A model generated the notes under the pieces. That model searched no databases, had not been told where the DNA came from, and saw only the letters and a list, made by a program, of their open reading frames with translations. A DNA stretch of 64,000 nucleotides from Epiperipatus broadwayi (Eukaryota; Animalia; Onychophora): assembly GCA_028023455.1 (NCBI GenBank), contig JAQFVV010000002.1, positions 18,228,001-18,292,000 on the forward strand, read 5' to 3'. The translations under genes and the position numbers were made by a program. Below, piece by piece: positions 1 through 64,000 of the stretch (position 1 is the first letter of the stretch; each line of letters begins with the position of its first letter).

Positions 1-510
1 CCCCCCCCCCGCATGGTTTAATATGATAAATGAATTTGACAATTTGCTCATTTATTACCATATAATTGTGTTGTTTTTGGCTTAATTGTTCAAGGGAATG
101 TGTTCATTTGTAAACTGCTTCCAGATAAAATTACAAGCAAAAATATTTTCAAACTGTCAACAAATACATAGAAATCTATGAAATACTTTTGAATTTATTT
201 TTGATAGAGAAAAGTCTATTCCTTACAGATGAAATAGCAGTATAACGAATAAATCCCATGCAATAATCTCAGGGCTGCCTTCATCATTGGGACCCGTTGA
301 ACTAAATTGTCAATTTCATTAAATCAAAACAATTTCACTTATTTACTATACTGTCTGAGAAATTATTAAATAAAATATTAGAAATGGAAGATCAATGATT
401 ATAAAATGAAAGGTGAAATGTGTTTTTTATGCCTGAACAAAAATAAAAATGTGTGTTTATATTAAATGCTGAAAATTGGGTGCAAATTATGGCAAGCTGC
501 TGATATTTGG

Positions 511-763
511 GTAGTCATGTATTTACTTTGGTATGACGTCATGATGGTCAACATTTTTTCTATGCACTGAATTTTATAATTGAGCATGTATTGGCCTGTC
601 CTCTGGACAGGCAAAAACATTGGAGCCCCCTGCCCATTCCAGCACTATGCTCTGATTTTTATAATTTTCAGTCAAAAAAATGAGACACAATGTAAACATA
701 AAATTCAGCGTGTAGAAACAATCTTGACCGTCATGACATCATAGCAAGTAAATACGTGATTAC
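511..763. repeat. Inverted repeat (fold-back/MITE-like), ~65-bp arms
   Basis: 511-578 (gtagtcatgtatttactttggtatgacgtcatgatggtcaac...) is the near reverse complement of 698-763; weaker outer similarity near 415-440 and 820-838. Confidence 0.65.
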
Positions 764-1828
764 CGATATTTGCTTTCTTTTAAAAGAAATTAATATTTTG
801 CCACAAGGGACAAAAAACACATTTTCAAAGTCAATATTGAGATTAATGCAATAATATTAAACTTGATTTTTGAATAAAGTATGTACAGAAAAATGGCATG
901 TAGTGGATTGAAATGTTAAAGGATCATCTGACTTCAAACAAGCTCAGTCTCATTGAAACTACTAAAAAAATTCCTAAATGAATACATCAAATTTGGGGGG
1001 AAAGGTGTAGAGAATATTTTTCTATGTCACAACAAAAATATAACTGATTTTAAAATAGGATTATGTCAAGATACAGATACTAATCTGCTACTGAAAGACA
1101 AAAAGCAACTAAATGGCATATTAATGGACTTTAATAATACAATTTGCACAAAAATGATTTAATTTTAAACTGCAATCTTACAAAGAATATCTGGAAGTGT
1201 CTGATGGATTAGTAAAACTTTTTATGCCATTTTTACTATCTTTGTGAATAACATTTTGTGACATGGATTATTACTAATACAAGATACAAGAAATAAATAG
1301 AAGTGATACTTGAGATACTTTGGCAGATTAGAATAATCATACAAAATCCTCAACATCTTTGCAGCAAAAAGCAGTTTAACCCAAACCATTCAATTATTAT
1401 TTCTGATATTACACATTTTTTTTACTGTGACGTCATTTTAGAATCACTTTTGTTTTTAATAAAAAAATATTTGCATCTTTTAAAAATATAAATTAACTTG
1501 TTTTATTTTTATAAATAAGCAGGTAAAAAAACAACACTCAATAAGTTTCTTTAAAAATAATATTTAAAACACGTGATTCTGCAATTGTTAAATGTTTGAA
1601 GACCATTTTTCTAAAGTAATAATTAGAGTTTGCTTCATTTTAGTTTTAATGCAATATTTACTAATCAGAAAATGATTTGCACCAAATTATGGATTATATT
1701 AAATTATAAAAGATAACGGTTTAGATCTAATAAGTTTATTTAAATGTATAAAATCTATCTACTTGCCATGCAATTTAATTTGACTTGAATAAAATGTTCA
1801 TCTATTCAACAGGTTTATTTTGAATTAT

Positions 1829-2660
1829 TAATAACTGAAATATAGGCTTATTATATACCTGTATCAATATACATAATATATAGGATATATGAGCACAGTT
1901 TTCCCACGACCCACCACTTTCCACTCTATCTCATAACACTGATACACTTGAACACATATAAGTCGAAAAGATAAATAATCACCAATATTCGTATTTCATG
2001 CTAAACCAGCAATAATCAGTTGGTCCAGATTATCATCTCTTCACATATATGCAATAAGTGCTCAAATATATATTAAGATAGCCAATCTTCATACTTTAAT
2101 GGACAGGCTTCAATCCACTCCACACTTTAACTCTTTAATCGTCGATCCAACTAAAAATCTGATGAGGGAATGCTCAAAGGCTACTCTGAGGCCGAGATTC
2201 TCATCACACTCATGTTGACCTAAAGTCAACCTGACCCCTCATGTACAGAGCATAATCCATTTAATATATATACAAGGGATGGGAAGACATCTCCACTATG
2301 TAATAACTGAAATACAGGCTCATTATATACCTTATCATTACATGTAATATATAGGGTATATGAGCACAGATTTTCACATGACCCACCAACTTTCCACTCT
2401 ATCTCAATAACACTGATACACTCAAACACATATGTGTCGAAAAGATAAATAATCACCAATATACATATTTCATGCTAAACCAGCAATCATCAGTTGGTCA
2501 AGATTATCATCTCCACACATATATGCAATAAGTGCTCATATAGATATATATTAATATAGCCAATCTTCATACTTTAATGGACAGGCTTCAATTCACTCCT
2601 CACTCCAACTCTTCAACCATCCATCCAATTGAAAATCTGATGATGGAAAGTTCAAAATTA
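1829..2660 (-). mobile_element. Family B PLE pseudo-LTR / retrozyme-like tandem repeat, ~472-bp unit, ~1.75 copies
   Basis: ataactgaaata(t/c)aggct at 1831 and 2303 gives period 472; each unit has an HHR motif on the minus strand; same family at 17.1-18.6, 32.6, 38.4 and 58.4 kb. Confidence 0.8.
2449..2507 (-). ncRNA. Type I hammerhead ribozyme motif (family B)
   Basis: Minus strand: ACCAA-CUGAUGA-uUGCU gguuu AGCAu-GAAA-UAUGUA-UA/UUGGU; stem I extended by AUAAUC/GAUUAU across a bulge; predicted cleavage between 2460 and 2459. The upstream copy (1975-2040) has G8>U. Confidence 0.75.
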
Positions 2661-4099
2661 GCATCAAAACAAAGGTGAATTCAGTACAAACATCTTCAAA
2701 CAGGCCATTGTAAGTCAAAGACCTTCTCACAGATAAACATACTCTAATGTTAGTGTTATAATTCCTTTGTGAGATTTGTGCACTTACTTCTTTGGCAAAT
2801 GAATTCATTTTAATCAATATTAATCTTTTTTTTTTACAAAGCACTGTTAGTGATTGAACCAGTTTTATTAAAACAGATATTTGCCATGACAACATAAGGA
2901 TTGATGAGTCTGACGATAATTAAAATTGCTTTTGAAAATTAACTAAGCATAAAATGTTAAGGAATGTATAAATATTAGCAAAACCTGATGAACATTATCT
3001 ATCATTTCTTTTTTCTCTTTATTTTCTTTTCTTCCACCCTTTTTATTCTCTTCACTTTTCTTCTTTCTGTTATATTATATTTATAATATGCTAAACATTT
3101 TTATTTTAATATTAATTAAAAATCATTAACATTAAAAAAACAGATAAGCAATACATGCAAAGTCAAGTTTATTATAATATACAGAGACAAGATTTGCAGA
3201 AAAATTCTTTACTTATACTTTTCTAAATATATTTAACTGTTAGTTATAATACATAGGCTAATATGGAACTTGTTTTGAATGATATTATTTTCTTCTACCC
3301 TCCAGATATTATTGGCCTATCCAATAATAACTAGCAAAGGAATTAAATTGCCATTTTTAGATTCATAAATACTGAATTTATCAATATAACCATATAACTA
3401 TTCTAACAAAGACAACAATCAATAATAATAGGTAAAAAAAATTATATTAAATACTTTTATTGATTGTGCACTAAAAAGAAATAAAATAATTGTTTCTTCA
3501 ACCACATTTGGAGTTTTTAGATTTAACTTCAAACATAGTGGGGGAGGAGGGAGAAATTAATTAAGTCAACCCCTTGCTATAAAAAAGAGGGATTGATATG
3601 GACCCCCCCCTCATGATTTTATTTCAAGTTAAAACTAAAAACTCAAATTGCAGTTGAAGAAACAATTATTTTTTTAATGCACAATCAATAAAAGCATTTA
3701 ATATATATAAAAAAGATCTCTATTATTTTTAAGTTTTTAGTATTTCCACATTTAATGAAAATGTAAAACTATATCATACTTTAAAATGACTGGACATTTA
3801 TAGTTGATATATATATATATATCAGTAGATATTACTGCTGTAAGTTAAAATGTATTATTATTATGACATAATATATATATACAGTAAGAATTTAAAATTG
3901 TTTACAAAATATTAAATTAAAAAAAAAATTATACTGCCCTCTTGTGATTATTATTTAAAGCAAATTAAATTCTAAAAATAATTGTCAACTGCAAAACATG
4001 AAATTAATGAATATTTTTCATATTGTTCCTGTCCTCTGTTTTATATCTAATATAACTAGTTGATATACTGAAAAGATATGTGTTTCAAATGGATTAGGG

Positions 4100-4534
4100 C
4101 AGGGATGCCCAACCTTTAACTTGATGCGAGCCAGTTGAGAATTGAAAAAAATTTGGGGAGCCACAATTATATATTGCATTTTTCATATTACATTTATAAA
4201 CATAATTCACCAACTAAAAAAAAGACTGGTGTAATATGTTAAAAAGAAAAAAAATGTAAATACATTTTATTTATATTTATTTATTAAAAATTTGGTAACA
4301 TACATATAAATTACAATTACAGGAAAAGTATATTTTAATTATTTTATTTAATGTGAAACCTGACACTACATATCGTTATTATTTGTATTGTAAAAATCTT
4401 TATTTTTTAGTGTGTGCATGTGGCGTCAAGGAACATAAAATATTTTATCAATTTTTCTTGAAGAGTGCAATGCGAGCCACATTAAACAGTTGCGCGAGCC
4501 ACGTGACTCGCAAGCTACGGGTTGGGCATCCCTG
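4100..4534. mobile_element. hAT-superfamily MITE, 435 bp
   Basis: TIR cagggatgcccaacc / ggttgggcatccctg; perfect 8-bp TSD gattaggg at 4092-4099 and 4535-4542. Confidence 0.9.
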
Positions 4535-5791
4535 GATTAGGGTGATATGACTTAGTTATATATCAATTTTAAAATTTCACTCTAACTTGAAAAAGATCAA
4601 AAATTAACAAACAAATTTTCTAAAATCAATTAGCATTTAAAAAAATAATATTTATAATTCCTAATTTCTTCATTTTCTCATTTTAATTTGCTAGGTTATG
4701 TTTCTAAACATTGTGAATTATCCAAATAGGTTGACTTATGGAATTATTTGCTATTTTTATGTGAATAGTTTATTTAAATTTTATTCTTCTAATTTTTTCT
4801 CTTGTGTTTATTCAATCAAACATATGTTTATTGGTGCATAGATGATATTCCACTTTATATACAGTGGTCTTTTTCTTTCTTATAATTGTTTTCCATTCTT
4901 TTACTTATTTTTCAATAAGACAACTAATTTTACCATTATATCTCCTTTGACATTCACATGACATTTCATAAATGCAGTTCTTATTTTTTTCTGCATAGCA
5001 AGTTTAAATTTTGTAGTTTTATAATTCTTTGCAATATTCTATGACTTTGAAAATCACTTAGTGAATTGGAAAAACACAAGAATATTAGGCAGAAAAAAAA
5101 GTAAAAATTATTAAAAATTGCTCACATAGCAAAGGCAAATAAATTCATGAGTCCATCTAGTATGATAATGCAAATATTTGATAAACACTCATTAATTTTG
5201 CTATTAAAAAGAAAAATTGGAAGAATTGATGTACGTAAGTAAATACAATTTTTAATGATCATTGCTTTTGACAGAATAGCCTAGTTAGTTAGGTATCACC
5301 ATAAATTCAGTATTCGTGGATCCAAAAATCACCCATTGAATTCTTATACTAGTTGTAATTAATAAGGGCAATACTATAGAAAATAAGAGAAAAGTAATAT
5401 GATTTAAAAATTTCTAATCTATGAATTATTATTAGCAACTGAATGCTTTTAAAAACAAAATAAAGTTTGAAGTTATCTAAAAACATATAACAACCCAATT
5501 AATAGACACAAAAGATTTTTAAAGCATAAAAATAATATAAATGAAGTAGAATTGATGGCATGATTAGGAAATTTTATAGAATATTGAAGACTATAAAATT
5601 TCTCAATGGTTTATACATTGGGGGTAAAAAAAATCATAGTTTATATTTCTACACCAAAGAATGAGTTTTAAAAACTGTATAAATACTAACAAAATACCTT
5701 TAAAACTATCATTTGGTTTCCACACTATTTTCTGAGGAAAACAATGTTCAATATCTTTTAAATCATATGCAAGTTGAATTAAGCTATAAAT

Positions 5792-5978
5792 CAGCGGTTC
5801 TCAACCTGTAGGTCACGACCCCTTTGAGGGTCAAACAACCCTTTCACAGGAGTCACCTAACCATTGGAAAACACATATTTCTGATTCATAACAGTAGCAA
5901 AATTAGAGGTTGGGGGGTCACCACAACACAAGGAACTGTGTTAAAGGGTTGCAGAATTAGAAAGGTTGAGAGCCACTG
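5792..5978 (+). mobile_element. SPIN/URR1-like hAT MITE
   Basis: TIR cagcggttctcaacct / aggttgagagccactg; internal sequence (gacccctttgagggtcaaacaaccctttcacagg...gattcataacagtagcaaaatt...ggggtcaccacaaca) matches my recollection of the URR1/SPIN non-autonomous consensus; TSD ctataaat/ctctaaat (7/8). Confidence 0.8.
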
Positions 5979-8380
5979 CTCTAAATTGTTTATCATGATG
6001 ATAGTGTTAAAGTAAAAGTAAATTTGCAAATACAAGCCAGTTTAGAAAATATCAAAAAATATAAAATACACCAGACAATTGAAAAGGCTAGAGAATACCA
6101 AAAAGTCTATATACACTTTAGTGAGTATAATAATCTTAAATCAATTGATCACTCTAAATTATTGAATGTTCACAAAAAAAATAGATAGACCAGATCACTT
6201 CAATGTTTTAAAAAAAATCTCTACAGCTATTTTAAACTAGAGTTTAAAAGCAGACTGCAATAAAACAAAATGGCAGAGGAAGTTAAGTAAGGCTGCAATT
6301 GTTATTCTAATTATTGATATTATATATAGAGATATAAAATAAGAAAAGTTAGACAAAAACAAATGTGGATTCAGGAAGTATGGAAGAAAGATCAGCAATC
6401 TTAGGGGTATTGAAGTTGGCACAGTTATATCTGAAAATGTAAAAGACCTGGAGGCATTTAAAAACAGCATGAGAAGATAAAAATTATATTTGCGGTGATA
6501 ACCAGCATTAAAATTGATGATGAAAGCATTTGTTAATGGATTTTTTGGGGGGATCATTAACAACAAAATATTGAACAATCAAGAATTTATTAGAGACCAG
6601 GTGTGGCATAACCTCAAGTTTGCAAAAACCACATGTTGAAATTGCATTCACATGTGATTGTATCTTATTGATATGAACATTAAATTTTGACTTATAATTT
6701 ATTAATGAAGCACATAATAATTCTGTAAAATGTTCATTTATCAGTTCTGCATGATATTTTGATTTTACAACTTCCTTGTTGAGTATAACGATTCACACAA
6801 AAATATTATACATTATCCCCGAAACTGATATCAGTTTACAAACAGCTTCTTTTAAAAAATGATGCTTATGACAATAGTTCTTTATTTTTCTGAATATAAA
6901 TTAAAAATAATTACCAGTGCTGCTAAATTAAATTAATGGAATAATTTTGATGTTTGAAAGTCAAAGAACACACTCAATAATATCATTTGAATTACAACTG
7001 TACCACTGGAAAATTGAAGACAACTTCAAACAATGTGTTTTATTTCCAAATAATAATAATAAAATCATGGAAATTGTCGAATTACATTGCTACCACAGAA
7101 TACTAATGGGTCTCAAAATAAAATGTAAATATATCATGCCAATACAAATTATATCATCTTATTTTAAAAGTTTCATGAGAGCTGCAGGGGTCCACCTAAA
7201 AAGCAACATGCGGCTGATAGTTAAAGACTAACACTAGGCAGAATTATAAGATGTTTACGTAGAGATATACAATTTTTTTTTGTTTTTGTTTTGCAGAATT
7301 ATTTACTTTGAATAAAATGCTCTCAATCAAATTAATGCCTCTAAATTAAAATTTAAAATATATTAAACGTAATAGTTTTTTTTTTTTTAATTTGACACAT
7401 GGTAGCCTTATGAACAAATATTCATTAGCCAATCAGACAACAGAGAAAATAGGGACTTTATATATAAGATATCCAAAAGTAAATTAATTATGATTTGATT
7501 TACTGCTGTTAATAAAATATATATATTTAAAGTTTAAAAATAAAAGTGCTATTTTATAGTCTAAAAAATAATCATATTTGAATCATTTCCAAAATATTTA
7601 TTAACATAATGTAGAAAATTGGACATATAAAATAAATGTACAATTATTATAAATAGATTAAAATGACATTATTTACTCACAGAATATAAAAAGAAGCAAT
7701 TCATCCAATAATCAAATAGTTCAAATATTCTATTGGAGGACCATCAAATATTTTAAACTTAAGTCATTACTGAATATAGAATGACATTCGTTATTTATTT
7801 AGTCATCTACAATAAATTATTTTACAGATGATCCATTATTTCAATATGTCTTACTATTTAACATTATGCATTTATGTACATTCTAGTTAGTTATGACTAT
7901 TTTATATTTGCATGCTTGAATAAATAAATCATACATCTATAAATTAACAATTTATCAAGCTCTTTTTTATTTCTACTTTTATAGAGGATTTTGTTTCTTA
8001 GAAGCCAAACTCCGAATTTCATATTAGTATAAAAATATTTATGTATTTATATATACAGTAAAGCAGAGATCACAGTGAATGTTCACAAAATATCCTGCAG
8101 TTTGCTACCATATGAATGTTTTATTCCAAGATATGAAATTATAATTTGTGGATGTTTTTTCACTTTTCTATAAAAAAAAGTTTTTATTATTAGACTGGAT
8201 AAAGAATATATTGTCTGTTATAGTTTTAAATACAATAAAATTCTTAACTCAGTTTAACATTTAAAATTTTTTTTTCAATATATCTTGACAGTCAATGTGC
8301 TAAAACTTTAGTTCTACTATACAGTACTATATAAATATAATAGCTTTAATTCTAATAATCAGAATATATAAATATAAACG

Positions 8381-8686
8381 TCACATGACCAACACCTCTT
8401 ATGCTTGTGTATAACTGTTGTTAAAACAGGAAAAACTCACTATACGTATTGCCACACACAGCAAGGTAGAGTAATTAATGAATGCCAGAAGGCTTGTGCA
8501 TAAAATCCCCATATAGTGCCTACTCATCCAATATCCCCAGACTAGTTTCTGGCTTCTCACTGATGAAGGCCATAAGCCAGAAACTAGTCTGGGGATATTG
8601 GATGAGTAGGCACTCTAGCTTGCTGTGTATGGCAATACATACAGTGAGTTTTGCATGTTTTAATATATAAATATAAGGTCATGTGA
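8381..8686. mobile_element. Family A PLE pseudo-LTR, inverted pair
   Basis: tcacatgacc...ggtcatgtga termini; antisense arm joined to sense arm at the HHR; about ten copies of the family in the window. Confidence 0.8.
8554..8595 (+). ncRNA. Minimal type I hammerhead ribozyme motif (family A)
   Basis: UUCUCA-CUGAUGA-aGGC cauaa GCCa-GAAA-CUAG-UC/UGGGGA; palindromic stem III; predicted cleavage after 8589. Confidence 0.7.
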
Positions 8687-9266
8687 AATTTACCAAGTCT
8701 ATTTAAATAGTAGTCCATTTCTAGAAACAATAAAACACCACAGCAATTTCTGTCCAATATGGAAAAAGTTGTGGTAATTGCTTAGTCTCTAAAATTAATT
8801 AAAAGCTATAAAATATAGTAACGGTAACCACCTATAGAATTTTCTTCCTATCACTAATGAAAGCTGCATCATAAATATAAACATATTTTATTTTTACAAT
8901 CAGCACATCGACACTTATCTGAATCTGATTAATCCAGATTAACTTGGGATCTTTATCTCTATCTAAGAATAGCTAGATATCCATATACTTACCATATATG
9001 ATGATTAGTTAGACTAGCTATAAAACATTTACCCAAAAGAATAATCCTATGCCTGTGATATGAATTTTTTAAAGGTTTTCTAGCTTTGCCAACTCATCTA
9101 ACTACTCTTCCATGAAATTCTTCAGTTAAATATTTTTATAAAAAGCACATGAAACATAAACCCATATGCCACATATATATATATTAATTCTAATATTCTC
9201 AGGGATAAATGATGAATTCACAGTATTATTTCCAGGAGCCATATAATAAAAATATAATAGCTAAGT

Positions 9267-9308
9267 AGCTGACATTTCAGAACAATAACAAGTACTTTCC
9301 TCAGAGCT
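9267..9308 (-). ncRNA. Ultra-minimal type I HHR motif (family C)
   Basis: AGCU-CUGAGGA-a-AGUA cuuguuauug UUCU-GAAA-UG-UC/AGCU. Confidence 0.6.
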
Positions 9309-9686
9309 TTTTCTTTCTCAAATTATAAGAATATGTGCGGTGAGATTCCTTCTATTATTGATGCTAATATTATGTCACACGGCTAAATAAATAATAAATC
9401 TGTTTAGCTTTTTGTAATTTTTGATATATATATATATGTTATTTCCTGGAACTTCTTCTGTTTAGTAAAAATATAATAGCTAAATAGCTGACATTTCGGT
9501 TTTACTTAGAGTTTCTTGTTTTTTAAATTAGAAGCTCTGAGGCATGCACTTATTATATTGAAATACCAGTTATTTAGCTATTATATTTTTACTATACACT
9601 CATTCTCCATATCACCACAGACATTCTTATTATTTGAGAAAGAACACTCCATCTCACCAACACACATTATTATTATTTGAGAAAGA

Positions 9687-9728
9687 AGCTCTGAGGAAAG
9701 TACTTGTTATTATACTGAAACATCAGCT
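9687..9728 (+). ncRNA. Ultra-minimal type I HHR motif (family C)
   Basis: AGCU-CUGAGGA-a-AGUA cuuguuauua UACU-GAAA-CA-UC/AGCU; predicted cleavage after 9724. Confidence 0.65.
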
Positions 9729-9842
9729 TTTTTTTTTTTCCATATGTCATAGCATCGGCCGGGACGCGAACCCACAACCGTCTGCAACCAACTACTTGCT
9801 TGCAAGGCAGTTGCGATGACCTCTCGGCTAACAATGCTTGAC
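9729..9842 (-). mobile_element. tRNA-derived SINE (family S)
   Basis: Minus strand gtcaagcattgttagccgagagg (A box) ... gggttcgcgtcccggcc (B box) ... poly-A; flanking aaacatca duplicated. Confidence 0.85.
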
Positions 9843-10479
9843 AAACATCAACCATCAGCTATTTAGCTATTATAATTTTACTACATGGATGCTCCCAGAA
9901 ATAATATATATATATCAAAGATTACAATATGACTGATCTTTATTCACTATGCTTTTGCCAAATCACAATTAAATTACAGAAAAATAGAATAAAAGATTTT
10001 GCTGCTTCACAAACAAAAATTTCAAGAATTAAAAAGTCACAAAGTAATGTGCAAGCTTGCGCAGTAAAATTTAGCACAATGCCAAAGAGATGAACTTGAT
10101 AATAAAGACTCCTAGATTGGAGTACAACCTGTGCTAGAACACAACTTGACAAATAGCTAACTATTTGTATATTTATTTTACTGCATAAACTAAAAAAAAA
10201 GTTCACAAATAATTTCAAATTATGATGGCTATTTTCAATACTATTATATTTAATATTTGTTTATAGTTATCATAGTGAGATTTGTATAATTACAACAATA
10301 ATACATTTTAAATTTAAAAGAAAATTCATCTTTGTTATCTAAATGTGAAATTGAAGTTATCAGATGAAAAAAATTTATATACCACCTGCCATTTCAAAAT
10401 ATTACACATAAACTGCTTTTAATATTTATATAAAAATAATAATCTTTAAAAAGCACAAGCTACATCTAAAAGTGTAAAA

Positions 10480-11060
10480 ATTAAAAAGCAAAGACATAAT
10501 AATGCAAATCAATATTTGTTTATCCAAATTACATAGTTGAATTCTGGGAGTGTTTATTCATTATGACAAAATGGATAAAAATTAGTAAAAAAAAAGGAAG
10601 CATACTTAATATTGACACTATATGTAAGTGGTGCCACAAATCAGAAGAGAACCTAAAACATGTATTCTTTGAGTGCAGTAGCCTATAACACACTTGATCT
10701 TATATTATAAAAATTTATCAGAAAAAGAATGCCACTATAAGTTCAATTATAAAGTCTTTTCCAAATGTCTGCTTTACAGAAATAAGAAGTACAACATTTA
10801 TACTATATGTATTTTGGTGCACAAGATGCACTTATTTTTATCACAGTAATGCAAGAATTTTTAATTCTTTTAAAAACAAATTAGAGACAATAAAACAAAG
10901 AGATAAAAAAATCATCCCATCAGATATTTTCGCAACCACTTGGTCACTTGTCTATCAGTGCTCTAACCTCTAGCGAGATGTATTTTCTGCTTCCTGTTTT
11001 ATTGTAAATGTTTTTGATAATAGTATAATTCACTGAATGCTAGCTATTGAAAATACTTAT
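10480..11060 (+). pseudogene. L1/Tx1-type LINE 3' fragment (zf-RVT CCHC motif)
   Basis: 10611-10682 translates IDTICKWCHKSEENLKHVFFECSS (CxxC...E..xHxFxxC); surrounding frames broken. Confidence 0.7.
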
Positions 11061-11128
11061 TGCAGTATTCTTTGATTAGTTTTGTATTAATATTTTTTTC
11101 CTTTAAACTGAAATATTAAACCATCAAA

Positions 11129-11176
11129 TGTCACATGATCACTGAGTGGCGCTACTGTAGGGAGAGTTTTGCCTCT
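11129..11176. mobile_element. Family A terminal fragment
   Basis: tcacatgatc fused to actgagtggcgctactgtagggagagttttgcct. Confidence 0.7.
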
Positions 11177-11364
11177 GTGCTAAACTGAAATATCGTAGTA
11201 TCGTAGATATATATTTCCTTGAATAAAGTTCCTTCTATAACAAAACTAAAAAAAAAAGGTTCCTGTTAGTTATCATTTGCATAAAACATCAAAAGTTTTA
11301 AGAATTTAGTTCAAGATATAGTTTTACAGTAATTTCAGTTTTCATGATGCAAAGAGAAAATATG

Positions 11365-11474
11365 GTCAAGCATTGTTAGCCGAGAGGTTATCGCAGCGAC
11401 CTTGCAAGCAAGTAGTTGGTTGCAGACGGTTGTGGGTTCACCTCCTGGCCAATGCTATGACATATAAAAAAAAA
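11365..11474 (+). mobile_element. tRNA-derived SINE (family S)
   Basis: Full head, B box and A-tail; TSD aaagagaaaat on both sides. Confidence 0.85.
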
Positions 11475-11679
11475 AAAGAGAAAATGTCGCCATAAATTTA
11501 AAATACTATGAAAAACAAAACTATGAAAATATGATTTATTATAAAATAAAACATTTTAAAAATTATTAATTTTATATTTATTCATAAATGACAAATTTTA
11601 ATAGTGAGCTTTTATTTTCAGCTTTTTTTTTTATTTCTTGGGAGTTTATAAAAATTTCAAGCATCAAAAGAGACAGAGA

Positions 11680-11765
11680 TGGTCCGCAATCCCCGATTCT
11701 TGAGTTCAAGAGTCTGCCACTCTTCCACTGTGCCAAACTGTGGAGAGCAAAATAATCACATGACT
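11680..11765 (-). mobile_element. Degenerate tRNA-like SINE head (different family)
   Basis: Minus strand tggcacagtggaagagtggcagactcttgaactcaagaatcgggg has an A-box-like TGGCACAGTGG; B box weak. Confidence 0.35.
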
Positions 11766-12104
11766 TTATTATTCAAACATTCATAAAAACTCAAGCACTG
11801 GAACTGATAGGGCAGGAATACAATTTGCAGATCTCGGGTCAGTCTACCATAGAATCACAATTATTTATGTTAGTTCATATTGTTAGTAATGGTAAATTGA
11901 AAATGTTTTTATATTTCAAATAATATGCTATATATGTCTAAGTTTATAAATAAACATGCAACGTAACATAGGAAATAAAATAAAATACATATTAAGTCAT
12001 GCAAAAGTTTATTCTCAAATATTTATTAAATAAAAATATTGTAATACGAACTTAATTTTAAACGTTGCATGTTTGGTTAATATTTAATATCTTATTAAAC
12101 CATA

Positions 12105-12146
12105 GGTTGAGTGTTTCGAGAGACACGGCTCTCATAATCATAGCTT
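12105..12146 (-). ncRNA. Variant HHR motif, A3-U8 core (family F, left arm)
   Basis: agcu-AUGAUUA-u-GAGAG ccgugu CUCUC-GAAA-CAC-UC/aacc. Confidence 0.55.
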
Positions 12147-12666
12147 TGCGAAGTAACTGATTATCTAATGTTATGCAAATCTATGCAAAGTTCAAGTATT
12201 CCATTTCCTGGATATAGAATAACACGTTTCTTTTCTGTTGATGGTGTTCCTGTCTATTGCAATAAAGCAGGCCTCTTTTATCTTTCTTCTCAAATCGTTT
12301 CCCTCTCTGCAGACTAAGCTGATTATTTGTGTTTTGCATGGATGTCCTGAAAACTTTTGGTGCTGTGTGCAGCACTGGAAAGTAGATTATCTCAACATAA
12401 ATATTTTATACTAAGACACAATCCGATCCAGCACATAATTCCATTTTTGCACAACACCAAAAGCTTGCAGGACATTCATACAAATTGCAAATAATCACCT
12501 TAGTTTGCAGAGAGGGAAACAATTTGAGAAAATAAGAGGCCTTCTTTATTGCAATAGTCAGCAATGCTATCAACAGAAAAGAAACATGTTATTCTATATG
12601 CAGGAAATGGAATACTTTAACTTTGCATAGATTTGCATAACATTACATAAACAATTACTTCACAAA

Positions 12667-12710
12667 GAGTTATGATTATGAGAGCTATGTCTCTCGAAAG
12701 TACTCAGCCC
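12667..12710 (+). ncRNA. Variant HHR motif, A3-U8 core (family F, right arm)
   Basis: gaguu-AUGAUUA-u-GAGAG cuaugu CUCUC-GAAA-GUAC-UC/agccc; palindromic GUAC loop; predicted cleavage after 12705. Confidence 0.6.
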
Positions 12711-14138
12711 ATGGTTTAAAAAGATATTAAATATTAGCTTTGTGTTTATGTGTTTATAGCGCTAGTATTGAATTAAATATAAATGATAAATTATAACTTT
12801 ATGAATAAATATAATGTGTATATATCCTTGCTTGATTATAGCAATTTATATACATATGCAATTACTTATCTTTATTTATGAAATGATTTTTTATCTTTTT
12901 TTAAAGGTAGTTAAATTGTAATACAATTTTATCTTTTGAGAAATAATTTTGAAACGATAATTCATCAGAATCTATAAAAATATATATATATATTTTGCTA
13001 CAAAAAATGTTAATATTAAACATAATCTATGACCATACAAATGATACACCGTTTCTCTACTATTAAATGCAAATTGAGAAGAGAATCTTTTAAAAAATGT
13101 GAATATTTTTTTTAAAAAAAAGGAATATTCATGTTAGAGAAATATGAACATCAAACTTATAATACCTTTAAAATAATGAATAAAATAAGCTAATAAGGAC
13201 ATGTGTCCTTTTGTAAGACTTTTACCAATTTGAACACAAATAAACATCAAATATTTAAAATAGTCTAGTTAAAGTAACCATACTAGGTAGTACATATAAT
13301 AAAAAATATAGAATCATTTTTTATTTATTTTAAAAGTGAAAAATCTAAAAAATAATATCATATTTTATTATATGTTATTGGAAAATGTAATTTTAAAATA
13401 AATAAAAAACACTATTTGTTATGTTAAAGAAAATAATTTACTTTTTAACTGTTGTTTCAAATCTGAAGATAACATTGCTAACAGAAAAAATAATACAAAA
13501 AATTAAATGACACCTGCTTGTTCTTTAATTTAAATGTTTTCAAAATGTAGAATCTGAATTATTTTTCTTACCTATATGCATTTTCCTTCAAAACTATATA
13601 CACTATTGCATTATGCAAATTTTTACCTCACAAAATTTGAATAACTTTTGGAAGGTCATATCACAAATGGATTTAAAATTAGCTAACATTTGAATAATCT
13701 GCAGTTAAAATAAATTATTTCTACTGAATATACAAAATAGATAACTCAATGGTAGAACAGCAGTTTACTTGGATTGTTTACTGAACAAGAGAAAGTATTA
13801 AGAAAAAGTGCCAGTCGAGATTGGTATAATATTCTTCCATTCTATTAATTATTATGTGATAGCAGTCTAGATAATATTAGGTCTTTTAAGCTGGAACAAA
13901 TGCGACTATTGATTAACATTGTAACAACAATATTTAAAGGACTCAATACTATTTAAAGCACTATCATTCAACAAATATATATATATATTATTTGAAAGGG
14001 TGTCTGAGAAGGAGGCAGAACTTTATTCACGTCCTGTAGTTCAATATAGCAAAAAATACTGAGAATCCATTTTGGAGATACCTGATTGTCAACTTCTCTC
14101 TATAAATGAAGATTCTTTACAATTTATTTTACATGCAA

Positions 14139-14765
14139 TCTATATAAATAAAAATGTAAATGCTCATTTGTTCAAAATCTTAAATCTCTGAAAGTTCTTC
14201 ACCGATTGCTTTGAAATTTTGACACAACGTTGCATCGAATATGTGCATGTTTTTAAATACCTACTCCTTATATACTTACTATTATACACCTGTGACAGGT
14301 GAAAACATCCTTTTTTAAAAAACCAGTGCTATCAGTTGGACATAAGCAACATATGCTATACTAAATATTTTACGATTCCATTTCAATGTTTTTGATTGCA
14401 TTGCTAAATTGAATTTTCATAGATTTCAATTTATTTTCATTTTGATTTAATTATTTCGTGTGAGAGATTGCAATTCCCAATTTGATTGGTGTTTGCAATC
14501 ACCATCAGCAAAGCTCATGACCAATCTTTAGAATTGTGTGGTTTAGATCTAGACATAGATTGCTTCTCACATGGACAATTATATATTGCATGTTCTAGAG
14601 TCAGCAAACTAAACAATCTATATCTACACAGACAATGGAACAACAAAAAATATTGTATACCCTGTACAAGCATTGTTAAATTAAACACATTAGAAATGTG
14701 TGCTTTCTCTTTCTTTTCCATTTAACCAGACTGAACCACAGCAATGCATGGCCAGGTACGGCTAG
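14139..14765 (+). mobile_element. Non-autonomous Helitron carrying a Rep/helicase C-terminal remnant
   Basis: A|TC 5' end, CTAG|T 3' end, subterminal ccacagcaatgcatgg hairpin; 14486-14625 encodes FAITISKAHDQSLELCGLDLDIDCFSHGQLYIACSRV (PIF1-type helicase motifs V-VI). Confidence 0.9.
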
Positions 14766-14823
14766 TAATTAATAAATATTATCACAAAGAAGATTTAGAA
14801 AATAGTTTTTCCATCACAAAAAT

Positions 14824-14929
14824 GACAAGCGTTGGTGGTTGAGTGGTCAGCACAGCTGCCTTACAAGTAGTTGTCCTGGGTTAGCGGGTTCGCTTCCCGG
14901 CTGATGCTATGACACATGAAAAAAAAAAA
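14824..14929 (+). mobile_element. tRNA-derived SINE (diverged family S subfamily)
   Basis: gacaagcgttggtggttgagtggtc...gggttcgcttcccggctgatgctatgacacatg plus A-tail. Confidence 0.75.
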
Positions 14930-16245
14930 GAAAGAATATCACTAACAAGTGTACAATTTTCTGCAATAATTCTTACATGTTTATTTACCATAATGCAATA
15001 TCATAATAACTGACATTACTTGGAAAGCTTAGTTAAATATATAAACTGAATGTGGCATTCATGCAAGAAATTCATGACAAACTATTTATAGTCAATAAAA
15101 ATTAAAATTGTATATCACATGACCTAATCTTTGTTTAACTTGTAACTATTTATAGCCCTGTATGTTTTAGTGCAGTGATAATGTATTGGACTTGAAAACA
15201 GAAGGTTCCTAGATTGAAGTTGAATCTAGCATTTGTTCTTAACATCATACATTTCTCAAGCTGCAAATTACTTTATATTGTTATTTTTATTTTGATGCAT
15301 AATAGTAATAGTGCAAGTGGAACTGATATATCATTTGCAATAGAAATCTACTAAAATTAAAAATAAAGATATTTAGAAACATGATTTTTTATTTTATTTT
15401 TAAAGTATGCAGTGAAACGTTGACTGACCACTTTTGGGGAGAAGCTGGATAGTAAAAATAAAATCTGAGGAAAAATCACAATGCTGAAGAAATATTAAAA
15501 TTATAGATAACAATAATTTAAAAATTAATATTAACCGAAATGTATGTATAATATAACTTAACTATTAGGTTTAAATATAACTCACCATTCAAAACATTCC
15601 ATATCTATTATTTTGCAAATTATGTGTGTATATAAATAATAAAATTATATATAAATAAATAAAATTATATATAAATAAATAAAATTTTAATATCATAGCA
15701 ATTAAAAATGCGTTTAAAAATTGGGATTAATATTAATTATAGTTAGTTAATATTTGCAAATGCAACAATCTTGATTTAAATTTTATAACTAACAAAACAT
15801 AAATGATAAGATTTTTAAGATCACAATTTAAAATTTTAGATATCTTTAAAAAATTGTTACTACTACTTTCTGAAAAAATAAACTATGCATATTATTCCAA
15901 TGTACTAAATATTTTAGGGCGTAGAACACTTTAAAATCTTTTACACTGTATGAATAAAAGATGTCATGAAATGTAATGCAACTACTCTTGGACGCTTTTA
16001 TTGTCAACAGTATTTCATATATCTTGTCAAGAATTAGCTTAACTTTATAAACGTATGATTGGCTGTCACCTGAGGTTGATCCTCAAAATGAATAAAATGC
16101 TTTGGATGGCAGAGGTTTGTTTCTAGTAGCAGAGATGGACCAGTCTGGAAATGTGATCGTGTTATGCTTTGCATAACTCAGTCTGACAGTAGGTATCATT
16201 GATGGCTCTGCTATCAATGGTATTCTCCCCTCTATAATAAATTAA

Positions 16246-16330
16246 AGCACTGATTCTCAACCTGTAGGGTGAAACCCCTAGGTTGGCATGATATAATAAA
16301 AGAGGAAGTGCAAAGACATGAAAAGTAGAC
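16246..16330 (+). mobile_element. hAT-like terminal fragment
   Basis: cactgattctcaacctgtaggg resembles the hAT TIR at 5792; no second TIR found. Confidence 0.35.
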
Positions 16331-17644
16331 AAAAACTTGGAAAAACAACTAATTATTGAAACTAAAATAAAAATGATACATTTTGTTAATACAAAAATAA
16401 AATGTCACCCTTAAAAATAAGTAAATAAATATAAATAACCCAAAAGATATAAATAAGTATATATTATACAGTGTAAAAAAAACATACCAGAAGTAAAATA
16501 TAATAAACTAAGATGATGGATAAAATTATTTTTAAATTGACACATGTTTCACCTGTTGGTAGTCTTCCTCAGAACTATAAATAATATGGGAAATGGATAA
16601 TAAAACTAAATAAAAAAGTAGAAAATTGAATATGTCTTTTAAATCATTTCAAGACCCTCAAAGCTAAATAGGAAAAGAAATGTGTAAAAAAAAAAAGTAA
16701 AAGCTATCACTTGAAATGAAATAAATCTCAACATCCCATATTCATAATTATCAATGATGACATATGATTTTTGACAATAATATTCCCAAGTCTTCAATTT
16801 AAAAAAAAATGGAAAGTAAAAATTAAAAAGAAGAAAACTACTTCATATGGTAAAATGAAGCTTTTAGTTCCAGGACTGAAATGATCAGAGAAAATATGTG
16901 TGAAAAAAAATAATAATAATAATAATGCAAGATTGTTTTAATTTATATATAGATATTACAATTCATGAAAATTTCTGGATACTACAATGTAAAATATATA
17001 TATTTTAATATTCTACAAGGTTACTGCCCAAAATCTTCTATGAATAAGGATATATTTTTCTTCCTATGAAAACTTTCATTTCTATATATATAAAACTCTG
17101 ACTTTCAAGCTGCCTATAACTATCCACTCTATCTCATACAAATGACTACATAAATGTGAAAAGGATGAATAATCTCCAACATACATATTTTGTGCTGAAT
17201 CGGCATTCTTCAGTTGGTCCAGATCACCATCTCCCACACATATATACAACCAATGTTCAGTTTAAATTACAGTAGCAAATCTTCAAACTTTAATGGACAA
17301 GCTTCAATCTTCTCCACCCTCCAACTCTTTAGCCATCTATATTATTGAAAATCCAAGGATGGAATGCTCAAAGCTCTTGTTGATGCCAATATTACTGTCA
17401 TACCCATATTGACTTTATGTAACTCTGACTCCTCACATGTAGGATCTTAATATGTCCATTCAAATATACAGAAAAGGGATGGGCATAATGCAGGATGAAT
17501 ATGTAATATTTAAATACATGTATATTGTCTATACTAAACTTAATGTAATTAGAAGGGGTGTGAACTCAAACTTTCAAGCTCCCTACAACTATCCACTCCA
17601 TTATAACCAATATACATGACCACCTACATATGAAAGAGATAAAT

Positions 17645-17700
17645 GATCAGTATATGTATTTCATGCTGAACTAGCACTCATCAGTTGGTCCAGATCACCA
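17645..17700 (-). ncRNA. Type I HHR motif (family B), core intact, stem I eroded
   Basis: ACCAA-CUGAUGA-GUGCU aguuc AGCAU-GAAA-UACAUA-UA/cugau. Confidence 0.55.
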
Positions 17701-18413
17701 TCTTCTACCATATACAATCTGTGTTTAGTTTACATTAAGTTAGCAAATCTTCAAACTTTAATGAACAAGCTTAACAGTGGCATCAACAAAAGCTTTGAAT
17801 GTCCCATCCTCTGATTTTCAATGATATGAATGACTTTAGAGTTGGAGTATGGAGAAGATTAAAGCTTGTCCATTAAAGTTTGAAGATTTCCTATCTTAAT
17901 ATAAACTGAACATTGATTGTATATATGTGTTGGAGATGGTGATCTGGACCAACTGATGCATACTGGTTCAGCATAATATATATATATGGGAGGTCATTTA
18001 TCTTTTCATTTGTAGATAGTCATCTTTATTGGGTTTGTAAGAGATGGAGTGGATAGTTGTAGGGAGCTTGAAAGTCTGAGTTCAAGTCCCGTCTAATTAC
18101 ATTAAGTTTAGTACAGGCAATATACATGTATTTAGATATTACATATTCATCTGTATTCTGCCCATTACTTTCTGTATATTTGAAAGGACTTATTAAAGTC
18201 CTATATGTGAGGAATCAGAGTGACTTAAAGTCAATATAGTATGACAATATTAACATCAGCAAGAGCTTTGAGCATTTCGTCTCAGATTTTCAATGATATT
18301 GATGGCTGAAGAGTTGGAGGGCAGAGATGATTGAAGCCTGTCTATTAAAATTTGAAAATTTGCTATCTTAATATAAACTGAGCACTGGTTGCATATTGAT
18401 AGATTGTAATCTG

Positions 18414-18459
18414 GATCAACTGATGAGTGCTAGTTCAGCATGAAATATGTATATTGGAG
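18414..18459 (+). ncRNA. Type I HHR motif (family B)
   Basis: UCAA-CUGAUGA-GUGCU aguuc AGCAU-GAAA-UAUGUA-UA/UUGG; predicted cleavage after 18453. Confidence 0.75.
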
Positions 18460-19086
18460 ATCATTTATCTTTTTCACATGCATGTACTTAGATATTACAT
18501 ATTCATCCTTTATTTTGCCCATCTCTCTTCTCTATATTTAAATGGCCATACTATGATCCTATTTGTAAGGAGTCAGTGCGACTTAAAAGTCAACATGGAT
18601 ATGCTAATAATATATGTATTTAAATAGGAACTAATATAAATACAATAATATCTAATTTATTGCAAATCTTCTTCAGATATACAGTACTTTCACTTTCTAT
18701 ATCTGCACTTTCAAAACTTGAGTTCTCATCTTCACTATTCCGTAAGGGTACATCATTTTCAGGCCATTTAAATTGCCACCAAACTTTATAATTGAACTTT
18801 ACAATTTCTTTGTCAATTTGCTTTCATATAAAAGTACATTTTTCTATTACAATTTGAATCATTTTTCTAAAATAACTGCTACAATAATGTTAATAATATA
18901 GAAACTATGATTATGGAGCAACAAGGGCTCTGAAAGTGCTTAGTCTGCGGAAATTATAATATAAAACAGTCTAAAAATTATTATGTAAAAGTTTCACTGC
19001 AATGCAGCAGCGTATTATTAATTAAAATAATTTATATTTTTACAAATATTTTCTGGAAAAAATGATTAATGTATAAAAACACTCTA

Positions 19087-19512
19087 AAGCATATGTTTTC
19101 ACTTTGAAAATCAAAACAAAGATACTGTAACTGTTAAAATTTTGATAGGCACTCTTGTGTAGCGAACAAAAAACAAACAATCAGCACCATGGAAGGCAAG
19201 CTCTTATCTCATTGTTATATTGATTTGTTAGTTATAAAAAAATTCTAAAGTTTATTCAGTAGAGTTTTTTCAATAATCAGAAAAGTAATGATAAAAAATT
19301 CTAAAACACATTTTTCACTTCGAAAATTTAAAAGATATCAGAATTTTCAAAATTGGCAAAATAATATTAAAGATTCTAAAGCGTATGTTTTCACTTTGAA
19401 AATCAAAACGAACATATTGAAACTGTCAAAATTTTGGCAGGCACTCTCTTGTGTAGAGAACAAGAAATGACCAATCAGCACCTCGGAAGGCAGGTTCTTA
19501 CCTCATCATTGA
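19087..19512 (+). repeat. Diverged direct repeat, ~130-bp module at ~292-bp spacing
   Basis: aaagc(a/g)tatgttttcactttgaaaatcaaaac...caatcagcacc..ggaaggca at 19087 and 19379. Confidence 0.75.
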
Positions 19513-19669
19513 AATCAGCAAAATTGAGTGTTAAAACTGTTTACAAAATTAATCCCAAAAATCTTGATTATAAAAGATTTAACATGCTATTCTACACAGA
19601 TAAAAATCATAATACTATGTGCATGTATAGCATAAAGTAAAGATCCATAGAAATAAGATGTTAAAAATT

Positions 19670-19753
19670 TTTGTTTCCAATTTAAGATGCATTCCTCTTT
19701 TATGGATCCAAAATTTGGAAAAAAGTATGTCTTATATTAGAAATAATATGGTA
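19670..19753. mobile_element. pogo/Tigger-type terminal remnant
   Basis: taagatgca...aaaaagtatgtcttatattagaaataatatggta resembles TACCGTA-type pogo MITE ends; partner end not found. Confidence 0.4.
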
Positions 19754-21420
19754 ACTTGTTTTTTATTTTGCTATTTACAATGAGAGTCTTATTTATCTCA
19801 TATATGTCATAAATTAAAATCACAGTTAAAAATAATGAATGAAAATGAAGTAAATACAAATAATTAAAATACGATTACTGTGTATAATAAAAAAAATTGA
19901 ACTGTTTTGTATTATTTGGCATGCATGTCACTGTATTAATTTCCACTGACATTCCTTTCATGAAGTCATTATTCGATGATGACATCAGTCTGACAAAATG
20001 GCTGCCATTAAAAAATGGTGATTGTTTTTTTTTTAAAATTTGTTGTAACAAATAGTTATTTCAAATTGAAATAGTAAGTACAAAATGGTAATAATCACTA
20101 TGGCTAATTCTCAATATCATATGTGGAAGGAAAAGTGTAAGATAAATTAAATGATTAAAAAAAAGTAACATTTGTTGTAGCTGTCAATGATTAAATAAAT
20201 AAATCTAGTAAATCATATGGTATATTAAAGATGGATAAACAAGTTGTTTTTTAGATTATCTTTGCATTAAAAACTGTAATATAGAGGGATAAGAATAAAA
20301 AAATACAAAACTTTTTTTACGACTCAAACATTTTGATGCTGGTGTTGATCAAGGGTTCTTTTTTTTATAATAGACTTAAAAGCACTGGACAAAAAATTTA
20401 AAGTCAGATATAATGACATTTTATAAAGAACTCTGACTCTGAATGAAATGGTATTTTATGTTCCTGCCGAATTAACAACAGAAGCAATGAAAATAACTTT
20501 TATTTATCCGTAATTTATAAAAGAGAGTTAATTATAGTTAGAAATTTGTTTTAATTTTTTTTTTTTGGCATGAAAGACTGTTTATAATTGGTCAATGCAT
20601 AAACTGTAATATAGTAAAATCATGAATAAATTACTTGATAGTGTTATTATTGACATTTATTTAACTTATTATAAAAATTAATAAAAATTGTATATATAAA
20701 TGTGATTTTTATCTAATTCTTATTTTTTTTTTTTTTTACTATGGAAGGGATTTTATGAGATTGAAGTTTTTTAATTATTTCAGTTGAGTTTACTACATAG
20801 GATTAATTGTGCTATAATTAAAAAGTATAGTCAAAGTTATTTATGATTTATTGATCAGGGAAAAGTATTAAAAACAATTAAAGAATACCTTTTTTTTTTT
20901 TTAAAAAAAAAGTTTGACATGATATTCTTATTTATATAAATATATGTATTTATATTTTTATGTTATAAAGTTCTGAATTAATTTATCCCTAGATAATTAA
21001 AAAGTACAGTTAAAATCAATGATTTTACACAGATAAAACACATAAATAATAATTAAATAATTTTCGTTTTTAAGGAAAATTGTTTGACATAAAATATAAT
21101 ATTCTTATTTTTATAAATATATGTATTTATATTCTTATTATTTATAAGTTTTGATATAAGTCATATCCATTTGTGTTTAATGAAGAATATACAGGTAGCT
21201 ACCACTAATCTGAACACCCCTAATTCAAAAGCTTGTATCATCCAAATAATATTATAAATTTGTTTGATTTATTGTTTTAATTACCGATATAAAAAATTTG
21301 CAGTGACATAAATAAAAACTTATTTTGTATTTTAAAGTGTTTTCTTGTTATTAATATAATAAACTTATGGAGTATGCAAAAAATATTACAATATATACAA
21401 TTTATAGATAGTAAAGTTAA

Positions 21421-21462
21421 TCTTTTTTTTTTTTTCATGTGTCATAGTATCGGTCGGGAAGC
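21421..21462 (-). mobile_element. 5'-truncated SINE S (3' end only)
   Basis: poly-T followed by catgtgtcatagtatcggtcgggaagc. Confidence 0.65.
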
Positions 21463-21974
21463 TAGTTAATCTTTAAGTTTTCAGCAAAGTTTAGGTCTAT
21501 AATGAGTATGTGGGGTGGAAGTATTATTGAAATTTAAAAAATGCACAAATCCAAAAAAGCTCAAGATCTAGAGAATTTCATAATCTACTGCACAATTAAG
21601 ATGTTTTTATCATATCGACAATTTATTTTAAAAAATAAAATTAATCATTTTTTAAAATATTTGTTTATTGTTAATTAGAATTATTTAGAACCTTCACATA
21701 AACTTATAAATTGAAATAAATTTTGAATTAACAAAAAGAAAACCGAGACAGACCCACTCCCCAGTCAAAAACTTTGAAAATCTTAACACAACTTGCTATC
21801 CCGCAGAAAAAAAAAAATTAAGAGGAAAATTGAAAATAACACTAAATTCATCTTTTATAGAAGCTTACATTATTTTTATTTTATTATAAATAACTTAATA
21901 CTAAAAAAACAAAAATGTTTAGATATAAAATAAAGTTTTTAAAAAATACATATCTTTAATTGGGTTTACTTTAA

Positions 21975-22318
21975 AATCTATGGTTTGGAAATTGAAAGTA
22001 TCAGAGATTGCAAGTAAAGAATAGAAAGGTGAATGCTGGGATTAGCAATAAAAAATCAAATATAAAATGCATGGATGAAAGAACACAAAGAATTAAGAGA
22101 TTGAATTGGAACCAAGTGAGATATGTTTTTAAAAGGAAAGACACTAGAAGTACAGATAAAACCTTAAACTGGATTCAAAGAGATTGAAAAATAAAATATC
22201 ATGTAAGATGAATGAGTAAGATAAAAAAAACTGGCTAGAATAATATAAACAATTTCTTGATCAAAAAAATTTCATTAAATTTGGAGAGATCTTTGACTTG
22301 CAGTAGATTAATAATGCC
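21975..22318 (+). pseudogene. RTE-clade LINE 3' fragment
   Basis: Decayed KRLxW...RKDTRxTxKTLNWIxRD and ...ggagagatctttgacttgcagtagatt end, homologous to 47.9 kb and 51.6 kb copies. Confidence 0.65.
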
Positions 22319-22554
22319 AAAAATTGTGCTGTTATTTATATTTCTGTATTATAAAAATGTGTTAAAGAAACAAACAAACAAAATTGCAAGTCAATCTCCA
22401 ACTTTTCATTGTTAAAATACAATATTAAAGTAATTGCTTTCCTGGATATTACAATCCCCCCCCCCTCATGCATTTATTCTCCACTATCATTTTTAGATTT
22501 GAAAAATTTTTACAAGATATTTTTCTTACAGAAAAATGAGTACTTCTGAGTTTT

Positions 22555-22842
22555 AAAACAGGCAAAACTCTCCATACAGTAGTGTCACTCAGTGCAAATC
22601 TGAGTAATCAATGGATGCCAGAAGGCTTATGAATAAAATCCCTATCTAGTACCTACTCATCCAATATCCTCAGACTAATCTCTGGCTTGTGGCCTTTGTC
22701 AGTGAGGAGCCTTGGATCTGAGAACACTACATCTAATGCAATCCTCTAGTAGTCACCTTTTATCTCTACTTAACTACAAAACTATGAGAATAAAATTGAA
22801 AACACAATAATATTTTCAATCCAAGCTCATTAGCTTATATAA
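22555..22842 (-). mobile_element. Family A pseudo-LTR (long antisense copy, HHR core mutated)
   Basis: Minus-strand core CUGACAA...GAGA; upstream part matches 57422-57540. Confidence 0.8.
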
Positions 22843-22947
22843 TCATATAGGTCTGAACTCAGTTCAGTACCCATACATTTTGGTGTCTGGTTTTTTAATA
22901 ACCATAGCCACAACTATCCTATTAGGCAGGATTGGTATTAATAAACT

Positions 22948-23226
22948 AAACATCATATGATCACCATTTCTTATGTTTGCTCATAACTGTTACTAAAACA
23001 GATAAAACTCTCCATACAGTAGTGTCACTCAGTGCAAGTCAGAGTAATCTAGAAACTAGTCTGGTGATATTGGATGAGTAGGGACTAGATAGGGATTTTA
23101 TGCACAAGTCTTCTGGCTTCCATTGATTACTCTGGCTTGCACTGAGTGGCACTACTGTATAATTTAGTCTGTTTTAGTAACAGATATGACATAGCAAGGA
23201 TAAGAAATGATGACCATGTGATGTTT
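22948..23226. mobile_element. Family A inverted pair
   Basis: aaacatcatatgatcacc / ccatgtgatgttt termini; sense arm starts at agaaactagtc (3' half of the HHR). Confidence 0.8.
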
Positions 23227-23237
23227 AGTGGTTTAAC

Positions 23238-23795
23238 TTCTGAGTTTTCAAGTAAACCAAGATGGTAGTCTGTATTTTTGATAAATCTAGTTTTGCGGAC
23301 ACCCAAAAAATGTTTACAAAAAATGCCTGCTAGGAAATGTCTTATTTCATATTTAAATTTTATTTTTTATTACTGCTATTTTAAAAAATCATTGTGAAAA
23401 AAATAATTACAATATTTACAGTTTATTTATTTATATTACAATATTTACACTTTATTCATGTTGGCATCATGCAATCATATCGTAATCATTAATGCATACT
23501 TTTTGGGATGGCAGAATCCTATTCCTTTGAAAATAATCCACTGCATCACATTCTGTGACAGGAAGATCCCAAATTTTTAGCATTATGACAATTCACCAAA
23601 AAAAAAAGAAAAAAACTGCCGAGTAAAAAAAAAATTGAAATAAAGCTTATTAATGAAACTTTATGGAATTTGTTTCTTTTTTAAATTTAACAATTGATTT
23701 ATTAATTTTTTTATAATTTAATAACTAACATATCTTTGGTAGATTTATCAAAAAGCAGTAGCTTCCATCTTGGTTTACTTGAAATCTCACAAATA
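23238..23795. mobile_element. Unclassified inverted-repeat DNA element (family E)
   Basis: gagttttcaagtaaaccaagatgg..tttttgataaatcta inverted at 23733-23790; homologous blocks at 33720 and 36120-36170. Confidence 0.6.
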
Positions 23796-24617
23796 CGGAA
23801 AAAAATTGTGTTAATTCTTGAATAAGAAATTTAAAAACATAATCTAAATTATTTTTTATTGAGTGGATTATTTGTTGATTTTTGAGTGAAAATATAATAC
23901 AGATTCTTTCAAATGCAATCATTTCAGCCATATATGGATATTTCAAATTGTTTTTATGATATATTTTTCAATTTTTATGTGAGACTGTTAACAATTTTCA
24001 TTTGCTAAATTATTTATCAGAGCTGGATTTCAAAAACTTTTTAATATTTTCAATACCTATTGAATCATGTCTTTGAGAGATAGTAACATTATTGATTAGA
24101 ATCATTATTATATTTGTGCTATATTCTGTAACCTATCAACTTTGGTTTCTGTGAATATATAATCCATCAAGTATTTCTTTAAAATCAATTTTCCTAATAA
24201 TTAACAAAACATTTTTTAGAGAGAAATCAAACTATAAGTTGTAGAATTGAATGTTCATTTTTATTTTTTATGTTATAACAAAAAAAAAATTTAGACAGAT
24301 GTTGTACAATTCATTGATATTTGAGGATTACTTGCATAACTTCTCAAGAATCTTGTTTATTACAACAATCTACCACATAAAAATAGATCACCATCTAGTG
24401 ATCAACATTTATTATAAAATCATTATTGACAATATTCATAGAAAAGTTTGGTACTTAAGTATTATATCTGCTACCCGTGTTTGTATTAGCATAATGCTGT
24501 ATCTTTCTCCAGTGTATGTGTGGGTGGATGGGGGTTGTGACAGCAAAATGCCATATTAAAAGGTTACAACATGCTGTTTTTATTTAGTATTGTTAAAAAT
24601 TTGACTTTTTGATACAG

Positions 24618-24704
24618 CAGAGTGCCATCGCAAACACTCCCCTCCCATCATTGGAGAAAGGCACAACATTCTGCCAACACAAGCATGGGCAGCAGGTTTC
24701 TTAT
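24618..24704 (+). other. Candidate internal exon of an unidentified gene
   Basis: tttttgatacag|cag acceptor, 87 nt, GC-richer than flanks, open in all three frames, TAT|gtaagt donor; product not recognised. Confidence 0.3.
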
Positions 24705-26099
24705 GTAAGTACCAAAAGTTTAAAGTATCTTGTGTTTGGAAAGAAGAGTATTCAGTATATATAACGTTCCATCTGTAAAGCGCATGTGCCGTGGTTTAAG
24801 CTATGTTATAATTTATAATAATATGTAAAAGATACTTAAAAAAATAAAAAAAACATAAATAGATTTCAAATTTGTTAATAACAAGCAGGGAAGAACTCCA
24901 TTCCATAATGTTCTGATGCTGATGTGCGAAGCATGTGGTGTCCTTAGGATTAAAAAATATACACCTTTACCCCGCTTAGCGGTTGGCTACTTAGCGATAT
25001 TTCACAATAGCGATCATCATCAATTTGTACCCACTACTTTGATTTACAATCGATTATTCACAATAACGATCGGGGGGAAAAAAAATTTAAAATTTTTTTT
25101 GGCAGCCTTCTTGAATTTTGCGTCACTGATGACATCAGAGAATAGGTATTTTAAATTTATTTTACCCAAAAGCAAAAGTACATTACTATAATACAATGAC
25201 TTTTCTGTAATTGTATAGCACATACAATATTTTATTCATAAAATACAATGTTAGTGCTGCATTCAGTATTTTGATTATAAAACGTATAAACTTGAAATAT
25301 ATATAATTACAGAATCTATAATACTGTATACATATAAGTGTTGAATGTCTTTAGAAAAATTAAACTTTATTTAAATATAATGTACAGTACTTGGATTATT
25401 TAAATAAAGTTTAATTTTTCTAGACATTCAACACTTATATTAGATGATGAAAACAGTACAACTAAAATACCATCATCACAAACTTTCAGGAAAACACTAA
25501 ATACTAATATTAAATTGCGTGTGTGTGTTCCTTCATTACGTACACCCAAGTGGTTTCAAATCAAAAGAAAAACAACATTTAAAATGAGAATGTTGAATTA
25601 GAAAAAAATTTAAAAAGAAAAACAGATTGCATTTAAAATAAGTGTTAATGAATAATCTTTCTACATGAACGGGGAGGGGGGTGACACTATTACATTAATA
25701 AAAATATACAGTAAGAAAAATAAACTTAGCGTATGTTTTAGAAAATTAGAACAGTTAGATTTTTTTCTTTTAAAATAAGTTGAATTTTTTTTTTCTAAAG
25801 TTGACTGATTTACGATATGCATTAAGCCTTTTGTTACTCTGGAGTACAGTAATAAGTCTTTATGTTCAATTAAATAATTTATAATTAAACATTGTTTTTT
25901 AATTTGAATAATTTCACATAAGTAATAAACATAAATGTACAGTACTGTAATACAAATTTTAAAAAAATGCACTTCAGTATGGATTTTTTTTCATTACGAT
26001 GAAAAACTTCTGCGGAAGAATATAAAAACTCTTAAATTCAAATTTAGTTTCACTTTCTCTTTCTTTTTGCTGTACTGTACTTTTTAAACAGTGAAAATA

Positions 26100-26340
26100 T
26101 GCATTTTTTTCCTAGTGATATAAAACGTTTCTTTTAGATACCGTATTTAGTCATCATTGCCATGAAAAAATCAAAAAAATCTTTGAGCTTGGAAACCAAT
26201 GTGGATATTTTACGTAGACTGGAACCGACCAATTTTTTTTCCATAGACCCCCATTATAAATACGTATTCTGTATATGATATTCTTGCTTAACGATGAGTT
26301 TTGGAGCGGGTAAAGTTGTATATATGAAGAATATATGTGT
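26100..26340 (+). mobile_element. Tigger/pogo deletion derivative
   Basis: 26162-26224 encodes MKKSKKSLSLETNVDILRRLE (CENP-B/psq HTH start), followed directly by a Tigger-like 3' subterminal sequence. Confidence 0.55.
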
Positions 26341-29300
26341 AATCTTATCTTCTAGATTATAATCAGAAGATTTATGGCAGATGTCTAATAAAAATATTTA
26401 TCTAATAGTTGTTTAAAATGATTTAGATAAAACTAAATTAATATTTAGTATAAATATACATGCAATGTCGAAAAAAATATAATTTATCTTTCATTTTTTC
26501 ATTGATGCAAATTTTTTTTTTAATTGGTGTGTTAATGTGTTTAGTTTTTAAATTAAATTTTATTATAAGTATCTATATTTGATGAATTTAATTTTCAATT
26601 CCACACAATATTTTTTCAGTAAAGACACTAATGATCATAAATAATTAATAGCTGAATATTTGAAGTAAATGTAGTGATAAAAACCCTTTTTAGAGATGTA
26701 ACGCTTGTATTTTTAAATGTATATTTATATAGGAATTGATATTTTTCATAATTTCAAGGGTTTATGTAAAAGCTTGGAATCGGATTGCTGAAAATAAGGG
26801 GGGGGGGGGATACTATCATTATTTATTACTTTTAATTTTAAAAAAGGATATTCTGTTTGTTGTTTTTTTATTGAGAGAGGAAAAAAATAGAATCATTTAT
26901 CAAAAAAAAGACTTGTGCTCCTAACTGACACCTCTAGAATATCAGCAATATTGTCCAATGCACATATTATGATATGTAATAGAGTGGTTTTTGAAAGGGG
27001 AACTTCCAAAACTGTATCAAAATTGGATTTATATATGCTTTGCTATTTATATCTGTTAGTATGTAGAGAAATGCATACAAATGGGCATATCATAAATATC
27101 TACTATTACAAGTTCATTTTTGCTATTTTAAACTTTAAACTTGTTTCTCATGATAAGAAAACATGAAATGTTACGCGTGAATTAGTTGAAGTCAGATATA
27201 ATAGATTAAATGGATTACCTTTATTACATATTAATGCCAGATAAGATTATTAGTGATTTACATCTATAATTCAGATATTTAATATTTAACAATTTTACTT
27301 AGTTTTATTCTAAGCAAAGTTGTCCATTGTTTTCCTTTTTAAAGCATAATTATATATCGATCTTCTCTAATTTTATCTTTCTTATTGCCTTGCCAAATCC
27401 GTATAATAGTGGGTTATAATTACATGAAGCAATGTAAAAGCAATAAAGAAAATAAATGATATTACTATTATATATCCATCTTTTACGTTTTTTTTTTAAA
27501 ATTCGAATTGTAAATAAATATTCCTCTAGAATAAAGTTGGTTATACACATGTATAAATGTATGTATTTGAAAATTTATAAATATTTATTGGCTCCCTATC
27601 TTAGAAATTTTTTTTATTAATGACTATTGTCATACGGGTTAGTAGATTGAATATTCTATCTTAATTTTCACTTTATAGATTCAATGTTTTCCAAAGTGCA
27701 GGTGTTCAATTTTTATTGCCACCCCCTCCCCCACCCCCCACTTTTTTTTTTCAAATCTTTTCTTAGATATGAGTATCAAGGTTCCCTGGTGAATATGTTG
27801 CAATATGTTGATAATGTCAGGCTTTTTTTCCCCACTTTCTTTTGACTGTTTGGCGGTAATTGAAAACATCTGGACCTTCTCCAGTTATCATACTTCCTCA
27901 ACAAATGCTCTAATTAATGACATTAATTCACATTTGCAGTAAAAATGAGAAGTATAGATCAGTTTCTAGAATAGTCACAGAGTTTAATTTTGAATCATCA
28001 GATCATATCGATAAATATAAACTTTTTCTCAAGTTTTTATAACTCAAAATTAAGCACTTTTTTTTTTTACACTTAGTTACTATTTATAGACAATTATAAA
28101 AATAGAATAAAAACATAAAAACATTTTTGTTTAAACGAAGATTTTCACGACCTCAGATAATCTGGGTTCATCCGTGTTACAATTAACATTTTTATGTGAA
28201 GATAAATATGAAGGAAATATAACAAAGACTTATAACTAATATTAATTTTAAATATTATTTTAGTTTATGACAGTTACAAATACCCAGTATGGTTTTATGC
28301 AAAGATAAATGGCGGACTTGGAAATAAAGGTTCATGGATCTCGACACTTCTGGTTCTCAACTACTATAAGATAGAACTCCAAAACAATAAACGCACGAAA
28401 TAAGGTAACTTTTGAAAAGGGTATTGATTACAATATTGAGGTATTATACTTCAAATTGTTAAATGACGCCAAGGACCATGACAAGAGGACATGCCAGCCA
28501 TGGCTAACCGATCGGACTTGGAACCAGATCAAACTAGGGCCATGCCTTGCCTAGTGTAGTGCTTACCTTACATAATAAATAAATCGATATATTAGTAATT
28601 AGAAATTATAACAGCCCAAAGAGCACTAATATATCATGATGATAAATCCTAGGAAATGAAGGTAGTTAAGCCTGAACAAATTAATAAAAGATTAGGAATA
28701 GATAGAAGGGAAAGTGACTGCTCTACAAGTGGTATGCCATGCAAACCAAGAAATAAGCATATATACCTATAAAGCCATTCATAACAGAACTGGGAGAGCT
28801 TTAATGGTGAAATAGACTTCTACAATTGGACAATCCAAACACCTTCTCATTTATAACAGTACTGGGAATGCTCAAATGGTGAAATAGACTTGTACAATTA
28901 GACAATCCAAGGACAATATTCCCACTGCAACTGAAGCGGTTGCCTTGTTTCTTTCAAGCTATGGCCCCAAATAATAATGAGACACGAATAGAAGTGTTCT
29001 GAAAGTGTAACATTGCTGTTAATATAACAACATTTTTGTCTCCAAATAACTAATGGAGAAATGGACATGTATAATTGGACAGTTTTGTGAACAATAATTT
29101 CAGCATAAGAAGTTGGGTTTATGAGTGTAAGTCTGGAAGGGCAGGTGAATTTTGTGTCACTGCACTTCTGGAACTATTAATATCCCACTCACCTATCCAT
29201 ACATTTATACTTGAATGTTCAAAATCATATGCATTGAATCAAGTGTATGGGTGCAGATGCGCTTGACAGCACCGACACTCCCTAAATTTCTTTGTAATGA

Positions 29301-31660
29301 TTCTTGTTGATTGCATTGTAAAACTTATGCCTCTTGAATCATCTTGAGGCACAAATAAAGGCATTTGAAAGTAAAACAATAAACGATTGTTTTTTTTTTC
29401 CGGTTACAAATAATAAAGGCATGGTGAACCAGTTGGAAAAAAAACAACCAATAGTGTGTGTGTGCACGCGCGCAAACTTAGAGGCATCTATATAATAATT
29501 AACTCCATATTCTTATTAAGAGTTTTAAAATAAAATAGTTCAGCTCCTAGTGCTGTTAGGAAAGTGAATTTACTCAAATCTTGAACCTTTTTTACTCTTA
29601 AATTTTTTTAAATAAACATAAAAGTGTATGTGAAATTTGAAAGCCAATAAACTTTACTTTTACATCCTTCAGTTATTCTGGAAATTTTTTAGTATTAAAA
29701 TAATGCAACAGTTTCATTAGGTTAATCAAATTTTAATTTTTACTTCGAACTGGATTCTTTCCAGAAACCACTATATGAGTCAAAACACTAGAATATACTA
29801 AACCTTACTACCAGAAAACTAATATACTCACTTGAAAAACGTGATATTAATGTTTCACCTCTAATGTCTTAAACTAATCCCTCATCAAAGTAAGAATATT
29901 GTTTTTTTAAAAAAAGATAAACTTAATCCACAGAAAAAATAGATTATTATAATACTTGTATAATACTAATATCATTTATGTTCTTTATTTCTTTTTACAA
30001 TGCTTTTTACAACCCACTATTGATAGTTTTGATTGCTCCATCTTCAGAACTTCTACTTATAAAGCACAAATTCAATTATAATATATCATACATGTTAATA
30101 AGATTATCAAAAGAAATGCATGTGAAATGGATGATTTAATACATGCACACTTAGGTTTCATGACACTTAAGAGTGGACTATATAATTGCATTTAGGTTTT
30201 AAAAGTTAAGATGGTCATTTTTATTTCTTCAATCTTTATCTCATGCTGGAATGAGAATATCCTCATATTTAACATCATTGATTTAATATCATGTATAGTG
30301 CTAATGAGAAAAGTTTATTATCTTCTAAATAGAATTACAATCTGACACTGCACTAGTAAAATTTATTGACTGTTAAAGAATATGTTTGTAAATCATATAG
30401 TTATATATATATTTTGTAAGAGCTGTTTTTTTTTAAAAAAAGAAAATTATCGAGAAAAAAACTAATTTATGTGAAACTGATGGATATTTCGAGATTAAGT
30501 ATAGATATTAGTTATACTTTTTTAATAATAAAATTTGTTACAATGAAATTTTTTGATAAATTACTTAAAATTTCAATAGAAAGTAAAATTATTTGTTATT
30601 ATGCATAACAATATTCAAAATTTGTTAGAATTTTATATAAGAAATTGCATATAAATTTGTTTGTACCAATATATAATATAAACAAATGTGGGTATAAATT
30701 ACCCAGGTATTTATAATTTATTAATATTATTAAATAAATATTTGAAAACAAATTATTACATAATTTATTATTTAATTTGTTATAAATGTCTACTTTCTTC
30801 TTTCTAAACCTAGGTTTCCACAGATAAACTTCATCGATATTAACAACATTTTCTTTTTACAATTAAACCTTTTTTCTGTATCATATATTGATATTCTTTA
30901 CATTATTTATTCCAAATGTCAACTTGCAAATGATAGATATTCTAAAAATTAATATTTAAACTTTATAACATAGGAAAATAAATTAGTAAATAAAATTCTT
31001 AACTACAAGAATGTATTTTGTATATAGCATATAATTTTGTTTACTCGAAAATTTGTAAAATAAAATATTTAATATTGAATTCCATTTTCAAAATTCAAAA
31101 GAAATTTAGATTAGATATTGTTGAAGAAAGCAAATATGTTTTAAAATTTATAATTAAATTTATTATTATAAAAATTTTAAAACAAATTTCTCTACTGGTG
31201 TTTGATAATACCATGTTTTGTTAGTCATTAAGAACTGTTTTAGCTTTTCTGTAAAGAACTTTTTACGACTTGTTTCTTTAAAAATAAATATTTTCAAATA
31301 AACTGTAATTGTAATCATGTAGGTTTTTGATTAATATTTTACAAAAATACTGCATAAATAATCTTAAATGTGTAAACAATTTACTGAAATTTTTTTTTTT
31401 TCTGAAAAGAAATATTGATAAATTGTCTTCAAGCCAAACAATCAATCCACCAATGAGAATTTCTAGCTTCTATTGAGATAAAATAATATAGGTGTGGCTT
31501 CTTTCATATACAAATTATATACTCCTAAAGAGCCATACAATATTGATATCTTCAGATTTTTTAAATGATTTCTACAGGGGGGGGTGACTATATACAGTAA
31601 TATAGCATTACACATGGCAGCAAAATAATAAAGATGACTGTGGCCCCAATGTAATGTCCA

Positions 31661-31920
31661 AATATTTACTAAGGCTGTAAACCTCAAGAATATGCATGTG
31701 AAAATGTGAAGGTAGGCACCTCTACAGGTCTTAACCACAAGTTTATGCTTTGGAAGAAAAGAGGGGAACCCTTCTTTACTTCAACCTACCTTCTATATGA
31801 ATAGATGAAGCTGAAGCAGTTAGATCTAAGAGCATGAAACTATTCAATAAGACCTGTAGAGGTCCCTACCTTCGCATTTTCATGTGCATATTCTTGAGGT
31901 TTACAGCCTGAGTAAATATT
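31661..31920. mobile_element. Family J inverted pair with a degenerate HHR in the spacer
   Basis: Arms 31661-31733 and 31848-31920; CUGAAGC at 31811, GAAA-CUAU-UC at 31836-31845. Confidence 0.55.
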
Positions 31921-32581
31921 ACTTACGTAATCAATGTGCCAATGTGCGTTTAAATAAATTTATAATGTCCAAAACAAGTTAAAATAAGTAATTGGGTAGC
32001 CACTCAAACACAACACATTGAGTAATTATTACAAAATTAAATTATATACATGCTCTAAGTTTTTGAAAATAATTAGTTGATAAAAATTAATGTTAAATAT
32101 AAGATGCAATATTTAATTGATATTACATTGGTTATTATAATTTAAAACACATATTATCAAGCAGATATAATGAGAAAGTTTTACATTTTGTTTGCAATGT
32201 TTTGTTATCTTTTTTTCAGATAATGTGTAAGTGAAGAAGGAAATTTGATAGTTTTATTGCAGTTGGCTTTTTATAAGTATGTTTTTTCTAAGTGTTGCAA
32301 AATTATATGAAGTCAATAAAATATTTTGTATCAATAATGTTAAAAATATTTATTCCTGCTTTTTTTATTTCTAGATATTTTAAATAAAAATATACTAATA
32401 AATAATATATCTAAAGACCACAATTATAAAAAAATAAATTAGTCACTTTATTTAAAAACAAGTCTGTTAAATAAAATATTTTAAATAATTTACCAATATG
32501 AAGTATTTTTTAAAATGTATTTTCTAATTATGTTTTTAACATTTAATTTTCATTTCAGCACAATAAAAGTTCAATTTATCT

Positions 32582-32720
32582 TTTCAACATGTGTGTGATC
32601 AGGTGGGTCAGCAATATGAGATGGCACTGAGTGGTGGGTCGTGTGAAAGTCTTAGTTCGAACCCCGCATATATTACATATATAAATGCAGTTTTAAGCCT
32701 GTACAATGCATTAATTTAAA
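32582..32720 (+). mobile_element. Family B 3' fragment with tRNA-like A/B boxes
   Basis: gatggcactgagtgg...gtgaaagtcttagttcgaacccc; reverse complement of 38445-38530. Confidence 0.65.
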
Positions 32721-33446
32721 TAATAGTATTCTTCCATGATTGGCTCACCAATAAGTATATTCAAAATTTTTAATTGATTTCTGAAATTATTTAAAATACA
32801 GAAAAAATTTGTATTTTTTTTTAAGTTTCATTTCAACTTATAACTGATACTTTTAATGATACATTCAAATTTCTGATATTTTATTATTTTTTAATAAAAC
32901 TATAAATTATTTTCTTCTTTTCTGAGCTAACACAATAAACAACTGTTAATGAACACATATGCCGAAATCGTAGATTGAAAAAAAAAATTCTACCTTTTCT
33001 GGATAACAATTATTTATTTTTTAATTAACACATGTGAACTAAAAAATAAAAAATTAGAATTTTTTTTTATATAAATAATTTTTAATTCAATATATTTTTA
33101 AATGATGAATAACTGAAATCATGGTTGAGGAGAGGGCCTACCATATGTGTATTCAAATTTAATAAAAAATGTTATTTAGCATTTTTACTTCCATCCATGT
33201 GTCAAGCATTCAGATAAATCAATATATATATATATATGTGTGTATGTGTGTTTTTCTCAAATGTAGTGAAAAAAGAATACCTACTATGCATCCATTTTAC
33301 ATGTTAACTAACAGAATATTCAATTTCTATTTTAATTTGAGTATAAGTCTTAATAATGTTTTGGTACTTGTGTATAATTCAACCGATGACGTTTTTCACT
33401 TACCGAATTCCCTTCCGGTAGGCATCGACGTTTTTTGCATGACAAC

Positions 33447-33460
33447 GTTGTCATGGTAAC
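33447..33460. promoter_or_regulatory. RFX X-box-like motif in a CpG-richer patch
   Basis: gttgtcatggtaac; overlaps 16-bp palindrome atgacaacgttgtcat; minus-strand G|GTAAGT donor at ~33403. Confidence 0.35.
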
Positions 33461-33584
33461 CAAGTGACTGGCGTGATTAATCCATCAGAGAGTCAATTTT
33501 TTTTTTTTGCACCCGCAAGATTTAAAATTCGGAGAGAGGTTTGGGAAATTTTTTTATTTTTCTGTCTATCGTTATTTGCGTTTA

Positions 33585-33673
33585 TGATGGGTGAAGCTCC
33601 AACAACCTGCCCAACCTTATTTAATTTGCCAAGTACGGAGGAAGAAGCGATCAGATATTTTAGAAGGAATTAA
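33585..33673 (+). pseudogene. Possible Merlin/IS1595-like transposase N-terminus, truncated
   Basis: MMGEAPTTCPTLFNLPSTEEEAIRYFRR resembles recalled ISXO2-family N-termini; short, no catalytic domain. Confidence 0.35.
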
Positions 33674-33719
33674 TAAATAGTTTAGGGTAAAAATAATTAT
33701 TAATAATTATATTTGCTAT

Positions 33720-36170
33720 TTGAGTTTTCTTGTAAACCAAGATGGCAGCTCATATTTTTGATAAATCTATAGCTTCGCCCCCCCCCCCCCAACCATGTTT
33801 ATAAAAATGCCTGCTAGGAAACAGCGTATTTAATATTTACATTTTACTGTTTATTATTACTGTTATTTTAAAAAAAGAAATCGTAGAAAAAATTAATTAC
33901 AATATTTACACATTATTTTTTTGTTTTGTTTGTATTAACTTATTAACAGAAAAGTGAATTAAAATGTTGATGGTGTGCAATCCTTAATGACCTCCAAAAT
34001 TGTATAACATTTTCAAGTCAAATCTGTAATTTTTATTCCAATTGTTGACGGTATTTTTAAAAAATTAAATTTTCTGAAATAAACATATAATTCAGAATGT
34101 TAAGTCACTGTGAAGCCTTTCTTGAATTATTTTTCCAGTCTCGCTACATAATTTATTTATATTGTAATTCTTTTTTTTAAAAAATTCTGGTTCAAATGTG
34201 GTACTTGTGAATTTTGAATGTAAAGTTTCATATCATGACCATTAATGCATACTTTTTAAGATGGCAGGATGCTGTAGGGGTGTCCAACAAGTTGATCGTG
34301 ATCCACTGGTCGATTGCAAAGCCAATTTTGGTCAATTGCGAGGCCAATCTGGCAAGAACTGTCGGATAACAAGTGAAACAAATTAAGTGAAGATTTTTTA
34401 AGTTTTTTTGTTATTTTAGTTTTTGTTCTTTTTTTTTTTTCAATTCTAGATAGGTGAAGTCCACTAAGGCATATCATTGTTGAAAATAATATTTTTAATC
34501 TTGACTTAATGTAGCTAATTTGAATTAATAAATATTGTTAATAATTACTCCTGTTGCTTTAATTCCCCCGGACATGAGTTTTCTGGCCCGTTAAATAATT
34601 GTTATTTTTTACTAGGTAGATATATAAAAATAGTATGTATTTCACACCTCCCTTCACTTAGACTATGCCTATGACAACAAGTCGATCGCAATACATTTTT
34701 AAAATAAAAAGTAGATCTTATGAACACAAAAGTTGGCCACCCCTGCTGTACTCCATGTGTCAGAAAAGTCCCAAATTTTGATCATGATGACAATTTAGTC
34801 AAAAAAATGCTGACAAAAAGAAACACGCTGAATTTAAGCAAAATACGACAATGCTAAAAGTATCTAATCACTTCCACATTCTAATGTACTGTATTTTATC
34901 AGAGTACAAATAGCGTTGGCAATTTAAAAGTTGAATTGATAAATTCCTAACGAAAAATATATTTATATAAATATATTTGATCTATTCATTTAAACAACAT
35001 GAGTGTATATGTTTTTTTTTTATGGGTTTTAATGAAATTAAAAAGTGAGAATGAATGTGGAAAGTATAATAAAAATCAAAGAGAAACTTACTTTGTATTT
35101 GTTAAATTTAAAATAAACCATTATCGCAAGGTGTAATTAAAGATGGCGATCAAGAAAAGAAAAAGAAGACTTACATTGGCAGGTGTCAATAGGAGTTGCG
35201 CAGAAAGAAAAAAAATAAATGGGACAAAAGGAATAACAGTGGGTGCAGAGCCATCTCCTACTAGATTTTAACCACAAAAACTTAAAGATCACCGGAATAC
35301 TGGACCGCAGATTCGTACTAAAAAAATCCATGCATGGTCAACATTAGAAATCCTGCATGTTAACATTCAAACTTACCGGTAAGTAACTTTATTAAATCAA
35401 CAGAATTAGTGATCACTTTCTTGAACTTTTAAGCGTGATGAACTGTTGCCATGAGTCATATGAGTAAAAGAAACAAAATGTTAGCTGTAGTTTTATATTT
35501 TGATTGTCTTTTTATATTTTATTCTCTCAGTCATATTAATGTTTTTGTTTCGTATTAATAAAAATGTAACTTACGTTGTTATTAATTCTTATAGTTCTAA
35601 ATTCATTACAATTTAGACATTATTATAATTCAAATAAATTGCCAACGTTGTACTGAAACACAATCCTCCGGAGATTCCAAAATGTTGTCGTAGCTAAATA
35701 AATAAAAAAGGGATGTTTGCCAGTGAATTCTAAATATAGAATTCTGGCGCCTTTCAAATAAATTAAAAGCTGGCTTACTTTATCCCATTATTTTAGTAGC
35801 TACATTAGTTAAAAGAGTGTTGTGTGACCAGGAAAAATAATTGCGTCCATTAAATCTTACTGAATTGTATGACGAAACAAATTTATTAGATAGGATGTAA
35901 TTTGGTCACCAAGTATGAATAGTTAACTTGTTTAAAACACTAAATAACGTAGTGGACGTTACACTAATATAGCTTTGAAAAAATTGAAATGAAGCTTCTA
36001 AATGAAATTTATTGGAATTTAATACTTTTTTAAAAAATTAACAATCAATTTATTATTATTATTTTTAATTTAACAATTAGCACATCTTTGTTAGATTATA
36101 GGCCCTCAAACTGGTATATTTATCAATAATTATCAAAAATAGGTCTGCCATTTCAATTTACTCGAAAACT
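33720..36170. mobile_element. Larger family E element with nested insertion
   Basis: Left block matches 23240-23440; 34240-34275 plus 34747-34800 match 23490-23610; right inverted block at 36120-36170. Confidence 0.45.
34275..34746. mobile_element. hAT MITE nested in family E
   Basis: taggggtgtccaac / gttggccacccctg termini; ctgta on both flanks; host sequence is contiguous in the 23.5 kb copy. Confidence 0.7.
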
Positions 36171-37665
36171 CATAAGTACATTATATTTTACATATGAAAA
36201 TCATATTACCTCATACTTTCTGATAATAATTTATATTATACTGAATTATTTCGATAAATTATTTCAAATTTGTTTCCTAAAATTAAAAATATAATTTTTT
36301 TTTTTAACTGTTAGTAGAAGTAATTGGCCACATATATGTGAATATATATTTATGAGTACATGTAGTTACTAAACTATATTTGCACTTCCAAATTATGATT
36401 TATCAATGTGTTATTAAACAAACATTTGAAAACAAATTATTATATAATCTAATATTTATTTCATTAGAAAAGAAAGATCCATTCCCTTTATATAGACTTG
36501 AACTAAAAATAAAATGTCAAAAACATTTTCACAAAAGGAATATCATTAAATATATTAATAAATAATTTTATATGTCATTTTAATTGCAATTTTATTTAGA
36601 TTAATTTAAACATATTTACAAAATTCTTGTTTTAAAATATATATATATGAAAATTCACAATTGGTAAATAAATTTAAAATTAATAACTTTAAAAAATGCT
36701 TAAATTATTTATTTTTGGTTTTATTTTATGATAAATATTATATATGAGAGATAACTGGACGGAATCTTCCTCTGGTAGCCACATCTATTGTAGTATATGT
36801 TTCTACTTTTAGATAGCTCTTGAGGGGACCCTTCTGCATAAATATGCTATATGATGTCATCATGTGAAATCGTGGTCCCACATACAATTTTTTGTTGCGT
36901 TTTATATATTTGTCGATTTTTGTAATAACTGAAAAATTGGACACAATGTGAAGTTCTGTTATCTTTTAGGGAAAATAGTTGCAATGTTTGAAAAAGCTTA
37001 CAAGCAAGTTGCTCTGGAAAAATACAAGTTTATGTGTGATTTAATAGGAGTTAAATTTACTACATCCCAAAAAAGTCTGTCAAGTGAAGTCAAATTACAA
37101 GATGATGTTGATTTATTTTCTATTGGATGTAAACACTGATTGTTTTCACACATTTTGTTTGTAATGATCAGGCATTTAAAACCTACAAGTTCTGAAACTT
37201 TTGCCTGATATGGTAAAATGTAAATGTCCGGTTTTGTGGCAAAGTGCATATTTCTTCACGACAGTGCAGCTAGCACATAAATCCTGAATGTAAACAGTTT
37301 TTAATTAAATTCAACATGATCCAGCTTCAAATTTGCTTGATCTCGCTGTGACTTTTTAATCTCTCGAATAAAATATGACTCTTTTTTTTGCGGACTTGGA
37401 AGTAGTGAAGAAAAAACAATAGAGGTATTAAAACATATCACTTTACTAGTATTTCTGCACTAGTTCAAAAAGTTAAAAATATGTTTAGATGAGTGCATTG
37501 CATTAAATAGATTATACATTGAAAGCGGTTCAATTTGCACCATTTAAAAATAAATATACAATTTTTTTATTATAATATTCCAGTTATTTTGGGTCCCCCT
37601 TTATATTTTCATCATTACACTTTGTAAATGAGACATTTATTTTATATAGCGCGATGTTTATGAAT

Positions 37666-38062
37666 TGTAATAAACTAAAGATCAGCTTTTCAAGCTAATT
37701 CACATGCGCTTTATGAATCTTAATAATAAATGAATACTTTCACTTCCAACACAAGAGTCATTTACATATGTTTAGTTTCATTTAAAAATGATGTATTGTA
37801 AATTCTAGAAAATTTCGTAGGCGTCATTCATTCAGACATAGTAAACAGTAATTTAAAGTGATTGGTTTATCTTCACACTTTCATTTTCAGTGTTTAAGAT
37901 TTGCCCATACTTAAGCATTTGGGTTGAAAGAATAGGTGGATTCATTCTATTCTTTCGCAAAGACTTTATCTTGTGTTGGAAGTGAAAGTATTCATTTATT
38001 ATTAAGATTCATAAAGCACATGTGAATTAGCTTAAAAAGCTGATCTTTGGTTTATCACTACA
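37666..38062. repeat. Inverted repeat, ~95-bp arms
   Basis: 37666-37759 is the reverse complement of ~37962-38062; no canonical HHR core found. Confidence 0.75.
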
Positions 38063-38430
38063 CTTTATATAGTCTATTACCTTTAAAGAATGTATATTAT
38101 TTTATCTTTAACATCAGGCAAATGAAAACTATTGTGAAAATTGCATCTTCAACCAAATGTATGAAAAAATAATATGAACCTATGGGAATAAATTCTAGTA
38201 CACATGCTAAAAGAAAAAATATCCTAAAGAGTTCCCTTATAATTTTCTTGGGTAGAAAAACATGTGAAATTATTAATAGATTACCAGTGGATTATCAGTG
38301 TTTTATTTGTAGACAAGAATAATGAAATTTCAATTACATTATTTTAAAAAATATTTTTATTTATAAAAAAGTTAATATACAACTAAGCACGACTCAGTTG
38401 TAATAATTATCACTTGAGTTAAATTTTAAA

Positions 38431-38792
38431 AATTAATATAATATATAGGGTTTCGAACTCAGACTTTCACATGATCCTCAACTATCCAAGCCATCTCATA
38501 TTGCTGACCCACGTGATCGCACACGTTGAAAAAATAAATAATCACCAATATACGTATTTCATGCTAAAACAGCAATCATCAGTTGGTCCAGATTATCATC
38601 TCCCACACATATACAATCAGTGCTCAGCTTTATATTAAGATAGCCAATCTTCATACTTTAATGGACTGGCTTCAAACAACTCCAACCCACAACTTGTAGT
38701 TGAAAGTTATGTGAAAGTCTGAGTTCGAACTCCTATATATTATATAATATGTGCAGGTATGTGTAAGCCTGTATAGTGTATTAAAAATTAAT
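38431..38792. mobile_element. Family B element with short inverted 3' copy
   Basis: tatatagggtttcgaactcagactttcacat / atgtgaaagtctgagttcgaactcctatata; interior matches the 472-bp unit. Confidence 0.8.
38538..38596 (-). ncRNA. Type I HHR motif (family B), best-preserved copy
   Basis: AUAAUC-ugg-ACCAA-CUGAUGA-uUGCU guuuu AGCAu-GAAA-UACGUA-UA/UUGGU-GAUUAU; perfectly palindromic AUACGUAU stem III; predicted cleavage between 38549 and 38548. Confidence 0.8.
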
Positions 38793-39254
38793 ATAGTTTT
38801 AGCACTTATTGATCATTGTATGGAAAAGTATGAGAGAAAAAAAAGAGTTCAATTTATACAAGATTAATACAACACAAATACAATATTAAAAAACAACCAA
38901 TAGAAACAGAGCATGTATTTAAAAAAAAAAAAAACATCATTCAAATGATTCTATATATTAATAATAAAAAAAACCGATAATTAAAGAAGCTATTCTATTT
39001 AATAATATTAAATATAGTTTAAATAAAGATTTAGATTTAAAAACATTGGTTTTATAGTTTATTGATAAAAGATTTAAATGGTAAAATTAAAAGAAAACTA
39101 AGTTATAATTATAAAAATCAAAAAAGCAGGAGTTACTATATAAAATAGAATTATTTACTTTATTAAATTGTAAAATACTATATATATATATATGTGGTAT
39201 ACACACAGATAATGAAGCTAATATGTATAATCGAAAGCAAATAATATATTATTG

Positions 39255-39300
39255 TAGCTGAGAGCTTTCGAAAGACTTCTTGCTCTCATATTCATAGCTA
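39255..39300 (-). ncRNA. Variant HHR motif, A3-U8 core (family G, left)
   Basis: UAGCU-AUGAAUA-u-GAGAG caagaagu CUUUC-GAAA-GCUC-UC/AGCUA. Confidence 0.65.
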
Positions 39301-39772
39301 TTACCTTGTTAAAAAGTGCATTGTTAGAAGGAAAATTTATGCAAAATATTGCAAATTAGTTATAACTGCCATTTTCGGAACAGGGCAAAGCAGGCTTCTC
39401 TTCAATTAATGGATTTAGGATCGCTTGCTATATGTAATGTGTCTCTGGGGAGTCCAGGACCAATATTGCCAACAGAGTGGCTCAGAACAAATACCTTTAT
39501 AATAAAACTAAAACCAAACAGGAAGGCAATTCCAATTTTTGTTGAGCATGAAAAAACAACAGGGCATAGATTTGGACCCCTCTGCTAACATCGTTTGCTC
39601 AGAAAGACATGCTGCTAAATGTAAGATCAGAGAGGTATTATATATAGCAAGCGATCATAAATCCATTAATCGAAAAAAGCCTGATTGCCCTGTCCTGAAA
39701 ATGGCAGTTATAACTAATTTGCATTATTTTGCATAAATTTTCCTTCTAACAATGCAGTTTTTAACAAGATAG

Positions 39773-39818
39773 TAGCTATGAATATGAAAGCAAGAAGTCT
39801 CTCGAAAGCATTCAGCTA
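39773..39818 (+). ncRNA. Variant HHR motif, A3-U8 core (family G, right)
   Basis: UAGCU-AUGAAUA-u-GAAAG caagaagu CUCUC-GAAA-GCAU-UC/AGCUA; predicted cleavage after 39813. Confidence 0.6.
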
Positions 39819-40984
39819 AAATAGCATCTTATACTCACTATCGATTATACATATTAGCTTCATTATTTGTGCATACAGCACATATATATAGTATATAAAA
39901 TAGAGTAATTACAATGGAAATGTAAAACTTTATTTAGTTACTGGAGTTGGTAAATAAAAAGTATAAAATTTATTATATGTTAAATATGCATACAAATTTA
40001 CATATAATGTGCAATAATAGTTATATAAATAAATAATTTAATTATAATAATTAAAAAATAATAAATTAGATTTAAATAAATTAAAATGGTTTTCAAAAAA
40101 CTAAACCTCCCTGCCATAGATCACATGTACGATGTTAAAAATAAATACAAAAGGTTATTATGTGTTTAAAACTTTGTAAAAGTTTATTTATTTATAAAGC
40201 AAATTATAATGTATTAACAAGTTAAAAAATAATAATAATAATTTGTAAGAAATGAAAAGTTTATTTTTTTTGTTTATTTTTAAGTTAATAATTCAAAAAT
40301 AAAATTAACTATTTTCAAAAATGTTAAATGTCAATTACACCCCACCAATAGTTGCTATGGGAATATGAAAGGTTACCAAACAAAAAAAAAATTATCATCT
40401 GCTATAAAATTTTGTTTAGGTCAATTGTTTTTTTTTACATGCAAATGAATTGTATTAATATATATTCAAATTTATTTTAATGATGGGGTGGAATTGTAGT
40501 TGGATTACTAACTTCATCTTTCTGGAAATGTAGCTTTCTTAATGGAACTATGATAATGTACCACTAATGAATAATACCTAATTATATCTACTAAAGTTGG
40601 ATCTTATTTGCAGATGCTGTAACAAAACTCGATTATTAGATAAATAATGAAAATTAAAGGTCAATTCTAGATTACAAGAAATCACTGGGGGAAAAAGTAT
40701 GTACACATATTAAATATATCTAGTTTCCTTTATTATAAAGCATGACTACCAACAAAAAGGAACTTATGGTTTCTGGAAAAATCTTCAAGTTGAATTATTT
40801 ATGTGAAATCATGATAAGACATTTGTTATGACCAGAGATCTCATTGTTAAATTTATATTAATGTCTAAAAGGTGTTGACATCAACAGAAAAACAAAAGAT
40901 AAATTTGGTAAGGACTTTAAATTTTTCTTATCTGATATAGTGGTATATTATTTTAATATTTGCATCAGACAATCTGACTGGATA

Positions 40985-41290
40985 AGCTTGTACTTGATAT
41001 TTCTATCTGATCCTTATCCATGGCCATTATCAAGTAGGATATTTTTTGTTATAGTCACTCCACCTCGTACATGATCGCCCACTCGTCTGATGATTAGGTA
41101 ATTAATCATTTTTCCTAGATGAGTATATTTTATCTTTTGGTGATTCCATTACTACTGAAGAATTTTAGTCTCAGGGAAATGATTACCTATCATCAGTGAG
41201 CAACAGGTGATGGAGTGACTAAAAAAGAATGTTATCCTATTTAATAATAGCCACGATGATCAGACTAAAACTCACATCAAGTACAAGTTT
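40985..41290. repeat. Diverged inverted repeat, ~120-bp arms
   Basis: cttgtacttgat...tagtcactcca...ctgatgattaggtaa versus ttacctatcatcag...tggagtgacta...atcaagtacaag. Confidence 0.65.
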
Positions 41291-42684
41291 CATAAACATT
41301 GAGTCATATTTTCTGATCATTATCCATTTTACATTTATAATGTCATTCTGTTGTAAATATTAAAATAATAATGGAAAATAAATTGTATGTACATAAATAT
41401 ATATGTAGGTAGATGTAATAAAACACAAAATAGAAAATCATAAAATTTTAATAATTTAGCAATACTTGCAATTTAATATTTTTAATTGTTGTATTAAAAA
41501 AGTAGAATACAGAAAAAATAAATCATTATTGTTGTAATATATGGAGTTTCAGGATATATTATATAAGGTCCAAATTAACTGTGGGTAATATTACATGTGT
41601 ATAGTGAAATGATATAATTATTTCAGGTAATAATATTTCAAACTTTTAAACCCATGATTGACATTATAAAAAGAGTAATAATATTAATGTAATTTCACTC
41701 TAATAAAATCAAGAAATACTGGAGATATTGATTTTGTTCTTAATTGTCTTAAACCAAGGTAGGCCTCAGGATCAAATAACCTATTTCTAGAATTGTAAAA
41801 AAAAAAAAGTATCTAAAGCTAAAGCATGATTGCAAAAATTTTCAATGATAGTATTAATACAGAAAGCATTTCAAAAATATGGCAAAAAAGTAAACCTATA
41901 ACATTTTAAAATCAGATAAAGTAATAAAACAAAAAATGTATTACCCATTATCATTTATATTTTTCTGAAAACTTTTTGAAAAAAAAAAACATTAGCAAGA
42001 ATTATATCAAATCTAAAAGCCTTGTATTTATAGATTTCTCTAGGAAGCTCCTGAGAATAAGTTTTTCACTTTGAACAAGGGCTTTTAAAACTATAAAATG
42101 ATGCTACCTTTATTTACTATACTTCAAATTATATTCTGTATAAAAAATGATTTTATTTTAAAAGTCTAAAACCTTTAAATACTCTCCAAGTAAAAAACTG
42201 AAGTGATACTAAGTGATAATACAAAATTTTAGAAATAGTTTCCCACAAGACTCATTTCTTTCATATTTTATTCAGTATATTCATTAATAATCTTTCAAAA
42301 ACAAAATGCAGAAAATTCACAGAAAAATTCCTTTCCAGAAATAGAAAAGTCTACTAGTATTGTGACTCCATTTCCTATTCACCTTTAAAAGAAAGTCAAC
42401 TTTGTCATTTGGATTCAGTGGACAGAAAATCTATCATTGGATAATGTATACAAACATACAGGGCAACGGACATGGATGAATTAGCATATTTTCTTCTGCA
42501 GTCAATTCCATTTATTCTTTAAATGGAAATGGGCTATCTTTGGAAAACTTTTGATCTGCAGATTTTAGAAGCTCAACAATCACTATGCAAACTTAGAAGA
42601 GAGCTTTTGTTCTTATTATCTTCCAGATCTATATATGTACTGTGGTTGAAAATAATAGTTATGTCAGGCCATTTTAAGTTATTT

Positions 42685-42977
42685 ATTGCTTACAATAACC
42701 CCCCTCATATACAATTTAATGCAAAATTTTTTTAATGATTCTTTTATTTTCCTGACAATTTTGACTGTCCCGCAGTCTTCATCAGAGCAATCTCAATCTC
42801 CTCTCTGTCCTACAGTCTTCATCAGAGTGATCTCGATCTCCTCTACCTTTGAAATGGTAGAGGAGATTGAAATCACTATGATGAAGACTGCAGGACAGTT
42901 GAAGTTGTCAGGAAAATAAAGGAATCATTAAAAAAAATTGCATTAAAGTGTATATGAGTGGAGTTATTGTAAGCAAT
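42685..42977. mobile_element. Family H inverted pair with decayed HHR motifs and a 40-bp internal duplication
   Basis: Minus: CUGAUGA-a-GACUG cggga CAGUC-AAAA-UUG-UC; plus: AUGAUGA-a-GACUG cagga CAGUU-GAAG-UUG-UC. Confidence 0.7.
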
Positions 42978-44140
42978 ATATATATAAAGAAATGTAAAGA
43001 AAGTAAAAGAAGAAAAATAAGACATCTTAAGTTTGTATATATATATTAAGTATAATAAAATGTTTAATTTTAATTCAAGTTTGCCTCCCAATACATAACA
43101 ACTAACAGGTGCTAAGAATGAGGTTAGTTTAGCTACAGTGTGTTATGATTAATGCTTGAAATTTATGGTGAAATAGTGAATAATCATCAAGGTGTAGTCT
43201 TAAAGATATTTTTAAATAAAAGCTTGGATAGAGGTCTCTTGAAAAATTCAATCCAAAATTGTTTGGAACCATGGTCAATGCATTTTGATAGACTGAATTT
43301 TTATATGGACGCTAATGAAATTAAAACAGAACTAAAATTGGCTATACTCATGTCTATGGAGTAACTATTTTTCACATCCTCACATCAGAAGCAGCACTGC
43401 TACACCCATCAAAACTAGTAACTTTTAAATGCCAAGATATAAATTCAAACTACACAATGAAAAAGTTGATGCAAATGCAGTTAACTATAAGTCTGAACTG
43501 TGAAGGGTAATTTTGGCTTGTGGCTTTGGAACATTCCTCAAAAAGGTATTCAGGAATTGATTTATTTGCTATATGAAAAAATTATACATTAAGAACCCTA
43601 TTATTGATAGATTCCAGTACAATAGTTAATACTGCAGTATAAGAGATAATCTTAAGAGAAGAAATGCTTAAGGAGTCTGATAGTACAAAAATAAAAATGG
43701 AACAAAAATAAGATCAAAACCCAAAGAATGGCATAATAATACTTCAGATAAACAAAATGGTGAATAACTGTTAAAGATACAAAATTATTACTGTTGCAAT
43801 AAAAATCATTTTGTAGTCAGTGTTCGTATATTAATGCTAGCTATTTTTTTGTCAATATATTGCATATATCAACATTTCCTGTTAAATAAAAAGGAGATAG
43901 ATCAGTTATAATGGCACATCTAATAAACAAAACCCATCAATCAAGTAACAAAATGATAATGGTTCCACTAATAAATAAAAACATCAATCAAATCACAAAA
44001 AATTAAATCTGAATGCACTTAATGAAGTTCCAGTCTTCAAAATCGTTAAATATTTATTAGCTTCCACCATTGTTCTCTCAGTAAGAAAAGAGCTATTATA
44101 TTTTATAATCATTTCATATGTTCTCTTTCATATCATGACT

Positions 44141-44182
44141 TAAACAAAGGCAAAACTCTCCATACAGTAGTGCCACCCTGTG
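44141..44182 (-). mobile_element. Family A terminal fragment
   Basis: ggcaaaactctccatacagtagtgccaccctgtg. Confidence 0.7.
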
Positions 44183-44399
44183 ACTTGTTGAAAATTGATC
44201 CCAAGTAATATATTTTTACATGCTCATACAAATTCATAAAGGTTGAAGACATGTTTTAAGGGGATTCTTATATTTTGATATTCTTTATTAGTTTATAAAT
44301 AAATTATATTATTTTATAAATAAACAATGTTATAATAATAATAATTTAAATAAATTTTTAAAATATATTTTAAATATTTATTTAGTTATTGTATTTAAT

Positions 44400-46040
44400 A
44401 TATGGTAAGTGCACTGGGATGCATCAATAGAGAAGCTGAGCAGAGTAGCAATAGGATGGCTTAGCAGTTTCAAGAGTTTGTCCTCATATTTGTAGCAGAA
44501 TCAGAATAGGAAAAATAGTGGAATATCTATATAGGCAGATGGTATTCAAATTTATGTAAATTATAGTCTAGAGCAATCACTTTTTGGAGAGGAACAAGCA
44601 TGATTCTTTGCAGTTTATAATGTGGGTGTTGTTAGCTATATATCACGCTTACCTAATTTTATGTTTTGAGTCATTTCTTTCAATATATTCTATTACAGCA
44701 AAGTAGGTTTAAATATATGTCCTGTTGCTTTTTGGTGTTCAAAGAAGATAGAGCTATATTCTGGCTTGCCAGTTGCTCTTTTATATAAGTATTGATGTTG
44801 TGATCTGCGGATGGATGGGGATGCCTGAGATTCTCTATAGTATGTTGCTTAGTAACCAGTTTGGGGGTATTTAATTTTATATATGGTGTTGGGGTAAGTT
44901 TGGCTTTGATTCTATCTTGGAATTATTAATTAATCTATTGGTAGAGGGGGGTTCAGAAATTTAGCCAAAATGTTGGGGGAAAGGTTTGATTAAAATTTTT
45001 TTAGTGTGGAACTGTACAGCAAGAATAACCATGGTCTATTGTCTTGCAGATGGTTTGAGTTTAGTTTGCAGTAGAACTGTATGACTTTCCTTGTTAAGTA
45101 GTTGTATTTAAATGCAATGTAGGTTAAGTCTTTTAAATACTGTTCTACATTTATTTTATGAAATGAGTTGTGTTTGGAAAAAGGATAGATTGGCAAATTT
45201 ATGAGCATGAGGGAAAGTTGACTTAGGGTGTGTTAATTCCTAAACTTCAAGTGGTGTGATGCACATTAAGGATTCTTAATAATGTGTGTTTCTTTGTAGG
45301 AAGATGTCTAAGTACTTCAGATATTGAATCTAGTTTTCCTCTTCGATTGTTAGGTGTAAGGCTGGGTGCACCTGGATGTTTACTTTGATATAATGAATTG
45401 AGGGCTCTGGTCCAGCTATAAAAGTACTGACATAGCACATGTTAATGAGGTCAGGAGAGTGCAAGAAGGGTGCTGAAAGGATATCTTCGAAATGATTTAT
45501 TTATAGGATGGATAGGATGCCATTCAGGCATAGATCTATGAGCCATCCATTGGTTATGTAATAGTATTGGCCATTGAATGTAGCTATAATATTGTTATCT
45601 ATCCAGATAAGAAACTCAGATATGAACTCGGTACATATTGGAGAATAGTTGTGTATAGTGAGCTCAGCTCTAATTATGCTTATTGAAAGTTTACTATTAA
45701 TTGAGCTGTAAAGTTCAATGATTTCTAGAGAAACTATTTTATATGCAAAATCAAATTTGACATTCTTTATATAGTTGATAGATGAACGATGACCGGATAG
45801 TGTACGTGTCATAACCAAGCTGGTCAATCAACCATTGGTTGGCCATTTGGGCAGTATTAAAATAATGTATGTCTCAAATGTCAAGTATGGATCTGAGGGA
45901 TATGTAAATCTTATGCAGCTTAGCATTAATAAGCATTCGTGGGAAGATGGCCATGGATGGATATATTTTATAGTACTTATGTTGCAATATTTATGTAATA
46001 GTTCACTGATAAACATATCTTTATTATGCTTTATGTTATA
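44400..46040 (-). pseudogene. Decayed Penelope-like element ORF: reverse transcriptase plus GIY-YIG endonuclease
   Basis: VSLEIIELYSSI...NNIIATFNGQYYYITNG...LNGILS (PLE RT motifs); SSIFFEHQKATGHIF...HKIR*AxYIANNTHIINCKE (GIY-YIG tail); many stops and frameshifts; HHR-like motif at 44457-44497. Confidence 0.8.
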
Positions 46041-46051
46041 AGTGGAAATTC

Positions 46052-46233
46052 AAACAGGCAAAGCACTCTATATGTATTGCCATTCAGTACAAGCCAGAGT
46101 AATCAATGGAAGCTAGAAGGCTTGTGCATAAACTACCCATCTAGTTACTCATCCAATACCCCCAGACTAGTTTCTGACTTGTGACCTTCGTTAGTGAGAA
46201 GCCTTGTATCTGAGAGCACTGCACCTAGGATCT
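46052..46233 (-). mobile_element. Family A pseudo-LTR (HHR core mutated to CUAACGA)
   Basis: gactagtttctgacttgtgaccttcgttagtgag; abuts the 5' side of the PLE remnant. Confidence 0.75.
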
Positions 46234-46953
46234 CAGTATCTCTAGAAAAGTGGAAATTGCCTGAAGCAGCATTTTATTACATTTAAATATAATTTTTTTT
46301 TACTTTATTTTATGTCAATATTTATGCATAAGTATACTGCAAAGAAATACATCATTAATTTTTTGCTTTAATGTAAACAACTAGAGCTATAATTCTTGTG
46401 TATATGCTATTTCAAAGAACCAAACTGGTAGAGATATATAAAATTAGCCTTTAACCAGTGTGGAAGTTGTCATGCTTCATGTTTTTTTGATTTATTAGTT
46501 CTTATCTGATTACCTCTAGTTAATTGCAAATTCTTCAGCTATTTGAAAAATAGAAACTGGACATAAAAACACCATACTGGTTTATAAATAGAGCATTAGC
46601 CTTTACTGATTACTTTCTGTGCATTTTAAATTAAAGCAACATTGTAAGACAATATAGCATACTTTCCCCCTCATCATTTTGCGTCATGTTTCACTTTTAT
46701 AATATATCTAAAATCATTCCAAACACTTATCAAGTGCAGCAGATCATTAACATCTGTTATTATTAGTTTCAGTTCATTAATTTAAGCTTCCAAGGTATTG
46801 TAGAATCACTACTTGATGAATCATTTTAAAAAAGGAAATTCTAAAGTATGACCTAATAGCCAAAAAATTGTTCCATTAAAATACATCCAATTAATCAGGA
46901 TTTGTCACTGAGGGACTAATACATATGTAAATGGATCTATGTAGCACATAGGG

Positions 46954-47341
46954 CAGGGGTCCCCAACCCTATGCCCACGGGCACCATGGTGCCCGCAGAC
47001 CGTTTTACGTGTGTCCGCCGCTATCCGAACACGATAAAAAATTATTTATCTGATACAAATAAATTTAATTTTTAAAATTTCTTATAAATTATTGTATTAT
47101 ATTGTAATCAAATTGTAGAACATACTATACTTTTACAGCATTAAAATATAAACGTTAAAATTTTATTTTTGAAATAAATATTTTTTTGTATATTATGTGT
47201 ATTATTGACAATATCCAACTATAAAGTTACATTGAAAAAAATAAATAATGCCCGTCCCCTGGTTGAAAAAATAAATGGTGCCCACCAACTGGCCAGTATT
47301 ATAGAATGTGCTCTTAAGTGCAAAAAGGTTGCAGACCCCTG
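46954..47341 (+). mobile_element. hAT MITE, 388 bp
   Basis: TIR caggggtccccaacc / ggttgcagacccctg; perfect 8-bp TSD acataggg. Confidence 0.9.
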
Positions 47342-47864
47342 ACATAGGGCCACTTTGTAAAAGGATATTAGGTTGGGATTTTAGCTGTGAATAAAATTTA
47401 CAATTTTCATAAATATTACATCTCATTTGTCACAGCATTCTTATGTTACAAAATATGCAAATTAGAGTTTGTTCCAAATTTTCTTTCTTGTTTAATTTAT
47501 AGTGAATGGGAGAAAAACACAATCAGATAAATACAATCTAACCATGCAATAAATATCTACCGGAATGTAGAAAAATGAGTTTGTTTTAAAGATGAATCCT
47601 AAATTTCGATAAGATTTCTTTTTAATTAAAGTTTCATATGATAAATGTTATTGATAGCTTTAAAAAATGCTACAGAATTTTCTTCCAATAGTTGAACTAT
47701 TATAGAGTGTCATTTTTTTTAACTGTATGTTATTTACCTTGTGGATAGATTTATATTTTTGAGAGAACGTTTTTTTTAATATTTTAACCATTTAATTTTA
47801 AAATAAATTTTTAAAAATTATGACAATATTAAGTTATTTTGAATGTTTTGCTCTGTTTTGATAC

Positions 47865-48150
47865 GATTATGAGACTATACATGGTGTTACTGACCTCATT
47901 AAAAAAATTAAACGACTGAAGTGGAGTTGGGCTAGACATATTGCTAGAAGAGATGATAATAGATGGACAATTGAAATCTTAAATGGGATTCCAAGAGATT
48001 GTAAAAGACCCAGAAAGAGACCACATGTGAGATGGATGAAATAAGAAAGTGTGCAGGGATGATGTGGAGAAGAGATGCTAGAGATCAGAGAAGATGGATT
48101 GAACTTGGAGAGACTTCATCCTGTAGTGGATTGATAATAGTTGATGATGA
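47865..48150 (+). pseudogene. RTE-clade LINE 3' fragment
   Basis: TDLIKKIKRLKWSWARHIARRDDNRWTIEILNGIPRDCKRPRKRPHVRW; ends in tga/gat repeats. Confidence 0.85.
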
Positions 48151-49036
48151 CTATGTTGTATAAATATATATAGCTTACATGAAATAATATGTATATTAAT
48201 ATAAATCAGAAGTTTTTGACTGATTGAAATTTCAGATCATAATTTTGATTACTGAAGCCACACTCCATATTTTAGGAGTAGTTTGAGAGAAAAAAGTGTA
48301 CCCCATAGGCCAGCAAATGTGGTATTTCCTGGTAATAAAAATATTCCACCTTTTAACTTATTAAAAGCAGTTGCAGTACACAAGACTTGCATTCAACATC
48401 TATGGTCATCTTTATATTTACAAACTACCAAGACATTTAAATTGGTTTATATTCTCAAGTTGATAATCACCCAAAATGAAAAGTTACTCAGGATTTTTCT
48501 TTCATCACTGTGTGGTAAAGTGCTTGGATTTTTGAATACTAATGATTTAATCAAAATATTTATATGTATTAAAAACATTAAATATTCTCTTTATACCATC
48601 TTTTGAACTAGCAAAAATAGCATAATCATCAGCATTTTATAAATCCAAACAATGTTTGTACTTTGAATTGATCCAAATTAAAAATTCCAGGAGCAAATAC
48701 GTAGTTCATCTTGATCCCTGATTCATTAAGTCAACTATAAACAGTTTCAATGACCACAGTCATATTCTTGCTTAACAACACTTTCATTTGAAACAGATTT
48801 TTCTACATGTAGTAATAAACTTCTAATCCCATTATATAGAAGCAGTACAATACAAACTTTAATGAACAACAAACTAATTTTAAACAATGATAAAGACTTG
48901 TTTGATTAATTGAATGAAATGCCCTGATGAAATCAATAAAAGTAATATAAAAATCACTTTCTTTTTCTGATATTCTTCTTACACTTACTTGATAATAAAA
49001 CTACTCTTTCTTATTGCATTGCCAAATGTATACCAT

Positions 49037-49482
49037 ATAATATTAAATTGTCCAAGCACTTTACTACTGTTACACCATGGGTCCCCAATCCTATGCCCGT
49101 GGCCACCATGGCGCCCACAGACCATTTTACGTGTGCCTGCCGCTATCCGAACATGATAAAAAATTATTTATCTGATACAAATAAATTTAGTTTTAAAAAA
49201 TCTTTTTGTACATTGTGTATTATTAATAATATCCAACTATAAATTTACATTGAAAAAGTAAATGGTGTCCGCCACCTGGCTGGTATTATAGAATGTGCTC
49301 TTAAGTGCAAAAAGGTTGGGGACCCCTGTGTTACACAATACTTTATTTACTATCCTTTCTTATAGTTTACAATTCTGAAGAAGATTGATTGCTGGGGCAA
49401 TCAAAACTGTAAACTGTAAGAGAAGGGTAGTAAATAACACATTGTGTAACAGTGGTAAAATGCTTGGACAATTTAGTATTAT
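49037..49482. mobile_element. Family I inverted pair centred on a decayed HHR
   Basis: acaauu-CUGAAGA(49375)-a-gauu-GAUUGC uggg GCAAUC-AAAA-CUG-UA/aacugu; left arm interrupted by a hAT MITE. Confidence 0.65.
49076..49328 (+). mobile_element. hAT MITE, 253 bp, same family as 46954-47341
   Basis: catgggtcccc / ggggacccctg termini; perfect 8-bp TSD tgttacac. Confidence 0.9.
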
Positions 49483-51626
49483 ATCATAATAAAATTCTAT
49501 ACTGCTTCTCAATTTTCTAAAACCATACTGAGTCTCTGGTGACTATTTATTCATGATTGAAAGTAATCTATTCAACAAAATACTTGAAAGTACTTTTGAT
49601 ATACGGATAATAATGATATTCCACAATAATTACTTCAACCTTGTTTATTCTCTTTATTTGTAAACATTTTAACAAGAATGACCATAAAATCAAGAAGCAC
49701 AACTTCACGAGTTCATAAATTCTTTAAAAATTCCAAAATTTCGGGAAATTATAATATTACCATTATATGATAAAGATATAAGACCCAACTGCCATCAATA
49801 TTAAAGTCATTAGAAAAATTTCATTTCTTGGTGCGCTGTAAGATTCTAATAATATGATGGCAAAATTATAAAATCAGTCAGTATATGTATATATTTGTTG
49901 GAAATACTACATTATAATTAGTTATTGCAAAGATGCACTTTGTTGAATTGATCACGTGAATCAAATGAACCGAAAACAACTTTTTGAAGAAAATTTTATG
50001 GAGAACTTGAGCATGTTTTATGAGAGATAATCCTTGCTTACATTAAAAAGATTATCTCAAAAATACTCTAAAATTAGCAATAATCATGGTTGCCGACAAT
50101 ATACAACAAAGAGCTACATTTAAAGAACAAACCTTGTTAAAAATGAAAAGACGGCGCCGCCGTACGTCAAATAAACAGACCAGCATGCGATATATAAATA
50201 TGCACACATTTGTAATTCGCAGATTGGTTTGCATAGTTATTTACCAAGACAAACTCAACTTTAATGTTTTATTTACTTTTTTGTTATTTTTATCTTTCTA
50301 AATTTAATCTTTCTTTTCAAGTTAGAATGATGATCCTTGTGCAAGACAAAATATTAAGTAAAAAATAAGTAAAAGATTTTGTACTCGAGAATTATCCTCA
50401 TTATTAATATATACACATATATAAAGTAATCTGCTAAATCCAGGTTTTTATTGATTCTAATAAATCTTTAATTAGAAGGCATGTGTGATATAAAAATCGT
50501 TTATCAATGAAATACAGACACACACATGTGATTGTACATGCAATTGTAAATTATCTCAGGAAAAAAACTTTCACTTAACCTTAAAAATTGTATTTTAACA
50601 TCACAGATTTCTTGAGTTCTTTTGTATGTGTGTGTTGTTTTCTTTTCAGGATCAAGTATTTGATCTTCAGTTTCTAACATTACTTCCTCATACTTGTGTT
50701 ACATTTAAGACAGCAGAACATCTTTGTGAGAGCAATTCTGAAGTGCTGAGAAGCTGAGTGGTAGTTCCTGACCCGCCCATTCCAACCATCTGGAAGCGTT
50801 GCAAGTGAAAGAGCAGTAAGCTATATCTCTAACTGTTAGGTATTGGCGTCAGAATAATCAGACTGCTGGGATGAATAGACCAAGAGTCGGCACTCAATGA
50901 AGTGGAACAACCCAGATGGCAGCATCAAGCATGGCACAAGGTTGCACAGCTGCATCAGGTTTCTAACGTCCTGCTTAGCAGAAAACAAAATATTTTTTCT
51001 GAAAAGAACCACTTGAGAGTGGGTTGTGTTCCCATGTCAGAAAATTGTCGAAATAATTTGCGCTGATTTTATATCCCTAAATGAAGTGATTAGATTTTAG
51101 AATTTAGAAACACTAATGGAGAAGAAAATTCTCTTTTTAATTAAATAATACAGCAACCTTAGTTTAAAAACAAAAATAAATTACAATATAGCAAATGACT
51201 AAGAAACTGAAATTAGTTCATTAAAATTTTAACACTTTAAATTGAATTTTAAAATTAAACAGACATTTATCAATACAGGCTTTTCGTCCTTTTAAATAAA
51301 TAACACTCATATAATATATATTGCACGAAATATGTAATAGCTTTTAAATAATCCACTGTAGGACAAATGTTTCTCTGACTTTTTAATAAAAGGGCAAGTA
51401 TTCCAACTGTAGGGGGGAGGAGGTGAACAGGGTTTTAAAGATTTCCATCTGTGCATCCTCTAACTAAGATAGTTAGATACTCCTTTATTGACCAATATTG
51501 AATAGCTAGTTATATAGGCTATGACCCAGCTACCTAAAAAAAAATCTTAAACACGGTATAAAACTTTTCAAGTCATATTCAGTCTAAATTTCAGCCCCAA
51601 GTGATATAGTAAACTTTTGACACCCT

Positions 51627-53460
51627 ATTATCATCATTATCAACCATTATCAATCCACTGCAGGATGAAAGTCTCTCCAAGTTCAGTCCATCTTCTCAGG
51701 ATTTTAGCTTCTCTACATCATCCCAGCATACTTACTTATTTCATCCATCTCACATGTAGTCTCTTTCCAGGTATTTTACAATCTCTTGAAATCTGGTTTA
51801 AGATTTCAACTATCCATTTATTATCATCTCCTCTAGCAAGCAATATATCCAGCCCATCTCCATTTCAATCTCATTAATTTTTTCAATAATGTCAGAAACA
51901 CCTGTTTGTTCTCTCATCCATCTATTTCATTTCAATCACTTTTTGTTACTCCTAACATCTATCTCTCATTACTTCTTTGAATGGTCTGAAGTCTCTGCAT
52001 TCTTCTTATGTTAAGTGCCCAAATCTCAGATCCATAAATAAAAACTAGTAAAACACATTTATTAAAAACCTTCCTTTTTAAACATATAGACATATTTCCT
52101 TTTAATATTAAGTTATTTCTACCAAAAGCACTCCAAACAAGTTTAATTCTAAGATTAATTTCATCCATTATGTTTCCGTATATGGTAATAATCTGACTAA
52201 GATATTTGTAGTTGTTAACTTCTTCTAACTCATCATTATCAATCTTTATTTTCTTCTTTTGAGAAAATCCATAGAACACTACTTTAGTCTTTTCAACATT
52301 TACCTTTAATTCTACATTTTTAATTTTATCTTATATCTCCTGCATCACTTCATGAAGCTCTAAAGCATTATTTGCAAAAACAACTATCAAGATGATTTAA
52401 ATAATCATTTACTATTACTCCTTTAACTTCCCATTTTAATCCACAAAATACTTCTTACAAAACTGCTCTAAAAAGTTTTGGAGATATGGAATCACTCTGT
52501 TTTACACAGTTACCTAAATGTCAACCTTTTTAGGATCATTATGTGATGTAATTGTTGCTGTTGTACTTTTATAAATATTCTATATAATATGACAATATCC
52601 TGGGTCTACATCTTGATGATCCAATGTTTTAATCACTGAAGAAATCCTTACAGAATCAAATGCCTTTTCATAATCTACAAATCCCAAAGCATACAGGCAA
52701 CTCACATTCATTGGTTCTTTCTATAACTTCTCCCAATACTTGGATATAACCCACTTTATTAAAACCACTTTTAAATCCAAATCCAAATTTAGTTGTAAAT
52801 AAGTTGTAATTATTGTGGTAAAAATTTTGTGTAGAGAAGAAGCTGTAATTTCTAATATCTTCTTCATCACCTCTTTTAAATATTAATACTGCATTCTTCC
52901 AATCATGGGAGTACATCTTTACCATTTAGATATTTGGCATATAACTTTGCAAAACCTTTTTCTATTTCTTCACTCTATTTTTTAAGATATCAATTATAAT
53001 TTCATCATTACCTAAAGTTATCCCCCCTTTTCACAAATTTAATAGCATGCCTTACTTCATTTAAAATCATGGGCAATTCAGAAGATATAGTAGTTATAAG
53101 AGGTAATTTTCCTCCTTCATTGCTATATAACTCTTGATAGAACTCTTCTACTCATTTCATGATGTCATCTCTCTTTTAAATAATAGTTCCATATTTTTTT
53201 CTTATTGCTGGAATAAGTTTTCTACCAATAATAAGATGTTTATTATCTTCTTTAGCTTTCCTTGGTCATTCTCAATTATCCTCTCTTATATCATTATCAA
53301 CTCTTGTTTTACACCATTTTACAATGTTTGAAATATTCAACCTTCTTAAAGCATCACTTTTATATATTTCTTCTTTTCTTAATAGATAGTTCAATTCATG
53401 ATCAAATGAAAATTCCTATTCCAAATCATATGTATACTGTATATTTTTAAGACTCCTTTT
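51627..53460 (-). pseudogene. Decayed RTE-clade LINE (RT domain to 3' end)
   Basis: DELEEVNNYKYLSQ...DEINLRIKLVWSAFGR...LKRKVFNKCVL..FIYGSEIW; W..AVLIFKRGDEEDIRNY...FGFKSGF; 3' tail matches 47.9 kb copy. Confidence 0.9.
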
Positions 53461-53675
53461 AGAATATGGCTAAAATATAAAAAGATAAGTGAAATGTATG
53501 CGTAGAAATACACTCATAAATTCCAGATAATATAGATGATAAATGAAAAGATTAAATTTAACATTTGAGTAAATAAGCCACAAAACTAAATAAGCAAATA
53601 AAAACAAGATTTTTTTCCACTATGACTATGCCTCCTAATGGAAGTTTTAGTAACTAATACACAATAGATGATTCT

Positions 53676-53730
53676 GTCCAGACTAGTTTCAAGCTTATGG
53701 TTTTCATCAGTGAAGATTTTTGGATTTGGA
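53676..53730 (-). ncRNA. Family A fragment with intact HHR core
   Basis: UUCA-CUGAUGA-AAAC cauaa GCUU-GAAA-CUAG-UC/UGGA; similarity stops ~5 nt after the predicted cleavage site. Confidence 0.6.
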
Positions 53731-54864
53731 AACAGGAAAAGAATATGTTGCTGAACTACAATGTGTAAGCTGGAGTCATGTGATAAAGTGGTTTTAAAAA
53801 CAAGGTTTATGACTAGACAAATTTTCTATAATTGTAAGACTAATTTATTTACCTATATCTTCTTTTAAAGTTTAATTTATATGTATAATGTGGTTAAAAA
53901 TAATCATATATTTTCATTAATTCAGTAAATCCAGTCATAATCACTGAAAAACATATGATAGTGAAACTTTGCTTTAAAAATGAAAACTGATATAATACCA
54001 CAAAAGATGGATTTAATATGATCTAAGCAATGTTAGTATGTTCTTTTTGTTTGGTAAAAATCATGCATAATCTGAATTTCATAGAAGAATGATAAATTGC
54101 ATTATGCTTGAATATGGTTTTGCAGTAAGGTGGTGCAATCCAACATCAGTGCAAGTAAAGCAATTTATCCAACAAGTTTTTTAAAATATATATTACAAGT
54201 TCCCACTTACTTGCACCTAATGCTAAATAGGGCTCATTAAAGTTTATGATACAGTTGTATAAAGAAGATACTAAAATAAACAGGGAAGCTATATTTGGGA
54301 ATAGCCACATATCCATTCAATCTGATATTTGGCAAAAAAACAGCAAAATATCTTTTATCTGCAATACATGGTAGCATTTAATGATTATGTTTAACAAAAT
54401 AGATCATTAAAGTAATCTTCATTTTGATACTATTATAGAGATTTAGAATAATTCAATGAACAAAGTAAAAGATTGCAAAAGTTATTTCTGTAGATGCATC
54501 AATGAACTGAACATCACATACAAAATTAGAATGAATATGTTAAAGGGTAATATATTAACATTAATCAAATTATTTTCTGATTGGAGGACATATCATGTTT
54601 GAATATCAGAAGTGATAGTTTGAACTTTGATCCAGAAACTTTTAGATTTACATCATTTTACTAATGTCTTAAACTATAAAGCTACTAACCCAACACCTAT
54701 CAGTAAACAGCTTCTTTTAGCATGCTTTGTATAAATCACTTTAAATTAAATAATTGAGTTTGATAGGGCTATTAAATATCTTTTGGTAGTGAAGAACTTA
54801 TGGAATAACAAGATTTTAATATTTTTTTTTCAAACAAATGTAGTCCTATAATTTTTTTAGATGC

Positions 54865-55262
54865 TTGCTCATAATTGTTATTAAAACAGGCAAAACTCTC
54901 CATACAATAGTGCCACTCAGTTTAAGCTAGTGCAGTGCTCTCAGATCCAAGGCTCCTCACTGATGAAAGCCACAAGCTGAAACTGGTCTGGGAATATTGG
55001 ATGAATAGGCACTAGATAGGGATTTTATGCACAAGCTTTCTGGCATCCATTGATTACTCTGGCCTGCAATCCTAAGATCTAAGTGCAGTGCTCTCAGATC
55101 CAAGGCTCCTCACTGATGAAAGCCACAAGTTAGAAATTACTCTAGGAATATTGGATGAGTAGGCACTAGATAGGGATTTTATGCACAAGCCTTCTGGCAT
55201 CCATTGATTACTCTGGCTTGCACTTAGTGGCATTACTGTATGGAGAGTTTTGCCTGTTTTTC
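54865..55262 (+). mobile_element. Family A: short inverted end plus head-to-tail dimer (~153-bp unit)
   Basis: CUGAUGA at 54960 and 55113; first HHR (54945-55002) has intact core GAAA-CUGG-UC, second is degenerate (GAAAUUACUC). Confidence 0.85.
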
Positions 55263-57236
55263 AACTAACAATCAATTTAAAAATTATGTTCTTCACAATT
55301 CACATTAAAGTGAACCAATTTGCAAGACTTAATTTGGTTTAACATTTTGCTGTTACATGTTTAAAAAAAGACACAGACTATAGTTGTTTTATAATTCTTG
55401 AATAGTAATTTATTGCATGTTTTTGTAGCTTGCAATCAACTGGTAATTATAATATGTTGTCAAATATTAAAATAATAAAAATTTCTGGATATTAAATTTT
55501 ATAAATATTTATGCAAATGGAATTTTATTTACTATTCACTTTCTTATACCTGCAGTTATTAAAAGTTATTATTATTATTTTGATATATATTATTCATATC
55601 AAGCAAATATTTTTCAATAAATATTTAAAAAACACTCCTGATTACACAAGATATACAAAATCTCAATCAAATTGCATAACGAACTGTGCAGAGCAATAAT
55701 ATACAACAAATGGCTTTCTGACATATGAAAATTCTTGCATAAAATTATATGACATAAAAGATTTACAAAAAAATGCAAAATATCTCAAATACACAACCAT
55801 CATTCAAAATTCAATAATAATTCAATTGGATAGTATAAAAAAAAGGAAGAATTTTTTTCCCCATTGATTAGCAAATAATTAAACTCTAAGAATTGCAAAA
55901 GTTTTAATTATAGAACATTCATTTTTTATGATGTTTCAAATAAATATGCTTTATAAACAACATTTTAATCATCTGTTTAGCAGATTGGATTTGCCAATAA
56001 TTACTCAAGACTTAACTAGAATCATCTTTTTGACTTTCAACTAAGAACCTACAATCAAAAATAATAATAGCATAAAAATAGAATCTTTATGAGGGTCCAA
56101 TAAATTTATTTTTCCAGACTCAACAATAAGCCAGCTGGACTTTACCTTTTTAGACCCAACAAGGGTCTCAGCAACATATTAACCACCACTAATGTTCAAA
56201 AATATGGACAAGCATAAACTATGAACTTTGTAGTTGATGACTCTCAAATCTAGGATTACAGTCTCAAAACTCAAAGATTTAATAACGATAGTAGTAAATC
56301 TATCTCTTACTTAAAATTTCTAGATTCATTTATAATATTTTGTTTTAAAAATCCAAACTCTAAATAAATAATAAAGAAAAATAATAATTTTTAGATATGA
56401 GCCATCATTTTAAAAAATGTTGATTTATATTAATGACATTAATAAAATCCAAACCATCTCTTAATTATTATAGTTTAATAAAAATCAAATGGTATTAAGA
56501 ATTAACTTCTTTTGGATAGGTATAGTTTCCATATTTGTAATCAAGTGAGTCTTAAGGATTTTCAATTAACAGTTTGATTTTCTGATTACATATACTAATT
56601 TTTGCAGTAGTCACACTCGTCAAATGAATGAAATAATAGTTGTCAGCCTTTCACTTTGGTGCCTAAACACCATTTAACTTTCTGAGCAACTAACCACAAA
56701 AACATATATTTCAAAACAATATCATAGTAGAGAAGAGTAAATAAGCAATACATTTTTAAAAAGCTATATTACCATACTAATACACATTGCTTGATTCTTT
56801 CATTTAATTCCAGTATATAAAAAAAGCAGATCTGGGTTTCTACTTTAGCACTATTTATTATAATCTTGAGTATACAATATTAGGGCAATTTAAACCCCAT
56901 TCTCAACCTGTTTTTTGGTTCTTGCCCTTTAGTAATAAGAATGTATGATTCAAAGCCAGAATCTAAAGAGAGAAGAACTGCTCATTTATTTTGCTTAAAT
57001 GATAGGTGTGATATTTTGATTTTTATTTATTTGATAAAATAAAATACTTGATGTGATTATAAAACTAAATGCAATATGATGCCATTCCCCCTTATCAGTG
57101 TCAAAGTCAGTATTTACATTACAATTAACTTTTTGTTCGGGAAGAGGGGTTATAATCAATGCATTATCATTTAGTTGCCTAATTCAAATTAAACTGAGAT
57201 TGTTGTCCTTTAATTAATAGTTAGATATCTATTTCT

Positions 57237-57720
57237 AAACATCACATGATCACCATCTCTTATGCTCACACATAACTGTTATTAAACAGGCAAAACTTTC
57301 CATACAGTAGTGCCATCGTGTGCTAACCAGAGTAATCAATGGACGCCAGAAGGCTTGTGCATAAAATCTCCATCTAGTGCCTACTCATCCAATATCCCCA
57401 GACTAGTTTCTGGCTTGTGGCTATATAAGCTATTGAGCTTAGATTGAAAATATTGTGTTTTCAATTTCATTCTCATAATTTTGTAGTTAAGTAGAGATAA
57501 AAGGTGGCTGCTGGAGGGTTGCATTAGATCCTAAGACCTAGATGCAGTGCCCTCAGATCCGAGGTTCCTCACTGATGAAGGCCATAAGCCAGAAACTAGT
57601 CTGGTGATATTGGATGAGTAGGCACTAGATGGGGATTTTATGCACAAGCCTTCTGGCATCCATTGATTGCTCTGTTTGGCACAGGGTGGCACTACTGTAT
57701 GGAGAGTTTTGCCTGTTTAA
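57237..57720. mobile_element. Family A: inverted partial plus long sense pseudo-LTR
   Basis: Antisense arm 57237-57421, sense arm 57422-57720. Confidence 0.85.
57557..57615 (+). ncRNA. Minimal type I HHR motif (family A)
   Basis: AUCCga-ggu-UCCUCA-CUGAUGA-aGGC cauaa GCCa-GAAA-CUAG-UC/UGGUGA-ua-UUGGAU; predicted cleavage after 57601. Confidence 0.7.
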
Positions 57721-58442
57721 TATCTATGCCTATTGAATGATTCACTAAAATAGCCATGATCTGGCTCCATTTTGAAAGTATACTTTGTCTAGATTTGAAC
57801 CTTGTGTGACAGATGCCATACTATATTTCAAGAGCAATGTAACACTGCAAGTGTGCTTCTGTAATTTGAAAACTGATTTTAACTTAGATTTTTTTTTCCT
57901 AATAATTATTTGTTATACAAAAATAAAATAAAATAAAATGCCTGTATATAAAATTGACTTTTTTTTTACTACAATGAAATATTAATTTATGTCATAATTA
58001 AATGTAAGTTAAAATATTAAACAGTTAGTGCTCTTATTTATTCGAATACTTAATGAAATCTGTTACCATTGCCAAAATCTATAAATAGGCAAAGAAGTTG
58101 ACATTGTCTTGATGAAACCTAATAATAATAATAAAATAATATAACCAAATTAGACATCCTATGTGATTTAGTGTAGTAACATTCTGGAGCTCAATATTCA
58201 TTGATTGTGGTCCAGATCACCTCCAATGTGTGAATTTCATATGAACTCCTGAGCAAAAAATCTACTTGATTTATTTTTGCCCTGTGTAGTTTGGTGCAGT
58301 AAACAAGTGAGCTAAAGTTTTAAGGATTGAATTTCTTATAAATTTCCAAGCAATAAATTATTTTATTTTTTATTTATTTATACTATACGATGCAATCAAA
58401 AGTTTAAAAGTTCAACGAGTGCTAAATAACAATGACAGTTTT

Positions 58443-58556
58443 AATTAAAGGGAATTTGAACCCAGACTTTCAAGCTCCTTTTATCTTATACAACTGATAC
58501 CCAGGCATTGATGACTGAAGGAAGCTAAAAGTCTGGGTTCAAATCCCCTCTAATTA
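58443..58556. repeat. Short hairpin made of family B 3' termini
   Basis: aatttgaacccagactttcaagctcc / ggaagctaaaagtctgggttcaaat; matches ~17560-17585. Confidence 0.6.
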
Positions 58557-58792
58557 CATCTAGCTTAAATATATATACTAGTATTTAAATGTCAGTTTTA
58601 ATTGTTTGCAATTTATGAGAAGATTAACTATTATATATTTTGTCATTTACAAACATACCCTGATAATAATAGCTATATAGTAATAATTAGGATTTTAATG
58701 TACAAAAACAATAACAAAAAAGGAAACATATTTATAATTTATTCATTGTTAACAAATAGCTGCTTTAATATTAAGTTCTTAAACCGTTAAGC

Positions 58793-58875
58793 ATCACATG
58801 AACACCTTCTGGCATCCATTGATTACTCTGGTTGGCCCAGAATGGCGCTACTGTATGGAGAGTTTTGCCTTGTTT
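58793..58875 (+). mobile_element. Family A terminal fragment
   Basis: catcacatgaacac fused to cttctggcatccattgattactc...ggagagttttgcct. Confidence 0.75.
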
Positions 58876-60299
58876 ATCAAGTTCTTTTACCCTAAATAAA
58901 ATGTTCAATAAAAAATAATATAAAAATATTAACTACTCTGTTTTGCTAGTCACGTGTGCTTTTAAAATGCCTAATTCTATTAAAGTAATATCTAATTCTA
59001 TTTCATAACTTAATCTGTTGCTAAATCAAATAAGTTCTATTCTCAAAAGCAATTTGATCTGACTAAAAAATACGATATTATGGTACAAAAAAATAATAGA
59101 ATGATAGGTTAAATTGTTAGCTGAAAGTCAACTGTGAATAAAAAATAAAGTGCCTTACCAAGAGCTTCTGTCGCCTTGTAGGATAGGATGTTGATTCATT
59201 AAAGGCTAGTTACTGTTTCCCATATAAAGCATTTTTTTATTCACTTAAGATATTGTTATTGTAGAGCCCAGTTATCATGAGGCCCTCATGTCATCAGACA
59301 TCTTATTAATTGTGACAATATTATTGCATGTTTGTGCAACATTTCTATCCTTTAACTACCCACACAGCACTTCTAAATCCAATTGCTTTTTTTTTTTAGC
59401 TAAAGCTCTCAAGAATTAAGAAAGCAATAACAGGGCCAGACTTAGGAGACTGGCAGCTTTTAATTGTGATCTTTGCACAATGCAGTGCAATCACTAACGA
59501 TTCAGTTTGGAACTGGATTTCAGTGAAGCAGGAGTTTCAACAGGCAAAGATTGTGTCTATAAGCAGCCCCATATAGGAATTCCCCTATCACCATGGAAGA
59601 GTAAGATCCTATAAAATGTAGTATAAAAATGGCCTACCTCACACAGACTGGCTAGCTTGTCATGCCTAGTGGATTACTCATTTCAGCAGTAGAAATAATA
59701 ACAATAATAAGTGGTAAAGCAAGAAATAATGATAGTACTAAATGTAAGTATTATTAATCTATTTTTTCTTCTAAATATAGATACATGGAATGTGTAAACT
59801 CTTCCTAATTTATAGCATGTAAGTGAAGCTCGGATGCCCTATTGGCATAATATAAAGGCATCAAAAAATTTAATTTAAGGATGCACTGTAAAATTTTAAA
59901 AATACGATGGATAGATCCTAAAACCAATCAATCAGTTCTCCAGCTTGATAGATGTCATACTATTGGGTCCACTATTATAAAATCACACATTCATTAAATT
60001 GAACCTTTAAAATGAATTAACAATGGAATACTTTCTAATGGCAAACTTGAGCTTGACTTTTTTTGGAGAGGCAGTAAAGAAAAGATGTGCAAATTTAAAA
60101 ATGATAAATGCTATAATTACTAAGTTAAAGAATACTTATTATGAGTTCACTTCAATAAGCAGAAAAAGAATGAAGACAATTTATGAAGAGATTGTAAGTT
60201 GAGGGGAGATGTCTACAAAAGAAAACCTAATGTCAAGAATATAAATAAAAATGATGTAAACTAGAATTTGCAGGATGTTAACATTTGAGAGTAAAAAAT

Positions 60300-60845
60300 T
60301 AGAATAGAAATATTACAGTGGAGCAGATGTGTCTCTTATTTCAAAAAAATGATTGCATGGTTATCACAAGAAAATGGTAAGAAAAAAATATTTATGAATA
60401 AAATAGATTTAGTAGCTACTTATGTAAATGGAAACTGGGTTGATATTCTAGGGGTAGTTACAGTTCTAATACTCGTAAACACAAAATTAAAAAATCTACC
60501 TCTATATACTATGTCAAGGGATTTAAGCCCAATTCTAAATCAAAACTGGTTCAAACCTTTAGGAATAGGAATAAAAATAATAAAGAAAGTCCAGTTAAAA
60601 TGTGAAATCTGGGATAAATTTTCATAACTGTTCAAATCAGGTCCTGTGAACCAGTTGAAATAGATTTAATGGATAAAGCTCAGACTATTGTTTGCAAACA
60701 ACAAAAAGTTCCTTTGATTTTGAAAAGTGGAAAAAAAAACTCGATTTAGTTATGAAAGATATAATTAACACCTGTTGAAGAGTCAATATGGGCAACACCC
60801 ATTGTAATAAATTTAAAACCTGGTGGAACAATTCATTTATGTGAT
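60300..60845 (+). pseudogene. Ty3/Gypsy pol remnant (protease to RT start)
   Basis: (Y)SGADVSLIS protease motif; ATYVNGNWVDILG..V...LPLY...PILNQNW; PVEESIWATPIV..LKPGGTIHLCD. Confidence 0.75.
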
Positions 60846-62309
60846 ATTACTGATATTTGTATATAAATGAAGTTGCAGATTATGTAAGCAAGTGTTTGAT
60901 AGGTTTTAGCATCATTACAAAAAGCTTCATATTTCGCTAAAATCTATCTACAGTCAGCATTCCATCAGATTCCAGTTACAGCACGAATAGCTGAACCCTT
61001 ATCTATTAACATGCAATTGGGGCTATTTAAGTATAACTTCTACTTTTAAATATTTCTTTCACATTTTGAATTTGTGAATTATTATTGGTTAATAATAATA
61101 ATCAGAAGATTTATTCCTTGAGAATTTATATAAAATTCAAGCGTTGGAAGTGACAAAACTGGAGCCTTGATTTCAGAAACTTCAGCTCCAAAATCTGCCC
61201 TTATATTGCTACACTCAACTACGTTGGACACTCATTAATAAAATAATTACATTCATTAGTAAGAATTTTCTTTTACTATTATTATCTCCCATTTTGAATT
61301 TATTATGTAATCATTAAAAATTCAAAATATATTAATTTTTATATTGAATTAAAAATTGTTATTTTACAGTCTACTAAATGCAGACAAAATGGCTTTATTG
61401 TTCAAGAATTTGTAAGGGAAATTTGCTATGTTTATGTGTATGTTAAAATAAATACACATATATAACTAAAAAACAATTATAAATATTTGTGTTATATGAA
61501 ATACATACACATTCAAAATTATAAAAAGTAATATATTAAATTTAAGTAAAAAATAAAATTAAAACCAATTGAAATAATAAATAAAAGAATTAATATTACT
61601 AAAAGATTAATTATAAATCCAGGAAACAATCTTAATTAAATTCCTAAAGAGCAAAAGAGATAATAGAACTCTATCAGAAAATAATCTAATTAATTAGTGA
61701 CAATTAAAAAAAGAAATTATAAGTAACTGGATGCATTTATAAATAAATAACAGACAATGTCAACAGGTTCTAAATGACTCAACCAATTAGAACAGGAGTT
61801 CTAATTATTAATTAATAGTGAAGTATTGATCTAGAAAAAGAATCAAGGAACACTTGCTCATGGAAACTACAAGCATGTAGATGTACTTGCAACAATAACG
61901 ATGCTAGACATCACTGTGTGTTGTCCTTGATAGCTTATACTGTGAAAAGGATTGCCTCCAAACATGGCAAAGCAAGTCTAGGGAACAGGACACTCTGATC
62001 TTTATTATTATTTGAGAACACCTTTGGGTATGTAAGTATATATGCTTTATATAAATTGTTAATATATATATCTGTAATTAAACTGCTTATAATGTTTGCA
62101 TTAATAATCTATTAAATCATAATCCTAAGTTGTTGCAGTATTATTATTGTTACCAGATGAGTTTTATATAGGCTTACATTTGTTTGATAGCACATGGATC
62201 ATTTCCAGATGTAGCAATTGATGCAATCATAAGTCGAACTTGAAACAAGCTAAAAAGAGATAAACCATCAGAGTAATAGGCATTAAACAATCTGCTAAAA
62301 TATAATCAT

Positions 62310-62840
62310 CAATTGATAAATTTGACATCAATGCTGTCAGTAATTTGCCTCTTTATGTTCAACATGTAAAGAAATATCTCTTCACTAATAAAATTGAGGA
62401 TGAGAAAATTAGTTACATAACTGTTGTATTTTGCAGGAAAAGAAGTAATAGAGATTGCTAATAGGCTCTGTGAACCTGATACTCCAGAGGATTATCTGTA
62501 TGATCAAATAAAAGATCACTTGGCAAATTATTTTAGTCCATGTTCATCTGGGTACACCACCAGACTTCATTTCAGAAATAGCTATCAGGCCAGAAGTGAA
62601 AAAATTAAAGATTACAAATTAGCTCTTTGTGATCTAGCGAAAATTTGTATATATGTCTCATTTTTGGATAAGCCACTCCTTGTACAATTTCTGTGGGTGG
62701 AGGGGGTGAGCAGTGACAGTTTAAGACAACAGCTGTTAGCTGATGATGAAATTAAATATAGCAAAGCTATAAAACATGACATAGCTCATGAATCAGTTCT
62801 TGAGCAATCAAGAATTCATGGAGGTAAAAATCCAGGATAA
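62310..62840 (+). pseudogene. Ty3/Gypsy gag remnant
   Basis: LCEPDTPEDYLYDQIKDHLANYFSP...RLHFRNSYQARSEKIKDYKLALCDLAKIC...SDSLRQQLLAD, a retrotransposon-gag-like pattern. Confidence 0.75.
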
Positions 62841-63250
62841 AATACAAAAGGACATTTGTAAGACATTTAAAGTAAAGTTTAAAAACGAGAAACAACAGAT
62901 CTAGAGCTATGATCTATTGGCTTTGAGATCCAGAGTATCTCATTCTACTACTGTACTAAATCTGCAGGAAATTAATTAATAAATATGTTTATTGATTATT
63001 GAATATTTTTTATTGTTGTAACTATCTACCATTTTGAATCTATTATATAATCATTAAATATAAATTTCTATAATTTTGTTTTAAATTATATATATATCTC
63101 CAAAAGATTGTTGAGAAAGATTATTTACAATTAACTAGGGTTTTATTTTACCACATATATCAATCGAGTTTTTTAAAAAATAAAGTGAGTATTCTTGTTT
63201 TTCACCTAATTTGTAAATTCCAGTTTTATTCACATATATAAATTCAGCTA

Positions 63251-63356
63251 GTCAAGCGTTGTTAGCCGAGAGGTCATCGCACCCGCCTTGCAAGCGAGTA
63301 GTTGGTTGCAGAAGGGTGTGGGTTCGTGTCCCGGCCGATGCTATGACATATAAGAT
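63251..63356 (+). mobile_element. tRNA-derived SINE S, CpG-rich (young) copy
   Basis: 14-bp TSD tataaattcagcta at 63237-63250 and 63357-63370; followed by a perfect 39-bp duplication at 63371-63409. Confidence 0.9.
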
Positions 63357-64000
63357 TATAAATTCAGCTACGGCCGATGCTATGACATATAAGATTATAA
63401 ATTCAGCTATGTTTTAGGAAGCTTGAAAAGATTCTTGAATGACGTTAGAAAGTTATTTCAGAAATGACCGTATTTACATTTATCTGTACATGTATAACTG
63501 CGTTTATGTCAACATGGGATCAATTTATTCTTCTGCAAATTTGACTTTTTTTATTATCAGAAACTAAAAATATTTAAAGTTGATACATCAGTGTCAAACA
63601 ACCATTAATCTTAAAACTTATTAAAGTTAATTTAGAGCATCTATTTTAATTTTATTTACATATATTTTTAAAAAACTATTTCTTCATGAAAGTAAACAAG
63701 CCTTTGATTAAATTCGTAAATAAATAACGAAATCAATGATTTAAAAATAATCATATTTGTTTTAATTTAAAAAAAATATATATATTATGGTGGTGACTTC
63801 TATCAATTTATATATTTTTTGGTTGCTATAACCTTAAATTTTTTTTTCAATTTTTAAGAAAAATATTAACATTTTATTACATAAATCATTAAAAAAAAAT
63901 TAAATTATTTCTTTTTTTTATTTAAAGGTGGCATTTTTAAAAGAAGTCTTTTACAACACACGCATACAAAAGAAATATATTTACACAATTTCCAGATCTT

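Follow-up and report, generated by a model that had tools for sequence, protein, structure and literature searches.

Hammerhead motifs with an A3-U8 core pair in a head-to-head Penelope-like element insertion of Epiperipatus broadwayi

Layout of the insertion and its endonuclease tail

Positions 39185-39890 of the Epiperipatus broadwayi DNA analysed here (64,000 nucleotides of contig JAQFVV010000002.1, positions 18,228,001 to 18,292,000, in the following the window) are very probably occupied by a head-to-head pair of 5'-truncated 3' ends of Penelope-like elements (PLEs) that is old and dead. The pair is termed family G and comprises the following features:

39134..39155, plus strand: candidate target-site duplication (direct repeat D3, 19 of 22 positions match 39889-39910)
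39185..39197, no strand: (TA)n run at the left end of the insertion, read from the sequence
39185..39447, minus strand: left arm, inverted 5'-truncated PLE 3' end (from inverted repeats, contig depth and loose ends)
39255..39300, minus strand: minimal type-I hammerhead motif, 46 nt, A3-U8 core (read from the sequence and found by covariance model R1)
39405..39452, minus strand: left-arm endonuclease codons, the last that can be recognised (LPRDTLHIASDPKSIN)
39448..39890, plus strand: right arm, a longer 5'-truncated copy with the same PLE 3' end as the left arm
39448..39736, plus strand: probable GIY-YIG-type PLE endonuclease ORF, of which a decayed C-terminal half is left (from BLASTP against the family F tail and a tail profile)
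39773..39818, plus strand: minimal type-I hammerhead motif, 46 nt, A3-U8 core (read from the sequence and found by covariance model R1)

The segments 39185-39447 and 39628-39890 form one inverted repeat and are 87-91% complementary (inverted repeats I1-I3). Besides its hammerhead motif and the terminal sequence, the left arm comprises a spacer and the final codons of the endonuclease, and in each arm the motif is located about 36 nt past the stop of the ORF. As both motifs reside in arms of a single inverted repeat, they are not independent of each other. On the left, the depth of sequencing contigs rises at 39180-39185, where loose ends of other copies stop as well; on the right, such loose ends lie at 39890 and depth is at background past approximately 39909. 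The (TA)n run at the left end has a mirror image at about 39880-39890, and a TA microsatellite is the site of insertion. If 39134..39155 is indeed a target-site duplication, the 29 nt between 39156 and 39184 may represent a one-sided 'tail' extension, an assignment that we regard as uncertain; contig depth is elevated already at 39130-39189. PLE insertions have been described as biased towards (TA)n targets, with a tail of 30-40 bp at one end and a 5'-truncated copy in inverted orientation (PMC8557442), while min-HHRs have been noted in pairs on opposite strands, 100-700 bp apart (PMC4209133). With its 5' truncation, an adjoining inverted and likewise 5'-truncated copy, an AT-/(TA)n-rich target and a hammerhead in the terminal repeat, the arrangement at 39185-39890 agrees with both descriptions.

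The coding remains are modest. An ORF for a telomerase-like reverse transcriptase is absent from the 39185-39890 copy, as expected for a 5'-truncated PLE insertion, and ORFs of at least 130 aa are not found in the window except for a single unrelated one. What is left of the endonuclease amounts to about 75 decayed codons in the window, with the C-terminal half (H-x3-TGH ... KIRE..YIA....INRK) retained. The right-arm ORF reads ..VEHEKTTGHRF, suffers a frameshift near 39580, continues as ..NIVCSERHAAKCKIREVLYIASDHKSINRKK...LHYFA and ends with a stop codon at 39734-39736. The string of the endonuclease tail announced in the original prediction is present, not however in an unbroken frame, with VEHEKTTGHRF in one frame and KIREVLYIASDHKSINRK in another. 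Its proposed homology to the tail of a second pair in the window, family F, is borne out by BLASTP (41% over 32 aa, E 4e-7). Pfam gave no match for the G and F tail fragments alone, and the 59-aa F tail found no match in a word-indexed protein search. An exhaustive search with a profile from the F and G tails yielded 26 short PLE-endonuclease-like fragments (best E 4.4e-6) of the pattern YIGE..R....EH...TGH...IKEA.YI...LNR, one of them with a weak Pfam GIY-YIG match; of six contigs encoding such fragments, five stem from a single sample and the sixth, L122, contains no clear hammerhead downstream. A TTTGCAT...TTTGCATAA block upstream of the motif was considered as a set of octamer-like promoter boxes and rejected, as it consists of the last codons of the ORF, LH(Y/R)FA-stop, in both families.

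The hammerhead motifs of families G and F

Both arms have exactly the sequence that had been read from them originally, including a perfect 5-bp stem I:

39773-39818, plus strand, right arm: UAGCU AUGAAUA U GAAAG CAAGAAGU CUCUC GAAA GCAU UC AGCUA
39300-39255, minus strand, left arm: UAGCU AUGAAUA U GAGAG CAAGAAGU CUUUC GAAA GCUC UC AGCUA

Relevant positions are A3 = 39778, U8 = 39783, extra U = 39785, G12 = 39804 and C17 = 39813 on the right and A3 = 39295, U8 = 39290 and C17 = 39260 on the left. The core AUGAAUA departs from the consensus CUGANGA in both arms and also in the family majority, with A3 and U8 in place of C3 and G8, while the remaining core residues are canonical: U4, G5, A6, A9, G12, A13, A14, the A15.1-U16.1 pair and C17 are all present in either arm. 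Residues 3 and 8 still form a Watson-Crick pair, A-U. In the structure of the full-length hammerhead, C3-G8 came as the main surprise; an A-U pair is isosteric with C-G, and residue 8 contributes to catalysis with its 2'-OH and not with its base. Tolerance of swaps at 3-8 reportedly varies with context, as found in an in vitro exchange study. Helix II comprises 5 bp, and an extra U between A9 and 10.1 as well as the G10.1-C11.1 pair occur in both arms. Damage is evident too. The right motif has an A.C mismatch in helix II at 39788 and a decayed loop 3 (GCAU), the left one a G.U pair in helix II (GAGAG/CUUUC) and GCUC as loop 3; the palindrome AGCGCU has decayed in both window copies and is found only in the family majority. 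Judged from sequence, the two copies are probably poor ribozymes.

More than 2000 sequencing contigs from the same organism served to define this family majority, with variant sites taken from four runs. The majority of the high-copy family is a cleaner hammerhead than either copy in the window. Position 39788 is G instead of A in 96% of depth, which restores helix II to GAGAG/CUCUC, and changes of T to C at 39811 and of A to C at 39263 (90% each) give loop 3 as GCGC and with it the palindrome AGCGCU for a helix III of the dimer. In RNAcofold, the majority sequence adopts exactly the double hammerhead, at -25.7 kcal/mol versus 2 x -9.7 kcal/mol for two monomers. Variants of A3 or U8 are not among the 40 best-supported variant sites of the four runs; there are 151 further minor sites, and a low-frequency change is possible. 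G12 (39804), a CpG site, is A in 23% of depth, which indicates that most family copies are decaying. A contig with 99% identity, taken from a run that bears the label of another organism, has the A3-U8 motif as well. Assembled contigs revealed no pile-up of molecule ends at 39813 or 39260, and a small run labelled 'RNA?' contained diverged contigs of the family but neither transcription of the 39185-39890 copy nor ends at C17.

The window accommodates further motifs of this kind, with the following locations:

12078..12736, no strand: family F, another pair of PLE tails in head-to-head orientation, A3-U8 hammerheads, core AUGAUUA
12666-12711 (plus) and 12147-12103 (minus): family F hammerhead motifs (covariance model R1, E 4.7e-4 and 1.4e-3)
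9265-9310 / 9685-9730 and 53675-53716 / 54954-54994, and relatives: min-HHR families with canonical core

Families F and G have in common their layout, A3-U8, helix II, the extra U and a homologous endonuclease tail. That A3 and U8 are kept in both had been recognized from the outset and is confirmed by the cores AUGAAUA and AUGAUUA. Identity between the families is 54-63% in the endonuclease tail, about 57% in the C-terminal codons plus spacer and 34-48% in the sequence downstream of the motif. The view that the entire flanking sequence differs from F holds downstream, where the two are unalignable, and has to be given up upstream, where they align. As F and G are of common ancestry, the exchange of C3-G8 for A3-U8 counts as a single evolutionary event, and we are confident that A3-U8 was present already in their common ancestor.

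Covariance model R1 was trained only on canonical C3-G8 min-HHRs, without F or G, and was run over the whole window with filters off. It finds all four arms of G and F, each aligned in register such that A3-U8 falls on the 3-8 pair, and assigns 23.5 bits (E 6e-5) to the left and 20.7 bits (E 4e-4) to the right arm of G, scores that are inflated for G and F arms because 20 of the 24 seeds stem from loci fetched by an F/G-derived pattern and about 13 share the GAGAG/CUCUC helix II and the extra U. Of the window's 17 motifs, 13 have C-G and four have A-U at 3-8, and none is unpaired there; overall, 89.7% of cells are paired as compared to 57.9% in shuffles, and in an alignment fitted to the model all nine stem pairs have changed on both sides across the window's families. 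The Rfam hammerhead models matched neither the region nor the whole window, at gathering thresholds or at E<=10, a result that says little about the minimal type since canonical motifs of the window are missed as well. Positions 18901-18947 were considered as a third family with A3-U8, whose GGAGC/GCUCU helix II would have added covariation in that helix, but this candidate was rejected as unsupported because it fits only a relaxed descriptor, for which 0.5 A-U matches per window arise by chance, and scores below 2 bits with the model. A metagenome pattern scan with N3, N7 and N8 left open retrieved 120 loci, among which one canonical C3-G8 family is dominant; one match in a viral contig has a canonical core, and two A..U loci (L047 and L073) were discarded as chance-like, lacking stem I and UH. 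The canonical family, with about 85 copies from metagenomes, served as a control: changes of position 3 or 8 alone are rare in it, and A3 together with U8 is never seen.

Readings of the A3-U8 pair

The original prediction held A3-U8 to be a maintained, clade-level trait and not a product of decay. The latter part stands: A3-U8 is the majority state of a high-copy family and common to F, and it is an inherited, conserved change and not decay of the window copy. We consider it highly probable that the tertiary Watson-Crick core pair C3-G8 has been replaced by A3-U8 in a dimer-type PLE hammerhead of the G/F lineage. In active master copies, two motifs would pair via the palindromic AGCGCU, forming helix III together with stem I in trans, and the partners could lie in tandem on a single transcript or on two different RNAs. 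Such a double hammerhead would cleave after C17, probably slowly and aided by the protein of the element; both copies in the window would then have decayed neutrally. The former part is less certain. Going by sequence, A3-U8 may constitute a catalytically competent and selectively maintained hammerhead variant that marks a whole PLE clade in several related species, a proposal to which we give somewhat less than an even chance.

Its most serious competitor, though rather unlikely, is that the A3-U8 motif is a catalytically dead relic, derived from a master copy that carried both changes when it was amplified and frequent merely by founder effect. The single origin of A3-U8 and the decay of most copies, with G12 turned into A in 23% of depth, would fit such a history. 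Furthermore, PLE insertion in vitro does not need hammerhead cleavage (PMC11167929), and Naiad PLEs are very successful without a hammerhead, such that the motifs may merely parasitise PLEs (PMC8557442). Against this, both transversions hit precisely the two residues that form one tertiary pair; none of the eleven other core residues has changed, and G10.1-C11.1 as well as the palindrome of helix III are intact. No other block is conserved between F and G as well as the motif, with 80-83% identity compared to about 57% upstream. Intermediates are also missing, with none of the 17 window motifs unpaired at 3-8 and no A3+U8 double among the approximately 85 canonical copies.

It is improbable that the motif is kept for a role other than cleavage, be it as a fold recognized by RT/EN or as a dimerisation signal of the template RNA, with the identity of 3-8 free to vary. 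The PLE protein is required for hammerhead activity in vitro (PMC11167929), which implies that it binds this region of the RNA, and the palindrome AGCGCU promotes RNA dimers, both of which would suit such a role; strict retention of G5, A6, G12, A13, A14 and C17 would however be superfluous in a hairpin that only has to be bound. That AT-rich DNA resembles a hammerhead here simply by chance, finally, can practically be dismissed: a relaxed descriptor does match 4.4 times per shuffled window (0.5 times with A-U at 3 and 8) and Rfam is silent, but the exact 37-nt motif pattern, present two times in the window, was absent from all of 100 dinucleotide shuffles, the model finds both arms at E 6e-5 and 4e-4, two diverged families have the motif where it is expected, following a PLE endonuclease tail, and the family majority mends the defects of the window copies, so that shuffles, majority, model and pair counts together effectively refute it.

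That pairing and not base identity matters at 3-8 is supported in vivo most strongly by natural covariation. If A3-U8 does belong to a competent and maintained hammerhead, its lineage would widen the known natural repertoire, consisting of C-G and U-A, to the opposite purine/pyrimidine orientation, would represent the first natural covariant with a purine at 3 and a pyrimidine at 8 and would offer a ready-made natural compensatory mutant for mechanistic work. Hammerheads would then be undercounted systematically in searches bound to CUGANGA, and covariant cores may be present in some lineages of PLEs or retrozymes that have been called 'HHR-less' or 'core only'. Rfam found none of at least 17 motifs in the window, which shows that a large class of genomic hammerheads escapes standard tools and bears on ribozyme censuses and on claims of retroelement clades free of hammerheads.

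Relation to known hammerheads and Penelope-like elements

The mobile-element biology at this locus, i.e. the PLE tail, the head-to-head insertion and a min-HHR of the dimer type, has already been described. Hallmarks of min-HHRs are a helix II of 5 bp or longer with G10.1-C11.1, an extra base between A9 and 10.1 and pairs on opposite strands (PMC4209133). Like the min-HHRs of metazoan PLEs, the G motif resides in the pseudo-LTR/3' region behind an endonuclease ORF (GIY-YIG in these, probably so in G), is of type I with a short stem I, at least 5 bp in helix II, a nucleotide between A9 and 10.1 and G10.1-C11.1, has a helix III of 1 bp and a palindromic loop suited to activity as a dimer (in G, the palindrome applies to the family majority) and is present in very high copy number and in opposite-strand pairs a few hundred bp apart (Cervera & de la Pena 2014, PMC4209133). 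It differs from them in its core pair A3-U8, and the published descriptor (PMC4209133), which demands CUGANGA, would miss it.

PLE hammerheads cleave poorly in vitro (PMC4209133, PMC11167929) and are dispensable for PLE insertion in vitro (PMC11167929). That of PAc, the Poseidon element of Anolis, cleaves only when protein is added, and a C3G/G8C double mutant shows partial rescue (PMC11167929). PAc resembles G in that the motif is PLE-borne, and its 3-8 pair was shown by experiment to be swappable, but its core is C3-G8, the motif overlaps the start of the ORF and the swap was engineered and not natural (PMC11167929).

The canonical families of the window and the metagenome (L003-L120) have the same architecture as G, including the additional base that follows A9 and a palindrome in helix III (ACGU, ACUAGU and ACAUGU), in some cases even with the stem I of G, AGCU/AGCU. 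In the metagenomic canonical family the extra U and the GAGAG/CUCUC helix II are identical to those of G; all of these families, unlike G, retain C3-G8.

A precedent is provided by hammerheads with U3-A8, of which several natural examples were reported by Perreault et al. 2011 (PMC3088659) and about 1,300 hits were found in Cercyon PLEs of Schistosoma mansoni (PMC4209133). A natural A3-U8 hammerhead was not found in the literature searched. The U3-A8 hammerheads share with G a natural covariation of the tertiary 3-8 pair in an otherwise canonical core, and Cercyon likewise is a PLE lineage; in G, however, the orientation is reversed, with the purine at position 3 and the pyrimidine at position 8.

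Layout, motifs and copies of the family G element

The inverted-repeat arms of family G (39185-39447 and 39628-39890) lie in an AT-rich window (GC content 28%) and are 87-91% complementary in three collinear blocks. On its own strand, each arm runs from the last codons of an ORF through a spacer of about 36 nt and a hammerhead-like motif of 46 nt into about 75 nt of terminal sequence that finishes in (TA)n, and the right copy is longer at its 5' side, reaching about position 39448. The family G structure in the window thus consists of two 5'-truncated copies of the 3' end of one element, joined head-to-head. The layout agrees with what has been published for Penelope-like elements (PLEs): an inverted 5'-truncated copy adjoining another, preferential targeting of (TA)n and a tail of 30-40 bp at one end (PMC8557442), with hammerheads in opposite-strand pairs spaced by 100-700 bp (PMC4209133). 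A direct repeat flanking the pair (39134-39155 and 39889-39910, 19/22 identical) may, with some uncertainty, be a target-site duplication, in which case 39156-39184 would be the tail. The ORF search of the window found neither a reverse transcriptase nor a complete endonuclease.

Hammerhead motifs of family G
39773-39818, plus strand, right-arm motif: UAGCU-AUGAAUA-U-GAAAG-CAAGAAGU-CUCUC-GAAA-GCAU-UC-AGCUA
39300-39255, minus strand, left-arm motif: UAGCU-AUGAAUA-U-GAGAG-CAAGAAGU-CUUUC-GAAA-GCUC-UC-AGCUA

Direct reading of both motifs confirmed that the arms share the predicted A3-U8 core and a stem I of 5 bp. U4, G5, A6, A9, G12, A13, A14, A15.1-U16.1 and C17 are canonical in both, helix II is closed by G10.1-C11.1, and A3 and U8 stand in place of the canonical C3 and G8. 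The hallmarks of the minimal hammerhead ribozymes (min-HHRs) of PLEs, which have been proposed to work as dimers, are an extra nucleotide after A9, G10.1-C11.1 and a 1-bp helix III with a short loop (Cervera & de la Pena, PMC4209133); family G resembles them in its extra U after A9, its G10.1-C11.1 pair and the short loop that closes its 1-bp helix III. The exact 37-nt motif pattern was present at two places in the window and in none of 100 shuffles, and a deliberately relaxed descriptor retrieved four A-U and three C-G motifs versus 0.5 and 0.1 by chance.

Logan contigs from four runs were placed on 39100-39980 at ≥80% likeness. More than 2000 contigs of the same-organism DNA run match, and their depth rises at about 39160-39185 and drops past about 39909; the family G element is therefore a high-copy repeat bounded there. 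Hammerhead-bearing repeats are abundant in the genome of the host animal. Defects of the window copies are mended by the family-majority letters: 39788 A>G (96% of depth) turns an A.C mismatch of the right arm into G-C, giving a GAGAG/CUCUC helix II, and 39811 T>C (90%) together with 39263 A>C (90%; U>G on the motif strand) converts loop 3 into GCGC, so that A15.1-GCGC-U16.1 forms the palindrome AGCGCU. For this majority sequence RNAcofold predicted exactly the double hammerhead, in which stem I pairs in trans, helix II forms and a helix III of 6 bp joins the two molecules (dimer -25.7 kcal/mol; two monomers together -19.4 kcal/mol). Neither of the decayed window copies yielded this fold.

Differences among family G copies are mostly transitions, a pattern consistent with CpG decay in dead copies. 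G12, a CpG site, is A in 23% of contig depth, and C17 is U, a permitted H17, in 29% at the left arm. Among the best-supported 40 of 191 variant sites, none affects A3 (39778, 39295) or U8 (39783, 39290) in any of the four runs; minor variants at these positions may occur among the other 151. One contig of 107 nt, from a run whose label gives another organism (X6), spans 39697-39803 with a single difference (99% identical), and A3-U8 is therefore present there too; the window copy diverges from its own partner arm by about 10%. This match could stem from a very close relative, from a young subfamily that both share or from DNA carried across samples. The one run tentatively labelled as RNA ("RNA?") contained only diverged contigs of family G. 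In the assembled contigs of the runs, ends did not accumulate at C17 (39813 or 39260).

The 3-8 pair in covariance searches

Rfam gave no hammerhead match in the family G region or the whole window, even at E≤10. It also missed all canonical-core motifs of the window; its negative result is therefore uninformative on A3-U8, and for the same reason a separate covariance model, R1, was built. Its seeds were 24 min-HHRs (20 metagenomic, four from the window), all of them canonical C3-G8, with 3-8 annotated as a base pair; about half have GAGAG/CUCUC as helix II, a result of retrieving them with a pattern based on families F and G, and the remainder have different helices. In an unfiltered search of the whole window, R1 matched all four arms of the two families in the expected register (G: left arm 23.5 bits, E 6e-5, right arm 20.7 bits, E 4e-4; F: E 4.7e-4 and 1.4e-3). 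Of the 17 window matches with E<0.06, 13 have C-G at pair 3-8 and four have A-U; none is unpaired there or has a change on one side only. Paired cells amount to 89.7% overall in these matches versus 57.9% in shuffles and 26-37% with partners slid. A metagenomic control family (about 85 copies) has a single change at 3 or 8 in a few copies and the A3+U8 double change in none. That A3-U8 is not decay of the window copy is borne out, the original prediction being largely right here. A candidate third A3-U8 family (18901-18947) lacked R1 support and was not counted.

The window holds at least 17 hammerhead motifs in total, with Rfam reporting none. One canonical family, CUGAUGA-A-helix II-GAAA-CUAG-UC with the palindrome ACUAGU, has at least six copies scoring from 33 down to 12 bits with R1: 8554-8595(+), 57566-57607(+), 46159-46200(-), 55107-55148(+), 53675-53716(-) and 54954-54994(+). 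A head-to-head pair with canonical core (CUGAGGA; 9265-9310(-) and 9685-9730(+)) has the stem I AGCU/AGCU in common with F and G. Its 2-nt helix III inserts, UG and CA, are both CpG-decay products of CG, so that the ancestral palindrome was probably ACGU; upstream of these motifs an endonuclease tail was not recognisable. Hammerhead-like motifs of other families, all C3-G8 (R1 E-values from 0.001 to 0.4), reside at 42748-42791(-), 16533-16578(-), 2904-2947(+), 2454-2499(-), 38543-38588(-), 18414-18459(+) and 49369-49417(+). Sub-threshold Rfam matches to mir-3923 and MIR7533 on both strands (8515-8614 and 57358-57644) fall on hammerhead-bearing foldback repeats and are probably repeat hairpins, not miRNA genes. 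Only one Rfam match in the window passes its threshold: a tRNA-like sequence at 14829-14908(+), scoring 29.9 bits against a cutoff of 29. Its T arm region contains an extra 12 nt, and it may be a pseudogene or a repeat of tRNA origin.

Four metagenome contigs (L003, L030, L080 and L119) carry several min-HHRs each with a common CUGAUGA-U ... GAAA-CAUG-UA. Their stems differ and are fully compensated in helix II and stem I (GGGUG/CACCC, GAGCG/CGCUC, GGGCAU/AUGCCC, GACC/GGUC), a clear case of covariation in a PLE-type family. One GenBank metagenome assembly (JAAUYA01... contigs, L004-L120) contains about 85 copies of GAU-CUGAGGA-U-GAGAG-ggagauc-CUCUC-GAAA-CUAG-UC-AUC, presumably from eukaryotic host DNA in the sample; the extra U and helix II are those of F and G, whereas the core is C3-G8.

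Families F and G compared

Family F (12078-12736) is arranged head-to-head like family G, and its motif reads AUGAUUA-U-GAGAG-loop-CUCUC-GAAA-GUAC-UC, with AGUACU likewise palindromic. Identity between the families is 54-63% in the endonuclease-tail codons, about 57% in the last codons plus spacer and 80-83% in the hammerhead motif. Segment alignment placed all motif differences at N7, loop 2, loop 3 and outer stem I, in agreement with the claim that position 7 and the loops differ from F with A3 and U8 kept. The further claim that the whole flanking sequence differs holds 3' of the motif (34-48%, unalignable) and fails upstream, where the sequences align at about 57%.

As predicted, the endonuclease tails are homologous (41% identity over 32 residues, E 4e-7), and both ORFs terminate in LH(Y/R)FA-stop. 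Pfam left the short tail fragments unrecognised and a word-indexed protein search with the tail gave no match. An F/G tail profile searched against 1.84 billion representative proteins retrieved 26 short proteins (best E 4.4e-6) that align as a PLE-type GIY-YIG endonuclease (..YIGE..R....EH....TGH....IV.RE....R.IKEA.YI...N..LNR..GKY.LP..W), one of them with a weak Pfam GIY-YIG match. The one contig examined that encodes such a match had no clear hammerhead motif. A TTTGCAT-N3-TTTGCATAA block holding the perfect octamer ATTTGCAT is conserved at 39700-39736 and 12600-12637. It also codes for the terminal LH(Y/R)FA-stop of both ORFs, and its conservation is probably due to coding; it could conceivably also be a promoter in a pseudo-LTR.

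Families F and G therefore belong to a single PLE lineage from which they diverged after A3-U8 had arisen in their common ancestor, so that the swap is one event and not two. The original prediction is also largely right that A3-U8 is an inherited trait at the level of the lineage. Selection may maintain the pair, it may be restricted to one PLE clade, and the motif may be catalytically active.

Comparison with known hammerheads

In the active hammerhead, C3 and G8 form a tertiary Watson-Crick pair (summarised in PMC3884650). In a PLE hammerhead, an engineered C3G/G8C exchange gave partial rescue; this hammerhead needs the protein of the element for cleavage, and insertion in vitro does not depend on the ribozyme (PMC11167929). 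Our literature search for A3-U8 and hammerhead found no paper within its reach, which left out many subscription papers. Natural covariation to U3-A8 has been reported for several hammerheads (PMC3088659) and for about 1,300 min-HHRs of the Cercyon PLEs of Schistosoma mansoni (PMC4209133), whereas families F and G carry A3-U8. Element and ribozyme type are already known, and what appears new is the core pair in A3-U8 orientation.
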